Below are positions 1 to 64,000 of a stretch of 64,000 nt of DNA, one piece after another. Made by a program: the position numbers and the translations under genes. Each line of letters starts with the position of its first letter. The stretch's first letter is position 1. Location: the IMG/VR virus record IMGVR_UViG_3300025930_000007, positions 1 through 64,000 of that record; one strand, written 5' to 3'. The notes beneath the pieces are model-generated. The model saw nothing but the letters and a program-made list of their open reading frames with translations. It did no database searches and was not told the origin of the DNA.

Positions 1-300
1 GGCTGCTGCCAGATGTTCTTCCTCCCCAACGGCACGCGCATCGTCGCGACGCTGTCGGGGATCCCGACGGGCGCGGGGGCGATCCGGATCAACACCGGCG
101 CCATCCTGGCGAACTACACGACGAAGGCGCGGCAGGGCTGCCTCTTCGGCGTCGGCGCCCTGGATGCCCAGCAGCAGGCCTATCCCGTGACGTACCCCTG
201 CCCGTCGACGTTCGGCGCGGCGCAGGCTCCCACCACGTCCCCGGCGGTCGCGCCGACGGGCGTGAGCTTCGGCCCGGCCTCGGGAGTCTCCGGGTCCTAA
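1..300 (+). CDS. 3' end of a hypothetical (probably structural) protein, open at the window edge
   Basis: Frame 1 is open from base 1 to TAA at 298-300 and is followed by a strong hairpin. Confidence 0.6.
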   Translation, partial: GCCQMFFLPNGTRIVATLSGIPTGAGAIRINTGAILANYTTKARQGCLFGVGALDAQQQAYPVTYPCPSTFGAAQAPTTSPAVAPTGVSFGPASGVSGS

Positions 301-325
301 GCTGATCCCAGCAATCCAGTCGATC

Positions 326-353
326 GGGGGAGGGCTCCTTCGGGAGCCCTCCC
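326..353 (+). terminator. Stable hairpin with C(UUCG)G loop, possible terminator or RNA stabiliser
   Basis: GGGGAGGGCTCC-TTCG-GGAGCCCTCCCC perfect stem; U-tract is weak. Confidence 0.5.
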
Positions 354-389
354 CACGGTCTTAACCCAAAAGCCGGACGGAGGCAGCCC

Positions 390-980
390 TTGGCCGAACT
401 TCCACAGTCCATTCTCTGCTACCCGATGTCCTTGGCGGACTACGCCAAGTACTGCTGCACGGGGCAGCTTCCGGCAAGCGTCAAGCACGCTCTTTCGCAG
501 GCGGCGCAGGATCCGGTTCTCAGGGCCATTCTCTGCGCGATGGAGATCGTCGGAGCGCTTGAACCTCTGTCCGCGACAAGACCAGGCGTTTGCGATCCGG
601 TGGTCTTCTTCACCCGGCAGATCACGCTGCCGGCCGCGACACTCAACCCGGACGGCTCGGTGACGCCGAGCGAAGCTCGAGTCATTTCGTTCTGCGCACC
701 GACCAACCGCGCGCTCGTGATTCAGAAGAGCCGGCTGAGCGCGGCCAACGACATCGCCGCCAATCAACCCGTTCCTCTCCCGATCTACAAGCGCGTCAAT
801 CTGGCGACGTTCGGAGAATGGTGCCTGCCCTTCGAGCCTGATAGCCTGCCGGGCGCCTTCGTGAATGTCGAGCACATCATCGTTCCTGCGGGCGCCGGAT
901 TCAGCATTTATACTCAGAACTGGAATCCCAACGGCGAAGCCGTCTTCTTCTACGAAGCTCGCTTCTGGGCTGCCTGCTGA
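390..980 (+). CDS. Hypothetical beta-rich protein, possible virion component
   Basis: 196-aa ORF, GGAGG upstream of TTG start. Confidence 0.6.
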   Translation: MAELPQSILCYPMSLADYAKYCCTGQLPASVKHALSQAAQDPVLRAILCAMEIVGALEPLSATRPGVCDPVVFFTRQITLPAATLNPDGSVTPSEARVISFCAPTNRALVIQKSRLSAANDIAANQPVPLPIYKRVNLATFGEWCLPFEPDSLPGAFVNVEHIIVPAGAGFSIYTQNWNPNGEAVFFYEARFWAAC

Positions 981-1000
981 TCCAGGCAATACTTTACTTC

Positions 1001-1104
1001 TTGCTACCGAGAGCTCCTTGAAGTAGACTTTGTAAGTCGAAGGTCTCCTCCCCCGGGATCTTCTTGATCCGTTAACGGATGTCCGCCCAAGGGAGAATCC
1101 CTTG
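1001..1104 (+). promoter_or_regulatory. Sigma70-type promoter plus conserved leader element, copy 1
   Basis: TTGCTA-17-TAGACT; hairpin GAAGGTCTC/CTCCCCC/GGGATCTTC; TCCGCCC at 1082-1088; SD and TTG start inside CCAAGGGA-GAA-TCCCTTGG hairpin. Confidence 0.8.
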
Positions 1105-3165
1105 GCCTCTCGCCTCCCAGACGGTTCCATTCAACTCTCCGATGGACGCATCGTCTACGCGAACTCCGTCATTTTGGGCGCTGATCTCTGCGAGATCGTG
1201 CCTCTGTGCGTTCCGCCGCCGGCGTGGCCCTTCGTTTCGGGTGGCGGCGGCGGTGGCGCGGGCCCGCAAGGCCCCGCGGGACCTGCAGGGTCGGGCGGCG
1301 GCGGTGCCGGCACGCAAGGCCAGCAGGGTTTCCAGGGAACAAATCCCGGACCTGCAGGACCGCAGGGTAATAACGGACCTCAGGGCTTCCAGGGCCTGGC
1401 AGGATCTGGAGCCCAGGGCCCTCAAGGTCTGCTTGGAAGCCAGGGAAATCAAGGGACTGCCGGAACCCAAGGCTTCCAGGGCCTGACCGGCGCCGGAGTT
1501 CAAGGCGCTCAGGGAAATCAGGGAACCGCGGGAACTCAGGGCTTCCAGGGCTTTCAAGGCGGCCTGAACCCCGACCTCTTCGCTTCGACCCGCATTGTCA
1601 GTTTGATCCCGGGAGAGGGGACAGATCTCACCATCTCTGCGGCTATCGCGGCATTGCCAGCCGCGGGCGGTGACATTTACGTCAAGCCCGGGACATATCC
1701 GATCGCAGCCTCGCTGGACTTCACCACCAAAGTGGTGAGGATCCGCGGCGCTGGGACCAGCATGAACTTCGCAACCGGACCTACGACACTGGTTCCTGCC
1801 GCAGGAATCTCGCTCTTCAAAAACGGCGCTGCGGGCTGCTCTATCGAGGACATGACCATTGAGGGAGACAACACCTCAGCCCAGGTCCTTTACGAGGGCA
1901 GCACCGATATCCGCTTCACCCGCATAGACTGCCACGATGTTGCGGGCATCATCAAGGGGACGCCTGAAGCCCTCTTCCGCGACTCCTTCGTGAACATCCC
2001 GAGCGGTCCTGCAGTCGGCGACCGGTTCTTCTGGCAGGGCGGCGCGGCCGGCGGGACGCTCATCTGGGACAATCTGGAAGTTTTCATCACCGGGTCGGGA
2101 GCGACCTTGATGAGCGGCGTCACGGCAGGCGCCAACGGTCCGACGTTCAAGGTCGTGAACTCCTACACCGGCGGCGGTGGCGGCGGCGGTGCGACGAACT
2201 TCTGGTTCGCCCAGGTCATCGACTGGGTCAACTTCGATTTCGACAATGGCCAGTTCGAGATCAGTGGCGCCCGGAACAACATCGTCAACTGCAACTTCCT
2301 GGACTGCTCGATCAAGTTCCTCGCCGTCTGGAACTTCGTCTCCAATTCCAACTTCTCCCAGGGCGGAACGAATGGCGGCGGCGGGATCTTCGATGCTCAG
2401 TTGTCCTTTGTCCAAAGCCTTGCCGGATTCCCGATCCAGAGCACCGTGACGGGGTGCAACTTCTACGGAAACGCTGTCTCCAACAAAGGTATCTCGATCA
2501 CGGGTCCCGCCGGTGCCTCGAGCGTTTCGGTGACGATCAGCGGCTGCAACTTCAGCAACCACACGCTGAACGACATCTACATCTCTGCCGGCCTGGACAT
2601 CATGATCACCGGATGCGTCTTCGACCACAGCACGGGAGCGAATGTCGACGCGATCGAGATCGTGGCTGGAGCGTCCTTCTCCGGCAGGGTCAATATCGTC
2701 GGGAATACCTTCGGAAGCGGCTATGCGCTTACCGTCAGTACCGCAGGGTTCAACGGCACCATCGCGAACAATATCAACCTTCTCACCGTATCCGACACAG
2801 GGAACGGCAACATCTGGACGGGCAATACAAATTTCGATCCCAGCGGAATCACCGGCAGCGCGGCATCAGACCTCATCAACGACACCAACGTCATCGGTCC
2901 AGTTGCGGCAGACACTCTTCTGAATCTTTTCTATCGGACTGTTACGGTAGACGCGAGCGGAGCTGCCCGGACCATCACGCTACCCACGGCCGCTTCCGCC
3001 AAGTGGCGGAAGTACATCATCAAGAAGGTCGATGCCTCGGCCAACACGGTTACCGTGGACGCGGACGGCGCCGAAACGATCGATGGCGCTCTGACATACG
3101 TTCTGATCGCGCAGTATCAGAGCGTCGAGATCCAGAGCGACGGTTCGACCTGGTGGATCATCTAG
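1102..3165 (+). CDS. Collagen-stalk fibre protein 1 with pectin-lyase-like beta-helix head
   Basis: Shared N-terminus MASRLPDGSIQ..PPPAWPF, G-X-Q repeats, 'AAIAALPAAGGDIYVKPGTY' tailspike-type motif, C-terminal 'TITLPTAA..KKVDASANTVTV..ETIDG' domain. Confidence 0.85.
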   Translation: MASRLPDGSIQLSDGRIVYANSVILGADLCEIVPLCVPPPAWPFVSGGGGGGAGPQGPAGPAGSGGGGAGTQGQQGFQGTNPGPAGPQGNNGPQGFQGLAGSGAQGPQGLLGSQGNQGTAGTQGFQGLTGAGVQGAQGNQGTAGTQGFQGFQGGLNPDLFASTRIVSLIPGEGTDLTISAAIAALPAAGGDIYVKPGTYPIAASLDFTTKVVRIRGAGTSMNFATGPTTLVPAAGISLFKNGAAGCSIEDMTIEGDNTSAQVLYEGSTDIRFTRIDCHDVAGIIKGTPEALFRDSFVNIPSGPAVGDRFFWQGGAAGGTLIWDNLEVFITGSGATLMSGVTAGANGPTFKVVNSYTGGGGGGGATNFWFAQVIDWVNFDFDNGQFEISGARNNIVNCNFLDCSIKFLAVWNFVSNSNFSQGGTNGGGGIFDAQLSFVQSLAGFPIQSTVTGCNFYGNAVSNKGISITGPAGASSVSVTISGCNFSNHTLNDIYISAGLDIMITGCVFDHSTGANVDAIEIVAGASFSGRVNIVGNTFGSGYALTVSTAGFNGTIANNINLLTVSDTGNGNIWTGNTNFDPSGITGSAASDLINDTNVIGPVAADTLLNLFYRTVTVDASGAARTITLPTAASAKWRKYIIKKVDASANTVTVDADGAETIDGALTYVLIAQYQSVEIQSDGSTWWII

Positions 3166-3175
3166 TGAGCGTGCG

Positions 3176-3955
3176 ATGAGTTTTCTTGAATCGAAGGTTA
3201 AAGGATCGATCGCGGTCGGCCGTGGGGATGGGGTAGGAATCCTTCCGGTTGGACCAGATGGCCAGGTCATTATAGCCGACAGCACTCAGCCTCTGGGAGT
3301 CAAGTACGGTAACAATGCCAGCGCCGTTGCAATGTCCATGGAGTCCCTCGCCCTCACGCAATACTTCTCAAATCTCGGGCTCAAGCCAAGCGTGCAGATC
3401 AAGTCCATGACGGAATCTCTGGACACGTTCGATGGCGTGTCCGGGGCCGGCGTGTTCAGCTATGACGGATCTCGCGCCAAGGAGACCGCCATCGCGTCGA
3501 CGTATGCCCGCTATGGTCTTGGTGCCGCGTACACGAAACTGTTGATGATCGTCGGAATGTTTCGCATGTCCACGGCAAACATGGGCATCTGGATCGCCGA
3601 CACGCTTGCGGCAAACGTACCGCAGGACGGAAATATATTCCTGAACGAGATGAACACCAATCGGACATCTCTTTATAAGCTTCCTGCTTTCTCGAACGTG
3701 ACATCGGATACGGATGTCAGCAGCACCCCGCAAACGTGGGCGCCGTACCCGATGATGGCAATTCACGTTGACCTGTCCCTGGCAACGCGCCGGATTCGCT
3801 GCTACTACCGTTGGAACGCCGAAATGTGGTGGCCTGTTCTCGACGTCGCGGACAATACGAAGATCGCCATTACGCAGATGCAGCACGCAGGCGTGCAGTT
3901 CAATTCGGGTCCAGGATTTGTCGGGTGCCCATTTGGAATTTGGGCTGACCTGTAA
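3176..3955 (+). CDS. Fibre-associated protein
   Basis: N-terminal 'KGSIAV..LPVGPDGQVIIADS' resembles a recurrent phage fibre repeat. Confidence 0.65.
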   Translation: MSFLESKVKGSIAVGRGDGVGILPVGPDGQVIIADSTQPLGVKYGNNASAVAMSMESLALTQYFSNLGLKPSVQIKSMTESLDTFDGVSGAGVFSYDGSRAKETAIASTYARYGLGAAYTKLLMIVGMFRMSTANMGIWIADTLAANVPQDGNIFLNEMNTNRTSLYKLPAFSNVTSDTDVSSTPQTWAPYPMMAIHVDLSLATRRIRCYYRWNAEMWWPVLDVADNTKIAITQMQHAGVQFNSGPGFVGCPFGIWADL

Positions 3956-4002
3956 GAAAATTCTGGTACCGGAACGACAAGATGAAGGCAGTGTTATCTC
4001 GC

Positions 4003-4111
4003 TTGCATTCCATCCGGTCATACACTAGAATTTCCTAGTCGGAGGTCTCCTCCCCCCCCTGAGGCCTCCCTGATTTCGAACTGTCGATCCGCCCCCGACC
4101 GGGGTTTCATG
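4003..4111 (+). promoter_or_regulatory. Promoter plus conserved leader element, copy 2
   Basis: TTGCAT-17-TAGAAT; hairpin GGAGGTCTC/C-rich loop/GAGGCCTCC; TCCGCCC at 4088-4094. Confidence 0.8.
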
Positions 4112-5077
4112 GCGATCAGGCTACCGGACGGCTCCATCCAGATGTCGGATGGGCGTATCATCTACGCCAATTCCATCATTCTCGCAAATGATCTGATCGA
4201 ACTCCTTCCGCTACTCATACCTCCGCCGGCGTGGCCTTTCGTCTCCGGCGGCGGTGGCGGCGGCCCAGGTCCTCAGGGGCCCGCGGGTCCCGCGGGCAGC
4301 GGCGGCGGGGGTGGCGGCGGGAGCCAGGGCACCCAAGGGTTCCAGGGAACAAATCCTGGAGTACAAGGACCTCAAGGGTTTTCCGGCGCGGCTGGAACGC
4401 AAGGCAGTCAGGGAAATCAAGGCTTCACTGGAACCGGCGCTCAAGGATTCCAAGGCCTCGGAGGTCCGCAGGGAAATCAAGGCCTCGTTGGATCTGGAGC
4501 ACAAGGAAACCAAGGCGATGAAGGGCCTCAGGGCAATCAAGGCCCTGGTGGTGCGGCCGGCGGTCCTCAAGGCAATCAAGGTCCTCAAGGCCCTCAAGGC
4601 ATCGCCGGGGTTCAGGGACCCCAGGGCTTCCAAGGATTCCAGGGCACCGGAGTCCAGGGACCACAGGGCATTCTTGGCACTCAGGGGAATCAGGGCTTCC
4701 AGGGAACCAGCGGAGCTGGCGCCGCAGCAATCTTCCAGAATGTCCAGGAAAACACACTTACCACGACGGATGCAACACCCACCGTCATTCTATCCGAGAC
4801 TATTGCGGCCGCGACAGTTGGAACTTTCCGAGTCGTGGTCGATGCTCGCTATGATGACGGATCTCTGCATGCAAGCTTCGTAAAGACAGTGAAGGTCGTG
4901 CGTGAAGGGGCCGGCGCGATTCTCGGAACGGAGAATTCCGACTATACCGACGATGAGAGCCTGGCGCTCACCGCAACGTTCACCGTTTCAGGGAACGACA
5001 TCCAAGTCACGGTGATCGGCGTCGCGGCGACCAGCATTACCTGGAAAGCGAGGATGGGTAGAGTCAATCTACCCTGA
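4109..5077 (+). CDS. Collagen-stalk fibre protein 2 with short beta-rich head
   Basis: Shared N-terminal anchor, long G-X-Q run, about 115-aa C-terminal domain. Confidence 0.85.
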   Translation: MAIRLPDGSIQMSDGRIIYANSIILANDLIELLPLLIPPPAWPFVSGGGGGGPGPQGPAGPAGSGGGGGGGSQGTQGFQGTNPGVQGPQGFSGAAGTQGSQGNQGFTGTGAQGFQGLGGPQGNQGLVGSGAQGNQGDEGPQGNQGPGGAAGGPQGNQGPQGPQGIAGVQGPQGFQGFQGTGVQGPQGILGTQGNQGFQGTSGAGAAAIFQNVQENTLTTTDATPTVILSETIAAATVGTFRVVVDARYDDGSLHASFVKTVKVVREGAGAILGTENSDYTDDESLALTATFTVSGNDIQVTVIGVAATSITWKARMGRVNLP

Positions 5078-5083
5078 TGAAAT

Positions 5084-5326
5084 ATGGCAGTAATCGCACA
5101 GATCACGATCGGGCACATCCGCATTCTGGATGTAAACGCAAACCCGAATGGATCCGTGTCCGCGCCTAAAGGTAGCCTTGCTTCCGATGAGGTTGCAGCA
5201 ATCCTTTACATCAACACCGACGGAGCAATGGCCTGGTCACAGGTTTCTGGGGCATCCTCTCTGGATCCTCGGGATGTCTTCCGCTTCAGCATGTTCCATA
5301 ACGTCGGCGTGACGGGAGGCGGCTAA
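5084..5326 (+). CDS. Small fibre-associated protein
   Basis: 'PNGSVSAPKGSLA..LYINTDG..W' motif; tightly coupled to neighbours. Confidence 0.6.
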   Translation: MAVIAQITIGHIRILDVNANPNGSVSAPKGSLASDEVAAILYINTDGAMAWSQVSGASSLDPRDVFRFSMFHNVGVTGGG

Positions 5327-5655
5327 TGCCTATAGTTGCTCTTAATCTTACTCCTGGCCTTCTAGGGACAGCAGAGACAAATCTGTTCGCCGCGATCCCG
5401 GTGGGCCATGAGTACGATCTACCCGTGATCCGTTTCGTGAACAATGACCCGTTGAACTCGCACCAGCTCAGAATCTGGAACAAAGTGGGTGCTGGCGCGG
5501 GGACGAACGCGGACATCGAGTCGATGCTGTCGATCCAGCCGCAGTCGACCTACGAACACGGGCCGCTCGCGCTTCCGGCCGGCCGCGTGATTTCGGTTGC
5601 TGCGGATGAGGCCGGATTCATTAGTTGCCGTCCTACGGGCTGGGATATCACGTAA
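5326..5655 (+). CDS. Small beta-rich structural protein
   Basis: TAATG overlap with the upstream gene, GGAGG SD. Confidence 0.65.
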   Translation: MPIVALNLTPGLLGTAETNLFAAIPVGHEYDLPVIRFVNNDPLNSHQLRIWNKVGAGAGTNADIESMLSIQPQSTYEHGPLALPAGRVISVAADEAGFISCRPTGWDIT

Positions 5656-5670
5656 GGAAGGGGAAATTAG

Positions 5671-5973
5671 ATGGGATTCAAACTTTATTCGGACCAGTTC
5701 TCGGATCTGCCGATGCTGGCCTGCGATGTCTGCGGGGAGAGAATCATCGACATCTGGAATGACCAGGCGACGGGATCTCCCGGACGCGACGGCCAGACGA
5801 CGGATGTCGTCATTCATCATGCAAGCCATGTGGTTACAGGCACGGTCACTATGGCCCTGGTCGATTTCATCCGTCTTTTCATCATCCAGAGTAGACCGGG
5901 CAACCTCGGCTCGGATGGCCAGCACGACCATGTGGACGTGCAATATCCGATGGGAGGGAGGTTCGAAGCATGA
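5671..5973 (+). CDS. Hypothetical protein with CxxC
   Basis: SD present; CDVC motif. Confidence 0.6.
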   Translation: MGFKLYSDQFSDLPMLACDVCGERIIDIWNDQATGSPGRDGQTTDVVIHHASHVVTGTVTMALVDFIRLFIIQSRPGNLGSDGQHDHVDVQYPMGGRFEA

Positions 5974-6086
5974 GCACGATGATCATCAGTCCAATCGTCA
6001 TCATCGATACTTCCTCGGCAAATCCTCAGATCGTCGAGCAGAGCGCTGGAACAGTCGGGGTGGCGATCTCCGTGATGGTGGTGTAG
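5970..6086 (+). CDS. Very small hypothetical protein (38 aa)
   Basis: ATGA overlap with upstream stop, GGGAGG SD, fills the gap exactly. Confidence 0.4.
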   Translation: MSTMIISPIVIIDTSSANPQIVEQSAGTVGVAISVMVV

Positions 6087-6087
6087 G

Positions 6088-6441
6088 ATGAGTAAATTCG
6101 TTCCGGATCCACAGATTCAGTCGCTCAAGGCGATGCGAGCCGGAGATATCGCCATCGCACTACCGACGCCATTGATAATGACGATCGGGACATCGGCTGT
6201 AGCGAGTCCGCAGCCTGTCCAGAACACTTCAATTACCGTGGTGCCCGCGGTGCCAAGCACGGAGGCCCTTGCAGGGACGCCGTCGGAAAGCCCGGTGGTA
6301 TCCAGCGCTTTCGCGACTGTTCTTTCAGCAGACCAAACTCAATCGGTAAGCGCAAGCGCAGTCGATTCTCTGGAAACGCTGGCCGGCACCCCTTCGGAGT
6401 CTCCCGTGGTTGGCGTCGCAACTGGAACTTCAGTCGTCTAA
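6088..6441 (+). CDS. Ser/Thr/Pro/Val-rich protein with an internal repeat (LAGTPSESPVV twice)
   Basis: Repeat visible in the translation. Confidence 0.6.
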   Translation: MSKFVPDPQIQSLKAMRAGDIAIALPTPLIMTIGTSAVASPQPVQNTSITVVPAVPSTEALAGTPSESPVVSSAFATVLSADQTQSVSASAVDSLETLAGTPSESPVVGVATGTSVV

Positions 6442-6454
6442 GGAGGAATTGATC

Positions 6455-7174
6455 ATGTCGACCGTCTATCTGAGGCAGTTTCCCGGGAAACGGCGCTTCC
6501 AGCGTGTCACGAAAGATGACTGGGATGCCCCGCTCCCTCACAAAGACATCGCAGGATTCGGACACATCCTGCGTCTCGAAGCAGACGTGCGTGTCTGGTC
6601 GCCTGACGGCGAACTCCAGATCGCCAGGAAGTGGCCTTCCAAGTCGTATATCCGGAATTTCGCCCGCATCCTGCGTAACACGTTCGGAGAAAATGTTCAG
6701 TTGGTGGACCGTACCGGGGGTGTTCGTACGGTCGCGCTCAACAACAACCCTGGCGTCGGAGCCGTAGGCCTGATCCCGCAGATCCTCCAGGAAACAGTGA
6801 GTGCCGGATCTTCGGGGAATCCGGACGACGCCGGCGCTGCGATGGCGATCGGCAACGGGGTCGCCGCTGAAGTTCATACGCGCAATGATCTTGTGAGCCG
6901 GGTTGGCGGGATTTATGGTGCTCGTCAGAACCTGGTCACCACGGTACTCAATACGGCGACCACGACCCTCCAGGTGACCACGGGCATCACGAATGGCACG
7001 GCGGCCTCCGTCAACATCACGGAAATCGGGATGTTCCTCTTCGCGATGACGACGGGCGTGGCCGCCTCCGTCGTTCCTTTCTCGACGCTGCTCGCCTATG
7101 ACGGTATCACGAGCACCCCGGTCGCGGCCGGCGGTGTGATCGCGCCGCGGTACACCATGGACTTCCCGATGTAA
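6455..7174 (+). CDS. Structural protein resembling phage tail-collar/baseplate fibre-attachment domains
   Basis: AAGGAGG SD before ATG 6455; 'MAIGNG..TEIGMF' pattern; paralog of the next gene. Confidence 0.65.
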   Translation: MSTVYLRQFPGKRRFQRVTKDDWDAPLPHKDIAGFGHILRLEADVRVWSPDGELQIARKWPSKSYIRNFARILRNTFGENVQLVDRTGGVRTVALNNNPGVGAVGLIPQILQETVSAGSSGNPDDAGAAMAIGNGVAAEVHTRNDLVSRVGGIYGARQNLVTTVLNTATTTLQVTTGITNGTAASVNITEIGMFLFAMTTGVAASVVPFSTLLAYDGITSTPVAAGGVIAPRYTMDFPM

Positions 7175-7201
7175 GTCTTTGAAATAAAGAGGAAGAAAAC
7201 A

Positions 7202-7954
7202 ATGAACAGCAAAAATGTGATCTTGAAGCCCGAGAAGGCGATCATCATGCCGGAGGACATTCCTCTGAAGGAAGCGATCCACCTGGGTCTGGCGACCCCG
7301 GCACGCCGGTCTGGCAGGAAGATGATTCCCGCTACACCAGCAGGAATGGGCGTCTTCGCGAAGTTCGCGATCCAGGTCCTGGACAAGAATGGCAAGGCTG
7401 TTGCCTTCCGTCATCCCGTCACCGGGAAGATGGTCAAGAAGATGGAACGGCCGGTCCATTCCTTCAATCGGAACTTCGGATTCTGGATCCGCGGCTTTCT
7501 CCAAAACGTCGACAGCGCACTCAATCTGAACGAAACGCTGACCGACGACGCCGGTGCTTCCTTCCTCTGCCGACTGAAGTCGGGTCTAACCAGCGGTTCT
7601 CAGTCGATCCTCACGGGCGCGGCGAAGATCAAGTTCGGGAACTCGAATGCTGCGCTGCTGACCACTCAGTTCAACCTTCAGGGCACGCTCCTGGGGGCTG
7701 TGACTGAAGCCGCTGTCGTGACGGCTCTCGTCGTCGAGGACTCGGTGCAGACGATCTTTACCTGCACCGGGCAGATCACCAATACGACCGGCGGAAGCTT
7801 CACGGTCCAGGAAATGGGCCTTTTCCCAGAGCTGAACGGATCGACGGGAACGACGAACAACACGACGATGATGCTGCGCGACCTCACCGGCGCGGTGGTC
7901 GTGAACAACGGCCAGACGATCATCGGCACCTATACCTTCACGATCGCGGTTTAA
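7202..7954 (+). CDS. Paralog of the preceding structural protein
   Basis: 'SFNRNF..IKFGNS..QEMGLF' aligns with 'SYIRNF..MAIGNG..TEIGMF'. Confidence 0.65.
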   Translation: MNSKNVILKPEKAIIMPEDIPLKEAIHLGLATPARRSGRKMIPATPAGMGVFAKFAIQVLDKNGKAVAFRHPVTGKMVKKMERPVHSFNRNFGFWIRGFLQNVDSALNLNETLTDDAGASFLCRLKSGLTSGSQSILTGAAKIKFGNSNAALLTTQFNLQGTLLGAVTEAAVVTALVVEDSVQTIFTCTGQITNTTGGSFTVQEMGLFPELNGSTGTTNNTTMMLRDLTGAVVVNNGQTIIGTYTFTIAV

Positions 7955-7994
7955 GCTAGAAGGAGGGGGCGGCATTTCCGCCCCCTCCTTTAGC
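7955..7994 (+). terminator. Long hairpin, probable terminator
   Basis: GCTAGAAGGAGGGGGCGG..CCGCCCCCTCCTTTAGC inverted repeat right after the stop. Confidence 0.6.
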
Positions 7995-8008
7995 TCACAT
8001 TATTCCTC

Positions 8009-8113
8009 TTGCTGTAAAGCTTGATGCCCTGTAGAATCTCCTAGTCGGAGGTCTCCTCCCCCGGGACCTTCTGGATCCTGTAAACGGACGTCCGCCCAAG
8101 GGAGATTCCCTTG
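8009..8113 (+). promoter_or_regulatory. Promoter plus conserved leader element, copy 3
   Basis: TTGCTG-17-TAGAAT; GGAGGTCTC/CTCCCCC/GGGACCTTC; TCCGCCC at 8091-8097; SD and TTG in a hairpin. Confidence 0.8.
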
Positions 8114-10156
8114 GCTTCTCGTCTACCAGACGGCTCAATTCAGCTCTCCGACGGCCGCATCGTCTACGCCAACTCTCTCATCCTTGGCGCTGATCTCTGC
8201 GAGATCGTGCCTCTGTGCGTTCCGCCGCCGGCGTGGCCCTTCGTCTCGGGCGGCGGCGGCGGCGGCGCGGGCCCGCAAGGCCCTGCGGGACCTGCAGGAT
8301 CTGGCGGCGGCGGTGCCGGAACTCAAGGGCAACAGGGCTTCCAGGGGACGAATCCTGGACCTGCAGGTCCGCAGGGAAATAATGGGCCTCAGGGCTTTCA
8401 AGGCTTGGCAGGATCTGGAACCCAGGGCTTCCAGGGAAGCAGTGGGCTTCAGGGAAATCAGGGAAACCAAGGTCTCACTGGAAGTCAGGGAAACCAGGGG
8501 AACCAGGGGAATGCCGGCGCTCAGGGCAATCAGGGAAATCAAGGAACCGCGGGAACCCAGGGCTTCCAGGGATTCCAAGGCCCATCGAATGCTGGTGCCG
8601 ATATCTTCGCAGCCACTCGCGTGGTCAGTCTCATTCCTGGCGATGGAACGGATCTGACCATTGCCGCGGCGATCGCGGCGCTGCCGGCTGAAGGCGGCTA
8701 CATCTACGTCAAGCAGGGGACCTATCCACAGGCCGCGACGTTGACGATGCCGGACAAACCCGTCATCATCAGGGGCTCGGGCGATGGCACCGTCATCTCT
8801 CTCGGCGCGAACGCCATCCCGGCGTTCACGATTCCCACTGGCTTGAGCGTCCGGCGCGACTATGTGTTCGAAAACATGCTCGTCACTGGCACCTCGGTTG
8901 CCAATCAAAAGATCTGGAGCATCGAGGATGCCAATGGCTTCGGTGTGGTCAGGGCGAGCCATGTAAACTCCACGGAAATCCAGTTCCCCATCCACATCAC
9001 GGACGGCTTCGGAACCGAGATTACGACCGTCTGCCTGGACGACTGCCACTTCCGCTTGCTGGCCGATGGATCGAGCATCCTGGTCAATCAACCAGCGCTC
9101 ACGGCCGTGCCCACGAACGTGTGGATGCAGCGCGTCTGGTTCTATACCGAATACTCCGATGCGATCACTGGAGCGCTTACCAGCGATGCTGTCTTTGCCA
9201 CAAGCATCAACTTCCTGGGAGAAGATTGCGTTCTGGCCATCGGCACGAGCTCGATTGTCGGGTGCTTGAATCTTACGGACAGCCATATCTTCAACTTCGG
9301 CCCGGGCGCGAACCCGGTCATCTCAGTATTTGGCGATGACTTCGGCATCATCCCCGACTGCCTCGTAGGCTGCAGCGGTCAGTTCGTCAACTTCAGCTTG
9401 GAAGGAAACGGCTGCGCCGTGATTGGCGGCAGGTATCGCTCCTGCAGTTTCACGGATGGAGCGATCAGCTTCTTCACGGACATATTCTTCTTCACTGATC
9501 TTACGGTGGAGTCGGCCGTCATCATCGGCACCGGCAATACATTCATCAAAGGCTGCGAGTTCACGAACAAGGGCACAACCTTCGTCCTGGACGGGAACTT
9601 TGCATCCATCGTCGGTTGCGAGTTCTCTCTGATCAGCTATGTCGGGCTGACCTCCGTCATCCGGACTACGAATGGTACCGCGAAGATCGCCGACAACCGC
9701 TTCGTGGCGAACACGGTGCCGGCGATCCTGGAAGCTGGTGCCATCTCCACGAACAATATCGACAATAACCGGTGGGCTACCAATCCGACGCTTCTGAATG
9801 ATTCCGACGCGGTCGTGAACGGCTTCAAGCGGAAGAACATCACTGGCGGCGCGACCGTAGATGCCTTGACGGCGGTCTTTACGCACGTAAATGACAAAGG
9901 TTTGGCCGGGGCAGGAAGCCTCAAGAACACTGGCGCGAATGACCTGACGGTCAGACGGACCGTGACCGACGGTTACGGAACGACCGACTTCCAGGAAGAT
10001 GTGGTTCTGTCGGGCGCGTCGATTCAATGGCCCATGGACACCGCCATCGGGACGGCGTTCTCAGCGTATGTGTCCTTCACGATCTCCGTCAAGTCGACCA
10101 CGCCGGGGAGTCCGACGACCTATGATCTCAGGCACTCTTCGACGGGAGCATACTGA
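8111..10156 (+). CDS. Collagen-stalk fibre protein 3, beta-helix head plus C-terminal 'KNTGAN' domain
   Basis: Shared anchor, G-X-Q repeats, 'IYVKQGTY' motif. Confidence 0.85.
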   Translation: MASRLPDGSIQLSDGRIVYANSLILGADLCEIVPLCVPPPAWPFVSGGGGGGAGPQGPAGPAGSGGGGAGTQGQQGFQGTNPGPAGPQGNNGPQGFQGLAGSGTQGFQGSSGLQGNQGNQGLTGSQGNQGNQGNAGAQGNQGNQGTAGTQGFQGFQGPSNAGADIFAATRVVSLIPGDGTDLTIAAAIAALPAEGGYIYVKQGTYPQAATLTMPDKPVIIRGSGDGTVISLGANAIPAFTIPTGLSVRRDYVFENMLVTGTSVANQKIWSIEDANGFGVVRASHVNSTEIQFPIHITDGFGTEITTVCLDDCHFRLLADGSSILVNQPALTAVPTNVWMQRVWFYTEYSDAITGALTSDAVFATSINFLGEDCVLAIGTSSIVGCLNLTDSHIFNFGPGANPVISVFGDDFGIIPDCLVGCSGQFVNFSLEGNGCAVIGGRYRSCSFTDGAISFFTDIFFFTDLTVESAVIIGTGNTFIKGCEFTNKGTTFVLDGNFASIVGCEFSLISYVGLTSVIRTTNGTAKIADNRFVANTVPAILEAGAISTNNIDNNRWATNPTLLNDSDAVVNGFKRKNITGGATVDALTAVFTHVNDKGLAGAGSLKNTGANDLTVRRTVTDGYGTTDFQEDVVLSGASIQWPMDTAIGTAFSAYVSFTISVKSTTPGSPTTYDLRHSSTGAY

Positions 10157-10362
10157 TGCCTTATCCTCAGGATCCGTTCGCCCTGAAAATCACGTCGGGC
10201 TATAAGTGCCCGACTTGCCAGAATCGTCCACTCATCCGCGAAACAAAAGATCAGCAATCTTCTTTCCTGGGACAGGTTCGTTGCGAAAGCTGCGGATTTG
10301 TTTCCGACGCGGCGTCGATGAGAACGGCTCAGACGGCCGCGAGGGTAAAAGCTAAGTCATGA
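10156..10362 (+). CDS. Small Zn-ribbon protein (CxxC..CxxC)
   Basis: CPTC and CESC; paralog of 14653-14859. Confidence 0.7.
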   Translation: MPYPQDPFALKITSGYKCPTCQNRPLIRETKDQQSSFLGQVRCESCGFVSDAASMRTAQTAARVKAKS

Positions 10363-10379
10363 GGAAGAGATAGCCTCGT

Positions 10380-12071
10380 ATGACGATACAATATAACGCT
10401 GTTCCGGACCGCGCGGCGACTATCGTGGTCCATCCCACGCCTGGTATCGGCGACGCGACGACCATTGCCGATGGCCTCAGGTTGCTTCCCGCAGGCGGCG
10501 GGGACATTTTCGTGCGCGAAGGGACGTATCCGATCTCTGCCACGATCACGTTGCCGGTGGGTAAGCCGGTCGCGATCCGCGGCGTGGGAAATGCTGCGAT
10601 CATCGATCTCGGTGCCAACGCGATCCCGGCCTTCACGATTCCTGACGGGGCGACCGTAAACACTCCCGTCATCTTCGATGGCTTCAAAGTCACCGGGAAT
10701 GAGACGGCTGGACAAAAATTGCTCGTTTACGGAGACAACAGCGGCCTGGTCGAAGTCTACATGGAGAACATCGTCACGACTGGAGTCGAGACGACGATCG
10801 ATTCCACGAGCAACGCCTCGGCATCCTCTACCCCGGGCCAGGATGATCCGCGCTTCCATCTCCTCCGGTGCCGGATCCGTCCCTGCGCCACCAACAACAG
10901 CGTCATCCTCCACAATACCGGCTTCGGCCTTCCGCGCGCCTGGCTGACCGAAGTCGAGTTCATCGGGGACTCCCTCTTCGCCATTCCTGCGCTCCGGACA
11001 GCCCCGCTCTTCGGCAGGTTGGCCGATGACAGTTGGTTCGGCGACTGCTACCTGGACAGTTGCGAGATGTCGATCGGGACGGACGAAAGCGACTTCGCGA
11101 CGTTCGAGTGCTTCAATAGCACTCTCTGGAACAATGACAACGTCAATCTGACCGTCACCTACTTCCTGTTCGGCAGCTTTGAGGGCTTGAACCCGGGCAC
11201 CGTCCGCGACTCGGCCTGCCGCGGCATCTACTTCGAGGCTGAAGAAGCCGGGTCGAACTTCTTTTCGAACTGGCTCCAGGACTGCCCCATCGGGATCTTC
11301 GGCGCTGGTGTCGTGGTCGGTGACAACCAGATCATCGAAGTGCGGAATCCATGGCCTGTCGCTCATCCCTTCGGCATCCAGATTCAGAATGAGCAGGCGG
11401 TAATCCGAAACAACCGGTTCCGGTTCCGGCAGACGACTCCCCAGCAGATCATTGATGTCGAGGTCTCCACAAGAATTCTCGGAAACGATTTCTCCGAGTG
11501 CTTCCCCCCTGTAAACGGGACGATCCTGCTCAATAGCGGCGAGAACATCATCACCGACAACTATTTCACATTCGCGCCGACCACGGGACCGAACGTCAAC
11601 GAGACAGGCGGCGGTGGTGCGAGCTATTACGACAACAACAACCGCCTCTTCACGAACAAGACGGGCGGCGGCCCCATCGTGGATCCGATCCTCCCTCATG
11701 GAAACGGGTCGACTATTCAGGGGACCACTGGCGTAGCTGGGAACAGTTCCGTGGGCGGGACGGCCACAAACAGCATCATCGTCTGGTATAGGAATCCCTA
11801 TGGCCTGGCGATGGTGAAGGGATATATCCAGAACACGGGCGCGAACAATATTACCGTCCAGGAGACCTTCCGCCTCGATACCTTAGGCACATTCACGAAG
11901 TCTACGGTAGTAGCCCCGGGTGCTAAGCTGACGCTCGACCCGTATGACTTCGCGGGAACAGCTATCCCGGCGGGTTCATTCCAGTGCTACGACTACCGAG
12001 CGGACGTTTCAGGTACTACGATTTCCTGGTATACGTTCTTCCCGATGCCTGGCGGCGTGCTCGGAACCTAA
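10380..12071 (+). CDS. Beta-helix fibre/spike head lacking the anchor and collagen
   Basis: 'GDIFVREGTYP' motif; C-terminal 'IQNTGANN' domain. Confidence 0.8.
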   Translation: MTIQYNAVPDRAATIVVHPTPGIGDATTIADGLRLLPAGGGDIFVREGTYPISATITLPVGKPVAIRGVGNAAIIDLGANAIPAFTIPDGATVNTPVIFDGFKVTGNETAGQKLLVYGDNSGLVEVYMENIVTTGVETTIDSTSNASASSTPGQDDPRFHLLRCRIRPCATNNSVILHNTGFGLPRAWLTEVEFIGDSLFAIPALRTAPLFGRLADDSWFGDCYLDSCEMSIGTDESDFATFECFNSTLWNNDNVNLTVTYFLFGSFEGLNPGTVRDSACRGIYFEAEEAGSNFFSNWLQDCPIGIFGAGVVVGDNQIIEVRNPWPVAHPFGIQIQNEQAVIRNNRFRFRQTTPQQIIDVEVSTRILGNDFSECFPPVNGTILLNSGENIITDNYFTFAPTTGPNVNETGGGGASYYDNNNRLFTNKTGGGPIVDPILPHGNGSTIQGTTGVAGNSSVGGTATNSIIVWYRNPYGLAMVKGYIQNTGANNITVQETFRLDTLGTFTKSTVVAPGAKLTLDPYDFAGTAIPAGSFQCYDYRADVSGTTISWYTFFPMPGGVLGT

Positions 12072-12080
12072 GGGGGAGCC

Positions 12081-12302
12081 ATGCTAGTTGCCTACTGTGC
12101 CGAGTGCCTTCCACAGAAAGTGGTCCTTGGATATAACGACCGAATCTGTGAGCTCCGGACTCCGCACAACGCACACCCACAGACCAAGAAGAACGGCTAC
12201 TTCCCGATCTCCTACAATGGATGGAAGCAGGTCTTCGTCGAAGGGGACGAAACTCAAACCAAGGCCAATATCGTCGCACAGTTTGGCGGAGAGTTCGTCT
12301 AA
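12081..12302 (+). CDS. Small Cys/His protein
   Basis: CAEC..C..H..H; GGGGGAG SD. Confidence 0.6.
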   Translation: MLVAYCAECLPQKVVLGYNDRICELRTPHNAHPQTKKNGYFPISYNGWKQVFVEGDETQTKANIVAQFGGEFV

Positions 12303-14645
12303 ATGGCTATTCGGCTTCCAGACGGCTCGATCCAGATGGCGGACGGGCGTATTCTCTACGCCAACTCCGTCATCCTCGCAGCCGATCTGATCGAGATCCT
12401 TCCGCTCCTCACGCCTCCGCCGGCGTGGCCTTTCGTCTCGGGCGGCGGCGGCGGCGGCGCGGGCCCGCAAGGCCCCGCGGGACCTGCAGGATCGGGCGGC
12501 GGCGGCGCCGGCACGCAAGGCCAGCAGGGTTTCCAGGGAACGAATCCCGGACCTGTAGGACCGCAGGGCAATAACGGACCTCAGGGCTTCCAGGGCCTGG
12601 CGGGATCCGGAGCTCAGGGCTTCCAGGGAAGCAATGGGCCTCAGGGAAATCAGGGGACTGCCGGAACTCAGGGCTTCCAGGGTCTTACGGGGGCTGGAGT
12701 TCAAGGAAACCAGGGAAATCAGGGCATTGCCGGAGCTGGAACTCAAGGGTTTCAGGGTAATCAGGGCCTGACCGGTGCAGGAGTTCAGGGAAACCAAGGC
12801 AATCAAGGATTGCAAGGGTTCCAAGGTCTAACAGGTGCAGGGACTCAAGGTCCCCAAGGGCCTCAGGGTCTACAGGGGAGTCAAGGTTTCCAAGGCATCA
12901 CAGGAGCTGGAGTCCAGGGCGCGCAGGGACTCCAAGGCCCATCCAGTGCGGGCGCTGACATCTTCGCCGCGACACGCGTCGTCAGCCTGATCGCTGGCGA
13001 CGGCACCGATCTGACGGTAGCCGCCGCGATTGCTGCACTTCCGGCCGAGGGCGGCCGGATCTACGTGAAACAGGGGACGTACACGCTCGCCGCGACGAAC
13101 TCGCTGCCGGACAAGCCGGTCGACATCATCGGCTCCGGCGACGGCACGATCTTCGACCTGACCACGAGCGCCATCGCCGCCTTCACGATCCCGGACATTC
13201 TCACGGAGCGTCGATCCTACACCTTCCAGAACTTCAAGGTGATCGGGAACTCGACAGCCAGCCAGAACGTCGTCGAAATCGCGGATTCCCAATTCTTCGC
13301 GGTCACGAGCATCAAGCGCGTGAACACCGAGGGCATCAAATTCCCCGTCGAGATCACGGGCGGCGGCTTCTCCGCGACCGAGGCCACCCAGATCGAAATC
13401 GAAGACTCCTGGTTCGTCCCCGTTGCGGCTGGTGACGGCGCCCTCGCCAATAACAGCGGGTTCACGAGCTCAGTAGCGGTCACGTGCCGGAACGTGAACT
13501 TCTACGATCCGAACGATAATACGATCGGCGGCACGATCAACAACGACAACTTCTCGAGCCTGGACATCGTCTTCTACGACTGCAACATCTCCTACACCGG
13601 GGAAGACGGCCTCAATACGATCCGGGCTGAGAACAGCAGGATCTTCAACTATCTCGGTCAGGGCGTCGCCACGAACCCGAACTCGATCTTTCTGGGCGGC
13701 CTTGGCGTAGACGACAATAACATCCACCCCTCGTGCTCCTTCGTGAACTGCAACGTCGTGGGAATGTCCTGGATCTTCGGCGAGCAGGTCACCGCCACCG
13801 GTGGCTGGTGGGATTCGAACGTCGTCCAGGCAGAAGTTGTAAACGGGAAATGTACTTTTGATGGGGTTGTCTTCCGCTGCGCCGCGGACGTTCCGCAGTT
13901 CCCGCACTTCGGGACGGACCCCACCGCATATATTCGGGACGGCGGCGAGCTCAATATCATCGGGTGCCGCTTTACGAACCCTGGCGGCCTCGTGAACCGC
14001 TACATCGAAGCTGCGGACTCGATGTACATCGCCTTCTGTGCCTTCGCCAACCAGGCGGCCGGGGCGAATAATTGCGGCATCCATGTAACGGGCCCGAACA
14101 ACATCATCGTCGGCTGCGACTTCGATGCTCTTTGGGCGGCTCCTCCGATCAAGGAGGAAGGTGCCAATGCCGTCGCGAACAACTATACCGACTGCATTGG
14201 CTTGAACGGCAACGGCGGCACGGAGTCGGTCTACGTGACGCCATCGAATATCAGCCCCTCGACCTTCAACGGTTCGGCGCTCTTCCACGCGACAGGGTCG
14301 ACCACCGACGCCCTTGTTGTGATCAAAATGACCCTCTCCGGCCTGGGCACGTCGGACTCCGGCACGAGGATCAACCCGGCTGGCCTGACCGGGCAAGGCA
14401 CGATCAAGAACACGGGTGCCCAGTCCATGGACGTGAAGGAAACGGTTACGGATGCCTTCGGGGTTACCGATAGCGTGACTACGACAGTCACTGCAGGAAA
14501 CGACCTCCTCCTTACGATGGCCGTGAATATAAACACGGCGCGGCCACCCTATGTGTCCTATAAGATCGAGGTAAAGAGCACTGCGGCTGGCGTTCCTACG
14601 ACCTACAGCTACCAGCACACCATGAACTCCGAGGTGACTTGGTGA
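12303..14645 (+). CDS. Collagen-stalk fibre protein 4, beta-helix head plus 'KNTGAQ' domain
   Basis: Shared anchor, G-X-Q repeats; head N- and C-termini homologous to fibre 3. Confidence 0.85.
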   Translation: MAIRLPDGSIQMADGRILYANSVILAADLIEILPLLTPPPAWPFVSGGGGGGAGPQGPAGPAGSGGGGAGTQGQQGFQGTNPGPVGPQGNNGPQGFQGLAGSGAQGFQGSNGPQGNQGTAGTQGFQGLTGAGVQGNQGNQGIAGAGTQGFQGNQGLTGAGVQGNQGNQGLQGFQGLTGAGTQGPQGPQGLQGSQGFQGITGAGVQGAQGLQGPSSAGADIFAATRVVSLIAGDGTDLTVAAAIAALPAEGGRIYVKQGTYTLAATNSLPDKPVDIIGSGDGTIFDLTTSAIAAFTIPDILTERRSYTFQNFKVIGNSTASQNVVEIADSQFFAVTSIKRVNTEGIKFPVEITGGGFSATEATQIEIEDSWFVPVAAGDGALANNSGFTSSVAVTCRNVNFYDPNDNTIGGTINNDNFSSLDIVFYDCNISYTGEDGLNTIRAENSRIFNYLGQGVATNPNSIFLGGLGVDDNNIHPSCSFVNCNVVGMSWIFGEQVTATGGWWDSNVVQAEVVNGKCTFDGVVFRCAADVPQFPHFGTDPTAYIRDGGELNIIGCRFTNPGGLVNRYIEAADSMYIAFCAFANQAAGANNCGIHVTGPNNIIVGCDFDALWAAPPIKEEGANAVANNYTDCIGLNGNGGTESVYVTPSNISPSTFNGSALFHATGSTTDALVVIKMTLSGLGTSDSGTRINPAGLTGQGTIKNTGAQSMDVKETVTDAFGVTDSVTTTVTAGNDLLLTMAVNINTARPPYVSYKIEVKSTAAGVPTTYSYQHTMNSEVTW

Positions 14646-14652
14646 GGATTAA

Positions 14653-14859
14653 ATGAAGCCGTTGCCGCCTGAAGCGCTCTCCGTTAGGGGCCGACTGCTC
14701 AATCGCATGGCCGACTGCCCTGGATGTCAGGTCCACGGGTTGATCTGGACAACGAAGGACGCCAATAGCCCCTACTTGGGCCAGGTCCTATGTCCCTCCT
14801 GCGGCTGGACCAAGACGAAGGAAGAGTTCATGGTCATCTGGAAGGATGCGAATAGCTAA
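14653..14859 (+). CDS. Small Zn-ribbon protein
   Basis: CPGC..'YLGQVLCPSCG' matches 10156-10362. Confidence 0.7.
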   Translation: MKPLPPEALSVRGRLLNRMADCPGCQVHGLIWTTKDANSPYLGQVLCPSCGWTKTKEEFMVIWKDANS

Positions 14860-14862
14860 CCA

Positions 14863-15681
14863 ATGACCGCAACGGCGAGAGCTAATCCTGGAACTACCGC
14901 CCAATTCGTCCAGAACCCCACCGGGTTTGTGGATGGGATCCTATCGGGCGAAATTCTCGCCCAGGCGGTCCCGGCGATGAGCGTTCGGACCGTGAGCTTG
15001 GTCGTCATGCGGAACGGTCTCCAGGAGTCCATTCCCGATCAGACCCTGACGATTACTGCGGCGCCTGCTGCAGGCTTGGTCCGTTGCGATATGGTTCAGT
15101 GGAATGGGACCACGATCAACGTCAAGAATGGCACCGCGGCGGCGATCTCTTCGGCAGACGCACCTACGCCGGACTCTGGCTTCATCCCCCTCGCTCTTAC
15201 GATGGTGTTCAACGGCGACACCACCGTCAGGGATATGGGCAAGCTCGACAGCACATCGTCGAGCAAGGGTCGTATTTATGCCTATTATTTCGCGCGCCGC
15301 GGTATCTTCGCCTCTTCCCAGGCAGCGCAGGACACGACGACGAGCGGCGACGACGTGGAAGTCGCGCTGCCGCTCTACCATCCCAGAAGCAGCGTGATTC
15401 ATATCAAGGGAGCAGGCTCCGCGACTCAAAACTCGAACTTGTCCGGTCTTCAGGTGATCTTGAGACTGGACGGCACACTCATCACGCGATCCCAGGCCAA
15501 GAATCAGTGGAACAGCAATACCGGTTCCATCGGCGACACGGGCAACCAGGATACCGTTGAGACCGAGATGCCGCGCGCCGGCGTGGCCTCCGGAACTCAT
15601 CGCTGGGTGGTCAACTGGACCTTCCGCGCCGCCGGACAAACGCTGACCTATCGGCTTCTGCAGTTGCAGGAAGTCCTGTAA
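14863..15681 (+). CDS. Structural/fibre protein, tandem paralog A
   Basis: First 29 aa identical to the next gene; 'RCDMVQW..KNGTAAA..APTP..IPLA' motif. Confidence 0.75.
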   Translation: MTATARANPGTTAQFVQNPTGFVDGILSGEILAQAVPAMSVRTVSLVVMRNGLQESIPDQTLTITAAPAAGLVRCDMVQWNGTTINVKNGTAAAISSADAPTPDSGFIPLALTMVFNGDTTVRDMGKLDSTSSSKGRIYAYYFARRGIFASSQAAQDTTTSGDDVEVALPLYHPRSSVIHIKGAGSATQNSNLSGLQVILRLDGTLITRSQAKNQWNSNTGSIGDTGNQDTVETEMPRAGVASGTHRWVVNWTFRAAGQTLTYRLLQLQEVL

Positions 15682-15690
15682 GGCGAAACT

Positions 15691-16518
15691 ATGACCGCGA
15701 CAGCGAGAGCTAACCCTGGAACCACCGCCCAATTCGTCCAGAACCCCACCGGGTTTGTGGATGGGATTCTCAGCGGTGTGATCCAGGCTGGTGCTGGCGC
15801 GATGCAGGTCAATTCCTCGAGCCTGATCGTCATGAGGAACGGCATTCAGGAAACCGTTCCTGACACGACGCTCAACGTCACGGCCGCCGACGCTACGAAC
15901 CCTCGCGTGGACATGGTCCAATGGAACGGCACCACGCTTTCCATGAAGAACGGGACAGCGGCGGCGATCGCCACCATGAATGCCCCGACGCCCGATGTAG
16001 GCAACATTCCGCTGGCGCTGATCTTCATCTACGCGAACGGGACGACGATCAAGAACCTCGGTCAGCAGGATGCGACCGGACAGTTTAATGCCATCTTCGC
16101 GTATTATTATGCGCGCCGCGGCCTCTATGCATGCCTCCTTTCGAGGCAGTCGTCGTCGGGACCCTTCGGTGGTACTGCCGACCCGATCGTGGCTCTGCCG
16201 GTGTACAACGCTCGTTCCGGCATCTATCGATTCGAGTACACCGGAAACCTCACGGTAGCAGATGGAAGCACCGTGTGCAGGCTCCAGGTCATTGTAGCCT
16301 TGGATGGGACTCAGTTTACTGGAGCCGGCGGCCCGAACACGACGGTATCTCAGGTCGACACAGCGGCCAGCACCAGCAGTGGTTCGTGCAATGCTCATGT
16401 GAACTACTCTCGAGGGATCATCAGTTCTGGTGTTCACCGCTGGAATCCCTTCATCACGGGGGGAGGCAATACACAGAGTCTGGGCTACCGCCAGGCGGAG
16501 CTCCAGGAGATCCTCTAA
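15691..16518 (+). CDS. Structural/fibre protein, tandem paralog B
   Basis: 'ADATNPRVDMVQW..APTP..IPLA' phage fibre-type motif. Confidence 0.75.
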   Translation: MTATARANPGTTAQFVQNPTGFVDGILSGVIQAGAGAMQVNSSSLIVMRNGIQETVPDTTLNVTAADATNPRVDMVQWNGTTLSMKNGTAAAIATMNAPTPDVGNIPLALIFIYANGTTIKNLGQQDATGQFNAIFAYYYARRGLYACLLSRQSSSGPFGGTADPIVALPVYNARSGIYRFEYTGNLTVADGSTVCRLQVIVALDGTQFTGAGGPNTTVSQVDTAASTSSGSCNAHVNYSRGIISSGVHRWNPFITGGGNTQSLGYRQAELQEIL

Positions 16519-17709
16519 ATGGCTACGCGGCTTTCAGACGGCTCGATCCAGATGGCGGATGGGCGTATCCTGTACGCCAACTCCGTCATCCTCGCAGCCG
16601 ATCTGATCGAGATCCTTCCGCTCCTCATTCCGCCTCCGGCATGGCCTTTCATTTCCGGTGGCGGCGGAGGCGGCGCTGGAACTCCTGGAGCGCGCGGTGC
16701 AGACGGAGCTCCTGGAGCGAATGGCCCTCAAGGCTTCCAGGGACAGAATGGTGCCTTCGGCGGCCCCCAAGGCTCGCAGGGCTTCCAAGGCATGGATGGG
16801 GGTGAGGGGTTCCAAGGCAATCAGGGCTTCCAGGGAACGGGTGCTCAGGGTCCTCAGGGAACGAATCCTGGCGCTCAGGGGCCGCAAGGAAACTTTGGAG
16901 CCCAAGGCTTTCAGGGCTTTCAGGGCATCGATGGGACTCAAGGTACCCAGGGCATTCAAGGGCTGCAGGGAACCAATCCTGGCGTTCAAGGCCCGCAGGG
17001 CAACGACGGGATGCAGGGGATCAACGGTACGCAGGGCCTTCAGGGTTTCCAAGGCAATGAAGGCCTTCAGGGCCTGCAGGGAACGAACCCGGGCGTCCAA
17101 GGGCCTCAGGGCAACCAAGGCTTCCAAGGGATGAACGGAGTCGACGGACCGCAGGGTTTCCAGGGCATTCAGGGCCTGCAGGGAACGAATCCCGGCGTTC
17201 AAGGGCCTCAGGGCAACCAAGGGTTTCAGGGAACGGGAGCGCAAGGCCTGCAGGGTTTCCAAGGCTCCGGCGGCCTTCTCGGGTTTCAAGCACAGGATGC
17301 CGGCACTCTAAGTATCAGCGCGGCTAGTGGAGTCACGGATCTGCCGTCATCCACGCTCAGCTTCACCTTGGCCGCCACCACGCGCGTCGAGTTTTTTGCG
17401 ACCATTTTCAGCAATCAGATGTCACAAGGCCAGCCGGACTCCGGATTCTCCGGCCGTACGCTCCTGCGCGACGTCGGGAACGCGATCACCTACGATCTGG
17501 TTCAGCATGTGAATGCTGGCGCTACCGGTGGAGCTGGCTCATGGACCGGGACAATCGATGCGGGCGTTAGCGGTCGCCGTCTTTTGACGCTTGCTGCCGG
17601 GTCATACACCTTCAAGCTCCAAGCCGTCTGCGACAGCGGTACGGGACTGGACACATTGAATTACACATATCCGCTCGTCTTTACGGTCAAGGACTACGGG
17701 CCGCCGTAA
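16519..17709 (+). CDS. Collagen-stalk fibre protein 5
   Basis: Shared anchor, about 200 aa of G-X-Q, beta-sandwich-like head. Confidence 0.85.
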   Translation: MATRLSDGSIQMADGRILYANSVILAADLIEILPLLIPPPAWPFISGGGGGGAGTPGARGADGAPGANGPQGFQGQNGAFGGPQGSQGFQGMDGGEGFQGNQGFQGTGAQGPQGTNPGAQGPQGNFGAQGFQGFQGIDGTQGTQGIQGLQGTNPGVQGPQGNDGMQGINGTQGLQGFQGNEGLQGLQGTNPGVQGPQGNQGFQGMNGVDGPQGFQGIQGLQGTNPGVQGPQGNQGFQGTGAQGLQGFQGSGGLLGFQAQDAGTLSISAASGVTDLPSSTLSFTLAATTRVEFFATIFSNQMSQGQPDSGFSGRTLLRDVGNAITYDLVQHVNAGATGGAGSWTGTIDAGVSGRRLLTLAAGSYTFKLQAVCDSGTGLDTLNYTYPLVFTVKDYGPP

Positions 17710-17782
17710 TTGAAGGCTAAGAGGCCGTTCGGGATGAAAATTGACGATCCTTCCGTTCCCTCGTTCAAAGTATAAGTCCAGC

Positions 17783-17906
17783 TTGCTTCCTCGGCTCCTT
17801 AAGCGTAAACTTCTAGTACGTCCCGGGCCTCCCCCGGCCTTGGGCTGAGCATTCCAGAGCGTCTTTTCCGCCCAATCTTGGATTATGTCATGAGGCGGAA
17901 TTGATG
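17783..17906 (+). promoter_or_regulatory. Promoter plus conserved leader element, copy 4
   Basis: TTGCTT-17-TAAACT; CCCGGGCC/TCCCCC/GGCCTTGGG; TCCGCCC at 17867-17873 can pair with GGCGGA just before the start. Confidence 0.75.
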
Positions 17907-18560
17907 GCCGATCCAGGCGCCGTCCTCAAGTTTCCCGGGGGAAAGCCTCCTCCTGCTGAAACGCCCCTGCCGCTGACCAGCAAAGGCACGACTGTTCCCA
18001 AACTGAGCTCGTACGACTACGACGAGACCGTAAACCTCTATCAGATCGCCACTTCCGTTAAGAAGAAGGCTGAGGATCTCATTCTGTTCGTAGAACAGAA
18101 TAGATCGGTCGCGCGCCAGGCTGGAATCGAAATGCTGGCCGTGCAGCTCACGTCGATTCTTGAAGGAGAGAAATTCCAAAGAGTAGTCGATTCCCTCGAG
18201 GACTCGGTTTATCGACGCATCCCGGTTGCCTTGACTCAGGCGGGCGTCGATAAAGTCCATCGCATGGAACGGCTCATCGCGGACGCCGATCACGTCATCG
18301 TCAATTACATGAACGGCCGCAAGGTCGAACCGATGATGGGACAGAGTTCGGGTCCTTCCTATTCTCAGATGCCCTTCCCGGTCTATGCCAATTCTGGATC
18401 GAGCGATGCCGGAACCTGGATCCCGGTCGTCATCATCGGGATCGCCGGCATCATAGGAGTGATCGCCATCATTGCGCTCACTAATCGTCCTCGCGAAGCC
18501 GCCCCTGTGGCGCCGGCACCGGCGCTGGCATCGGTGAAAGCCAAGTCGAGAAAAACCTGA
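17904..18560 (+). CDS. Helical protein with C-terminal TM anchor and internal MMGQ motif
   Basis: Hydrophobic 'WIPVVIIGIAGIIGVIAIIAL' followed by a basic tail. Confidence 0.75.
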   Translation: MADPGAVLKFPGGKPPPAETPLPLTSKGTTVPKLSSYDYDETVNLYQIATSVKKKAEDLILFVEQNRSVARQAGIEMLAVQLTSILEGEKFQRVVDSLEDSVYRRIPVALTQAGVDKVHRMERLIADADHVIVNYMNGRKVEPMMGQSSGPSYSQMPFPVYANSGSSDAGTWIPVVIIGIAGIIGVIAIIALTNRPREAAPVAPAPALASVKAKSRKT

Positions 18561-18566
18561 GCTCAA

Positions 18567-20918
18567 ATGAGCGACCTCGACAAGGACATGCAGGGCGGCC
18601 GACTCCGTCGAGTCGGAAAGCCCGAGGACCCGGATGACGCAGTTCGACTTCGCGATATCGCAGGAATCGCGAAGATCGAAGCGCAGAAATGCATTCCTGC
18701 GGCATTCCCGACTGGAATGGGCGGTGGCCGCGGCGATCGCGGAGAGCGCGGGCCACAGGGCCCTGCAGGATCTGGCAGCGGCGGCGGGGGATTCCAGGGA
18801 AATCAGGGCAATCAAGGAAACCAGGGCCCGAGTGGTGCGTTTGGTGGGCCGCAGGGAAATCAAGGATTCCAGGGACAGACAGGACCTCAGGGAAACCAAG
18901 GCAATCTTGGAGCTCAGGGATCCCAAGGATTTCAAGGCTTGCAGGGAAGCGGTGTCCAGGGAAATCAGGGACTTCAGGGCACTTTGGGCCTACAAGGGCC
19001 GCAGGGCTTCCAAGGGACCGGGGCCCAGGGAAATCAGGGTCTACAGGGCTTTCAGGGCCTACAAGGGCCACAGGGCTTTCAGGGAAGCGGATTCCAGGGT
19101 GCTCAAGGTCTGCAGGGACTTCAGGGTATCGATGGAACTCAAGGGTTCCAGGGCTTCCAAGGAACCGGGGCTCAAGGAAATCAGGGCCTGCAGGGCTTTC
19201 AGGGGTTCCAGGGATTCCAGGGATTCCAGGGAACTGCGAACGGCGGAGCTCAAGGGTTCCAGGGATTCCAGGGACCTCAGGGTCTACAAGGTCTCCAGGG
19301 CCTTCAGGGAAATCAGGGCTGGCAGGGTCTACAAGGTCTCCAGGGCCCTCAAGGATTCCAAGGGGCCGACGGGCCGCAAGGTCCTCAGGGCCCCCAAGGA
19401 TTCCAGGGACTTCAAGGAGCTCAGGGAAACCAGGGCTGGCAAGGTCTGCAAGGCCTTCAGGGTCCTCAAGGATTCCAAGGGAACGATGGCCCTCAGGGAA
19501 ACCAGGGGCTGCAGGGACTTCAAGGTCTTCAGGGACCTCAAGGCTTCCAAGGCCTAACCGGGCCTCAGGGAAACCAGGGGCTACAAGGACTTCAGGGGCC
19601 CCAGGGATTCCAAGGACTCACTGGGCCTCAAGGCAATCAAGGTCTCCAAGGCCTTCAGGGTCTGCAAGGGCCTCAAGGGCTGCAGGGACCTCAGGGCTTC
19701 CAAGGATTCCAGGGACCATCCAGTGGATTCTCTGCGGGAGTCTCGACCGGCGGCAATACAGCCGGCAGCACGGGAACAGTTTCCGCGCAGGTCGTGTTTG
19801 CCGGCGGCAATAACATCACGCTCTCGCAGTCAACCCTCGCTGGCGGCCTTGCGACAATCACGATCTCGGGTCGCGATGCTGTTTTTGGTCTCGGCGTATC
19901 GACTGGCGGAAACACTTCGGGCAATACGGGAACGACGAATGGCACCGTTGTTCTAGAGGGAATCGGAGCTGTAACTCTCTCTCAGTCTACTGATGCCGGA
20001 AGTCAAGCGACCATCAGGATTTCCGTAGCGAATGGCATTTTCGGTGCCGGCGTCTCTACGGGCGGCAATACTTCCGGAACGACTGGAACCGTCACAGGCA
20101 CGCTGGTCTTGGCCGGTGGAAACAATATTACTCTCTCGCAATCGACTGATACCGGCGGCGCGACGATCACGATCTCTGGCGCCAATGGCTTCGGCGCCGG
20201 CGTCTCGACGGGCGGCAACACTTCCGGGACGACAGGAACAAATGGCGGGACGCTGGTGCTTGTTGGGGGCAATGGAGTTACGCTCTCTCAAGCAACCGGC
20301 ACCGGCGGTAACACTATCACGATCTCCGGCGATGCTACCAACCTTCGGATCTTGTCCCACAATGCCGAATGGGTCTCCAACTGGACGGTGTTGAACCAGA
20401 CGCTCAGCCTAGTCCGGATCACGGTGCCACGCCTTGTCGTCGGGACGCGCATGGAATTCGTGATCGATCTGACGGGCAACTCGAACTCATCCGGCGCGTT
20501 CACGATCTCGGCCGGCTTCTATACGATGTCGGGATCGACTGCATCTCTCGCTACGAGCGGTTCCAGGCAAATCTCCTGGAGCTCCGGCAGCGCCACCAGC
20601 GTCTCAACCATCTATGGCGGCAATTCCGGAACGAGATTCCGGACATTGGCTATCAATGCCACTCTGACTCCGGGCGATTACCTTGTCGGCCTGAACTTCC
20701 AGACTTCCAATAACGGGACATGGAGGATATTCGGACGGCAGGGAATGTCGATCGTCGGGGCTCTGGACACCAATGAAACAAATATCTTCCTGGATGGAAC
20801 GTCAGTGTCTTCGACAGGCGCGTTCCCGGTCTCCATCAACGTCACGGACACGAACTACGCGCGCACGGGAGGAAGTGCCCTCAGGCAGCCAGGGTTCATC
20901 GTGGCAGGCACGTTGTAA
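18567..20918 (+). CDS. Long collagen fibre with GVSTGGNT(S/A)G repeats
   Basis: About 310 aa of G-X-Q, four roughly 52-aa repeats, C-terminal head. Confidence 0.85.
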
Positions 20919-20927
20919 CGAGGAATT

Positions 20928-22052
20928 ATGGCCGGCGATAACTTTCAGGACAATGTAAAGCTCGACAGCCTGACAAGGCTCGTCAACGAAGGACCGGCCG
21001 TCGTTATCGGCACCGATCCCGGCGCAAAGAGCGTCATCCTCAAGAACGATCTCGGCGAAATGCACGTCGTCGGCAACCCGACCACGAACCGGACGGTTGT
21101 CCTTCCCGACTCCGATGGAACGCTGATCTTTTCAGGTCAGGCTGTTCAAGGGCTCGGAGTCTCAACGGGCGGAAATACCGCAGGCAGCACGGGCACAACG
21201 ATTGGCACCATCGTGTTTGCTGGCATGGGGGGCGTGACGCTCTCGCAATCGACGGCAGCAGGCTCGCTTGCCACAATCACCATCAGTGCTAATCCTGGGG
21301 CGAACGTTAACGCCATCGGCGTTTCCACTGGGGGGAATACCGCAGGAACCACGGGCACGACCATCGGGACCGTCGTGCTCGTCGGAATCGGAAACGTGAC
21401 CCTCAGCCAGTCGACCGCAGCCGGCTCGAACGCGACGATCACGATCAGCGGGGGAGACGCGACACTTAAGAGCTACTCGTATCCCGATCAGCCAGCCGGA
21501 TCCTTCGGATCCTCGAACGGCGGTCTTTCGCTCATGCCGGTTCAGATCCCGGTCAATGTCAACGCGACCAAGGTTGTCTTCCTTGGGCACCTGACGGCAG
21601 CCACAAACTCGACCGGCTCGGTGATTTTCAGCCTTGGCGTCTATACGCTATCGGGATCCACGGCGAGCCTGGCGAGCTCCACGGTACGTCAGTTCTCCTG
21701 GACTACCGGAACCACGAATTCCACAGCGACGACGGCTCTCGGTGGACAGAGCGGAACGCGTTACCGGAGCTTCGATTTGGGAGGCACCTGGGCATTTACG
21801 CCAGGCAACTATCTCTTTGCCTTCTATGGCCGAACCTCGAACGCTGGGAGCTGGACCTTCTGGGGGATGGATCAGACGCTCTCCATCGCGGGTGGCGGCG
21901 AAGCCAACGATACCCAGTTCTTCTACCCTGGCTTCTCAACCTCAAGCTTTACGACCGCAATGCCGGCTTCGATCAACGTGACGGATACAAACTATGTTCG
22001 CACTGGTATCAGTGCCTTCCGGCAAATAGGTTATTGGTTGATAGGGCCGTAA
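20928..22052 (+). CDS. Fibre protein with [10 protein letters not shown] repeats, head paralogous to the previous gene
   Basis: Shared '[35 protein letters not shown]'. Confidence 0.8.
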   Translation: MAGDNFQDNVKLDSLTRLVNEGPAVVIGTDPGAKSVILKNDLGEMHVVGNPTTNRTVVLPDSDGTLIFSGQAVQGLGVSTGGNTAGSTGTTIGTIVFAGMGGVTLSQSTAAGSLATITISANPGANVNAIGVSTGGNTAGTTGTTIGTVVLVGIGNVTLSQSTAAGSNATITISGGDATLKSYSYPDQPAGSFGSSNGGLSLMPVQIPVNVNATKVVFLGHLTAATNSTGSVIFSLGVYTLSGSTASLASSTVRQFSWTTGTTNSTATTALGGQSGTRYRSFDLGGTWAFTPGNYLFAFYGRTSNAGSWTFWGMDQTLSIAGGGEANDTQFFYPGFSTSSFTTAMPASINVTDTNYVRTGISAFRQIGYWLIGP

Positions 22053-22053
22053 A

Positions 22054-22383
22054 ATGCCTTTTACCGTTTCCGGCGTCACGATCAACGGTTTCGTCCAGGT
22101 TGCCCAAGTGGATGGAGGCGACCAGGGACTTTGCTTCTTCGGTTCGATCGTCAATACAGGAGCGAATGGTCTTTCCCTAAGAATCACGGTAACGGACTAT
22201 TATGGAAATACGGATGTCTTTACGCCGGCGACAATAGCAGCGGGAGCGTCCGCAAAGTTCGATAGTATTTCCTTTTCGTTTGGGCCCAATACGAAGCCGC
22301 CGTTTAGGAACATCAAGCTGGAGGTAGCGGCGGCGACCAACAACCAACAAACCACCTTCACGTTCGTCGTCACGCAATTTTAA
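22054..22383 (+). CDS. Stand-alone 'NTGAN' domain protein
   Basis: 'GSIVNTGANGLSLRITVTDYYGNTD' matches the C-termini of fibres 3 and 4. Confidence 0.7.
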   Translation: MPFTVSGVTINGFVQVAQVDGGDQGLCFFGSIVNTGANGLSLRITVTDYYGNTDVFTPATIAAGASAKFDSISFSFGPNTKPPFRNIKLEVAAATNNQQTTFTFVVTQF

Positions 22384-22449
22384 CCCTATTCGTGTTGAGG
22401 GTTTACTTCGGTGGCCTATAATCAATCTTGCCGATGAGGAGATAAAAGG

Positions 22450-23019
22450 ATGTTCATAACGAATAGCGGCGATTACATGACCGGCGGCAAGTTCGTGTTT
22501 GCCGGCCAAGTGGCTCCTTCCGTGGCGGTATCCAGCATTACGTTTTCTGGACTCAATGGTGACAATGATCGGCTCTATGGGGTGAGCTTCCTTTGGAGGA
22601 ATCCAATCACTGGGGCCAGGAAGCTCAAGTTCCAGCCCAATGGGTCGGCAGTACCCTCGGGCTCTTCTATGCGAGTCGATGAGTTCGAAATCCTGGGCGT
22701 CGTAGCAACTCAGCAGAACGACTCGGATTTCGGATGCGCTCAACTGACCGCTGCGGGGGCGGACACTTTCGTTCAGGGAACGGCGTTCTTCGCATGTCAG
22801 TCGATCAACGCAGACGGATCCCCGGTTGGCCGCGCCTACGAAGGCAGAGGCTATGCCGAGGATTCGGCGGCCATCGTCGGCGTCCGGCGCCGCCACTTCT
22901 ACAGGAGTGGCTTCTGGAAGGATGTCAATGACGTGATCGAGTCGATCACCATCATCGCAGATCCGTCAGCCAATGCGATCGATGCGGGTTCGGACTTCAG
23001 GCTTTGGAGGGCAGCATAG
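22450..23019 (+). CDS. Hypothetical beta-rich protein resembling a phage fibre tip domain
   Basis: 'VSSITFSGL..IESITI..IDAGSDFRLW'; TATAAT and GAGGAG upstream. Confidence 0.6.
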   Translation: MFITNSGDYMTGGKFVFAGQVAPSVAVSSITFSGLNGDNDRLYGVSFLWRNPITGARKLKFQPNGSAVPSGSSMRVDEFEILGVVATQQNDSDFGCAQLTAAGADTFVQGTAFFACQSINADGSPVGRAYEGRGYAEDSAAIVGVRRRHFYRSGFWKDVNDVIESITIIADPSANAIDAGSDFRLWRAA

Positions 23020-23021
23020 TT

Positions 23022-23213
23022 ATGAAAATAAAGAGATGGAATGGGAATACGCTCGTCGAAGTGCCCAATCCGAAACTCGATGAGTTCGCAAGAGAAGGCC
23101 TTTATGTCGAGAACGCAGACGGAACCCGACACCTGTGGATCTACAACGGACCTGATCCCGTGCCTTCGTCTGCCGTGATCAAACAGAGGATCGAGAAGGA
23201 AGTTCCCCATTAG
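23022..23213 (+). CDS. Small hypothetical protein
   Basis: ATG at 23022 after GGAGG. Confidence 0.5.
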   Translation: MKIKRWNGNTLVEVPNPKLDEFAREGLYVENADGTRHLWIYNGPDPVPSSAVIKQRIEKEVPH

Positions 23214-23264
23214 ACCCTTGAAGTAAACCGCTTCCATGTTACAATCCTGTCCTGGAGAGAAAAC

Positions 23265-24095
23265 ATGGGAGCGCCTTCATCTGACGGGAACAACCTGGTT
23301 TCTTCGGAAGAGGCTCTGAAGTCTTCCGAAGGACTTGGTTTCGAACGGATCGTCACGATCCCGGGGTCGACGTACAAAGATAATTCGACCATCATCATCG
23401 TGCCGATGCGGGGCATCCTCATTCACTCGAATGATCCGGTCTGCAAGAATGGGGACCATCGCTATTGCAAGAAGCCCTTCGCCCATCAGAAGGTCATCTC
23501 GTCCTGGATGAACCTCATCGCCCCCATGAATCAGAAACGGATGCTCATGCAGATCGTGGGGCATGAGGTCGGGGAAGCCTACAACGACGCCATCCGGCAG
23601 ATTCTAGCCAATCCCGAGTGGTCGAAGTGGAAGTACATCATGACCCTCGAGGATGACAACTTACCTCCGCCGGACGCGCATATCCGGCTCCTCGAGAGCA
23701 TCGAATGGGCCGGCTTCGACGCCATGAGTGGACTCTATTTCACGAAGGGCGACTGCGGGATGCCCATGGCCTACGGAGATCCGGACGAATACCGCCGAAC
23801 CGGCAACCTCGACTTCCGGCCGCGCGACGTTAGGGCTGCTCTCCAGCACGGAAATATCATGGAAGTAAACGGCATCGCCATGGGCTGCGCGCTCTGGCGG
23901 CTGGATCTCTTCAGGCAGGTTCCGCCGCCCTGGTTCGTGACCGTCGCCGACGTCGTTCCTGAACGTGGCGGCGCGATCGCGCAGACGCAGGACCTCAACT
24001 TCTGCGAGAAGGGGCGCCGAGTGGGGAAGAAATTCGGCGTTGACTTCCGTGTCCGGGTCGGCCACCTCGATCTCGACAGCGGCGTTGTCTACTAA
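23265..24095 (+). CDS. GT-A/GT2-like glycosyltransferase
   Basis: 'YIMTLEDDNLPPPD' DxD motif, 'GIAMGCALW..F..VPPPWF', 'QDLNFC', 'VGHLD'; promoter TTGAAG-17-TACAAT upstream. Confidence 0.75.
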   Translation: MGAPSSDGNNLVSSEEALKSSEGLGFERIVTIPGSTYKDNSTIIIVPMRGILIHSNDPVCKNGDHRYCKKPFAHQKVISSWMNLIAPMNQKRMLMQIVGHEVGEAYNDAIRQILANPEWSKWKYIMTLEDDNLPPPDAHIRLLESIEWAGFDAMSGLYFTKGDCGMPMAYGDPDEYRRTGNLDFRPRDVRAALQHGNIMEVNGIAMGCALWRLDLFRQVPPPWFVTVADVVPERGGAIAQTQDLNFCEKGRRVGKKFGVDFRVRVGHLDLDSGVVY

Positions 24096-24134
24096 TGTCC
24101 GTCTTTTTCTACCCCCTACATTCCGGAGCCCGCC

Positions 24135-24824
24135 ATGCCTGAAGGAGCCGACCTGGGCCTCAAACTGGCCATTCCCGCGCCACAGGAAGAGAAAGCGCCT
24201 CTCAAAATGGCCGAAGCCACGAAGGGCGTCCGAATCGACCTGGCATGCGGGCAGAGCTGCCGAGATGGGTTCGATGGCGCGGATCTCCTAGCTCCGAACG
24301 TGAAGTACAAAGTCGACCTCATGAAGTTCCCATGGCCATGGAAGGACAACTCCGTGGATGAGCTCCACTCGTCGCACTTCATCGAGCATATCGAGGCCCG
24401 GAATATCGAGGAGCGAGACTTGGACCTCTCGCGCTGCGCGGAGATCGGCATCGCGGAGAGCGTCGTGAAGAAGGACTTCGTCGGTAAGGACATGCTCTTC
24501 GGGTTCTTCGACGAGTGCTACAGGATCCTCAAGCCCAATGGGAAGATGAACGTGATCTGTCCCGCTCTTAGGAGCAACCGGGCATTCCAGGATCCCACGC
24601 ATAGGCGCTTCATCCCGGCAGAGACGTTCCTTTACCTGAATGGCAAGTGGAGGAGCGACAACAAGCTCGACCACTATCGGGCCATCTGCAACTTCGACGT
24701 GAAGTGCGATCCGATCGTACCGATCGAGATGACGACCTACCACCCAGAGGCACAGCAGGTCAAGCTGATGCACTACTGGAACACCATCGTCGACTGGACG
24801 GCGAATCTGATCGCCTTGAAATGA
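24135..24824 (+). CDS. Class I SAM-dependent methyltransferase (type 11-like)
   Basis: 'IDLACG', 'WPWKDNSVDELHSSHFIEHI', 'RILKPNG', 'DPTH'. Confidence 0.85.
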   Translation: MPEGADLGLKLAIPAPQEEKAPLKMAEATKGVRIDLACGQSCRDGFDGADLLAPNVKYKVDLMKFPWPWKDNSVDELHSSHFIEHIEARNIEERDLDLSRCAEIGIAESVVKKDFVGKDMLFGFFDECYRILKPNGKMNVICPALRSNRAFQDPTHRRFIPAETFLYLNGKWRSDNKLDHYRAICNFDVKCDPIVPIEMTTYHPEAQQVKLMHYWNTIVDWTANLIALK

Positions 24825-25111
24825 CGATGGCGATTCCGGGCGAAGGTTACGTCGATCGCGGGAAGCTCCAATACTTCGGTGGCCGACCATTCGTCTCGGA
24901 TGGGGAGTTCAAGGCTCCCGCGGCCCCTTGCGAACACGCCCTGCTGATCGGGAAGGTCAGGGAAGACTCTGAAATGGGAGTCTGGCGCATCCCGCTGACC
25001 TACGTCATCTTCAAGGGGCATCCCGAGGAATATAAGACTGAAGGCTACTGCGTCCATTGCGCGCTGGCCTATTTGATGCGGTCTCAGGGACGCGAAGAAG
25101 GGATCCCTTGA
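24821..25111 (+). CDS. Small hypothetical protein with C..H..CxxC
   Basis: ATGA overlap with the upstream stop. Confidence 0.55.
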   Translation: MTMAIPGEGYVDRGKLQYFGGRPFVSDGEFKAPAAPCEHALLIGKVREDSEMGVWRIPLTYVIFKGHPEEYKTEGYCVHCALAYLMRSQGREEGIP

Positions 25112-25202
25112 AAGTCCTGGCGCTAAGGATTAGACTCTAATTAGCCCGTCCTCCCCAGGCGGGTTTTGTTTCAAGGCTCCGCCCGGTTGAAGGCGCATCG
25201 TG
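25108..25202 (+). promoter_or_regulatory. Promoter plus conserved leader element, copy 5
   Basis: TTGAAA-17-TAGACT; AGCCCGTC/CTCCCCA/GGCGGGTT; TCCGCCC at 25178-25184. Confidence 0.75.
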
Positions 25203-25931
25203 GCCGATCCGCGGATCTTCGAACCCTTTCGGGATGCTTCCTTTAGGGTCATCCTTTCAAGAGCCTTCAAGTCTTTCCCGAAACGGGTTGAGGAGATCCT
25301 GGCTCGCGAAAACTGGAATCATTTCACGGATTTCATGGCAGCCGTCGAAAGATCCGGACGCGTACTGTTCCAGTTCGAAGGAAAACTTAGCCAAAAACTG
25401 ATCGAGATACACGGTCCTGATGCTGCCGTCAAAACGATGTACAACATTGCCAATACGAATGCGATGAATCAGCTTCTGTCAGGAGCCTTCTTCGGGATTC
25501 AAGAGGGAGAAGTTGATCGAAGACTTTCGGGTGCGGCGATGGCCTCTCTGGGCATAGAGTCCTGGTACAACTTTTCAATGCATATACTTCACTGGTCCTT
25601 GGCAGCCTATTCGGAGATGACCGGAGGAAAGACTCCTCTGGATACTGCGCAACCAGACACGCTCTTGTTTATGGGGCTGACGGATAGCGTTCCGACTCCC
25701 GAAACCATGAACAAGGTGATGAAGGCCTTTGGGATGCCAACGGTCGAGCACCTGACGGCAGCATTTTCTGCGTTCCTCCCAGGCGAGCTCACGGTGGAGG
25801 ATCTTGATCGCTCTATTGGAGATCCGGCTCTACTTACCGAGCTCGTCAATCGCTGTCCATCAAATCCCCATAAAGGCATTGTCTTTTCTGCCGTTGATAA
25901 TCCTATGGCTCTCGGATATGCTGGAGTTTAG
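25200..25931 (+). CDS. Hypothetical protein
   Basis: 243-aa ORF directly after the leader element. Confidence 0.7.
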   Translation: MADPRIFEPFRDASFRVILSRAFKSFPKRVEEILARENWNHFTDFMAAVERSGRVLFQFEGKLSQKLIEIHGPDAAVKTMYNIANTNAMNQLLSGAFFGIQEGEVDRRLSGAAMASLGIESWYNFSMHILHWSLAAYSEMTGGKTPLDTAQPDTLLFMGLTDSVPTPETMNKVMKAFGMPTVEHLTAAFSAFLPGELTVEDLDRSIGDPALLTELVNRCPSNPHKGIVFSAVDNPMALGYAGV

Positions 25932-26405
25932 ATGATCTCTCTCTCCGAATGCGCTCCCTGCAAGGCCATGAGAATGCAGGCCGAGGCTGAAGAAGAATTC
26001 CGCAAGCGCTTTGGCGTCGTCAATCCCCGTCCTGCCGGCATGATGGGCTGGCGCCCCTATATGGGCCAGGCTTCAAGCATGTTCTCCACACCGGCCGCGT
26101 CCCCTGGACTGGCACCCAAGCCCTATGCGAGCCAGGTCCAGGAGCGTCTCTTGTGGTTCGCGGCCGGAAACGTCTTCGGGTTTCCTCTGGGAATCCTCTC
26201 GAATGTTGCCTTCAAGAGTCTTCGCCGGTATCGCAGTGAGGCTGCCATGTTCGCCGCAATGGCCGCTGGCGTGGGACTTCTCTCCGCAGTCCTTCCCATC
26301 GAGAGCCCAGTGATGGGCATGATTTCCAAGGTTTCCGGTATCCTCTCGGGTGGAGCGATGGCAGACATCGTCCTTCCGAAGAAACCGGTCCTGCTGCCCG
26401 CATAA
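25932..26405 (+). CDS. Multi-TM protein with 'RPYMGQ' motif
   Basis: Three hydrophobic segments after MGQ. Confidence 0.7.
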   Translation: MISLSECAPCKAMRMQAEAEEEFRKRFGVVNPRPAGMMGWRPYMGQASSMFSTPAASPGLAPKPYASQVQERLLWFAAGNVFGFPLGILSNVAFKSLRRYRSEAAMFAAMAAGVGLLSAVLPIESPVMGMISKVSGILSGGAMADIVLPKKPVLLPA

Positions 26406-26469
26406 AATTCCCTTTCCAGCCATCGGTAAACGCGGTATTATCCCTTCGATAAAATGTCGAGGGGGATAA

Positions 26470-29400
26470 TTGCCGATTGCGGGGATCAAGCTTCTCATCA
26501 TCGGGCCCGCCATCCAGCTTCCGTACGAGTGCAAGGTCATCAGCGACAGCGCAGCGATTCTTCCGACGATTGCACAGTTCCAGCCGGACGTCATCATGAC
26601 GACGGCCTTCATACCGGGATCGCTTAACAGCGCTACCTTCGAACTTAGGAAGCGCTGGATCCATGTACCGGCAAACACGTCGCCGGAGGCCGCAAGGCAG
26701 GCCGTGGAGAACTGCTATCTGTCCAACATCTGGGCTGTTCATCAATACCAGGCCGCCAACCCTCTGATCTCCGTCTATACCGGCACCTATAACACCGGCG
26801 ATTACCTGAGAGATACCTACCAGTCGCTTCGAGACCAGACCTATGCGAACTGGGAGTGGGTCGTTATCGACGATCATTCAAACGATGGGACCTGGGAACG
26901 TCTTGAGGCCTTGGCGAAAGACGACATCCGGGTTCGTCCATATCGTTCAGGAAAACGGCTCGAAAAGATTGGGGCAGTGAAGGACCAGGCCACCCGTCTT
27001 TCGAAGGGCGTTTATCTCGTGGAACTCGACCACGACGACATGCTGACGGATTTCGCTCTCGCTGATATTAGGGATGCCTTCGAAAAGAATCCGGAAGTAG
27101 GCTTCGTCTATTCAAACTCGAGCAACTTCTTCGAGAACGGCCAATTCCATCGGTTCGACGACGAATTCTGGAAGAATCGCTACCGGGAGACCGAGTACCG
27201 CGGGAAGAAATGGCTGGAATGCCTGAATCCGGACATCTACGACCGCTTCGGACCTGACTTCCAACAGCAGTTCGGATGGTTTCTGACGGTCGGTCCCAAT
27301 CACGTCCGGGCCTTCCGGGCGAAGACCCTGTTTGAACTCGGCGGTTATAATCCGAGTCTTCCGGTCGCCGATGACTGGGACCTCTATGCGAGATTCTTCC
27401 TTTATTCGAAGTGCCATCACGTCGACAAGATGCTGTATCTCTACCGTTTCAAGGACAACTGGGCGAACACGACCTTCACAAGGAACAAGGCGATCCAGGA
27501 TCACCTGCAACTCGGCCGTGGTAACTACGCGGCGGCGTTCAAGGCCTTCAACGAGCAGCGCCAGAGATCGGCGTCGACCGGAGGTGGCGAGCTCCTGCTG
27601 ACGGTCATCGTTCCCTCCATCCCATCGCGGATGGAATCCTTGTATGGGGTGCTGAACGATCTCTTTAAGCAGGCGGATGGGAAGCCGGTCGAAATCGTCT
27701 GCCTGCTCGACAACAGGAAGAGCAACCTCAGCGAGAAGCGAAACCAGGCGATCAAGAATGCCAAGGGCAGGTTCATCTCGTTCGTCGATGATGACGACAA
27801 GATCGAGCCGGATTACGTCGATCAGATCCTCGAAGCCATCAAGACCAATCCTAAGGCCGACTGCGTTGTCTTTGACGTTCTGGTTCACGGCTACACGCCG
27901 GAGCCCAAGCTCTGCGCTTACGGGATCGAGTACGAACAGGGGGAAAACGAGACCTCCTATCTCCGGAAGCCGAATCACGTCATGGCCTATCGGACGGAGA
28001 TCTCTCGGAAGCACGAGTACCGGAAGGATCTCTCCGCGATCAGCGAAGACACCGAATGGGCTGAAAGGGCCTCGAAAGACATTCAGTCCCAGGCCAGGAT
28101 TTCGAAGACCCTTTATCACTACTTCTACAACCCGAAGACCACGACGCAGCTCATGCCGGCTCCAGGCCAGAGAACGCTGAAGGATGTCTCGTTCATCGTG
28201 CTCGAGGCCGCCGAGACTGCGCTCACAAAACGCTGCATCCAATCCATCCGGGAGCATGCACCTGGCTCGGAAGTCGTCTACGTCTCAAACGGCGTCATTT
28301 CCTGTCCGGATCGGAAGGCAGACGTCCAGGTCGACTTCAACGTCAATCTGGGGTTTGCGGCTGGATGTAACGCCGGCGCGGCCGCGGCCACGCGCCCAAT
28401 CCTATGCTTCATGAACAATGATGCGGCTTTCGTGGACGATACTCCGGCGAAGCTGCTCGCGGGCCTGTCGGATGCGAATCCGATCACCGCGCCATTCTCC
28501 AATAAGGCAAAACCCCCTCAGGGTGATATTCCCAGGGCAGCCGTCCCTAAGACCGACGTCTTTCCGGATATGGTAGTCGGGCTCTGCATGATGATCCCAA
28601 AGGCGCTCTTCCAGGAGCTCGACGGCTTTGATCCCGATCTTCTCACCTACGAAGACGACGAATTCTGCCGGAAGGCGGCGATCAAGGGCTTCAAGCCCAA
28701 GGTCGTGGCCAATACCTGGGTCGACCATGAACGTCATGAAACCTTCAAAAAGCTGGGCCTCGATGTCGACAAGGTGATGGCCAAGAATGCCCTCATCTAC
28801 CGGAAGAAGAACCCTGTCATCCGCGTGATCGTGATTGCAAAAGACGAGGAAAAGGCGCTGCCCGGCTTCTTCAAGCAGTTCGAGCAGATCACGCGCGACT
28901 GGTGCGTCCTGGACACAGGTTCGAAAGATCGCACGGAGATCCTGGCGAAGGATCTCGGATGTCGCGTGGAGAAAGGGCCTTTCGAGGACTTTGCCTCCGC
29001 GCGGAACGATGCGGTCAGCCGCTTCGGCGCCGGCGCCGACTGGATCATCATGATCGATCCGGATGAAAGGCTGGATGAACATACGCTCAAGCATCTCAAG
29101 GAGCTGCTCTATCGCACGACGGACGACATCCTTTATTCGATGCTCCAGGCGAAATATCCGGATGGGAGCATACGCCGTTTCGTTTCAAAGCCCTTCATCT
29201 GGCGTAACAAGCCGGAAATCAAGTGGGTGTTCAAGGTCCATGAGAAGCTCATTGGATCCAAGCACCAGGCCGTGGTCGTGAACTCCATGAATACGCACCT
29301 GATCGAGCTCCACGAAGATGGACGTCGGCAGGCCGCGAGCGGCTTCTACGACGCGCTCATGAAGGCGGAGCCCTATTTCACGGATCCGGCTTACAAGAGG

Positions 29401-30105
29401 AAGATGATCGAGGAATGGCCGATCCTCGATTACGACCGCATGGAAGATCCTCGCATCCGGGCGATCTATGCTGGACCCCTAGTCTCCGTCGTCATTCCGA
29501 CCTACAAGCGGGCCGAGCTGCTTAATCGAGCCATTTCATCGGCGCTTGCCCAGGATTACGCCAATATCGAAGTGATCGTCGTCGGTGATAAGTGCCCTGA
29601 TCTTGCGGAACTGATACCGCTCGGTCCTCCGCCAGATCGCGTCCGGCTGTTCAATCTGGTCCACAATCATGGCGCCGGCGGTGCCGTTCCGCGCAATCAT
29701 GCGATCGCCGCGGCCGGCGGTTCGCTCATCGCCTACTTGGATGACGACAATGTCTGGAAGTCGGATCACGTCTCATCGCTCTATACGGCGATGATGGAAA
29801 ATGGAGCCTCGTTCGCCTTTTCATCCATGGAAGTGAACGGTACCGACCTCAAATTCTCGGAACCGAAACACGGTAGCATCGACACGTCATGCATCCTCCA
29901 TCGGAAGAACCTCGTGGAGAAGTACGGAGGCTGGAAGGACCGGACGAAGGCAAATTACTATCACGATTGGGAGTTCGTGAGTCGCTGGGTGAATGGTAGC
30001 GAGAGGTGGGTGGCTACCAGGAAGCCGACGCTGATCTATAACGCGGAGACCTGCGGACAGCGTGAATTCCTCGAGGCGCTTGCCTTGTCGAAGGCATCCA
30101 AGTAG
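26470..30105 (+). CDS. Multi-domain glycosyltransferase with five GT2-type modules
   Basis: Five strand-1 plus DxD-type sets: LISVYTGTYN/LDHDD, LTVIVPSIP/FVDDDD, VSFIVL/MNNDA, VIVIAKDEE/IDPDE, VSVVIPTYKR/LDDDN. Confidence 0.85.
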   Translation: MPIAGIKLLIIGPAIQLPYECKVISDSAAILPTIAQFQPDVIMTTAFIPGSLNSATFELRKRWIHVPANTSPEAARQAVENCYLSNIWAVHQYQAANPLISVYTGTYNTGDYLRDTYQSLRDQTYANWEWVVIDDHSNDGTWERLEALAKDDIRVRPYRSGKRLEKIGAVKDQATRLSKGVYLVELDHDDMLTDFALADIRDAFEKNPEVGFVYSNSSNFFENGQFHRFDDEFWKNRYRETEYRGKKWLECLNPDIYDRFGPDFQQQFGWFLTVGPNHVRAFRAKTLFELGGYNPSLPVADDWDLYARFFLYSKCHHVDKMLYLYRFKDNWANTTFTRNKAIQDHLQLGRGNYAAAFKAFNEQRQRSASTGGGELLLTVIVPSIPSRMESLYGVLNDLFKQADGKPVEIVCLLDNRKSNLSEKRNQAIKNAKGRFISFVDDDDKIEPDYVDQILEAIKTNPKADCVVFDVLVHGYTPEPKLCAYGIEYEQGENETSYLRKPNHVMAYRTEISRKHEYRKDLSAISEDTEWAERASKDIQSQARISKTLYHYFYNPKTTTQLMPAPGQRTLKDVSFIVLEAAETALTKRCIQSIREHAPGSEVVYVSNGVISCPDRKADVQVDFNVNLGFAAGCNAGAAAATRPILCFMNNDAAFVDDTPAKLLAGLSDANPITAPFSNKAKPPQGDIPRAAVPKTDVFPDMVVGLCMMIPKALFQELDGFDPDLLTYEDDEFCRKAAIKGFKPKVVANTWVDHERHETFKKLGLDVDKVMAKNALIYRKKNPVIRVIVIAKDEEKALPGFFKQFEQITRDWCVLDTGSKDRTEILAKDLGCRVEKGPFEDFASARNDAVSRFGAGADWIIMIDPDERLDEHTLKHLKELLYRTTDDILYSMLQAKYPDGSIRRFVSKPFIWRNKPEIKWVFKVHEKLIGSKHQAVVVNSMNTHLIELHEDGRRQAASGFYDALMKAEPYFTDPAYKRKMIEEWPILDYDRMEDPRIRAIYAGPLVSVVIPTYKRAELLNRAISSALAQDYANIEVIVVGDKCPDLAELIPLGPPPDRVRLFNLVHNHGAGGAVPRNHAIAAAGGSLIAYLDDDNVWKSDHVSSLYTAMMENGASFAFSSMEVNGTDLKFSEPKHGSIDTSCILHRKNLVEKYGGWKDRTKANYYHDWEFVSRWVNGSERWVATRKPTLIYNAETCGQREFLEALALSKASK

Positions 30106-30185
30106 AATTCTGAGACAGCAGGAAGGTCTCCCCCGACCCGTCCCTGGTGATTTGCTTGGTCCGCCCCCGTCAGCCTATACCCATG
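30080..30185 (+). promoter_or_regulatory. Promoter plus conserved leader element, copy 6
   Basis: TTGCCT-17-TAGAAT (the -10 overlaps the GT stop codon); GGTC/TCCCCC/GACC; TCCGCCC at 30160-30166. Confidence 0.7.
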
Positions 30186-30734
30186 GCTTGGCAACGCTGC
30201 GGAAACCTGCCCTACTATCGCAAGGCCATGGGAAGGACGACGTTCTACGTCAACCCCTTCAACTGGAGCCAGGTCATCGTCTCGGCGGAGAGGCAAGACG
30301 AATGGGCGGGCATCGCCACTATCCTATACCGAAAAGCCTTGAGATATGATTGGGACGCGCTAAAAAGCGGCTCCAGGATCATCGACGAAAAAGACAAGAC
30401 GAACGTTCTCCGGGCTACGCATGAATGGTTTGTCGATCGAATGAAGGCGGAAGAAGCGAAGCTTCCGAGTTCCGAGGTCATTCGACTCTTCAAAAATGCG
30501 CCCAATGATGCCCGAGATTTCGTGCTGGAAGGCGTGGGAGCATTGATCACTGGCCTGGGCGCATCGATCGAAGCTCCCGTCACGCTCATCGCCGTCGAGA
30601 AAGACAGTCCGGCTTACAAGGATATCTCGGATCTACGCGAAGTGTTCAATTATGCCCAGAAGTTCTTCATCGCTCCGACCCTCGACCAGGCGATCAGCGA
30701 GGCTCTCGATTACCTGGGCATCTACGAATGCTAA
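30183..30734 (+). CDS. Hypothetical protein
   Basis: In-frame ATG at 30183 follows the leader element. Confidence 0.65.
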   Translation: MAWQRCGNLPYYRKAMGRTTFYVNPFNWSQVIVSAERQDEWAGIATILYRKALRYDWDALKSGSRIIDEKDKTNVLRATHEWFVDRMKAEEAKLPSSEVIRLFKNAPNDARDFVLEGVGALITGLGASIEAPVTLIAVEKDSPAYKDISDLREVFNYAQKFFIAPTLDQAISEALDYLGIYEC

Positions 30735-30742
30735 AAAGCATC

Positions 30743-30835
30743 TTGCCCATAAGTCATTCTAGCGCTACACTTCGTTAGCCCTTTCCCCAAAGGGTCTTTG
30801 GCATTAGGTATCCGCCCTCGGCCCGTGTGGTGATG
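30743..30835 (+). promoter_or_regulatory. Promoter plus conserved leader element, copy 7
   Basis: TTGCCC-17-TACACT; GCCCTTT/CCCC/AAAGGGT; TCCGCCC at 30811-30817. Confidence 0.75.
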
Positions 30836-31279
30836 GGAAGCGATAACTTCGAGCAGGACCTTGGGGAACTCAGCGGGCAGCTCAAGGCGCTCATGCCTAC
30901 CCTTGAGCGGATGGAGGCCCGGCTTCACCAGGCCCAGATCGATGCTGCGGCCGCAGAAGCACGGAATCAGGCCCTCCGCAAAGAATTCGATGACCTGAAA
31001 ACCAAGGTCTCCAACCGTCTGGCTGATCTTTACAAGAAGGCCCAAGATGCCGTTCTCGAAAACGGCAAAATCAAAAATCAGAACGGGAACCTGAAACGTG
31101 ATATCAAGGAAGCAGTAAATAATGCGGTACAGCCGTTGCTGACGCGCGTTACTGACTTGGAAACCAAGCTCACGGCAATTGAAGAGAAAAAAAAGAGCAT
31201 CTGGAATAAGGCTTGGGAAGTTGCGAAAATTCTGATGGCTGCCGGCGTTGGAGCAGTGGTGACCAAGCTGCTCAAGTAG
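30833..31279 (+). CDS. Coiled-coil protein with C-terminal TM helix
   Basis: Heptad-rich body; 'ILMAAGVGAVVTKLLK' end. Confidence 0.7.
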   Translation: MGSDNFEQDLGELSGQLKALMPTLERMEARLHQAQIDAAAAEARNQALRKEFDDLKTKVSNRLADLYKKAQDAVLENGKIKNQNGNLKRDIKEAVNNAVQPLLTRVTDLETKLTAIEEKKKSIWNKAWEVAKILMAAGVGAVVTKLLK

Positions 31280-31289
31280 GAGATCGACC

Positions 31290-31727
31290 ATGGACAAGAA
31301 GAAGAGGGTCCTGGTTGTCGAGGACGACAATGGAATCCGATTGGCCATCTCCAGCATCTTGGAGCGCCAGGGATACGAAGTGACCAACGTCACCGACGGC
31401 GAGAAGGCAATGGAACAGGTGGACAAGGCCGACGTCGTCCTGCTGGATATCTTTCTGCCCAAGATCACGGGGGACGAGTTCCTGAGACGGATCCGAAACA
31501 AAGGGAATATGGTGCCCGTCGTCCTCATGAGCGCCGCAATGCCGGAGGCTGAAGCAATGGAATGCTTCAAGCCATTCAAAGTGGTCGATTACGTGGCAAA
31601 GCCGTTCCGAACCAAGGAACTGGTCGAGAAGGTCAACAAAGCGGCTTCAATCGCGGACAATCTTTCCGTGGTCAAGAACACGGCGGATCGACTGAAGGGC
31701 TTCATCAGCCGGCAGGCGGCTCTCTGA
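31290..31727 (+). CDS. Single-domain response regulator (CheY-like receiver)
   Basis: 'VLVVEDD', 'LLDIFLPKITG', 'LMSA', 'KPF'. Confidence 0.9.
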   Translation: MDKKKRVLVVEDDNGIRLAISSILERQGYEVTNVTDGEKAMEQVDKADVVLLDIFLPKITGDEFLRRIRNKGNMVPVVLMSAAMPEAEAMECFKPFKVVDYVAKPFRTKELVEKVNKAASIADNLSVVKNTADRLKGFISRQAAL

Positions 31728-31728
31728 G

Positions 31729-32286
31729 ATGAGCTTCGAATCCTACCTTGGCGCCGTTGTGGAAGCGGAAGCCGCCTCCGGCGCATCCCAGAAAGCCCTT
31801 GAAGAGATGATCGCGGAGATCATCGGCATCTTCAAAGATCCCGTCATCCTCTATCCGGGAGGCTGGGAAGACTCCTTGCCTCCTACACTCTGGGAGATGA
31901 TTCGCCTGGAGCGCTTGGTCCAGCAGATGAAGGCGAAGGGCAAGAAGATCGAGGAATCGACCGACGCGGAGGCCATGGCATACCTCTATTCGGCATCGCT
32001 CGTAGCCCCCATGAGCAATGATTGGGCGAGCATCTACATGTGGCTTGGAAGAGATCTGTTGCCGGAGGGCGTTCCCAGAGATCAGTTCGTGCCGAAGGCC
32101 CTCAGCAGCGATCAGCAGCGCCAGCTTGATGACCTGAAGCGCTGGATTTACCGGAAGAAGACTTCTGGAAGAAAGAGCATCAAGCCATATCCCCTGGAAA
32201 AGCCTTCCAGAAAGAAGAAGGCCAGGAAGCTGCAGCCGGCAATCGGCGATCTCTATGGGCCCGAGATCATCGAAGCCGAGTACTAG
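31729..32286 (+). CDS. Conserved-looking hypothetical protein
   Basis: 'TDAEAMAYLYSASLVAPMSNDWASIY' motif; ORF coupled to the upstream gene. Confidence 0.7.
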   Translation: MSFESYLGAVVEAEAASGASQKALEEMIAEIIGIFKDPVILYPGGWEDSLPPTLWEMIRLERLVQQMKAKGKKIEESTDAEAMAYLYSASLVAPMSNDWASIYMWLGRDLLPEGVPRDQFVPKALSSDQQRQLDDLKRWIYRKKTSGRKSIKPYPLEKPSRKKKARKLQPAIGDLYGPEIIEAEY

Positions 32287-32328
32287 TCCCGGCACCCCCG
32301 GGCAAACGTGAAAAAACGCGATCTCCTG

Positions 32329-32460
32329 TTGAATTTCATAGCCCATCCCGTATAATCAAGTCGCCTTCCCCCAAGGCACCTGTAGTGGTCTGGCAGACAA
32401 TTCCGCCCAACGAGACAATATGTCTATTTGCAACTTGAGTGGCGGAGAAAAAAAATCATG
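32329..32460 (+). promoter_or_regulatory. Promoter plus conserved leader element, copy 8
   Basis: TTGAAT-16-TATAAT; GCCTT/CCCCC/AAGGC; TCCGCCC at 32402-32408 can pair with GGCGGAG (the SD) before ATG 32458. Confidence 0.75.
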
Positions 32461-33258
32461 ACGGCTCCGCAAATCTATCCTTTCGTCGTTGATCAGACTC
32501 GCCATGGGGGCACGGGATCGGGCCAACGTCATGGATTCAACCTGATGGCCGGTCCGCGCTGGAAGACGGATCCCAATGCCGCTCCCCAGCAGCAAGCCCA
32601 TGCTCCGGCCCCGGTTCAAGCCATGGTCCGCCAGGAAATCGCGCCTCCTCCCATGAGGCTCGGAGAACTGGGGTACGGACTCATGGCGGCTCCGCAGCTT
32701 ACGGCGGACCAGGTCAAGGCCATTCAGACTGCGGCGGGTCCGCTCGTCGAGGCGATCCGGACGGAGCTCGAGGGCCTCAAGCTTGAAGGAAGAACGCTCA
32801 GTCCTGAGAGCATCCGGGAAAACCCGGATATCTACAAGAGCATCAGCGAACTGGGGCTTTACTTCACGCCGGCCGAGATGCGGACTCAGGTCATCACGGA
32901 TACCAAGGCCTTGATGGGTGAGGCGTCGCGTCTTCTTACGGGCGCGGTAGCGTCCTATCTGACAGAACCCCAGGTGACGGCCCTCAATACGGCTGTCAAT
33001 GATTCCAGGGATCTCATCGCCTATCTTCAGCAGTTCGACATCAGCCCGGTGACGGGCGCAAAGTCGAAGCTGTCGGACGATGAAGTCAAGCAACGCCTTA
33101 CCGCTATCCGCTCCGCGGTCGCGGATACCGAAAAGATGGTCGTCTCACAGGAAGCTCCAAGCGTTCCAGTCGCCGAAGACAGCGGAAGCACGATCGGCAC
33201 GATCATCGCGCTTGGCGTGCTTGCGGCCGTGGGTTGGTATCTGATCGATCAAGGGTAG
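32458..33258 (+). CDS. Helical protein with RLGE leader motif and C-terminal TM
   Basis: 'PPMRLGE'; TM 'IGTIIALGVLAAVGWYL'. Confidence 0.75.
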   Translation: MTAPQIYPFVVDQTRHGGTGSGQRHGFNLMAGPRWKTDPNAAPQQQAHAPAPVQAMVRQEIAPPPMRLGELGYGLMAAPQLTADQVKAIQTAAGPLVEAIRTELEGLKLEGRTLSPESIRENPDIYKSISELGLYFTPAEMRTQVITDTKALMGEASRLLTGAVASYLTEPQVTALNTAVNDSRDLIAYLQQFDISPVTGAKSKLSDDEVKQRLTAIRSAVADTEKMVVSQEAPSVPVAEDSGSTIGTIIALGVLAAVGWYLIDQG

Positions 33259-33269
33259 GAGGGCAGGCA

Positions 33270-33644
33270 ATGGATGGGAACTTCACTCAGTGGGATCTCC
33301 TGACGTATCCAGGGCTGATGGCGGCGGTCATCGCCATCATCGGCGCGATCAAGAAGTTGTTCCCGAGCTGGGCCGTGGACAAGGAACCCTATCTCGGCTT
33401 GGCTTTCTCCTATGTGCTGGGCATCGCGACCAAGCTTTCGATTCCCGGGGCCTTTGCCAAGGTCCACTGGATCGTCTTCCTGGTCTCCCTGCTGTTCGTG
33501 GCGGTGGGTGCCAAGCTCGGTCATGATCACCTTCTGAACGAGGTCATCAAGGGGCATTCGCCGGATAAGAAGCTCGATGAGAAGGTCACCGAGAAGGTCG
33601 AAGAGAAGATCGAAGAGAAGATCGCGGAAATCAAGAAAGCCTAA
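33270..33644 (+). CDS. Three-TM holin-like membrane protein
   Basis: Three hydrophobic helices plus a highly charged C-tail; GGAGG SD. Confidence 0.55.
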   Translation: MDGNFTQWDLLTYPGLMAAVIAIIGAIKKLFPSWAVDKEPYLGLAFSYVLGIATKLSIPGAFAKVHWIVFLVSLLFVAVGAKLGHDHLLNEVIKGHSPDKKLDEKVTEKVEEKIEEKIAEIKKA

Positions 33645-33653
33645 GGAGAACCC

Positions 33654-33896
33654 GTGAAGAAACTGGCCATCGCGCTCCTGTCGTGCGTCCTAGCGCTCTC
33701 GCTCTCCTCCTGCAAGTGCTCGGTTGAGAAGACCGCAGTGACGCAGGTTGAGAACAGCCACAAGCTGATCGCCACCAAGTTGCTCAAATACGTGGATGCG
33801 GATGCATCGCTCGATGCGAAGGCCAAGGATGACTGGCACAAGCTGGTCGAATCCGACCAGCGGAATATCGACGCCCTCAAGAAGGCGATGGAGTAA
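33654..33896 (+). CDS. Small lipoprotein
   Basis: MKK + hydrophobic core + LSSC lipobox. Confidence 0.7.
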   Translation: MKKLAIALLSCVLALSLSSCKCSVEKTAVTQVENSHKLIATKLLKYVDADASLDAKAKDDWHKLVESDQRNIDALKKAME

Positions 33897-33899
33897 GGC

Positions 33900-34250
33900 A
33901 TGGCCATCGACTACGCCAAAATCGTCGAGGACCTGAAGAACTCGATCATCGCCCCGGTCACCGAGGCCGCGAAGAAACTGCTTCGTGACAATCAGGATGC
34001 TGCTCAGTTCCTCGAGGAGCGGGCCAAGCGCGTTGCCGAGCTCGGCGTCGAGTACCTGAAGGCTTCGGACGATGCCGCCCGGGCACAGGTGATCGAACAG
34101 CTCGAGGTGGTCAAGCAGTCGATCCAGAACGAGATCTCTCAGGTCGCGGTGAATGCCTCTGCCGCGGCTCGGGCGACCTTCAAGAACGTGCTGGACGTCG
34201 CGCTGGGCGTTCTGATCAAGGCTCTTCCGATCATCGTATCGGCTCTTTAA
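33900..34250 (+). CDS. Helical hypothetical protein
   Basis: SD present; amphipathic helices. Confidence 0.7.
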   Translation: MAIDYAKIVEDLKNSIIAPVTEAAKKLLRDNQDAAQFLEERAKRVAELGVEYLKASDDAARAQVIEQLEVVKQSIQNEISQVAVNASAAARATFKNVLDVALGVLIKALPIIVSAL

Positions 34251-34261
34251 GGTGGAATGAC

Positions 34262-34432
34262 GTGTTCGATCATTTCGACGATCAGGGGGCCATCCGGTGC
34301 GCGGTGGCGGATATCCTGATCATCGTGTCGAAGAAGAACTGTCCGGATGAGATCAAGAAGGAAATCCGGGCACTTCTGGAGAAGGCTGTGGACGTGGCGC
34401 ACAAGAACAGCATCGAGGAGATGAAAGCGTGA
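34262..34432 (+). CDS. Small hypothetical protein (56 aa, not in the ORF track)
   Basis: GTG..TGA frame MFDHFDDQGAIRC..EEMKA fills the gap and overlaps the next start. Confidence 0.5.
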   Translation: MFDHFDDQGAIRCAVADILIIVSKKNCPDEIKKEIRALLEKAVDVAHKNSIEEMKA

Positions 34433-35130
34433 GCGAGCCTTTCCAGGTCAAGCCGAAGAGCCAGAAGTCGGAGAGTATCCGGCAGTGGTATGGACGTACC
34501 ACATCCGGAGCTAGGAAGGCTCTCTTGATCTTCTCGGCCCTCGCGATCGGCGTGGCCGTTCTCCTCTTCATCTATGCTCCCCAATCGATGCATCAATCGC
34601 TCCAGCAGTTCAACGGCGCTTATGTCATCCCGGTCGCCGGAGGCATCTGGATTGCCGGGTTCCTGTACATCTTCCTCATTCCGCAGCGCGAGGTCGGCTT
34701 CCGTAGCCAGGAGTTCATCGAATCCATGGCGACTGTGGTGAAGGAGACGATCGAGAAGGATATCGTCCCCGCCGCCATCGTTTGGAAACGCCTCGGTGAA
34801 AAACTGGAAGAACAGCTTCCAATCTTCATGAAGAAGCTGGATGAAGGCGTTCTCGAGATCCGCGCGGCCTCCCAGAAGCTTTCGGGAGCCATCGAGAAGA
34901 ACGAAGGACTTGCTGCAGAAGCAAAGCCTGCGATCGAAGCCCTGCGCCGGATCGAGGCGAAAGTCGAAGAAGAAATCAAGGGCGGCTTCTTCGAAAACGT
35001 CAAGGCCACAATGGAATCCGTCCGCGGATTCGCCGGGATCCCCAAGCAGGCCGATGCCGAAGAAGACTTGAGCTACGCCCTGCAGTCCATCCGGAAGAAT
35101 AAGGAGAAGGCTGCCGGGAGGACCTCGTGA
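34429..35130 (+). CDS. Two-TM coiled-coil membrane protein
   Basis: Two N-terminal hydrophobic helices. Confidence 0.7.
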   Translation: MSEPFQVKPKSQKSESIRQWYGRTTSGARKALLIFSALAIGVAVLLFIYAPQSMHQSLQQFNGAYVIPVAGGIWIAGFLYIFLIPQREVGFRSQEFIESMATVVKETIEKDIVPAAIVWKRLGEKLEEQLPIFMKKLDEGVLEIRAASQKLSGAIEKNEGLAAEAKPAIEALRRIEAKVEEEIKGGFFENVKATMESVRGFAGIPKQADAEEDLSYALQSIRKNKEKAAGRTS

Positions 35131-35318
35131 GCCGTCTTCGGTGGGTCCCGGCCAAAGCGAAGCTGGGACAGTCGGAGCCGATGATTTCGGCGCCCATATA
35201 TAGCCAGGAGCAGCCTGCGCCGGCCGACAAGAGGGTGTTTCTTGAAAAAGTCATCTATGGTGGCCTGATTTTGGCAGGTGCCGCGGCCTTCATAACCTTT
35301 GTCTTTGGGAAGGACTAG
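35127..35318 (+). CDS. Small LGQ-leader membrane protein
   Basis: MSRLRWVPAKAKLGQ + C-terminal TM. Confidence 0.7.
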   Translation: MSRLRWVPAKAKLGQSEPMISAPIYSQEQPAPADKRVFLEKVIYGGLILAGAAAFITFVFGKD

Positions 35319-35327
35319 GAGCTTGGC

Positions 35328-35723
35328 ATGAGAAGCATGTTCGTGAACGCGGCCTTCAGCCGATACGATCTGGGGCGTCATGCCCTGGGCGGCGGCGTCG
35401 GCCTACCCAGGCTCCAGCTTGGCGCCGGTTCGCCCGGTCTGCTGTCGCAGATCCAGGCGCTCGCGAGCGAGACGGACAAAGCTGCGCTCAAGAAAAAATA
35501 TGATGAGTGCGAGAGCAAGAGCGGCACGGCGGAGATCGTCTGCTATGCGGGATTGGCTGCTGACATCTACGCTGGCAGGACAGGCACCACCGCCACAACT
35601 CCAGCGCCGATGCCGATGCCGCAGCCTGCGCCGGCCTCGTCTTTCCCAATCGTACCCGTGCTGATCGCGACTTTGGGCGCCGGCGCGCTCATCTATTTCC
35701 TGGTCTCCAGAGGTAAGAAATAG
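35328..35723 (+). CDS. LGA-leader membrane protein
   Basis: 'LPRLQLGA'; C-terminal TM followed by GKK. Confidence 0.75.
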   Translation: MRSMFVNAAFSRYDLGRHALGGGVGLPRLQLGAGSPGLLSQIQALASETDKAALKKKYDECESKSGTAEIVCYAGLAADIYAGRTGTTATTPAPMPMPQPAPASSFPIVPVLIATLGAGALIYFLVSRGKK

Positions 35724-36244
35724 TGTTCGGACAGAGTGGTTTCCGTCCTATGGGATCCCAAGGGCTTCGGATGGCGCCGATGGCTAACGGCCATGGTAGC
35801 GCGGCCCGGATGGGCCAGGCTACTTCTGCCGCGGCCTGGTGGCCGTCTGAAGGATTGGCGACCGTCCAGGCATGGGACGCTCTGCTTGCCCGGACGGCAA
35901 AGCTGGCCGACAAGAATGCCCAGACGCAAATTCTGGACTGGGTCGGACGTTCGGATACTCCCAGCAGCCCGGCCGAACGATACCAGGTCGTCGTCAACGA
36001 CATCAATTCGCAATTCAGCCCCTCGACGGATGCGGAAATTGCGAGCTTGAGACAGCGGCTCGATCAACTTGAGAGTTTTCTTCATCAACTCGAAGCGAAA
36101 GTGAAGGCTGCGGAACAGTCTTCCGGTGCGCTTCCGGCTTCGTCTGAAGCCCGGAGCACGCCGGAACGGGACATGATGATGGAGTGCGTAACCGCGGGCA
36201 TTGCGCTCCTCGGGCTCATCATCCTGCCCTTGGTTCTGGATTGA
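35723..36244 (+). CDS. MGQ-leader helical membrane protein, paralog family A
   Basis: 'AARMGQ'; 'WDALLARTAKLADK..QILDWVG' matches 48894, 49461 and 50037. Confidence 0.75.
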   Translation: MFGQSGFRPMGSQGLRMAPMANGHGSAARMGQATSAAAWWPSEGLATVQAWDALLARTAKLADKNAQTQILDWVGRSDTPSSPAERYQVVVNDINSQFSPSTDAEIASLRQRLDQLESFLHQLEAKVKAAEQSSGALPASSEARSTPERDMMMECVTAGIALLGLIILPLVLD

Positions 36245-36258
36245 CGGAGGGATTTCCG

Positions 36259-36375
36259 ATGATCGTCCGGGTGAAGATGAAGGCGAGCGGTGCGTGCCGG
36301 AAGGGTTCGCGGCACATCAAGGGCCGGAAGGGCTGCTGGCGCAAGACCGGCTCGAGCATGGGGAAGAGGAAGTAG
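36259..36375 (+). CDS. Very small basic protein (38 aa), possibly nucleic-acid binding
   Basis: GGAGG SD; K/R-rich with two Cys. Confidence 0.5.
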   Translation: MIVRVKMKASGACRKGSRHIKGRKGCWRKTGSSMGKRK

Positions 36376-36463
36376 GAAGCTTAGGGGCTTTCGGCCTCCC
36401 CTTCGCCAAGGGAGGCCGAAAAACTCCCTTTTCAGCTTCTACGAATAAAAGGAGAAAAGAACT

Positions 36464-36931
36464 ATGGGCAGCTTGGACAACTTCAAGCCTGCTGGCGGCG
36501 TGCAGGTCAATGCGTATGCCCTGTCCGGACCCTCGGGTCCTCCTCAGGGTGTGCCCATCGGCAAGCCGAACGGCCAGTACACGCAGCCGATCCTGCAGCA
36601 GGGTCAGCAGCAGGTCATTCAGCAGCCGGTGACGGGTGGAACGATGTTCGGCGGCGGCGCTCCTCAGGGAGCTCCCAAGGGCGCGCAGCCCGTTCCGCTG
36701 GCCGGATCTCCGATGATGGCCGGAAACAACGGGCCGAAGCTGCCGCTGTCCCCTCAGGGCCAGCAGGCGCAGGCGGCTCTTCAGGGTCCGAAGGCCCCGT
36801 CGGACAGCGAGGTCCACATCATCAAGGTCGAAGGGAAGGGCTTGGACGGCAAGACGTATATCGCCGAGTTCGAGGCTCTGTTCCCCCGCGGCACGAAGGT
36901 GATGGGCGTCACGGAGGTCGAGCCCGGATAA
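36464..36931 (+). CDS. Pro/Gly/Gln-rich protein with a small C-terminal beta domain
   Basis: AAGGAG SD; preceded by a hairpin at about 36390-36420. Confidence 0.75.
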   Translation: MGSLDNFKPAGGVQVNAYALSGPSGPPQGVPIGKPNGQYTQPILQQGQQQVIQQPVTGGTMFGGGAPQGAPKGAQPVPLAGSPMMAGNNGPKLPLSPQGQQAQAALQGPKAPSDSEVHIIKVEGKGLDGKTYIAEFEALFPRGTKVMGVTEVEPG

Positions 36932-36941
36932 GGAGGCGTCT

Positions 36942-37358
36942 GTGAACCTGCTTCTGGATCCAAGATCTGCGGCTCTGCTGGCTGAAAAGACCGCGCACCT
37001 GATCGTCGCTGGACGTGAGCTTTCGGCATTCGGAGAAGAGGATCCTTCGCTGGCCGGCGAGTGCGGCGTGGAGATCTGTTCTCTGGAGGCGAGGACCATT
37101 CTATCGAGCGGCGCTCCTATTCGCGTAGCTCAGTTGGCAGGAGAAGCAGCCAGATCCAGGCGGCAGGTGAGCGTTTCCTCCCAGGACCTCGAGACGCTGT
37201 CTCGGCTGGAAGCTGTGGTCGCAATGGGATCTTCAAGGATCGGCCTGAAACTGGCGACGCTAGATGCTTCGGCTTCTCAGGAACCGATGGCAAGGCTTGG
37301 AAATCTGATCGGTCTTGCGACCGGAGCAGCCGGTTTGATTCGGAGCCTTCTCTCGTAA
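36942..37358 (+). CDS. Helical protein, paralog family B
   Basis: AAGGAGG SD; 'VSVSSQDLETLSRLEAVV'. Confidence 0.7.
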   Translation: MNLLLDPRSAALLAEKTAHLIVAGRELSAFGEEDPSLAGECGVEICSLEARTILSSGAPIRVAQLAGEAARSRRQVSVSSQDLETLSRLEAVVAMGSSRIGLKLATLDASASQEPMARLGNLIGLATGAAGLIRSLLS

Positions 37359-37368
37359 GAGAATAACC

Positions 37369-38253
37369 ATGGATTCGAACGTAAAGTCCGAAGGTGGGCG
37401 CAAGCTCATCGTTGCTCAGCCAAAGAGCGATGAGAAGTGCGTTCATGGCAAAGAAAAAGGCATGGGCTGCTGCGGCTACGACGAGCTGGCCGTAAAGCCT
37501 GCCACCACCAGGCCGATCACCTTCGGAACGAGCATCCCGAAGGCGAAGCCGAAGGCGGAAGAAAAGCCGGAACCTGAGATGGGCGCGCGTCCGCGTATCC
37601 AGGCGAAGGCCATGCCGGCACCGGACATTCAGCTTCCAATGGCGCCTCAGGGGATTCCTGTTCAGGGCGCCAATGGTGGGCGCATCCCGGATAACAACAT
37701 GGGCATGGGTGCCCAGGCCCGTAGTTTTTTCGATGCTCCAAAAGCTCAGCCTCAGATTCAAGCTGCTCAACAGCGTCCTCGGGTCACCGCCGTTGCGATG
37801 GGTCAGACTCCGGCCCCGGAAGCTCCTGCTCCTACGCCTGCGCCTCCTCCTCCAGCACCGCCAAGCCCTCCCAAGATCGAGGCGATTCTGAAGAGAGAGG
37901 CGACGCCAGAAGGACTGACCAAGGTCGAGGCTCAGGATCTCGCAATGGCTCTCGCTCCAGCCCTGGAAAATTCGGCCCTGGCCTTGGCGGAAGGGGAACA
38001 GTGTTTCGGAATAGACAATTCCACTCTGGTAAAAGCGACCGGCCTTCGGGACGGCCTGACCAAGTTCGCGACGACGGCCGCGGATAATGCGCGTCTGCAG
38101 ATCGAGGTCAAGGACATCACGCTCATGGAACAGGTCCTCGATTGCAGCGCGATCTATCTGAACAAGAAGCAGGCCGATATGGCCAAGACCGTGGCGTTCG
38201 TGGCCGGAGGTCTCCTCGTAGGCGGTGCCATCCTCTGGTGGGTGAATTCATGA
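37369..38253 (+). CDS. Long-leader MGQ membrane protein, family B
   Basis: MGA and MGQ motifs, Pro-rich linker, C-terminal TM. Confidence 0.75.
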   Translation: MDSNVKSEGGRKLIVAQPKSDEKCVHGKEKGMGCCGYDELAVKPATTRPITFGTSIPKAKPKAEEKPEPEMGARPRIQAKAMPAPDIQLPMAPQGIPVQGANGGRIPDNNMGMGAQARSFFDAPKAQPQIQAAQQRPRVTAVAMGQTPAPEAPAPTPAPPPPAPPSPPKIEAILKREATPEGLTKVEAQDLAMALAPALENSALALAEGEQCFGIDNSTLVKATGLRDGLTKFATTAADNARLQIEVKDITLMEQVLDCSAIYLNKKQADMAKTVAFVAGGLLVGGAILWWVNS

Positions 38254-38555
38254 TGGGACCAAGTCGTATTCCTATCGTTCATAATCGGGCTTTCGGCCAC
38301 GTCGCGCTGTTTCCGATGGCGCCGACGATCGCCGGCCGGGGCAATCGGCTGGGCGAACCGCCAGGCCCGACGATCGATGGGAGCACGATCGACTATCAGA
38401 AGACGAAGGACTATTACGAGGGCATTCGCAACAATTACGGCGCGCTGGTTTCGCTGATCGGTGAAGATTCAGCGAAAGCGGCGCTGGATGAAGCGAAACA
38501 GTCTTATGAGGAGGCTCTTCAGGCTTGGACGGCGTCCCAGCCGACGAGGATCTGA
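38250..38555 (+). CDS. LGE-leader small helical protein
   Basis: ATGA overlap; 'GRGNRLGE'. Confidence 0.65.
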   Translation: MMGPSRIPIVHNRAFGHVALFPMAPTIAGRGNRLGEPPGPTIDGSTIDYQKTKDYYEGIRNNYGALVSLIGEDSAKAALDEAKQSYEEALQAWTASQPTRI

Positions 38556-38557
38556 CC

Positions 38558-38899
38558 ATGAGATGGCGCCTGTGTCAGTGCGAGATCAATGGACTCGTTC
38601 GTCCTACGAATGGACCTCTCCGGATCAAATGGACGGACATCAAGGACAAGGATGTCCTCAGGGCTCGGCTATCCGGCCCGCAAGGCGGGACTGCGCACAC
38701 GGTCCGGATCCAGGGCAAGTATTTCTACGTCGGGCCCGACAAGGAGTTTCGGGAGGTCCCGGCGGATACTCTGACCGATGCTCTTCATGCGGGAGTATTC
38801 ATGCGCAATGAAGAGATCAAGGCCAAAAAGAAACTGCCTCACAAGAAGCGGCCGATGCCGCACGTATCCCTCAGCAAACCGAAAAAGAAGAAGGCTTAG
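38558..38899 (+). CDS. Basic hypothetical protein
   Basis: GAGGA SD; Lys-rich tail. Confidence 0.6.
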   Translation: MRWRLCQCEINGLVRPTNGPLRIKWTDIKDKDVLRARLSGPQGGTAHTVRIQGKYFYVGPDKEFREVPADTLTDALHAGVFMRNEEIKAKKKLPHKKRPMPHVSLSKPKKKKA

Positions 38900-38907
38900 G
38901 AGGATCT

Positions 38908-39258
38908 ATGATGACCGTGGTTCCTATTTCGAAGGCGGCCCCGGGCTGGAGCCCGTCGCCTTTCCAGGCGCCTGTGCTGAAGCCCGCCGCGCGGCCGATG
39001 CTGGCTCAGGCGGTCGTGGCCACGCCGTCGACGCCTCCAGGCACGGTCATCGTGAATCCACCGACGACGCCTCCACCTTTCGTGGATAGCGCGTTTGTGA
39101 ACGCGATCGTCGCGGGCCTGGGGACGGTGGCCTGGTACACCATGACGAGGGCGTTCTACAGCGCCGAACGCTACAAGACGGCGATCTTCACGGGCACTCT
39201 GACCGGGCTTCTCGGCATCAAGACTCTGTTTGATATCTGGGATCTGCGTGTGCGATAG
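38908..39258 (+). CDS. Two-TM membrane protein with basic Pro-rich leader (MLAQ variant)
   Basis: AGGAGG SD; two TM segments. Confidence 0.7.
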   Translation: MMTVVPISKAAPGWSPSPFQAPVLKPAARPMLAQAVVATPSTPPGTVIVNPPTTPPPFVDSAFVNAIVAGLGTVAWYTMTRAFYSAERYKTAIFTGTLTGLLGIKTLFDIWDLRVR

Positions 39259-39269
39259 AGGATGAAGCG

Positions 39270-39542
39270 ATGATTGCAAAGCCGAACAAGATGTCCTGGG
39301 CGCCGGCGCCAATGAAGCGCATGCCGATCCCTGCATCCAGACCGAATCTGGGGCAGCAGCCGCCGAAGACGGCCTTGTCGTCCAAGGAAGTCGCGATTGC
39401 GACCGACATGGCGGTGCTGACCGGCTCGGCGCTGATGGTCTGGGCGAACAAGAAGGCCGGAAATGACTGGAGCACCTTCTGGTGGATCGTCAGCGGCGTC
39501 ACGGCAATGAAGATGCTGCACGACTTCTCCAGGCCCTACTAA
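39270..39542 (+). CDS. LGQ-leader two-TM protein
   Basis: 'SRPNLGQ'. Confidence 0.7.
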   Translation: MIAKPNKMSWAPAPMKRMPIPASRPNLGQQPPKTALSSKEVAIATDMAVLTGSALMVWANKKAGNDWSTFWWIVSGVTAMKMLHDFSRPY

Positions 39543-39555
39543 CAGGGGGATCACG

Positions 39556-39822
39556 ATGAAGATCAAGCTCTCGGATCTTCCGGTAGGGAACTGTTTCACC
39601 GGAAAGAACGGTGAAATGAAGAAGAAGATCGGCGATCGGAAGGTCGCGACCGTCGGAGAGATGAGCGGTCGCGTCCGGACCCGCAAGGTGAAGGGTAATC
39701 CCGAAGTCGAGCCTTCGCCGTGTTCGCTCCGGCTGTTCGGAGTCGGATTGCGTCGGCATCCCGACCTGATGGTGGAGATCGGCGACGGTAACCCCCTGAA
39801 GAACAAGAAGAACAGCAAATAG
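39556..39822 (+). CDS. Small basic protein
   Basis: K/R-rich; SD present. Confidence 0.65.
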   Translation: MKIKLSDLPVGNCFTGKNGEMKKKIGDRKVATVGEMSGRVRTRKVKGNPEVEPSPCSLRLFGVGLRRHPDLMVEIGDGNPLKNKKNSK

Positions 39823-39836
39823 ACGAGGGGAAATTT

Positions 39837-40241
39837 ATGAAACTGAAGATTCAGATGGGTGCCCGCGAACTGGTCGAGCTCGGCCGCGGCTGCGGCCCCG
39901 GGCAGATCATGCGCCACGGCTTCACCCGAAAAGACGGCGTATACGTTCCTCCCGGCTGCGTGAAAGATCAAGGCGCTAGGGGCCGGACGCCGGCGTCCAA
40001 GAGGATCCTCCCTCAGCCGAAGGCCGGCATGCTGAAGGGCTGGGAAGCCAAGAAGAGCGCAGAGCAGCGTCATGCCTCTCTCCGCAAGGCCGTCAAGGCG
40101 GAAGGCTGCCGCAACGTCATCAATCGGCTCAGCCTCGAGCGTGGCTTCACGAAGACAACATCTCCCAAGACTGCGGCGACTGCCAAGAAAGATTGGCAGT
40201 GGCTTCGTAAGCAGGGCTTCTGCAAGCTCAAGACCAAATAG
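39837..40241 (+). CDS. Basic protein resembling a conserved giant-virus (NCLDV) hypothetical family
   Basis: 'CGPGQIMRHGFTRKDGV..CVKDQG..RHASLRKAVK..RL..KKDWQWL' pattern recalled from NCLDV proteins; unverified. Confidence 0.65.
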   Translation: MKLKIQMGARELVELGRGCGPGQIMRHGFTRKDGVYVPPGCVKDQGARGRTPASKRILPQPKAGMLKGWEAKKSAEQRHASLRKAVKAEGCRNVINRLSLERGFTKTTSPKTAATAKKDWQWLRKQGFCKLKTK

Positions 40242-40253
40242 TGATCGAGGAAT

Positions 40254-41417
40254 ATGTTGAAGGCGCGTCCTCTCATCCAGAACTCCCTGTTTCCGCTGCG
40301 GCGTGGGCCGTCCTTGGGAGCCGAGATGCTGATCGAGCTCGGCCAAACGGTCGCGTCTCCCAGTGTGCCTCCGCCTACCGCCCCCAGGGTTTCTACTCCT
40401 ACGACGCCTGCAACTAAGACTCCGCAACTGGTTCAGATCTCGGCGGATGAAGGAAACCTCGTCATCAAGACCGTCGAGAACATCGTCAACTTCTCCCAGG
40501 ATTTCCCTATCGAGTTCACTTCCTACTGTCCCACCGACCGCTGGCAGGAGACGCTGACCCAGGTCGGCACCTGGAGCCATGAGGTCGAGCGTCAGATCAA
40601 GGCGGGGGCCCAGACGGTATCGGTTCCGGCGGAGGCGATCTTCCGTCTGGTGGATCTCGAGAAATGCGCCACCGCGGCACGGGAGTCTCGCTTGACGGCG
40701 GCAAAATGGGCCTTCAGCCTGTCCGCCGGCGGGACGATAGCCAACGTCCTCTTCGGGCTGTCATGGATCACGGTACCGACGTACATCGCGGGCCTTGCAA
40801 TTCTCTTCGGAGGCCCGTTGATTGCGAGAATGAGGGCTCAGCCGGAAGATCCCTACAAGCCGTCGATCGGTTGCACGAAATCTCATCAGCTCTCGGGTTG
40901 CGCGGCGCCATACGAGAGCGAAGAAGAGCAAAAGATGATCAAGCTGGTGGAGCGCGTCATTCTGGTCGAACGGCCAGGCCGACGCGAACACTGGTGGGGA
41001 TCGGTCGACTGCAATCCGGGTGGCGCCCAGGCGTCGACGTGTCTCAAGAAGGGACGCCTTCGCGTTCGTATCGAAGGCTGGGAGGGCGACACGGTGAATC
41101 CGGCTCCGGGATGGGAGTTCTCCACGGACTGCGAGGAAGGCTCTCTCAACGTGATCGCCGTCATGGAGACTGGATCCGAAATCCGCGAGACTGGTTTCGG
41201 AGCGGTTCCGGAGAAATCCAGGCACAAGGAAACCTACTGGGTCGAATATATCGGACCGAAGACCGGCGGCATTATCCGTCGCGCCGGTCCCTTCGGCTGT
41301 CCAATGGATACCCGCGATCATGCCATCGATGACGGCGGGATCACGAAGAAGGGCCAGGACGGCGATTACGTGCTTCTCAACATGGAAGGCGAGGAAGTGC
41401 CGGTGCCCAAATCATGA
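40254..41417 (+). CDS. LGA/LGQ-leader membrane protein, family B, with Cys-containing C-terminal domain
   Basis: 'PSLGAEMLIELGQ'; two TM segments. Confidence 0.75.
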   Translation: MLKARPLIQNSLFPLRRGPSLGAEMLIELGQTVASPSVPPPTAPRVSTPTTPATKTPQLVQISADEGNLVIKTVENIVNFSQDFPIEFTSYCPTDRWQETLTQVGTWSHEVERQIKAGAQTVSVPAEAIFRLVDLEKCATAARESRLTAAKWAFSLSAGGTIANVLFGLSWITVPTYIAGLAILFGGPLIARMRAQPEDPYKPSIGCTKSHQLSGCAAPYESEEEQKMIKLVERVILVERPGRREHWWGSVDCNPGGAQASTCLKKGRLRVRIEGWEGDTVNPAPGWEFSTDCEEGSLNVIAVMETGSEIRETGFGAVPEKSRHKETYWVEYIGPKTGGIIRRAGPFGCPMDTRDHAIDDGGITKKGQDGDYVLLNMEGEEVPVPKS

Positions 41418-41917
41418 CGACGTTCGCGAAAGGTCTTGCAAGCGGAACGATTCAGGCTCCGCCGAAGACATCCTGGTGGCCGCGTCATACGCGGACCATG
41501 ATGAGGTACCTGGCGTTGTCCGGGGCAAAGACACCGAATGCGAAGATCGAGATTCAGGGTAATATGCAGAAGGGCGCCCAGGAATGGGAGGCCATGATTC
41601 CAAAGGTCGCCAAGCAAGGGCTGATGATCGAACATGCCGCTCTCGAGATCGCACTGGTTGATGCCGTGCGCCTGAATAAAGAGGCGGATATCGATGGTAT
41701 CGGCAGAAAGCTGCTGGACAATGCCGGTCAGCTTGCGGCGGTCCTGGGGATCGCGGTCAAGGAGTTTCCGGAAGAGCATTTCAGGCGGCTGTTCATGGAT
41801 CACGTAGGTTTGTATGCTGGTAGTGTTCGAAAGAAAATAGAAGGCGTGGTGGTGAACAGCGCCGAAATCGAGTCGAACATGCTGCAGCTTGCGGACTTTA
41901 CCGCAGAGTGGCTTTAG
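41414..41917 (+). CDS. Helical-bundle hypothetical protein
   Basis: ATGA overlap; spaced His residues in helices. Confidence 0.7.
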   Translation: MTTFAKGLASGTIQAPPKTSWWPRHTRTMMRYLALSGAKTPNAKIEIQGNMQKGAQEWEAMIPKVAKQGLMIEHAALEIALVDAVRLNKEADIDGIGRKLLDNAGQLAAVLGIAVKEFPEEHFRRLFMDHVGLYAGSVRKKIEGVVVNSAEIESNMLQLADFTAEWL

Positions 41918-41926
41918 AGGGACGAT

Positions 41927-43651
41927 ATGGCTGAATACTTCATGGGACAAGAGCTCATCCAGGGCGAGCTCCCGGCCAATTCGCCCAAGCCCGCTGCGAC
42001 TCCGCCGGAAGGCGTGATCATGACCGATGTCTCCCGGGACGGATGGAGCCGCCGATACATCTACATCGCCATGGCCGGAGCCGCTCCGGAGGAAATTCTG
42101 ATCTCGGAGACTCCTCCGACCCAGAAAGCTCGCGTTTCCGGCGCCGCGGTGGCGGTCGAAGATGATTTCTCTTCTTCGATGGAAGGCGTTTCGGTACCTG
42201 ACGGCGTGATTCTGCCGGAAGGTGCCGTGCTTCCCGAAAATGCCGTCTTCAGCGGCATCCCTTCTCAGGGCAGGCCCACCATGGGACGGCCGGCGGTTCC
42301 GACTGCTGCTCCTAGAATCGCGGTTCCCGTCCAGGGGCAGAATGTGCCGCTGGTCGCGCGTCAGAATCCGCTGCCGCAGCCTCAGCAGTCTTTCCGCACG
42401 AATATTGCGGTTGCGGCTCCTTCGTCGGTTCCAACGGTGAGCATCCAGAAAGCAGCTCCTCCGGCTCCCGTCATGGTTCAGCCGCAAGGCCCTCTTCCTG
42501 GAGTGGAAGTTCAGGTGCCCTTCATCCAGACGCCGATCGACAAGTCTACAGACATACCGAGCAACGTCAGGATCTCGAATTCCATCGACTCTCTCAGGCC
42601 GGCCGTGGCTCAATCCGTTATGGATTCGCCTCGTCCGGTCCAGCAGGAGCGCCCCGCCATGATGCTCGGGCAGATCTCCAGGCCTCTTCCACTGACCACC
42701 CAGGAGGGCAGGAAGGACACTTATCCGGTCAGCAACCCGATCGCGCCGGCAGGGCCCATGGGCGGAATGAGCCAGATCGGAGGATCTCCGGGCTTGAGCC
42801 AGAATCAGATCCCGCTGCGGCATATGGGTCAGACCCCTGCGCCTGCTCCCGCGCCTGCTCCCGCGCCTGCTTCGACGGGCGGCAAGTGCCCGGGTGCTGT
42901 GGAAATGCCGGATGGCACCACGATCGAGCCGGATCAGTACATCACGCTGGCAGCGCTCTGCGAGCTGATGCCGTTCCTCGCGAGCACGCTCACCGACCTG
43001 CAGGCCAAGAGCCTGGCTCCAGGACAGAAGGTCTCCGTCGTCGGCCAGCAGCCTAATGGCCAGACCGTCGTTCCCACGTCCGCGTCGTTCGGTCCAGCCG
43101 GACAAGGCGGCCCGATGGGCCGTGCCGTGGGTGGCATGGGGAGCTTCGGCGGCGGCGGTGGGTCGCCCGGCCCGGCAGGATCTCAGGGCCCGAGGGGCCT
43201 CACCGGTCCCGCGGGACCGGGCAGCATCACGGAACCTCCCGTCGTCAAGGTGGACGGAGACTTCGTGGCAGGCCCCGGCGCCTTCGTCCCGGTCCCCGGC
43301 ACGGCGGTGCCGTTCTCGATGTCCACGGCAGGGGTCGCCGAAGTCAAGGTCCTGGTCACTCTCGGCACCGGGCCCACACAGCAAGCCGAGAACGTGCAGC
43401 TCGGGATCCGAGTCAACGGAACCGACTACCCGCTTACCGTTCGCCTTCTTCACACGTTCGCGGCCAACGTCGGGGAGTTCGACATCGGCCAGTGCTTCCT
43501 CTTCCCGATCCAGCTCCCGGCCGGCAGCTACACCGCGGAATTGCTGCTCCGTGGTCTCCTGCCGGGGGAATTCGGCGGCGGCACCGGCGCTTCGGCGGCG
43601 GTGAACGCGAATCCGTCGATCCCGCTTATCATCACTGTTTCCCATAACTAG
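41927..43651 (+). CDS. Fibre-like protein: long Pro-rich pro-region with MGQ/LGQ sites, divergent anchor, mini-collagen and head
   Basis: 'EMPDG..LAALCELMPFL' resembles the fibre anchor; GPAGSQGPRGLTGPAGPG. Confidence 0.75.
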   Translation: MAEYFMGQELIQGELPANSPKPAATPPEGVIMTDVSRDGWSRRYIYIAMAGAAPEEILISETPPTQKARVSGAAVAVEDDFSSSMEGVSVPDGVILPEGAVLPENAVFSGIPSQGRPTMGRPAVPTAAPRIAVPVQGQNVPLVARQNPLPQPQQSFRTNIAVAAPSSVPTVSIQKAAPPAPVMVQPQGPLPGVEVQVPFIQTPIDKSTDIPSNVRISNSIDSLRPAVAQSVMDSPRPVQQERPAMMLGQISRPLPLTTQEGRKDTYPVSNPIAPAGPMGGMSQIGGSPGLSQNQIPLRHMGQTPAPAPAPAPAPASTGGKCPGAVEMPDGTTIEPDQYITLAALCELMPFLASTLTDLQAKSLAPGQKVSVVGQQPNGQTVVPTSASFGPAGQGGPMGRAVGGMGSFGGGGGSPGPAGSQGPRGLTGPAGPGSITEPPVVKVDGDFVAGPGAFVPVPGTAVPFSMSTAGVAEVKVLVTLGTGPTQQAENVQLGIRVNGTDYPLTVRLLHTFAANVGEFDIGQCFLFPIQLPAGSYTAELLLRGLLPGEFGGGTGASAAVNANPSIPLIITVSHN

Positions 43652-43659
43652 GAGGCATC

Positions 43660-44091
43660 GTGGCCACGCTCGTTGAGAAGACCGTCCTGGTGAACAGCAA
43701 AGTCCAGGATCTCTGGGGTCTGTTCATGGACCTTCGCCGGGCGGATTTCAAGGTCCGCAACGTGGGCATGGACGTTCGGGGGACTTACGTTCACCTCGAG
43801 CTCAATGAGGAGAAGGATCCGACGCCGATCGTGGAAGCCTGGGTTGGGAAAGAACCGGCAAAAAGTTCTCTCTTGGTGAAAGAGATCCGTCAAAAGGAGC
43901 TCGAAAAGGTGAAGGAAGAAGAGCAGATCCGCCTTCAGGCTCAGATCGAGGCAGAACGAAAGGCAGAAGCAGCGAAGCAGAGATCGCCGGAAATAGTCGT
44001 GAATAGTGCGCCGCCGGAAGTCTCCGTCAAGGAGACGGAAACCGCGGAGAAAGTTGGAATCTTGAAGAGGATCTTCAGGAAATTCTTCTAA
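43660..44091 (+). CDS. Hypothetical protein with coiled coil
   Basis: AGGAGG SD, GTG start. Confidence 0.7.
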   Translation: MATLVEKTVLVNSKVQDLWGLFMDLRRADFKVRNVGMDVRGTYVHLELNEEKDPTPIVEAWVGKEPAKSSLLVKEIRQKELEKVKEEEQIRLQAQIEAERKAEAAKQRSPEIVVNSAPPEVSVKETETAEKVGILKRIFRKFF

Positions 44092-44094
44092 GAA

Positions 44095-44730
44095 ATGCTG
44101 TCGTATAAACCCGTCCTGGCCTCGCGACATCGGCTCGGGCAACTCGAAACGCTGACGAGCGGATTGACGTCCAATTTCGCCAAGCAGATCGTGACCGAGG
44201 CGGAGCCGGTCGTCCGCAAGATCATCAAACAGGAACGGAACAAGTACGCCCAGGCATTGATCGGAGCCATTCCGTTCGGAGTCATCTCCGCACTGGCATA
44301 CGTCGGAACGAAGTACATGATCCCCGATGAGAAGGCGATGGCCAAGACGGTGGGCTATGTCACATCCGCCATCGCCGCTGCGGGCGGCGCTTGGTGGACT
44401 GTTTCGAACCTGACCGAGGATATTCGTCCCGAGCCTTCCAAGGGAGGGCCGACTGCCGCAGATCCTTATGTCCAGCAAGCATCGCAGGCTATTGTGACGG
44501 CTGCGGAACCCAAGGTGCGGGCTATCGTCGACGACGAACGGCGGAAGCTGGCAGAAGCCGGCATTATGGCTCTTCCATTCGCTATCGCGTCGCTGGGGGC
44601 ATTCCTTTCGACCATGTTCCTTGTGGATCCCGAGAACAAGGGGACCAAGGCCATCGGATATGCTGGGAGTGCCCTGCTACTCGGCGCTGGAGCCTGGTTC
44701 GGGCTTCAGAAAGAACTGGAGGCCGCGTGA
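44095..44730 (+). CDS. LGQ-leader four-TM protein with an internal duplication
   Basis: 'RHRLGQ'; 'IVTEAEPVVRKII..ER' and 'IVTAAEPKVRAIV..ER' repeats. Confidence 0.8.
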   Translation: MLSYKPVLASRHRLGQLETLTSGLTSNFAKQIVTEAEPVVRKIIKQERNKYAQALIGAIPFGVISALAYVGTKYMIPDEKAMAKTVGYVTSAIAAAGGAWWTVSNLTEDIRPEPSKGGPTAADPYVQQASQAIVTAAEPKVRAIVDDERRKLAEAGIMALPFAIASLGAFLSTMFLVDPENKGTKAIGYAGSALLLGAGAWFGLQKELEAA

Positions 44731-45137
44731 TCGCGCAGGCTCAAAGAATTCCCAGCCGAGACATCTTTATGGGCGGCGGAGGCCCTTTCGGAAGACAGGG
44801 AGCATCGCTTGGCCAGTGGGGAGAGATCATCAGCATTGCGACCGGACTGCTTCAAGCTACTCCTGCCGTCATCGCGACCTATCAGGCAAAGCGTGCGGCA
44901 GATCGGGCAAAGCAGGACAAGGAAAGGCAAGAGGCTGCTTTGAAGGCCCAGGCTGAGGCAGACGCAGCAAATGCTGAAGCTGCCAAAGCCCAAGCAATGG
45001 CTCAGCAGGGTCTCACGCCGCAGGGAACACCTATTGCGAACCAGAAGCCTTTCGGAGTCGATCCGGTGGTACTGGCTGTCGGCGGCCTCGGAATTCTGGG
45101 CCTTGGTGCGGCTCTCTTTATGGCTTTGAAGAAATAG
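44727..45137 (+). CDS. LGQ-leader Ala-rich membrane protein
   Basis: GTG at 44727 after GGAGG; 'GASLGQ'; C-terminal TM + KK. Confidence 0.7.
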   Translation: MIAQAQRIPSRDIFMGGGGPFGRQGASLGQWGEIISIATGLLQATPAVIATYQAKRAADRAKQDKERQEAALKAQAEADAANAEAAKAQAMAQQGLTPQGTPIANQKPFGVDPVVLAVGGLGILGLGAALFMALKK

Positions 45138-45144
45138 TGATGCT

Positions 45145-45576
45145 ATGAAAACACTCTTCACGACCGGCTTCAGCAGACCCTCCTTCAACCCGATGCTGGG
45201 ACAGGAGATCATCACGTCTTATGATGAAGGCCAGTCTTCGGGAGGGATCCCGAATCTGTATACTTCCGTCGATCAGGGTCCTGCAGCGACAACTGTCCCA
45301 GGGCTTGTGACCGATCGGGATCTTTATAAGTCTCCCAGTTCGACGGCATCCACGGACTTTGGGAAAATCCTTCAGGAGATGGTCAAGGCCGGTTCGGCGA
45401 GCTATGCCGGCTACACGAAGGCTCAGATCGCTGAAGCTGCAGCCAAGCAGAAGGCTGGCCTTCCTACAGGACTTCCGAAAGTGCTTCCGCAACCTTCCGG
45501 CATCAGCCCCAATACGGTATTCTTGGTCGGAGGACTCGCGGCGGCGGTGATCATTGCGGTAATCGCGGCAAGCTAG
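45145..45576 (+). CDS. LGQ-leader membrane protein
   Basis: 'FNPMLGQ'; C-terminal TM. Confidence 0.75.
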   Translation: MKTLFTTGFSRPSFNPMLGQEIITSYDEGQSSGGIPNLYTSVDQGPAATTVPGLVTDRDLYKSPSSTASTDFGKILQEMVKAGSASYAGYTKAQIAEAAAKQKAGLPTGLPKVLPQPSGISPNTVFLVGGLAAAVIIAVIAAS

Positions 45577-45577
45577 G

Positions 45578-46996
45578 ATGCATTCTATCTCTGGACGTCA
45601 CATGTTCTGGCAGGCTCCCGCTCAAGGCGGGAGCCTTCGGACAATCCCATTTCGTCAGGGCGGTCGTTCGGTCATGCTGGGCGGTGGAATGTTCATGGGC
45701 CAGATGCCCATCAACAGGCTCGACCAGGTCAGCATTCCGGCGATCATCGGACGTATCCAGATCGAGCCCGCGGTGCAGCAATATCTCGATGATCTGAATA
45801 AAGAGAATGCGGGCTTGGGCGCGATCTGGGCTGCCAGACCTCAACCAAAGCCGGTACCGAGTTTCCCCCCGATGACCGAAGCGGAAAAACAAATCCTCTT
45901 CGAGATCTCCAAGAATCCGACCGATGAGGAGCTGAAGGACCTGGCAACCATCGACAGTCTCTTCAGCCAGAATTTCCAGGCGGATTATCTTACGACAAAC
46001 GAGGTTTGCTATTACGCGGACAGCGGCAAACTGCCGGGGGTACGCGTGTTTGCCAAGGCGCCAGCTATCATTCCGACTACGGGGCAAGAAGGTGCCGAGT
46101 ACGCTGTTGCCCATTATTTTAATCCCAAACCTATTCCAATGTTCGGTAAATGGGGCGGGAAGAAGCCGCCTCCCCCTCCGGATAAATCCTTTACCAACGA
46201 CAAGTTCTGGTGCCCTGATCCATCCACTACGGAACCGACGCTATTCCTGGATCATGTGCGGCAACTTGGAAAGTTCGGGTCCTTCGCCCAGATGTTCGGG
46301 ATCGATGTGAACAAGACATGGGGGCAGATCAAGTTACAGACAAAGAATGGCTTGATCGTCCTGAACGTGAAATCGTCGTATCCTCTTCCTCCGCCGCTCG
46401 ACATGGCGCCAGATTTTGTCTGGAACATGGCCGCGGTTCCTCATCTTCCGGAGATGGTGAACCTCGGCGTTGTCGTCGATCCGGAGGCCTTCCGCTCCTG
46501 GTATACGATGGCAGTGCTCGAGAAGTACAACGACGCGGCCGATGCTATCATTGCCGAACAGAAGAGGAAGGCGAAGAAAGCAAAACGCAAGGCTATCCTG
46601 AAGGCCGTCGGCTTCGCAATCGCTGGAGTCGTTCTTTCCTTCATCGTTCCAGCCATCATTGCAGCAGCCGTCGCCGCGATCAAAGCGGCCGTGGACGTCT
46701 ACATCCAGGCCAAGCAGCGCGCGGAAGCCGCGAAGGCGATGGCCGAGGCCGCCAAGATGTTCGAGGAGGATGCTCCGGCCTTTGCAGCCGAAGTCCAGAA
46801 GACCGCCGACATGATGGATTATGCCGTGGCGCAGGAAGAGGCGAATGCGCCGCTCACTCAAGAGCAGCTTGATGCGATTCAAGAGGTCAAGGATAACCCT
46901 GAGCCCGGCACCGGCCCCACGACGGGACAGGCCCTCGTGACGGGCGGCGCCGCAGCGGGAATCATCGCGGCGATGATCGCCATCTTTCATCGGTGA
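45578..46996 (+). CDS. Large MGQ-leader membrane protein
   Basis: 'GGMFMGQ'; internal and C-terminal hydrophobic helices. Confidence 0.75.
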   Translation: MHSISGRHMFWQAPAQGGSLRTIPFRQGGRSVMLGGGMFMGQMPINRLDQVSIPAIIGRIQIEPAVQQYLDDLNKENAGLGAIWAARPQPKPVPSFPPMTEAEKQILFEISKNPTDEELKDLATIDSLFSQNFQADYLTTNEVCYYADSGKLPGVRVFAKAPAIIPTTGQEGAEYAVAHYFNPKPIPMFGKWGGKKPPPPPDKSFTNDKFWCPDPSTTEPTLFLDHVRQLGKFGSFAQMFGIDVNKTWGQIKLQTKNGLIVLNVKSSYPLPPPLDMAPDFVWNMAAVPHLPEMVNLGVVVDPEAFRSWYTMAVLEKYNDAADAIIAEQKRKAKKAKRKAILKAVGFAIAGVVLSFIVPAIIAAAVAAIKAAVDVYIQAKQRAEAAKAMAEAAKMFEEDAPAFAAEVQKTADMMDYAVAQEEANAPLTQEQLDAIQEVKDNPEPGTGPTTGQALVTGGAAAGIIAAMIAIFHR

Positions 46997-47637
46997 GGTT
47001 CATGAACACTATTTTTCTCGGCGGAGTTCAGCCGCGATCTGGCTTCCGGATTGGCCAGCGCTTCGTGATGGGACAGACTCTCACGAAAGCGGACCGCGAT
47101 CACTATCTCGTCGCCGTCAATCGCGCCCTCTCGGAAGCGGATGAGATCGATGCGTGGCTGCTCGCCAATCCGCTCGCAAAGCTGAAGCCCACGGAACTGG
47201 AGATGGCCCAGGGTTCCGATGTCGTCATCTCTCCATTCTTCACCAAGTGGATCAACTTCCAAGCTCAGCGGCCGGGCATGGTCGCCTTCCGGGATCGTCT
47301 TCAGAATGAAGACCCCAGCACTTGGGGATCTCTCTCGGATGCCGAGCACAAGATCTTCGGTTGGGTCAACGTAGTCGACCAGATCTATGGTTCATTCAAG
47401 GCGGATCCCAAGAATCTGACTGCTGGAAGATGGGTAGCTGGCGTAAGGCAGCCGGATCCGGTTTCCACGGGTGCCGCGACGACAGCACCTGCCATGCCCC
47501 TCGAGCCCGTCACAGTCCTGGGCTATGAGCTTCCTCCGACGATGTTGGGGATGCCTACGAAAGTAGCCCTGGTAGTGGGGACCATGGGTTTGATCAGTAC
47601 CGGAGTAGCTCTCTGGGCCCTATTCCGGAAGAAGTAA
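46993..47637 (+). CDS. MGQ-leader membrane protein
   Basis: 'RFVMGQ'; C-terminal TM + RKK. Confidence 0.75.
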   Translation: MRFMNTIFLGGVQPRSGFRIGQRFVMGQTLTKADRDHYLVAVNRALSEADEIDAWLLANPLAKLKPTELEMAQGSDVVISPFFTKWINFQAQRPGMVAFRDRLQNEDPSTWGSLSDAEHKIFGWVNVVDQIYGSFKADPKNLTAGRWVAGVRQPDPVSTGAATTAPAMPLEPVTVLGYELPPTMLGMPTKVALVVGTMGLISTGVALWALFRKK

Positions 47638-47642
47638 GGCTC

Positions 47643-48077
47643 ATGGGCTGCAGCCCTGGCGCTATTTCCTTCGGAAAAGAACTCAGCCAATTCCTTTCCA
47701 ACCTCCTCTACATGAAAGAATGGTGGACCCATGGAGGATGTTGGACGCTTGCCCAAGCACTTCACGAATACCTGGGAGACGATCGCACGGAGCTCTGGGG
47801 TATTGGAAGTCCATTTGCCGGAACTGCGTATCACGTGGCAGTGAAGGCGGATGACTGTTTCTTTGATGCGGACGGAGCTTCTACGCTTGAGCAGATTCTG
47901 AAGCGCTGGAAAAAGAAGTTTCCGGGGCAATACTTGATTGCGAGGAAGCTTTCGGACAATGAAAAGAAGACCCTTCTCTGTAAAGATTCCGAAGACTTCG
48001 CTGTCGAGGAAATGGTCGATCAACTGACGTTAAAGCTAGGCCCATCCGAACTCCTCTGGAGGCGATTTTTCTCTTAA
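47643..48077 (+). CDS. Small protein with papain/transglutaminase-like Cys-His-Asp pattern (candidate protease)
   Basis: 'GGCWTLAQALH', 'YHVAV', 'FFDADG'. Confidence 0.6.
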   Translation: MGCSPGAISFGKELSQFLSNLLYMKEWWTHGGCWTLAQALHEYLGDDRTELWGIGSPFAGTAYHVAVKADDCFFDADGASTLEQILKRWKKKFPGQYLIARKLSDNEKKTLLCKDSEDFAVEEMVDQLTLKLGPSELLWRRFFS

Positions 48078-48084
48078 AAAGGGC

Positions 48085-48211
48085 TTTTCTTACAGGCTTC
48101 CCTATAGTAATATTCAGGCAGTTCCCAAGGCGTCCTCCCCCGACGCCGCAAGAGCTGCCTCACGGCAATCTTGCATTGAACTAAATCCGCCCGCGGAGAT
48201 CCTTTGCAATG
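48085..48211 (+). promoter_or_regulatory. Conserved leader element, copy 9 (promoter match weaker)
   Basis: GGCGTC/CTCCCCC/GACGCC; TCCGCCC at 48186-48192; TATAGT/TAATAT upstream. Confidence 0.7.
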
Positions 48212-48673
48212 TTCTGGCGCGGCGGGATGAGCCCAACGGGCTACTTCAATCGTGACGGATGGTATGGTCGCGGTCCGCTTCTAGGAGCGGCCGATACCGA
48301 GTGCAACGGCGATACCTGCGTCATCATTGCTTCTCGTCTCACTCCAGATCAAGCGAAGGCCTCTTACGAGAAGATGAAGTACGCGATGCTCAATAAGACC
48401 GACTGCATCAGCCAGGGAGTCCCTGGAGATGTGAGTGACTCGGTCGCCTCGAAGCTTGAGAAGGCGGTTCTCGGCATCGAGTCGTCCGCGCCTCTCACTA
48501 GGTCCGAAGCGGACTATTTGGCGAAGTTGGAAGCGTGCGTAGGCGTCATCCCGGCTGCAGTAGTGCCTCGGGGACCGATTGCTGCGCTGCCTAATCCTTC
48601 GTCGCCAAGCCCGCTTCTGATTGGAGCGGGGGCGCTGGCTGTCATCGGGGTTCTTGTGGCGCTTGCAAGCTGA
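48209..48673 (+). CDS. LGA-leader membrane protein, family B
   Basis: 'RGPLLGA'; 'PLTRSEADYLAKLEAC'; C-terminal TM. Confidence 0.75.
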   Translation: MFWRGGMSPTGYFNRDGWYGRGPLLGAADTECNGDTCVIIASRLTPDQAKASYEKMKYAMLNKTDCISQGVPGDVSDSVASKLEKAVLGIESSAPLTRSEADYLAKLEACVGVIPAAVVPRGPIAALPNPSSPSPLLIGAGALAVIGVLVALAS

Positions 48674-48683
48674 AGGGAAGGAC

Positions 48684-48887
48684 ATGAACGTTCTCAGGAT
48701 GCCCGGAGCTCCTCGCATGGGTCAGGCGGCCGCTCCTGCTGCTCCTGCTGTTCCGTCCGCAGGGCCGATCGTCGCCGTGGGCCCCGCTGCCGTGGTGGGA
48801 CCAACCGACGGTTACCTCTGGCCGATCGTCATCGGCGCGCTAGTACTGGGCGGAGTCGCCCTGCTGATCAGCGCCTCTAAGAAGTAG
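48684..48887 (+). CDS. Minimal MGQ-leader membrane protein
   Basis: MNVLRMPGAPRMGQ + Ala/Pro linker + TM + KK. Confidence 0.75.
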   Translation: MNVLRMPGAPRMGQAAAPAAPAVPSAGPIVAVGPAAVVGPTDGYLWPIVIGALVLGGVALLISASKK

Positions 48888-48893
48888 GAGCTC

Positions 48894-49460
48894 ATGAATC
48901 TCGGAACTGTGCGCATGATGCCGATCTCGGGTAAGAGCGCCCGGCCTTCTCTGTTCGGCTTTTCGGCCGATCAGTCGAGGGGATTCTTCGGCTTAGGCGC
49001 GATTGAAACCCCCTCCGATTGGTATCAAAGGGCCAAAGAAGGACTGGCAAAATACGATGATCTCTTCGCTCGTGTAGGCCGGATCGCCGATCAGACGGAA
49101 CGCCAGAACATACAGAATTGGCTCGGATCTCCGATCGTCGACGGCACTCCTGCAAACGCCGCTCAGCAGGTGTTGACGGATATCCGGGAAGACGTGGAGT
49201 CGTTCATTCCTGCGAACGTCAATGCCTATCAGGTATCGAGCAGAACGGAGAAGATCCAGAAGCTCGAATCGATCAATCATGATTTCGAGGCGATGGTGGC
49301 CAACGCATCGGCCAAGGCGGGTGTCTTGCCGGTGACCCACGGCATCGTCCCTCCTCCTCAGCCTGATCCCGGTCCGTCATGGCTCCTTCCGGTCGTGGTC
49401 GTCGCCGGAGCCCTGGGGATCGCGACGCTAGTGACCTACGTCTACGGAGGGAAGGCTTAG
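48894..49460 (+). CDS. LGA-leader membrane protein, family A
   Basis: 'WYQRAKEGLAKYDDLFAR..ESFIPANVNAY'. Confidence 0.8.
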   Translation: MNLGTVRMMPISGKSARPSLFGFSADQSRGFFGLGAIETPSDWYQRAKEGLAKYDDLFARVGRIADQTERQNIQNWLGSPIVDGTPANAAQQVLTDIREDVESFIPANVNAYQVSSRTEKIQKLESINHDFEAMVANASAKAGVLPVTHGIVPPPQPDPGPSWLLPVVVVAGALGIATLVTYVYGGKA

Positions 49461-50027
49461 ATGAATCTCTCCGGAGCTCCGATCGGAAGAAACGCCAACA
49501 TGGGCGGCTCCATGTTCCATAGGTCCGGTTTTGCGCCGGTCATATCCTCTCCCGTGCAGAAGCGCCGGCTGGGAGAGGACGAGCAGAAGTGGTTCACCCG
49601 GGCCAAGGCTGCAGTAGCGGCTTATGACGATCTCTGGACTCGCACGCTGCTGATCAACGACAAGACCTATCGCGAACAGCTTGCGGCGAAGTACCACCCG
49701 AAGCCCGAAGATCAGAATGGGGCATTGTATCGCCGCAATTCGGTTGCGTACAAAGTCTCCGAAGCGGAAAGCTTTACGCCGGTCAATTATAAGATCTTCG
49801 AAGACACCCAGCAGCAGGATAAAGTCACCAAGCTGGAAGAGCTGAACTCCGACTTCCGCAAGGACGTCGAGTACGGTGAGAAGACCTACGGTCTTCTTCA
49901 GGCGCCGGCGATTATTGAACAGACGACGACAACTGCTCCGCCGACGGAGGTTCCTGGTTGGCTGATTCCAGCCGGGATCGGTCTTGGAGCTTTGATTATC
50001 GGTGCTCTGCTGTTCGGCGGAGACTAG
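49461..50027 (+). CDS. LGE-leader membrane protein, family A
   Basis: 'WFTRAKAAVAAYDDLWTR..ESFTPVNY..TYGLL'. Confidence 0.8.
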   Translation: MNLSGAPIGRNANMGGSMFHRSGFAPVISSPVQKRRLGEDEQKWFTRAKAAVAAYDDLWTRTLLINDKTYREQLAAKYHPKPEDQNGALYRRNSVAYKVSEAESFTPVNYKIFEDTQQQDKVTKLEELNSDFRKDVEYGEKTYGLLQAPAIIEQTTTTAPPTEVPGWLIPAGIGLGALIIGALLFGGD

Positions 50028-50036
50028 GAGGAATTC

Positions 50037-50621
50037 ATGATCCCATTGCGGATGGCTTCGATCGGTGGTTTCAACGGTCCCCGCGGAACGATGTTCCACG
50101 GCAGCGCGACTGATTCTTTCAGCGTGGGTCGGATCTCCCTGGGCGAATCCGATCTGGGCGTGAACACGACCGGACTGGCTCGCTATGAGCTGGCGAAGAA
50201 GGAACTCGCTCAGTACGACAGTCTGGTCGAGCGGGTCAAGCGTATCGGCAACAAGGCTGCCCGCGAGCAGATCATCGATACCTACGGCCTGAGCGAGCCG
50301 GACAACAAGGACAAGTCGCTCTACGCGCGTAACGTGGTCGCGTCCGACCTCGCGAACGCGGAGAGCTACACGCCCATCAACTATGACATCTACACGGCTC
50401 CTGGACCCGCCAAGAACCGTCCTGGCAGGCTCCAGGATTGGAACTCGAGTTTCGCAAAAGACGTCAAGTACGCGGAAGACACGTACGGCATCCTGCCGGA
50501 ACCCCAGGTGATCGAGCGGACGACCACCGTCAGCCAGGTTCCGGCCTGGGTGATGCCGGTCACGATCGGTGCGCTCGCGGTGGCTGGTCTGGCTGCCTTG
50601 GGAGTCTTCAGCAAAAAGTAA
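50037..50621 (+). CDS. LGE-leader membrane protein, family A
   Basis: 'YELAKKELAQYDSLVER..ESYTPINY..TYGIL'. Confidence 0.8.
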   Translation: MIPLRMASIGGFNGPRGTMFHGSATDSFSVGRISLGESDLGVNTTGLARYELAKKELAQYDSLVERVKRIGNKAAREQIIDTYGLSEPDNKDKSLYARNVVASDLANAESYTPINYDIYTAPGPAKNRPGRLQDWNSSFAKDVKYAEDTYGILPEPQVIERTTTVSQVPAWVMPVTIGALAVAGLAALGVFSKK

Positions 50622-50649
50622 TGGCCTTATTTTTATAAAGGGGAGAAAG

Positions 50650-51021
50650 ATGATTGCCTTCCAGCCGGTTTACTCGCGTGGTCGGTACATGGGTCAGGCG
50701 GCTCCGGCCGCGGCTCCTGCTCCCGCTCCTGCTGCAGCTCCGGCTGCGCCGGCGGCGGCTCCTGTCGTGCCGATGGTGACCACCACGTCCTACACGGGCG
50801 TTCCGGGCTTCCTCGAGACCGTCGCCGTTCTGGGCGTTTCCGCGGCGGCCGCCTGGACCGGCGTCCGCGCGGGCATGAACAAGAGCACGCCGAAGCTTCA
50901 GCGGGCGGCTGGCTGGGTCGGCGGCGTGGGCGGTGCGCTGCTCGGGCTGCTCTATCTCGGCACCAAGACCGGCATCACGCGCTCGATCGCGCTGCCGCAG
51001 ATCCAGGTGAACCCCGCATGA
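50650..51021 (+). CDS. MGQ-leader two-TM protein
   Basis: GGGAG SD before ATG 50650; 'RGRYMGQ'; paralog of the next gene. Confidence 0.75.
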   Translation: MIAFQPVYSRGRYMGQAAPAAAPAPAPAAAPAAPAAAPVVPMVTTTSYTGVPGFLETVAVLGVSAAAAWTGVRAGMNKSTPKLQRAAGWVGGVGGALLGLLYLGTKTGITRSIALPQIQVNPA

Positions 51022-51410
51022 GACCCTTCACGCCGTACAATCGGACGATCGAGCCGGCCAGGATCGGATTGGGCCAGTTCTCTCCATTCATAAATCCGTT
51101 CGAAGTGACTGGAGATCAGACGCCCACGACGACCCCGTCGCCTTCCGTTCAGGCGGCAGGACCTGCATCCGCGATCAAGCCGATCGTGGTACTGACTGGG
51201 CTCATGCTGACGGGGCTATCGGCCGCCACGGCTTATGTCGGGATGTCCTACGGCATGGACAAGAGCAAGAAGGATCTCCAGCGTGCGATCGGCTGGACGG
51301 TCGGCGTAGCCGGTGTGCTGTCCGGCCTGGTCCGACTGGCCGGAACCACTGCCGCACTGCTCATTCCGGCGCCCACTTCAGCGCCCATGGTCATGGCAGG
51401 GAGACGCTAA
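51018..51410 (+). CDS. LGQ-leader two-TM protein
   Basis: 'RIGLGQ'; 'GMDKSKKDLQRAIGW' matches 'GMNKSTPKLQRAAGW'. Confidence 0.75.
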   Translation: MRPFTPYNRTIEPARIGLGQFSPFINPFEVTGDQTPTTTPSPSVQAAGPASAIKPIVVLTGLMLTGLSAATAYVGMSYGMDKSKKDLQRAIGWTVGVAGVLSGLVRLAGTTAALLIPAPTSAPMVMAGRR

Positions 51411-51413
51411 GAG

Positions 51414-51932
51414 ATGCGCTTCGACCTCGTCGCCTTCCTGGGAGGCCTGACTGTTGGAGCCGCGGCTGCGGCTCTATACGGTGCCACACGGAGCACGAAG
51501 CTCGGCTGGAGTGGCGGCGGTGCAGGCGGTGGTCCTGGCGGCGGCGGTAGCTTCGGAGGCAGTCCCAGCGGCTCGGGGGGCTCATCCTATGCCCCCGGTG
51601 GTACAGGAGTCTATTCTGGACCGCCTGGACCCTTCGGTGGAGGGTTCATGGGACCTAGCGTCCTGGAATCGACGCCTTCTGAGGGAGAAGGAGAGATCGG
51701 GCCGATCGTTTCCGTTCCTCCGATCATTCATGACGGAGATGGTAACGGAATATTCGGAGGCTCATTCTTTGGGGTCAACGTGGCCCCTTGGTTCTGGCCT
51801 CTGAACATCGTGCCCCGGAACGACGAGATCATCTGCAAGAAGATTCCAGGCGATCCTGAAGAGACGATGGTATGTAAACGCAGATATCCGGTTCGAGCGG
51901 TGGCTTGGGGGCCACCCGCCGGCTGGCTCTAG
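51414..51932 (+). CDS. N-terminal TM, Gly-rich protein
   Basis: N-terminal hydrophobic helix, 'TKLGW', Gly-rich linker. Confidence 0.7.
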   Translation: MRFDLVAFLGGLTVGAAAAALYGATRSTKLGWSGGGAGGGPGGGGSFGGSPSGSGGSSYAPGGTGVYSGPPGPFGGGFMGPSVLESTPSEGEGEIGPIVSVPPIIHDGDGNGIFGGSFFGVNVAPWFWPLNIVPRNDEIICKKIPGDPEETMVCKRRYPVRAVAWGPPAGWL

Positions 51933-51940
51933 GAGATCTT

Positions 51941-52288
51941 ATGAGAACTCTTTTTGATACATCTTGGGTTCGCGATGCCTGGTCTCCTAATCTGAGCCTC
52001 GGCCAGGCTGGAACAGGAAACGTCTTCGGCGACATTGCCAATGCCGCCGCTACGGGCACGGCAGCGTACTTCCAGGCCGAAAAGGCAAAGGAAGAAGCCG
52101 CCGCCAAAGAAGCGCAGGCGAAGGCTCAGGCCGCCACCGCGGCCGCGCAGGCTCAGGCAGCGGCGGCTGCCGCCTATGCTTCCGGTCAGAATACTATTCT
52201 TGGCATGTCGCCGGGCACGGCAGCGATTGTAGGGTTGCTCGGAGTGGGCGCCATCGTCGCCGTGGTTATGGCTACGAAGAAGAAATAG
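51941..52288 (+). CDS. LGQ-leader Ala-rich membrane protein
   Basis: AGGAG SD; 'NLSLGQ'; TM + KKK. Confidence 0.75.
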   Translation: MRTLFDTSWVRDAWSPNLSLGQAGTGNVFGDIANAAATGTAAYFQAEKAKEEAAAKEAQAKAQAATAAAQAQAAAAAAYASGQNTILGMSPGTAAIVGLLGVGAIVAVVMATKKK

Positions 52289-52297
52289 GAGACGATC

Positions 52298-52567
52298 ATG
52301 TACCAGTACTCCCGCGCTCCACAGCAGATCGCGCCCCGCAACGGCTACGCGCCGTCGAGCCTCGGTCAGCTCCAGATGAGCCCCACGACTCCAGTCGGTC
52401 GTGAGAACCTCATGAAGCTCACCACGGGCGTCGCTCTCGGCGGCGGCGCTGCGTACGCGCTCTACAACATGCCCGGCCAGTCCAAGAAGAACAAGACTGC
52501 CCTGGGCGTGCTGGCTGGCGGCCTGGCCGCGACGGCGATCCTGAGCCTCGTGGACGCGTTCATCTAA
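52298..52567 (+). CDS. LGQ-leader two-TM protein
   Basis: 'APSSLGQ'. Confidence 0.75.
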   Translation: MYQYSRAPQQIAPRNGYAPSSLGQLQMSPTTPVGRENLMKLTTGVALGGGAAYALYNMPGQSKKNKTALGVLAGGLAATAILSLVDAFI

Positions 52568-52596
52568 GAGCCCTACGAACTTGAGGGAAGCTGCCG

Positions 52597-53439
52597 ATGA
52601 TCGGCAGCTTCCCTAGTTCGATCCAGGTCGCGCAAACAGCGGAGATTCGGATGCTGCTTCACTCCGGACCACGGCTTCTGCCTCCGCTACCACTCCGTCC
52701 TAAGCTCAGCCGGCGCATGGGCCAGATGGTCGCTTTCGATCCCAAAGTAGACTTCAACCCGGATGTCAAGGTGCAGGTTCCCGTCAACGTGGAACTGGGC
52801 GGCCTTCCGCTTTCGGTTGGCCTATTCTTGGGTTCCGGCCTTTCCTTTCTGATTCGGCCTCAGCTTCAGGAAGGATTCGCCAAAACAGCGGCATTGGTTC
52901 TTGGGGCGGGCCTGGCGGTCGCAGGCATCACGAATCTGATCTTGCCGAAGGCTCAGGCCTCGGCACCCGCGCCCGCAGCACCGAGCTCGACCCCAACAAC
53001 AGCAGCTCCCTCGGCTCCTGGCGGCGGCGGCGCCGTCAGCGCGCCGGCTGGAGTTGCGGTTTCGGACCAGGGGATCTTTAACGGCATCAGTGGGCAGGTG
53101 ACTTATCCCGGAGAGGGTGAATCGGTCAATATCTGGCCGTTGGCTTCGACCTATCCGATACGGGTTCAGGTCTACAATCCATCTGCAGCCTCGGCGACCT
53201 TCTATCTGCAGATCGTCGCAAACGAATCCCCGTTGCCATTCGGCAACGCGGCCCGCACGACGTTCCCCCTGCAAGTCACCGTCGGACCTGGTCAGACGCG
53301 AGATATCGACATCAATATGCCGATCTCGACGTGGGCCTGGAACGTGAAGTACGTGGACGTCGCTCTATCCGTCTATAAGCAACGTATGGCTGGGGAGAAC
53401 CCAGTGCTGATGGCGCAACGCTATCTTGTCGTTTCATAG
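52597..53439 (+). CDS. MGQ-leader two-TM protein with C-terminal Ig-like beta domain
   Basis: 'LSRRMGQ'; 'IRVQVYNP..VTVGPGQTR'. Confidence 0.75.
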   Translation: MIGSFPSSIQVAQTAEIRMLLHSGPRLLPPLPLRPKLSRRMGQMVAFDPKVDFNPDVKVQVPVNVELGGLPLSVGLFLGSGLSFLIRPQLQEGFAKTAALVLGAGLAVAGITNLILPKAQASAPAPAAPSSTPTTAAPSAPGGGGAVSAPAGVAVSDQGIFNGISGQVTYPGEGESVNIWPLASTYPIRVQVYNPSAASATFYLQIVANESPLPFGNAARTTFPLQVTVGPGQTRDIDINMPISTWAWNVKYVDVALSVYKQRMAGENPVLMAQRYLVVS

Positions 53440-53453
53440 GAGAGATTACGGCG

Positions 53454-53879
53454 ATGACACTGACGAAACCTTCCGGCTGGGCCCCCTATAAGAAGGGGTT
53501 GGGCACTTCTCGCGTGTCCATGGGCGCCATGTCCAATGCCGAGACACAGATGCTCGGAGTCGCGGTGCTGTCGGCGATCTCCATCGCAGGCATCCATTCG
53601 GCGATCTGCCCGAGCTACTTCACGATGAAGACGTTCGCGTCGCAGCCTGAGGCCAAGGCTCGCTCGATGGAAGGTCTCTGGATCTCTCTGGGTGTGTCGG
53701 CCCTGACGTCGGCGTCCCTCTACTGGGTCTTCAAGAGCTGGATGCCCGTGATCTTCGCCGGCGCCACCTCGCTCCTGCTCTTCGGCATCGGCGTTGCGGC
53801 GACGAATTCTGAGCCGCCGAAGAACATCCCGCCGATCGAGAAGCAGAGCGTCGTGACCGAGTCAGCGGGCATTCCTTAG
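53454..53879 (+). CDS. MGA-leader three-TM protein
   Basis: 'RVSMGA'; three hydrophobic helices. Confidence 0.75.
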   Translation: MTLTKPSGWAPYKKGLGTSRVSMGAMSNAETQMLGVAVLSAISIAGIHSAICPSYFTMKTFASQPEAKARSMEGLWISLGVSALTSASLYWVFKSWMPVIFAGATSLLLFGIGVAATNSEPPKNIPPIEKQSVVTESAGIP

Positions 53880-53905
53880 ACGGCCAATGTATAATCAGAG
53901 GCGCG

Positions 53906-54715
53906 ATGAATGCATGGCTCGGTCCGGTGGCTCTCAGCCTAGCTGATCGGAGACCATCACTAGGCGGCTTCCGTCGGCCGATCCAGGGCATTTATCGGCC
54001 TTCGGCTGCACGGTCGCATCTGGGTGCCACACAGTCTTTCCCACAGATCACGGCTACTCCGGAGGCACCCAATACCATCACCGGCTTCTCTCCAGAGAGC
54101 GCCAAAGATGGCGTAGTGATTGGGATCGGAGGAATCGGGTTGGCTCTGGTTTCCAGGTTCATTCCTGGAGTCGGCGAACCTGTTGCCCTGGTCGGCGGCG
54201 TCGGAATGATCGGTCTGGGTCTCTACAAGATCTACGAAGCAGTCACCGGTCGAGGAACTCCTACGGTTCAGAGCTTCATCACGCCTCCGGATCAGCAGGT
54301 TAGCGACATCTCCTTCATTACCGGCAAGATCCTTGAGCCGTCCGATAAGGGCCAGGCAGATGTAGGAGCCGGGTGGCAGGCGGTCTTTGAAGGCAAACGT
54401 ACCTTCAAGATCAAGTTCATGGTGACGAATACCGGTCCGAAGCCGATGACCGTCCTTGTCGAATTCCGGACGGAGCAGACTTCCAGGCCGTGGGTGGGAG
54501 ATCCCGAGGTATCCAACTTCTCGACCAGCTACGTCCTTGAACTTTCGCCTGGAGAAAGTAAGGTCATCCCAGGCTACCAGCCGGCCAAGGTTCTGGAATC
54601 CATGCTGCAGATCCAGTCCTATAGAAGCCAGGACATTACGGCGACTCTGCTCGCTCGGACTTCTTCGAGCGACACGGGAAAGAAGCTCGACCAGATCAGT
54701 TTTACAGCTTGGTAA
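53906..54715 (+). CDS. LGA-leader two-TM protein with Ig-like domain (paralog of 52597)
   Basis: 'RSHLGA'; 'IKFMVTNTG..LELSPGESK'; TATAAT upstream. Confidence 0.75.
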   Translation: MNAWLGPVALSLADRRPSLGGFRRPIQGIYRPSAARSHLGATQSFPQITATPEAPNTITGFSPESAKDGVVIGIGGIGLALVSRFIPGVGEPVALVGGVGMIGLGLYKIYEAVTGRGTPTVQSFITPPDQQVSDISFITGKILEPSDKGQADVGAGWQAVFEGKRTFKIKFMVTNTGPKPMTVLVEFRTEQTSRPWVGDPEVSNFSTSYVLELSPGESKVIPGYQPAKVLESMLQIQSYRSQDITATLLARTSSSDTGKKLDQISFTAW

Positions 54716-55669
54716 GTGATGAACGAATGGCTTGGTCCTGTTTCTTTGAGGCTCGTTGATCGTGGTCCTCTCTTTGGGGGCTTCGGATCTCGTATCCAGG
54801 ACATCCGCCAGCCACAGCCTTTTCTCGGCCAGGCAAGATTGAAGCAGTCCTATGAACTTGGACGGCCGGTCGCGCATCTGGATCAACCTCCGGACTGCTG
54901 CAATAGTCCGGATGGAACCAAATGCTTCGATCACTCGACCGGCGAATGCATCAATACCTGGAACAGCACTGTGGCAACTCCAAATGCTCCTGATTGCGTT
55001 CAGGACACTCGTGGAGAATTGGTTCATCCCTATTGCTATACCCCTCCTGTAGCTCCCACTCGCATGGAAGGAAGAGTTCGTAGAGTTCCTTTCTTCTCTC
55101 TGGGGGCTTGGGTCAACGATAAACCGGCGAAGTGCTGCAATAGGACTCATCCGGATGGAACGGCCTATCTGGAATGCTGCGAACCACTATGGAATGGTCC
55201 GGGATCAGATCCGAGCTTCCCGAGCTGCGACTCTCCGGATAATCCCTGCCCCTCCACGGGAGCCGCCCCGACTCCGACCCCGACCCCGACTCCGACTCCG
55301 ACTCCGACCCCGACTCCGACTCCGACCCCGACTCCGACTCCGACCCCCACCCCAACGCCAACACCGACACCTACACCAAGCCCGACCCCGACGTCTACAA
55401 CTGGTCCAATTCCAACGGATAATACGACCTCGGCTGGCAATGAACCGATACCGGCTACCGGAGGCGGCTCTTTTGTTCCCGTGCTTCCGCCTCGGCAGAG
55501 CATGACGACGGCATCTCCTCCGACCGGAGCCTTCCCTGGTCAACCATTTGCCGCCATGCGCCCTCCTCAGAAGCCTGTTCCGATCGCCAAGGCTCCTGCT
55601 CCACTTCCGCCGCCATGTCCGCTTGGACCGGTCCCTCTTCGTAAGTGGATCGAAGGCTGCATGGGGTAA
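54716..55669 (+). CDS. LGQ-leader Cys-rich protein with a (PT)n stalk
   Basis: Two CCN-containing Cys-rich modules; about 20 PT repeats. Confidence 0.75.
   Translation: MMNEWLGPVSLRLVDRGPLFGGFGSRIQDIRQPQPFLGQARLKQSYELGRPVAHLDQPPDCCNSPDGTKCFDHSTGECINTWNSTVATPNAPDCVQDTRGELVHPYCYTPPVAPTRMEGRVRRVPFFSLGAWVNDKPAKCCNRTHPDGTAYLECCEPLWNGPGSDPSFPSCDSPDNPCPSTGAAPTPTPTPTPTPTPTPTPTPTPTPTPTPTPTPTPTPTPSPTPTSTTGPIPTDNTTSAGNEPIPATGGGSFVPVLPPRQSMTTASPPTGAFPGQPFAAMRPPQKPVPIAKAPAPLPPPCPLGPVPLRKWIEGCMG
55268..55393 (+). repeat. Hexamer tandem repeat (CCGACY)n encoding Pro-Thr
   Basis: Directly visible; degenerate toward the 3' end. Confidence 0.85.
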
Positions 55670-55676
55670 TCGCTTC

Positions 55677-55988
55677 TTGATCTGTTCGAAGTGCCAAGCT
55701 CCCAATCCTCCAGTTCACATGGCCATCAAGGTCGGGAACGCCTACCTCGAGCTGAATTTCTGCGAAGGTTGCGCACCCAATCCCGACATCAAGGTTGAAC
55801 AGATCGCGACGAACATGATTTGCTGCCCGCGCTGCGGCACCCAGGCGAAGGACATCAATACTCGTGGCTTCGGCTGCGCAGACGATTACGAAATCTTTGC
55901 GACTGCGATCGCCAATTGGATTCAGCAATACCATGGGGCCTCCAGGCACGTCGGGAAGAATCCGGCGAAAAAATTATTTTGCGCTTGA
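55677..55988 (+). CDS. McsA-like zinc-finger protein lacking the C-terminal UVR domain
   Basis: CSKC..VH..ELNFCEGCA..CPRCG..GCADDYEIF..HG..HVGKNP follows the McsA layout; TTG start inferred. Confidence 0.7.
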   Translation: MICSKCQAPNPPVHMAIKVGNAYLELNFCEGCAPNPDIKVEQIATNMICCPRCGTQAKDINTRGFGCADDYEIFATAIANWIQQYHGASRHVGKNPAKKLFCA

Positions 55989-56013
55989 CAGCGAACCTTT
56001 TCGCGGGTACCGT
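55985..56013 (+). promoter_or_regulatory. Sigma70-type promoter at the head of the RNA island
   Basis: TTGACA-17-TACCGT. Confidence 0.65.
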
Positions 56014-56019
56014 GTTTAC

Positions 56020-56296
56020 TGTAATAGCTGTTCGAACCGTGGGAAGGAGCTGACCTTCAATGTTCCGCGCGATGGACTCAAGAAAAACGCAAGCAAGGAC
56101 AACCTTGCGGTGCGATCTGAGTCTGTCCGTAGATCGCCCGCACCAGGGTTCGTATCTCCGCACGAATGGGAAGTTCCCCGCGGAGATCGAACGAGCCACC
56201 GTGTGGGGACAAGATGGGCGCGGAGACACGGTGGCGTAAAAAACGAAAAAACCGAAAACCCCGCGCCCGGAAACGGACGCGGGGTTTTTTGTTTTT
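56020..56296 (+). ncRNA. Structured RNA (three long hairpins plus terminator), possibly containing a 59-aa uORF at 56060-56239
   Basis: Tandem stems including GCCACCGTGT/ACACGGTGGC; AAGGAG SD before ATG 56060. Confidence 0.5.
56256..56296 (+). terminator. Intrinsic terminator or attenuator
   Basis: AAAACCCCGCG..CGCGGGGTTTTTTGTTTTT. Confidence 0.8.
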
Positions 56297-56588
56297 CCGG
56301 ATGAAGTAAAAATTTTGGCCCGTCGGAGAAGTCTCCGACGGGCCGTGCTGAGAAGTCCTCAGTAGGAGCGATGGGGTACGCCCCCGTGCCTACCGAGAAG
56401 TGTGCTGCGTGGTTAAGACGCAGCGTTTTGACAATCGGGCTTGAATCTAAAGAGCGAAAGGCCGGGGGCACCGGCCGGGAAAGCTGGTGCCCCCGGACCT
56501 CATTCTATCTCTTCGTCCCAAAACTTCAAGCTGTCACTTGAGCGGGTGGCGGTTTGGCATTTGGCGCCCTGGGCTCAGGGCGCCTTTC

Positions 56589-56948
56589 GGGGCCGAAATA
56601 GTATCGACGGAGATCCAAGACAGGAAAGCTGCGTGTCGTGGACGCCGGTTGGCCACGTAAAACATCCGGTAAAAACCTAACTGGCAAGAGCCAGCTCGCT
56701 CGCGCGGCCTAGCCGTGTCGTCGCCCCTAGTGACGCCGATAGCCTGGGTGCGACGTTAATAATCGGTCGCTACCCGTAAGGTGATTCCTACCTTCCGGGG
56801 ATAAGAATAAGTGGAACGTGAAGCCCGCAAACCTGCTGGTGAGCGAGCGGAGCTTCGAGAGCCGCAAGGCAGAATCATCAGATACACACGTAGATGCCCC
56901 TAGACTGTGATCTTCGGACGGGGGTTGCAAAGCCCCCCGGCTCCACCA
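56589..56948 (+). ncRNA. ssrA: tmRNA with tag peptide (A)GKSQLARAA
   Basis: 5' GGGGCCGAAA..TCGAC and 3' CGGCTCCACCA with G3:U70; TAACT-GGC resume context, tag at 56683-56712. Confidence 0.9.
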
Positions 56949-56949
56949 T

Positions 56950-57023
56950 GCGGTCAAGATGTTACAGTAGCATGCCAGTTTTCCAAACTGGACGCGCGGG
57001 TGCGACTCCCGCTGACCGCACCA
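56950..57023 (+). tRNA. tRNA-Gly(TCC)
   Basis: Cloverleaf; CCAGT-TTTCCAA-ACTGG; CCA end. Confidence 0.9.
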
Positions 57024-57138
57024 ATATTTTTAGAAATAGAATGAGCGGCGCTTTTCGCCTACAATAAGAGGGTACGACCGGGGCTCTCCTCCAGAGGTTG
57101 GCGGAGATCGACATCTTGAAGAATGTCTTGGGGGCCCT

Positions 57139-57396
57139 GTGGTGGAGTTTCCGGAAGACAAGACACTTCAACCCGGATCCTGGTACCTCTGGCGCACCGG
57201 GAAGCAACGCATCTTCATTGCCTGCCCGCTCTGCAGCCAGGTCGTCTCGATCGATCCGGAGGAGATCGAGATTCTGGAGGACGGCAGATTGTCCAAGATC
57301 ATCGACTGTCCCAACATGATCTGCGATTTCACTGATGCAATACGGCTGCAGGGCTGGGGTGAACAGGGATCATCTTCCAGTCTTCCGAAAGTTTAG
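57139..57396 (+). CDS. Small Cys-rich hypothetical protein
   Basis: 'IACPLC..CPNMIC..IRLQGW'; start uncertain. Confidence 0.5.
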   Translation: MVEFPEDKTLQPGSWYLWRTGKQRIFIACPLCSQVVSIDPEEIEILEDGRLSKIIDCPNMICDFTDAIRLQGWGEQGSSSSLPKV

Positions 57397-57398
57397 AT

Positions 57399-57472
57399 CG
57401 GGGCGTGTTGTAGCGGCAGCAAGCGACGTTCCCAACGTTGAGGTGTGGGTTCGACTCCCATCGCCCCGTCCA
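57399..57472 (+). tRNA. tRNA-Gly(CCC)
   Basis: CGACG-TTCCCAA-CGTTG; GTTCGA; CCA. Confidence 0.9.
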
Positions 57473-57480
57473 ATTTTGCT

Positions 57481-57600
57481 GTGAATCAAGACCGTGGGTC
57501 ACCCAAGGGACGCTGCAAGGTGACATCTGGCCCGGCAGCCGTGGAGTCCTCCCGGCCGGGGAATAACTGAGGACCTAGGCGTCCCACTATCTTGATTCAC
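57481..57600 (+). ncRNA. Unidentified end-closed structured RNA
   Basis: GTGAATCAAGA..TCTTGATTCAC terminal stem between tRNAs. Confidence 0.5.
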
Positions 57601-57602
57601 AT

Positions 57603-57673
57603 AGGCCACGATCCAGCGATCAGCTTGGTCTCCAAAACCGAGCAGTGGGGGGCGGCACCCCGGTGGCCTGCCA
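57603..57673 (+). tRNA. tRNA-Trp(CCA), atypical D and T arms
   Basis: AGGCCAC/GTGGCCT acceptor; CTCCAAA loop; CCA. Confidence 0.7.
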
Positions 57674-57681
57674 GAATTCAT

Positions 57682-57755
57682 GGTCCCTGAGTATGTCGGC
57701 AGTACGCTACCTTGTCACGGTAGAAGGACGGGTTCGACTCCCGTAGGGATCGCCA
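57682..57755 (+). tRNA. tRNA-Asp(GTC)
   Basis: CTACC-TTGTCAC-GGTAG. Confidence 0.9.
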
Positions 57756-57763
57756 AAAGAAAA

Positions 57764-57840
57764 CCCCCGGAGGCCGAAGTCGTGGAGGCGCCGGCTTGTC
57801 ACGCCGGAGAAAGCGGGTGCGACTCCCGTCCGGGGGGCCA
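57764..57840 (+). tRNA. tRNA-Asp(GTC), second copy
   Basis: CCGGC-TTGTCAC-GCCGG. Confidence 0.85.
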
Positions 57841-57856
57841 ACCTTAGTCTCGATAC

Positions 57857-57931
57857 TCCCAGATCGTCTAACTGGTAGGACGACAGACTCTGAATCTGTA
57901 AATTGGGGTTCGAATCCCTATCTGGGAACCA
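57857..57931 (+). tRNA. tRNA-Gln(CTG)
   Basis: ACAGA-CTCTGAA-TCTGT. Confidence 0.9.
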
Positions 57932-57934
57932 GTC

Positions 57935-58249
57935 TTATGCGCCGAGATGCTTGGCGATCAGGGCCTCGAGCTGTTCCCTGGTCATCTCGCCTTCAGTCCG
58001 ATGGACCTCCTGGCCCTCCTTGAAGAAGACGAGTGCCGGCAGGCCGTCGATGTCGTAGCCGTTGGCCGACTTCTTGCACTGGTCGATCCGGGCGCCCACG
58101 ATCAGGACGGAATCGTTGTAATCGTTGGCAGCCTGCTCGATCACGGGCTTGAAGTCGACGCAATGGGTGCATTCGGGGTGCCAGAAGTCGACGATCGCGA
58201 GCGGCGCCCCCAGGACTTCGCTGAAGTTCTTGTCCGTCACGGAAAGCAT
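57935..58249 (-). CDS. Thioredoxin family protein
   Basis: 'IVDFWHPECTHC', 'IDGLPALVFFKEG..R..G'; AGGAG SD. Confidence 0.85.
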   Translation of the reverse strand: MLSVTDKNFSEVLGAPLAIVDFWHPECTHCVDFKPVIEQAANDYNDSVLIVGARIDQCKKSANGYDIDGLPALVFFKEGQEVHRTEGEMTREQLEALIAKHLGA

Positions 58250-58281
58250 TCGAATTCTCCTAATCTCCAAGCATTATACAA

Positions 58282-58356
58282 GCCGGTCTAGCTCAGCAGT
58301 AGAGCGCCCGTCTGAAAAGCGGGAGGTGGCGGGTGCGACACCCGCGGCCGGCACCA
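58282..58356 (+). tRNA. tRNA-Phe(GAA)
   Basis: CCCGT-CTGAAAA-GCGGG. Confidence 0.9.
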
Positions 58357-58363
58357 AATATTT

Positions 58364-58438
58364 GGGGGCATCGTCCAATTGGTAGGACACCAGCATGGCA
58401 TGCTGGGGATCGGGGTTCAAGTCCCCGTGCTTCCACCA
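58364..58438 (+). tRNA. tRNA-Ala(GGC)
   Basis: CCAGC-ATGGCAT-GCTGG; G3:U70. Confidence 0.9.
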
Positions 58439-58446
58439 GAAAACTT

Positions 58447-58522
58447 GCGCAGGAGAGGCACGGTGACCTCACCAGTCTCATAAGCTGGGGATAGCGGGTT
58501 CGACTCCCGCCTGTCGCTACCA
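58447..58522 (+). tRNA. tRNA with CAT anticodon (Met or Ile2), bulged acceptor stem
   Basis: CCAGT-CTCATAA-GCTGG; GTTCGA; CCA. Confidence 0.7.
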
Positions 58523-58538
58523 AGATTCCCTTATACGA

Positions 58539-58615
58539 CGCGGGGTGGAGTAGCCCGGTAACTCGCCAGGCTCATAACCTGGAAACCGCAGGTTCAAATC
58601 CTGCCCCCGCAACCA
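58539..58615 (+). tRNA. Initiator tRNA-fMet(CAT)
   Basis: CGCGGGG..CCCCGCAACCA with C1:A72 mismatch. Confidence 0.9.
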
Positions 58616-58622
58616 AAAATTC

Positions 58623-58748
58623 GGAGGCTGACTGACGAGGGTACTTCGCTGGTTCAATTCCAGCCTGCCCGACTAGGGCGCTCGGATCCCGAGCTCCCCA
58701 GCGGGCAGGCGCCCGATGCCTGGGCACCCCTTGTCTCCAATCGCCTCC
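58623..58748 (+). ncRNA. Y-RNA (YrlA)-like RNA 1
   Basis: GGAGGC/GCCTCC closing stem, GAGGGTACTTC, then T arm, acceptor-like stem and D-like arm. Confidence 0.6.
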
Positions 58749-58757
58749 AAAATCTTC

Positions 58758-58887
58758 AGGGGCTGCAGAGCGAGCTTACTTCACCAGACTCTTAATCTGG
58801 AGGACCTGGTTCGAGTCCAGGCTTCGGCCGAAAGGTCGATGTGGTGTATCGGTAGCACACTCAGTGGCTTGTTCGACAATTGCCCCT
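58758..58887 (+). ncRNA. Y-RNA-like RNA 2 containing a circularly permuted tRNA-Lys(CTT)-like module
   Basis: AGGGGC/GCCCCT stem, TTACTTC, anticodon arm, T arm, GAAA-capped acceptor stem, D arm. Confidence 0.65.
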
Positions 58888-58897
58888 ATAAAAATTC

Positions 58898-59082
58898 GCG
58901 GGCTGATGGATCGAGGTTACTTCGCCCTACAAAACCCCCGAAAAGGAAGGTCCGTCGAACCTTCCTCTACCGCGAAAGCGAACGGGTTGAGCGTGAGGTG
59001 CTTGTGGTAACACGCCGGCGCAAGCCGGAGAAGGAGGTTCGACTCCTCCCAAATCGACATGGCCTTGGCCGTAATTGCCCGC
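58898..59082 (+). ncRNA. Y-RNA-like RNA 3
   Basis: GCGGGC/GCCCGC stem, GAGGTTACTTC, D arm + GCAA-capped stem + T arm. Confidence 0.6.
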
Positions 59083-59091
59083 ATAATATTC

Positions 59092-59182
59092 GAGCGCTGA
59101 CTAGCGGCGTTACTTCGGAGCCTGGGCTCGAAGCCCGACACGGCGAAAGCCGTGGGCAAGTCGCTGCTTAATGATTGCGCTC
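59092..59182 (+). ncRNA. Y-RNA-like RNA 4 (short)
   Basis: GAGCGC/GCGCTC stem, GCGTTACTTC, two small hairpins. Confidence 0.55.
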
Positions 59183-59186
59183 ACAA

Positions 59187-59261
59187 GGGGCCATAGCTCA
59201 GCAGGGAGAGCGCCGGTTTCGCATACCGGAGACGCGAGTTCGATTCTCGCTGGTTCCACCA
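59187..59261 (+). tRNA. tRNA-Ala(CGC)
   Basis: CCGGT-TTCGCAT-ACCGG; G3:U70. Confidence 0.9.
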
Positions 59262-59282
59262 AAATTTAGCATCATCAGACCT

Positions 59283-59358
59283 GGGCCGGCATGTACCGTA
59301 GTGGCGACACTGCCTTGCAAGCAGCGTGTGGTGGGTGCGACTCCCATCCGGTCCACCA
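59283..59358 (+). tRNA. tRNA-Ala(TGC)
   Basis: CTGC-CTTGCAA-GCAG; G3:U70. Confidence 0.8.
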
Positions 59359-59365
59359 AATATTC

Positions 59366-59492
59366 GAGAGCTGCAGATTGAGGTTACTTCTCTACCACTT
59401 ACGAGACGTGGTGTAGCGGTCTGCACACCGGCCAAAAGCCGGAGGTGGTCGTCCGACTCGACCCGTTGTTGCCTTGATCATCAATTGCTCTC
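59366..59492 (+). ncRNA. Y-RNA-like RNA 5
   Basis: GAGAGC/GCTCTC stem, GAGGTTACTTC, D arm + anticodon-less stem + T-like arm. Confidence 0.6.
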
Positions 59493-59496
59493 AAAT

Positions 59497-59583
59497 GGGG
59501 TCGCTTGGAGAGAAGGATCTCCACCTGTCTGTAAAACAGGCGTCCGTTTGGACTAAGCGGCGCGATACCGCACGGCCCCACCA
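59497..59583 (+). tRNA. tRNA-Tyr(GTA)
   Basis: CCTGT-CTGTAAA-ACAGG; long variable arm. Confidence 0.8.
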
Positions 59584-59584
59584 C

Positions 59585-59660
59585 TGCCTCGTCTGTCTAA
59601 TTGGTAGGACGCCGGTCTTTGAAGCCGGAGATCTCGGTTCGAATCCGAGCGAGGCAACCA
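59585..59660 (+). tRNA. tRNA-Gln(TTG)
   Basis: CCGGT-CTTTGAA-GCCGG. Confidence 0.9.
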
Positions 59661-59673
59661 AAGCTCTCTAGAT

Positions 59674-59749
59674 GCGGCCGTGGTGTAGCTTGGTAGCACG
59701 AGAACTTGCCATGTTCTAAGCACGGGTTCAAATCCCGTCGGCCGCTCCA
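59674..59749 (+). tRNA. tRNA-Gly(GCC)
   Basis: AGAAC-TTGCCAT-GTTCT. Confidence 0.9.
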
Positions 59750-59760
59750 ATATTTCCCAT

Positions 59761-59834
59761 CGGCTCGTAGTTCAACAGCAGAACGTTCGCTTGATAAGCG
59801 AAAAACGCAGGTGCGACTCCTGCCGGGCCGACCA
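59761..59834 (+). tRNA. tRNA-Ile(GAT)
   Basis: TTCGC-TTGATAA-GCGAA. Confidence 0.85.
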
Positions 59835-59837
59835 TAC

Positions 59838-59913
59838 GGTGGCCGTGGTGTAATGGTTTGCACATCTGGTTGTGGCCCAGAGGGTGCGGGTTCGATCCCC
59901 GTCGGTCACCCCA
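59838..59913 (+). tRNA. tRNA-His(GTG)
   Basis: G-1, TCTGG-TTGTGGC-CCAGA, C73. Confidence 0.9.
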
Positions 59914-59936
59914 AAAAATAATGCTACAATGGCTGG

Positions 59937-60134
59937 GTGCCATATGTAGAACCGTCCTGGCGACAATGGCCTCAGTGGAGATGGCTCTCCCGGACTCTTT
60001 GCTTCTTCGGAAACCATCACTGGATGAGGAGCAAAAGCCTCCAGAATCTTCCGATCGCCTGCGCGGTCTGCTCGAAGAAGACGAAGCATTTCAATACGTA
60101 CATCAAGCTCGCCAAGAAACACGCCGGGCTGTAG
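59937..60134 (+). CDS. Small Cys/His hypothetical protein
   Basis: 'LCFFGNHHW..CAVC'; its stop overlaps the tRNA-Pro 5' end. Confidence 0.5.
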   Translation: MPYVEPSWRQWPQWRWLSRTLCFFGNHHWMRSKSLQNLPIACAVCSKKTKHFNTYIKLAKKHAGL

Positions 60135-60200
60135 GGTAGCGGCCAACCCGCCTGCTTCGGGAGCAGGAAATCGCGAGTTCGAATCTCGCCAGCCCGACCA
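60125..60200 (+). tRNA. tRNA-Pro(CGG)
   Basis: CCTGC-TTCGGGA-GCAGG. Confidence 0.9.
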
Positions 60201-60203
60201 TTC

Positions 60204-60280
60204 CAGGGACATGGGGAGATAGCGCCCCACCTGTTTCGGATACAGGCATAGGCCCGGTGCGAGTCCGGGGTCCCTGACCA
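60204..60280 (+). tRNA. tRNA-Pro(CGG), divergent
   Basis: CCTGT-TTCGGAT-ACAGG (A37). Confidence 0.75.
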
Positions 60281-60289
60281 AAAACTCAT

Positions 60290-60366
60290 CAGGCACAGGG
60301 TCAGATAGCGGGCCGCCTGCCTTGGAAGCAGGAGATAGACTGGTGCAAGTCCAGTGTGCCTGACCA
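60290..60366 (+). tRNA. tRNA-Pro(TGG), divergent
   Basis: CCTGC-CTTGGAA-GCAGG (A37). Confidence 0.75.
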
Positions 60367-60379
60367 ATCTTTTTAATCT

Positions 60380-60455
60380 CGGGCTCAAGGGAAGGTAGCG
60401 TCCCGCCTGTTTGGGGTACAGGAGCAGGCCGGTGCAAGTCCGGCGAGCCCGACCA
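60380..60455 (+). tRNA. tRNA-Pro(GGG)
   Basis: CCTGT-TTGGGGT-ACAGG. Confidence 0.8.
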
Positions 60456-60462
60456 AAATCAT

Positions 60463-60543
60463 CCGGAGGCAGGTCGGCTGACGGCTGGCTGGGTCGCTCC
60501 CAGCATGACAGCCGGTTGGGTTCGGTTCCCGAACTCCGGTCCA
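60463..60543 (+). ncRNA. tRNA-sized CCA-ending RNA without a normal cloverleaf
   Basis: CCGGAG/CTCCGG-T-CCA ends; one long internal hairpin. Confidence 0.4.
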
Positions 60544-60617
60544 CGGCGCGTATTTCAATAGCAGAATATCTGCGTGACATGCAGAAGATGGGGGTGCGAT
60601 TCCCTCCGCGCCGACCA
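60544..60617 (+). tRNA. tRNA-Val(GAC)
   Basis: TCTGC-GTGACAT-GCAGA. Confidence 0.85.
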
Positions 60618-60640
60618 ATCTTGTTTGCTATGATTTCGCC

Positions 60641-60838
60641 ATGGGACCCAACAAAGACGAAATCCTTCGGAACGCCAAGAAGATGGCCGAGGAAGAAAAG
60701 AAGCGACGTGCCAGCATAGCGACGGAGAAGCCCCTTGGGAGAATGCAGTCCAGGATGCCGATCGGCTGCTGGATGTGGATCCTGGCCGCGGCCGCGCTGA
60801 TCATCTGGCTCATCAAAAAGTACGGACCTGGGATATAA
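60641..60838 (+). CDS. Small membrane protein
   Basis: Charged N-terminus plus TM 'WMWILAAAALIIWLI'. Confidence 0.6.
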   Translation: MGPNKDEILRNAKKMAEEEKKRRASIATEKPLGRMQSRMPIGCWMWILAAAALIIWLIKKYGPGI

Positions 60839-60947
60839 TCCTTGCGACGGCTGAGATGGACCCCTAACTCTGGTGGCGGGGTTTCGGGTCGCGCGTCGTG
60901 AGGGTGTGTGCCTTCACGGAGGGTGTTTCGGGGCCCCGCTCCCATTT

Positions 60948-61023
60948 GCCGGCGTAGTTTAGCAGCTCTGAATGCCAGTTCGGTAAACTGGAGGTGTGGG
61001 GGCAGCACCCACCGCCGGCTCCA
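60948..61023 (+). tRNA. tRNA-Thr(GGT), atypical (C33, non-canonical T loop)
   Basis: CCAGT-TCGGTAA-ACTGG. Confidence 0.75.
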
Positions 61024-61194
61024 GAAATAAAAAACCACGGCGACAGGCCGTGGCATTTGAGGGATCGGCGAATCCCGAAATTGGGATTCGTGCGAACAAG
61101 ATACGGGAAACAATAGCGAGGTGTCCAGAAAAGAAAAAGCCCGGGGAACACCCCCGGGCCTCGAGCGGGATTCGGTGCTTGCAGTGTACCACAT

Positions 61195-61269
61195 GCTGGC
61201 ATAGCTCAATAGTAGAGCACCTGTTTTGTAAACAGGCGGTTGCCGGTGCAAGTCCGGCTGCCAGCTCCA
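61195..61269 (+). tRNA. tRNA-Thr(TGT)
   Basis: CCTGT-TTTGTAA-ACAGG. Confidence 0.9.
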
Positions 61270-61281
61270 AATATTCATCAC

Positions 61282-61355
61282 GCCGGCCTAGTTCAACAGT
61301 AGAATGCTCGCTTCATAAGTGAGAGATCCCAGGGCAGCTCTGGGGGCCGGTACCA
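61282..61355 (+). tRNA. tRNA with CAT anticodon (Met or Ile2)
   Basis: CTCGC-TTCATAA-GTGAG. Confidence 0.75.
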
Positions 61356-61387
61356 TTTCATCTACCCAAAGGAAGGATAGGAACACC

Positions 61388-61564
61388 GTGAAGTACATCG
61401 TGGAGGCCCGCGCCGGCGACCGCTGGGTGACGCTGGGCCAGCCGTACATCCTCAAGGAAAAGGCCATGGCGGCCGAGGAAGCGGCTCTGGAAAGCACGCT
61501 CTGGGAAGACGCCAGGATCCTGGTCGTGAACGATCGGCAGCAGATCGTCAAGATCATCGACTGA
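61388..61564 (+). CDS. Small hypothetical protein
   Basis: GTG at 61388 after AGGA. Confidence 0.6.
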   Translation: MKYIVEARAGDRWVTLGQPYILKEKAMAAEEAALESTLWEDARILVVNDRQQIVKIID

Positions 61565-61568
61565 CCTC

Positions 61569-61660
61569 GGAGGGGTTGGTACATAGGCAGGTCCGCTCGT
61601 TTCGAAAACGAGTAGGTCTCGAAAGGGGCCTTGCCGGTTCGACTCCGGTCCCCTCCTCCA
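61569..61660 (+). tRNA. tRNA-Ser(CGA)
   Basis: CTCGT-TTCGAAA-ACGAG; long variable arm. Confidence 0.85.
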
Positions 61661-61721
61661 GAATTCTCGATTGATGCAGCGCCTCGAGGCCGGTATACTT
61701 TCCTTATTGGGGGGTATCAAG

Positions 61722-61973
61722 ATGATCGGTTACCAGGCTCCTGCATATCGTCCGGCGCAGCGGTCTCAAATGGGCGCGATCTCGTCCATGACCGGCACGG
61801 ACTGGTTGCTGCTGCTCGGCGGCGCCGTGGTCGGCGGCGCAGGCATCAATGGGCTCCGGAATCAGTTCACGGGCCCGGAGAAGGCCAATGCGATCGGCGT
61901 GCTCGTCGACCTGGTCCTGACGGGCGTCGGCCTCACGCTCTTCATCCAGAAGGGCTCACAGGCGATCGCGTAA
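61722..61973 (+). CDS. MGA-leader two-TM protein inside the tRNA island
   Basis: MIGYQAPAYRPAQRSQMGA; own promoter TTGATG-17-TATACT at 61671-61699. Confidence 0.75.
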   Translation: MIGYQAPAYRPAQRSQMGAISSMTGTDWLLLLGGAVVGGAGINGLRNQFTGPEKANAIGVLVDLVLTGVGLTLFIQKGSQAIA

Positions 61974-62093
61974 GGCGGCGAGAATCCATCTGCTCATGCG
62001 ACGGAGATTCTCTAAAAAGAAACACCCAGGGCTCTTCGAAGGAAGAGTCCCGGGTGCGAGAGAGGGAAACCTTTCGGTACTGTAATTATACCC

Positions 62094-62184
62094 GGAGATG
62101 AAGGCAGTGGGCATGCCACCACGTCTTGAAAACGTTGGACCCGGGAAACCGGGGCGGTGGGTTCGAGTCCCCCCGTCTCCGCCA
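62094..62184 (+). tRNA. tRNA-Ser(TGA)
   Basis: ACGT-CTTGAAA-ACGT; long variable arm; G73. Confidence 0.8.
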
Positions 62185-62195
62185 AAAATCAGTGC

Positions 62196-62322
62196 AGATC
62201 GATCCGCCGTTGCTCACTGGCAGCACGAGGAATGCGCGAAGCTGGCGTGTGAATCGTGAAGGGCGTGACGGCTTCCGGAGCCTTGGGGTGCAAACACATC
62301 CTCAGCGGCGGGTCAATCTCCA
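62196..62322 (+). ncRNA. Unidentified end-closed structured RNA
   Basis: AGATCGATCCGCCGTTG..CAGCGGCGGGTCAATCT long terminal stem. Confidence 0.45.
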
Positions 62323-62325
62323 TTT

Positions 62326-62416
62326 GGAGGGGTTGGGCATTGGCAGGCCCACCTCGTTGGAAACGAGACAGCCGGCGCAAGCCGGCTTGCAGGTTCGACC
62401 CCTGTCCCCTCCGCCA
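62326..62416 (+). tRNA. tRNA-Ser(GGA)
   Basis: CTCG-TTGGAAA-CGAG; long variable arm. Confidence 0.85.
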
Positions 62417-62419
62417 GAA

Positions 62420-62905
62420 TTACTTGAAGATCGCGTAGAGGATCCCGGCGACCGCAACGGCGCCGATCGCATAAGGCGCGATCTCCTTCGCCGTGGGAGC
62501 GGCTGGCGTCGGTTCCTGAGCGACCAGAACGGTCGTCCGGGGCTGAGGATAGGCCGTCACGGGGAAGAGGTAGGGATACGGATAATAGACATTCCAGGGG
62601 TTCGGCCCAGGCGGGCACGGACCATTTCTCTTCTCGAAGGTGATCACGCCGTCCGTGTTGCACTCGAACATCTGGTAGCAGATGCTGTTCTCCACGAAAG
62701 GCTTCCCAACCGGCTTGCAGGTCTTTACGGGAGGAGGAGGCGGCGGCGGGGGCGGCGGCTCCGGTTCCGGAGCAGGTTCTGGTTCAGGAGCTGGAGGTGG
62801 CTCGGGCATCGGGGCCGGCTCAAGTGGCGCTTCATCGACGCCGAGCCGGAAAGGTGTCCCGAACAGGTATCCGGTTCTACGAAGTGAGACCAGACGCATG
62901 ACCAT
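62420..62905 (-). CDS. LG-leader Pro-rich membrane protein
   Basis: AAGGAGG SD; 'PFRLGV', poly-Pro, Cys module, C-terminal TM. Confidence 0.75.
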   Translation of the reverse strand: MVMRLVSLRRTGYLFGTPFRLGVDEAPLEPAPMPEPPPAPEPEPAPEPEPPPPPPPPPPVKTCKPVGKPFVENSICYQMFECNTDGVITFEKRNGPCPPGPNPWNVYYPYPYLFPVTAYPQPRTTVLVAQEPTPAAPTAKEIAPYAIGAVAVAGILYAIFK

Positions 62906-62982
62906 CCTCCTTTTACCGCGGTGCCGGGGGGGATGGCGACCTTGGTCTTCTTTGAGTATACTGAAACCAGGAAGGAAATAAA

Positions 62983-63714
62983 GTGAGAATTGCGATCATC
63001 TCGGATACCCATCTGAGGCACCGGAAATATCCGATCGATGTTCCTGAATGTGATCTGCTGATCCACTGCGGCGATGCCATGATCGAGGGTACGGCCGCTG
63101 AGGTCAGGATGTTCGCGTCCTGGTTCGAAGCTCTCAAAGCAAAATATAAGGTCTTCGTCGCGGGAAATCACGACTGGCTTTTCGAGAAAGACAATGCCCT
63201 GGCAAGAAGCCTTCTCCCCAAGGGCGTCATCTATCTCCAAGACAGCCAGATCGAGATCGAGGGCCTCAAGATCTACGGAAGTCCCTGGCAGCCGGAGTTC
63301 TGCGAATGGGCTTTCAACCTGAAGCGGGGCTGGCCTCTCCGGAAGAAGTGGGAGCTGATCCCGGCCGGAATCGACATCCTGATCACGCATGGACCGCCGC
63401 TCGGGATCCTGGATTTCAGCAAGTTCGGAGACGAGCATGTCGGCTGCGCGGATCTCCGGCAGGAACTTCAGCGGATCAAGCCGAAGGTGCATTGCTTCGG
63501 CCACATCCACGGAGATTATGGGACGGCCACCTGGGCAAATACGCTCTTCGTGAACGCCTCTCTCTGCGACGAGGCATACGTCGCGAATCATCCTCCGATC
63601 CTGATCGAGATGGAAGCCGGCAAGGCTCCCGTGCTTCTGAAGGCGCCTGGTCTCCCGCCTCCCACGAAGGGAGCCGTTCCCATCAGGGCAACTGGAAAAG
63701 CTCTCTGGACCTAG
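62983..63714 (+). CDS. Calcineurin-like metallophosphoesterase
   Basis: SDTH, HCGD, GNHD, THGPP and FGHIH motifs. Confidence 0.92.
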   Translation: MRIAIISDTHLRHRKYPIDVPECDLLIHCGDAMIEGTAAEVRMFASWFEALKAKYKVFVAGNHDWLFEKDNALARSLLPKGVIYLQDSQIEIEGLKIYGSPWQPEFCEWAFNLKRGWPLRKKWELIPAGIDILITHGPPLGILDFSKFGDEHVGCADLRQELQRIKPKVHCFGHIHGDYGTATWANTLFVNASLCDEAYVANHPPILIEMEAGKAPVLLKAPGLPPPTKGAVPIRATGKALWT

Positions 63715-63715
63715 A

Positions 63716-63853
63716 GAGAGTTCTTCCCAGGCGAATCCAGTGTTGAAGCTCGACGTCCGTCTAGCTAGCGCACGTCGAGGGGAAACAACGCGAATGCCGG
63801 CCGCGATGGCCGGACTGCATGCGCGCGGCTGGGTTCTCCTCGAAAGAACTCTC
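63716..63853 (+). ncRNA. Unidentified end-closed structured RNA
   Basis: GAGAGTTCTT..AAGAACTCTC terminal stem. Confidence 0.45.
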
Positions 63854-63857
63854 AACT

Positions 63858-63954
63858 GGAAGCGACGCGGATAGCAGGTGGCCGCAACGATTTGCTAAAT
63901 CGTCCACCCGGCACAAACCGGGTGTTGCCGGGGCAGCACCGGCCGCTTCCGCCA
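63858..63954 (+). tRNA. tRNA-Ser(GCT)
   Basis: ACGAT-TTGCTAA-ATCGT; long variable arm; G73 CCA. Confidence 0.8.
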
Positions 63955-64000
63955 AAATTTCTGATTCGCTTTTTTGTTCTTGACAGAAAGCGATTCATCC

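What the first reader, a model, noticed from the sequence alone, without database searches (positions are those of the whole stretch)
58783..58860. Complete circularly permuted tRNA-Lys(CUU)-like module with an intact anticodon arm
Seen, in order: anticodon arm CCAGA-CTCTTAA-TCTGG, variable loop, T arm CCTGG-TTCGAGT-CCAGG, acceptor strands joined by a GAAA loop (no free CCA end), then D arm TGGTGTATCGGTAGCACA. No normal tRNA-Lys occurs in the window. Known: tRNA-Lys species are targets of anticodon nucleases such as PrrC (UUU isoacceptor). Inference: a non-chargeable decoy, or a precursor needing processing and ligation.
Basis: partly seen in the sequence, partly recalled or inferred. Interest (0 to 1): 0.7.

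Follow-up and report, generated by a model that had tools for sequence, protein, structure and literature searches.

The report
Phage Y RNA mimicking a tRNA
The "permuted tRNA-Lys" is the tRNA-like half of a Y RNA, one of twelve such small RNAs that a soil jumbo phage encodes next to its own Ro60 protein; this kind of RNA is already known, but the set here is unusually large and varied.

Summary
Window 58784-58859 holds, in order, a 5-bp/7-nt hairpin, a 4-nt variable loop, a T arm, an acceptor-like stem closed by GAAA, and a D arm. After in-silico re-permutation ARAGORN calls it tRNA-Lys(CUU); 0 of 100 shuffles give any call.

It is not a stand-alone permuted tRNA. It is enclosed by a two-part leader/trailer helix (58758-58775 with 58867-58887). 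The same helix encloses eleven other units of the genome: five units lie in the window and seven lie just upstream of a TROVE + vWA Ro60 gene at 65257-66981. The helix carries the Ro60-site-like motif (GGUCCGAGG in one copy) and covaries across 54 copies in seven related phage loci.

The T-acceptor-D order, the closed acceptor stem and a fourth "V" stem-loop 5' of the T arm define published YrlA-class Y RNAs. The Rfam YrlA model's best two hits in the genome are sister units, though below threshold.

Five orthologues keep the hairpin stem but have five different loops (CUU, ACU, CAU, AUC and a 6-nt loop). Neither a Lys identity nor a Lys-specific decoy role is therefore supported. No splicing endonuclease was found. 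No RNA-level data exist.

Verdict: a new member of a known kind.

The parts
58758..58887 (+). Whole Y RNA unit E2: outer stem plus tRNA-like module
   Evidence: The MFE fold gives the outer stem plus four hairpins. Five orthologues average 90% column identity. In the 4-sequence alignment A1, 98.7% of cells are paired and 7 pairs show compensatory change. The Ro60 gene (TROVE + vWA_Ro60) lies at genome 65257-66981 on the same strand, outside the window.
58758..58763 (+). P1, 5' strand (AGGGGC); pairs with 58882-58887
   Evidence: All 12 units of the genome and 54 units in 7 loci have this terminal helix. Positions 2-4 each show 3-4 different Watson-Crick pair types.
58768..58775 (+). P2, 5' strand (GAGCGAGC), the Ro60-site-like motif; pairs with 58867-58874 (GCTTGTTC)
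   Evidence: An 8-bp helix is conserved in all units with a CG/UG core. Sister unit E6 has the exact GGUCCGAGG, and orthologues of E2 have GACGAG, which fits GNCGA. The motif is described in PMC4201824.
58776..58783 (+). Linker UUACUUCA, holding the (U)UACUUC box shared by the units
   Evidence: The box is found in 11 of 12 leaders. A conserved UA in the variable-loop region is a YrlA feature. ACU can pair with AGU at 58863-58865.
58784..58800 (+).
   Evidence: Two of its 5 pairs show compensatory change. All four of loop positions 34-37 vary among the 4 close orthologues, against 18 of 131 columns overall.
58801..58804 (+). Variable loop AGGA; its last base is the Levitt-pair partner (position 48)
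   Evidence: The 15:48 pair covaries among orthologues: U:A, U:A, A:U, G:C, plus one C:A. It is A:U in all six E9 sequences.
58805..58821 (+). T arm CCUGG-UUCGAGU-CCAGG
   Evidence: It has a canonical T loop and one compensatory pair. It differs at one loop base from the T arm of the RNA beside the Ro gene of mycobacteriophage Myrna.
58822..58841 (+). Acceptor-like stem closed by GAAA: 8 bp with a conserved U-U mismatch and no free end
   Evidence: A closed acceptor stem is a defining feature of YrlA.
58842..58859 (+). U8 G9, D arm GUGU-AUCGGUA-GCAC, then A26
   Evidence: A14, G18, G19 and A21 are present. The Myrna RNA has the same D stem, GUGU/GCAC.
58867..58887 (+). Trailer: P2 3' strand, loop GACAAUU, P1 3' strand
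58623..58748 (+). Y RNA unit E1: T arm, long acceptor-like hairpin, D arm; no extra hairpin
   Evidence: A related strain lacks E1 and E2.
58898..59082 (+). Y RNA unit E3 (185 nt); its module runs D arm, short stem-loop, T arm
   Evidence: (weak tRNA hit at 58992-59057).
59092..59182 (+). Y RNA unit E4: T-like arm plus a GAAA-capped hairpin
   Evidence: Rfam YrlA scores 30.1 bits over the full model, E 2.8e-4 in the local search. It is the second-best YrlA hit in the genome.
59366..59492 (+). Y RNA unit E5: D arm, short stem-loop, T arm
   Evidence: The consensus fold of 4 orthologues has 13 pairs with compensatory change.

Best explanation
The element is a Y RNA of the YrlA class, encoded by a 266-kb jumbo phage of soil.

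Its 5' and 3' ends pair into a two-part stem (P1 and P2) that carries the Ro60-recognition-like motif. The middle folds into an L-shaped tRNA mimic in the order (hairpin)-T arm-closed acceptor stem-D arm.

Inferred mechanism: the RNA is cut out of the long tmRNA/tRNA/Y RNA transcript. The stem is bound by the phage's own Ro60. The tRNA-like module then serves as a handle that recruits a tRNA-binding or RNA-degrading host factor, as Y RNAs tether PNPase, or gates access to the Ro60 ring, during infection.

The hairpin that looks like an anticodon arm is the counterpart of the known 'V' stem-loop of YrlA. Its shape is selected, but its triplet is not.

Shown here: the fold and its covariation, the family of 12 units, the Ro60 gene, and the similarity to YrlA. 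Inferred only: Ro60 binding, processing, and the effector.
For: 1. The Ro60 orthologue lies 6.4 kb downstream on the same strand: TROVE 5.8e-21, vWA_Ro60 2.5e-11. Seven sister units abut it.
2. All 12 units, and 54 units in 7 related loci, share the P1/P2 stem with abundant compensatory change. E6 has GGUCCGAGG paired with CCUUGGCC and a bulged C, which is the motif Ro60 contacts according to PMC4201824.
3. The Rfam YrlA model's two best hits in the whole genome are sister units E7 (30.3 bits, E 1.5e-5) and E4, both aligned over the full model.
4. The published YrlA anatomy matches. [quoted passage not shown] All of these are seen in E2.
5. The T arm and D stem are nearly the same as in the RNA next to the Ro gene of mycobacteriophage Myrna.
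6. There is precedent for a phage Ro60 binding phage-encoded Y-like RNAs and host PNPase (PMC12135203).
Against: - No RNA or protein-binding data exist. The only 'metatranscriptomic' runs look like DNA and come from a relative. The complex prediction was not run by the tool.
- Rfam's YrlA gathering score (69 bits) is not reached, and E2 itself is not hit by that model. However, the same model finds nothing in Myrna either.
- E2 lies 6.4 kb from Ro60, beyond the 4-kb rule used in the 2014 survey.
- The window's E2 has GAGCGAG rather than a strict GNCGAA.
Confidence: 0.8

Rival explanations
1. It is a true circularly permuted tRNA gene. The leader and trailer are cut and ligated, the acceptor loop is opened by RNase P and RNase Z, CCA is added, and a working tRNA-Lys(CUU) results.
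For: The re-permuted sequence is called tRNA-Lys(ctt). The acceptor-like stem has 7-8 pairs, and M. smegmatis YrlA with a 7-bp stem is cut by RNase P and receives CCA. The genome has an Rnl1-type RNA ligase.
Against: - The 'anticodon' differs in every orthologue, and one has a 6-nt loop.
- A34 is common among these loops.
- No tRNA-splicing endonuclease, RtcB or CCA-adding enzyme match was found in the genome.
- The flanks are the Ro60-type stem shared with units that have no tRNA module at all.
- The genome already has two tRNA-Lys(CUU) genes.
- The acceptor stem has a conserved U-U mismatch.
Confidence: 0.03
2. It is a Y RNA whose full cloverleaf, anticodon-like loop included, acts as a decoy or bait for host anticodon nucleases or other anticodon-loop-binding defence proteins. 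The fast-changing loop would track those enemies.
For: - The hairpin has exact anticodon-arm dimensions. U33 and A38 are invariant in 11 sequences.
- Positions 34-37 are the most variable part of E2.
- The phage invests heavily in translation and RNA repair: 43 tRNAs, a tmRNA and an Rnl1-type ligase, with RtcB in relatives.
Against: - Loop variability is equally explained by a lack of constraint.
- Many of the triplets (ACU, AUC, ACC) match no natural bacterial anticodon.
- One orthologue has a 6-nt loop.
- No nuclease or defence gene is linked, and there is no experiment.
Confidence: 0.1
3. It is a decaying by-product of recombination among the densely packed tRNA genes (the 3' part of one tRNA plus the 5' part of the next) and has no function.
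For: It lies inside a tRNA array. The tRNA model scores its 3' part at 30.5 bits. YrlA is proposed to have arisen from tRNA dimers. A related strain lacks E1 and E2.
Against: It is conserved at about 90% identity, with compensatory changes in five helices and in the Levitt pair, across phages whose Ro60 proteins are only 62-82% identical. The acceptor strands are mutually complementary. Paralogue E9 keeps the same architecture.
Confidence: 0.04
4. The region codes for a protein (ORF 58716-59171, 151 aa).
For: An open frame exists.
Against: The frame runs across four separate structured units. Changes among relatives are compensatory in RNA helices. Gene callers placed no gene here in three related contigs.
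Confidence: 0.01

Closest known systems
YrlA-class bacterial and phage Y RNAs (Salmonella Typhimurium, Mycobacterium smegmatis, mycobacteriophages; Rfam RF02553; Chen et al. 2014, PMC4201824; structure in bioRxiv 10.1101/312249)
   Same: - The ends pair into a stem with a GNCGA/GGUCCGA-like Ro60 motif.
- The tRNA-like module runs T arm, closed acceptor stem, D arm.
- There is an optional fourth stem-loop 5' of the T arm, a conserved UA before it, and a covarying 15:48 pair.
- It is encoded on the same strand near a Ro60 gene and next to tRNAs.
   Different: - There are twelve units per genome instead of one to a few.
- E2 lies 6.4 kb from Ro60.
- The fourth stem-loop has exact anticodon-arm dimensions and is followed by a canonical 4-nt variable loop, so a whole cloverleaf can be drawn.
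- The Rfam model scores only about 30 bits on sister units and does not hit E2.
Thermus phage phiLo Yrl1/Yrl2 with phage Ro60 (PMC12135203)
   Same: The Ro60 is phage-encoded and the Y-like RNAs lie just upstream of it. Both have a stem-bulge-stem with a CGA(A/G) core. The proposed role is hijacking a host RNA-processing factor.
   Different: phiLo has two RNAs, and no tRNA-like module was seen in the passages read. Binding is shown there and not here.
Deinococcus radiodurans Yrn1
   Same: It is a Ro60-bound Y RNA with a T-arm-like loop. Its D-like and T arms flank a stem-loop in the anticodon-arm position, as in units E3 and E5 of this window.
   Different: E2 has the opposite (YrlA) orientation.
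Circularly permuted tRNA genes of Cyanidioschyzon merolae, prasinophyte algae and Thermofilum pendens
   Same: The 3' half lies upstream of the 5' half and the acceptor ends are joined by a short loop. The YrlA authors themselves note the resemblance.
   Different: Those genes have a bulge-helix-bulge site cut by the splicing endonuclease and give a conserved, decoding tRNA. Here there is no such enzyme, no conserved anticodon, and the flanks are a Ro60-type stem.
tmRNA tRNA-like domain
   Same: Both are tRNA mimics with a T arm and acceptor stem. One tmRNA lies 1.8 kb upstream in the same window.
   Different: tmRNA has a free CCA end and is charged. E2's acceptor stem is closed.

Membership tests
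YrlA-class Y RNA | Encoded near a Ro60 (TROVE) gene on the same strand | tested here: met
   Ro60 lies at genome 65257-66981 on the + strand. Sister units E6-E12 lie 50-1100 nt upstream of it. E2 is 6.4 kb upstream, so it is outside the 4-kb rule of the 2014 survey but has the same leader/trailer.
YrlA-class Y RNA | 5' and 3' ends pair into a stem carrying the Ro60 motif (GNCGAAN0-1G / GGUCCGA) | tested here: met
   The P1/P2 stem is present in all 54 units and covaries. E6 has GGUCCGAGG and orthologues of E2 have GACGAG. The window's E2 has GAGCGAG, a near match.
YrlA-class Y RNA | T stem-loop 5' of the D stem-loop, with a closed acceptor-like stem between them, and tRNA tertiary nucleotides | tested here: met
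   U8, A14, G18, G19, the T loop UUCGAGU and a covarying 15:48 pair are present.
YrlA-class Y RNA | Reaches the Rfam RF02553 gathering score (69 bits) | tested here: not met
   E2 is not hit. E4 scores 30.1 and E7 30.3 bits over the full model, the two best hits in the genome. The model also finds nothing next to the Ro gene of mycobacteriophage Myrna, so this cut-off is a poor test for phage members.
YrlA-class Y RNA | Bound by Ro60; modified by TruB and DusA | not testable with these tools
No RNA data exist.
Circularly permuted tRNA gene | The 3' half precedes the 5' half and the re-joined sequence is a tRNA | tested here: met
   ARAGORN calls tRNA-Lys(ctt) after re-permutation, against 0 of 100 shuffles.
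Circularly permuted tRNA gene | Bulge-helix-bulge junction and a splicing endonuclease plus ligase to make the circular intermediate | tested here: not met
   The leader/trailer is a 6-bp + 8-bp stem with a 4 x 7-nt internal loop, shared with non-tRNA units. There is no PF01974 or RtcB match in the genome. An Rnl1-type ligase exists far away.
Circularly permuted tRNA gene | Anticodon identity conserved among orthologues | tested here: not met
   The orthologues have CUU, ACU, CAU, AUC and a 6-nt loop.
Circularly permuted tRNA gene | Mature, CCA-ended, ligated tRNA seen in RNA | not testable with these tools
   No true RNA run holds the phage.

The most novel reading that the evidence does not exclude
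E2 and its paralogue E9 are Ro60-tethered, full-length tRNA mimics. Unlike described YrlAs, they present a real anticodon-arm mimic. Its fast-changing triplet is under diversifying selection as bait for host anticodon-loop-directed nucleases or modification enzymes. The phage would thus couple tRNA-targeting defence proteins to a Ro60 RNP. The twelve-member array would be a panel of such baits.
Probability: 0.1. Interest if true: 0.75.

Novelty: new member of a known kind. Interest (0 to 1): 0.38.

Why it matters
What Y RNAs do in bacteria, and especially in phages, is still largely unknown. This uncultured soil jumbo-phage lineage carries 9-13 Y RNA genes per genome beside Ro60, a tmRNA and more than 40 tRNAs. 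Some relatives also carry RtcB or an RNase P RNA.

The units form a natural series. It runs from a bare Ro60 stem (59 nt) to a complete cloverleaf, and it includes both known orientations of the tRNA-like module. That series could help test two ideas: that Y RNAs arose from tRNA dimers, and that the tRNA-like module is an adaptor for tRNA-binding factors.

For annotation, it shows that a 'permuted tRNA' inside a phage tRNA array should first be checked for a Ro60 gene and a shared flanking stem.

Tried and rejected
- **Self-cleaving ribozyme.** I first thought the repeated leader (CUGA...UUACUUC) might be a hammerhead or other self-cleaving ribozyme flanking permuted tRNAs. I rejected this by inspection of the sequence: the conserved cores do not fit, and the leader pairs with the trailer. 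Rfam gave only a 23.7-bit Twister-sister hit on a sister unit, below its threshold.
- **tRNA with an intron.** I tested a 5' half from unit N joined to a 3' half from unit N+1. The acceptor strands are complementary only within a unit, so this is rejected.
- **Leader pattern in IMG/VR.** A loose leader pattern gave 119 single matches that I took to be chance and did not inspect.
- **E2 core pattern in public collections.** A 20-base E2 core pattern gave nothing in viral contigs. In metagenome and genome contigs it gave only unrelated chance matches.
- **Ro60 search of IMG/VR by peptide patterns.** No relative was found.
- **Recent copy of a tRNA gene.** The best identity to any of the 43 tRNAs is 70%, and 64% to tRNA-Lys(CUU). 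E2 is not a recent copy.
- **Complex prediction.** The Ro60 + E2 job was accepted but not folded, so it is no evidence either way.
- **Reads.** The 'metatranscriptomic' soil runs hold a 90-95% relative, probably as DNA, and it lacks E1 and E2. Four DNA runs hold the identical strain and so add no variation.
- **Contig look-ups.** Five of the twelve look-ups returned gene tables but no DNA at all or DNA for only one of four places. Only five E2 orthologues could be compared.

Full report
**What is there.** The window is the first 64 kb of a 266,490-bp virus record. The record is a single contig, 57.7% G+C, with a CheckV completeness of 92%. Near-identical sequence occurs in many soil and rhizosphere metagenomes.

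From 56.6 kb onward the + strand carries a tmRNA and a long array of tRNA genes. The whole genome has 43 ARAGORN calls.

- a hairpin CCAGA-CUCUUAA-UCUGG (58784-58800);
- a 4-nt variable loop AGGA;
- a T arm CCUGG-UUCGAGU-CCAGG (58805-58821);
- an 8-pair acceptor-like stem with one U-U mismatch, capped by GAAA (58822-58841);
- U8 G9, a D arm GUGU-AUCGGUA-GCAC (58844-58858) and A26.

ARAGORN does not see it in genomic order. Joined as 58835-58859 + 58784-58829 it is called tRNA-Lys(ctt). The call is robust to 246 of 360 ways of trimming the flanks, and no call arises in 100 dinucleotide shuffles.

Contigs from four independent DNA runs cover the element without a difference inside it, so it is not an assembly artefact.

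**The surroundings change the reading.** The module is enclosed by a leader and a trailer that pair with each other.
- P1: AGGGGC at 58758-58763 pairs with GCCCCU at 58882-58887.
- An internal loop follows (UGCA against GACAAUU).
- P2: GAGCGAGC at 58768-58775 pairs with GCUUGUUC at 58867-58874.
- The leader then continues with a conserved box, UUACUUC.

The same frame encloses eleven other units of the genome. The frame is P1 of 5-6 bp, UG(A/C)N, P2 of 7-9 bp with a CG/UG core, (U)UACUUC, a body, P2', N3-5 AAU(U/C), and P1'.
- E1 to E4 are head to tail between tRNA-Met and tRNA-Ala (58623-59182).
- E5 is at 59366-59492.
- E6 to E12 are at genome 64162-65206, just outside the window.

The bodies range from 59 to 253 nt in total unit length. 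Directly after E12 an ORF (65257-66981, + strand) matches TROVE (5.8e-21) and the Ro60 vWA domain (2.5e-11). Unit E6 has GGUCCGAGG paired with CCUUGGCC and a bulged C. That is the sequence contacted by Ro60 in animal Y RNAs and the model for the bacterial GNCGAAN0-1G motif (PMC4201824).

**Relatives.** The Ro60 protein has many metagenomic homologues at 58-97% identity. Six contigs with DNA (L123-L125 and L127-L129; L126 duplicates L125) are syntenic where they overlap. They carry 3 to 13 units of the same kind upstream of Ro60 and in the tRNA array.

All 54 units form the P1/P2 stem when leader and trailer are folded together. Positions 2-4 of P1 each show three or four different Watson-Crick pairs.

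Five orthologues of E2 were found: the window, L142, L123, L125 and L128. On the four-sequence alignment A1 (without L142), the full structure has 98.7% of cells paired. Seven pairs show a change on both sides, spread over P1, P2, the hairpin and the T arm. With the 3' partners slid by 1-3 columns, 30-43% of cells pair.

The tertiary Levitt pair 15:48 covaries as U:A, U:A, A:U and G:C, with one C:A. It is A:U in all six sequences of the paralogous unit E9. The L-shaped tRNA fold is therefore supported beyond the secondary structure.

**Identity.** The Rfam YrlA model (RF02553) aligns over its full length to E4 (30.1 bits, E 2.8e-4 in a 1-kb search) and E7 (30.3 bits). In a search of the whole genome these are the two best hits; the next two are the T-arm/D-arm false positives at tandem tRNAs that the original authors warn about. 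The scores are below the gathering score of 69. However, the same model finds nothing next to the Ro gene of mycobacteriophage Myrna. There, an RNA of the same build is plain to see, and its T arm (CCUGG-UUCGAUU-CCAGG) and D stem (GUGU/GCAC) almost equal those of E2.

The published description of YrlA fits point by point:
- nearly invariant T and D stem-loops with T 5' of D;
- a closed acceptor-like stem-loop between them;
- a conserved UA in the variable region;
- compensatory changes at the Levitt pair.

The authors of the YrlA structure already compare this topology with the circularly permuted tRNA genes of algae and archaea.

**The Lys reading.** The five E2 orthologues keep the 5-bp stem, with two compensatory changes, and keep U33 and A38. 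Their loops read CUCUUAA, CUACUAA, CUCAUAA, CUAUCGA and a 6-nt UUAGUA. Among the four close orthologues all four of positions 34-37 vary, against 18 of 131 columns overall (post hoc hypergeometric P about 3e-4).

Paralogue E9 has the same architecture: a hairpin UUCGC-CUNNCAA-GCGAG with a G-C to U-A compensatory change. Its triplets are UCC, AUC, ACC and UAC in six genomes. After re-permutation all of these are called tRNAs, with different 'identities'. Five of the eleven loops have A at position 34.

The module is not a recent copy of any tRNA of the genome: the best identity is 70%, and 64% to tRNA-Lys(CUU). The genome has three ordinary tRNA-Lys genes just outside the window.

The shape of the hairpin is selected, but a Lys anticodon is not.

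**Processing.** The genome has no match to the tRNA-splicing endonuclease, RtcB, a CCA-adding enzyme, RNase P RNA or an RNase PH/PNPase domain. An Rnl1-type RNA ligase lies 160 kb away. Any processing or effector must therefore come mostly from the host.

No + strand promoter-like or terminator-like site was found between 56.0 and 61.2 kb. This fits one long processed transcript but proves nothing.

No usable RNA data exist. Two 'metatranscriptomic' soil runs hold a 90-95% relative with even coverage of a protein gene and are probably DNA. In that relative tRNA-Met is joined directly to E3, so E1 and E2 are missing. The array evidently gains and loses units.

**Most likely mechanism.** E2 is a Y RNA. 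Its stem is bound by the phage Ro60, and its tRNA-like half is an adaptor or gate, as proposed for YrlA. A phage Ro60 has been shown to bind phage Y-like RNAs and to assemble with host PNPase (PMC12135203).

That it is a YrlA-type RNA I hold at about 0.8. The binding and the effector are inferred. By analogy with M. smegmatis YrlA, the 7-8-bp acceptor stem might be opened by RNase P and given CCA. This is untested.

The decoy idea survives only in a general form: bait for anticodon-loop-binding proteins with a fast-changing loop. I put it at about 0.1. Loop variability is as well explained by a lack of constraint.

**Novelty.** This is a new member of a known kind. Three things are unusual:
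- the number of units, twelve here and up to thirteen in a relative, against 355 YrlAs in 276 genomes in the 2014 survey;
- the coexistence of both module orientations, since E3 and E5 have D, stem-loop, T as in Deinococcus Yrn1;
- a V stem-loop with exact anticodon-arm dimensions, followed by a canonical variable loop, in E2 and E9.

Noticed in passing
window 56589-57020: A phage-encoded tmRNA (Rfam 116.3 bits) is followed after one base by a tRNA (56950-57020). It heads the tRNA/Y RNA array.
   Followed up: no
genome 64162-65206 (just beyond the window; L001:162-1206): Seven more Y RNA units (E6-E12) lie in tandem directly upstream of the Ro60 gene. E6 is 253 nt, has the exact GGUCCGAGG site and several conserved hairpins, but no tRNA-like module. 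E12 is a 59-nt bare stem.
   Followed up: partly
window 58898-59082 and 59366-59492: Units E3 and E5 carry the tRNA-like arms in the order D arm, short stem-loop (GCAA or CAAAA loop), T arm. This is the Deinococcus Yrn1-like orientation, beside YrlA-oriented units in the same array.
   Followed up: partly
window 58614-58890: In two soil runs a 90-95% identical relative joins tRNA-Met directly to unit E3, so it lacks E1 and E2. The array varies in copy number between strains.
   Followed up: partly
L129:13985-14286: A more distant relative (Ro60 58% identical, 212-kb contig) carries a bacterial class A RNase P RNA (204.6 bits) 2.3 kb downstream of its Ro60 gene. The window's genome has none.
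   Followed up: partly
L125:10964-12283 and L128:14628-15947: Two relatives have an RtcB RNA ligase gene a few kb downstream of Ro60, recalling the Salmonella rsr-yrlBA-rtcBA operon. The window's genome lacks RtcB but has an Rnl1-type RNA ligase at genome 218931-219452 on the minus strand.
   Followed up: partly
window 58716-59171: A 151-aa open frame runs across units E1-E4. It is almost certainly spurious, but an automatic annotation could call it a hypothetical protein.
   Followed up: partly
window 59497-59583: This sequence ends in CCACCA and has a CUGUAAA loop and a long extra arm. It looks like a class II tRNA-Tyr(GUA) that neither ARAGORN nor Rfam reported.
   Followed up: no
window 59282-59355: A tRNA-like sequence has a CUUGCAA loop and a CCA end. 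Only the tRNA-Sec model hits it, and weakly (22.3 bits). ARAGORN does not call it.
   Followed up: no
window 57481-57603: A 12-bp long-range stem (UGUGAAUCAAGA with UCUUGAUUCACA) encloses about 100 nt of G+C-rich sequence between two tRNAs. It may be another structured RNA of unknown kind.
   Followed up: no
window 51634-51725: ARAGORN reports a tRNA with a four-base anticodon (ggaa), far from the tRNA array.
   Followed up: no
L143:3590-3690 and 3712-3851 (mycobacteriophage Myrna): Two Y RNA-like units sit between gp226 and the Ro gene and share a GUCGGUUAUCC box. The Rfam YrlA model does not detect them at E <= 0.01, so the Rfam family is too narrow for phage Y RNAs.
   Followed up: partly
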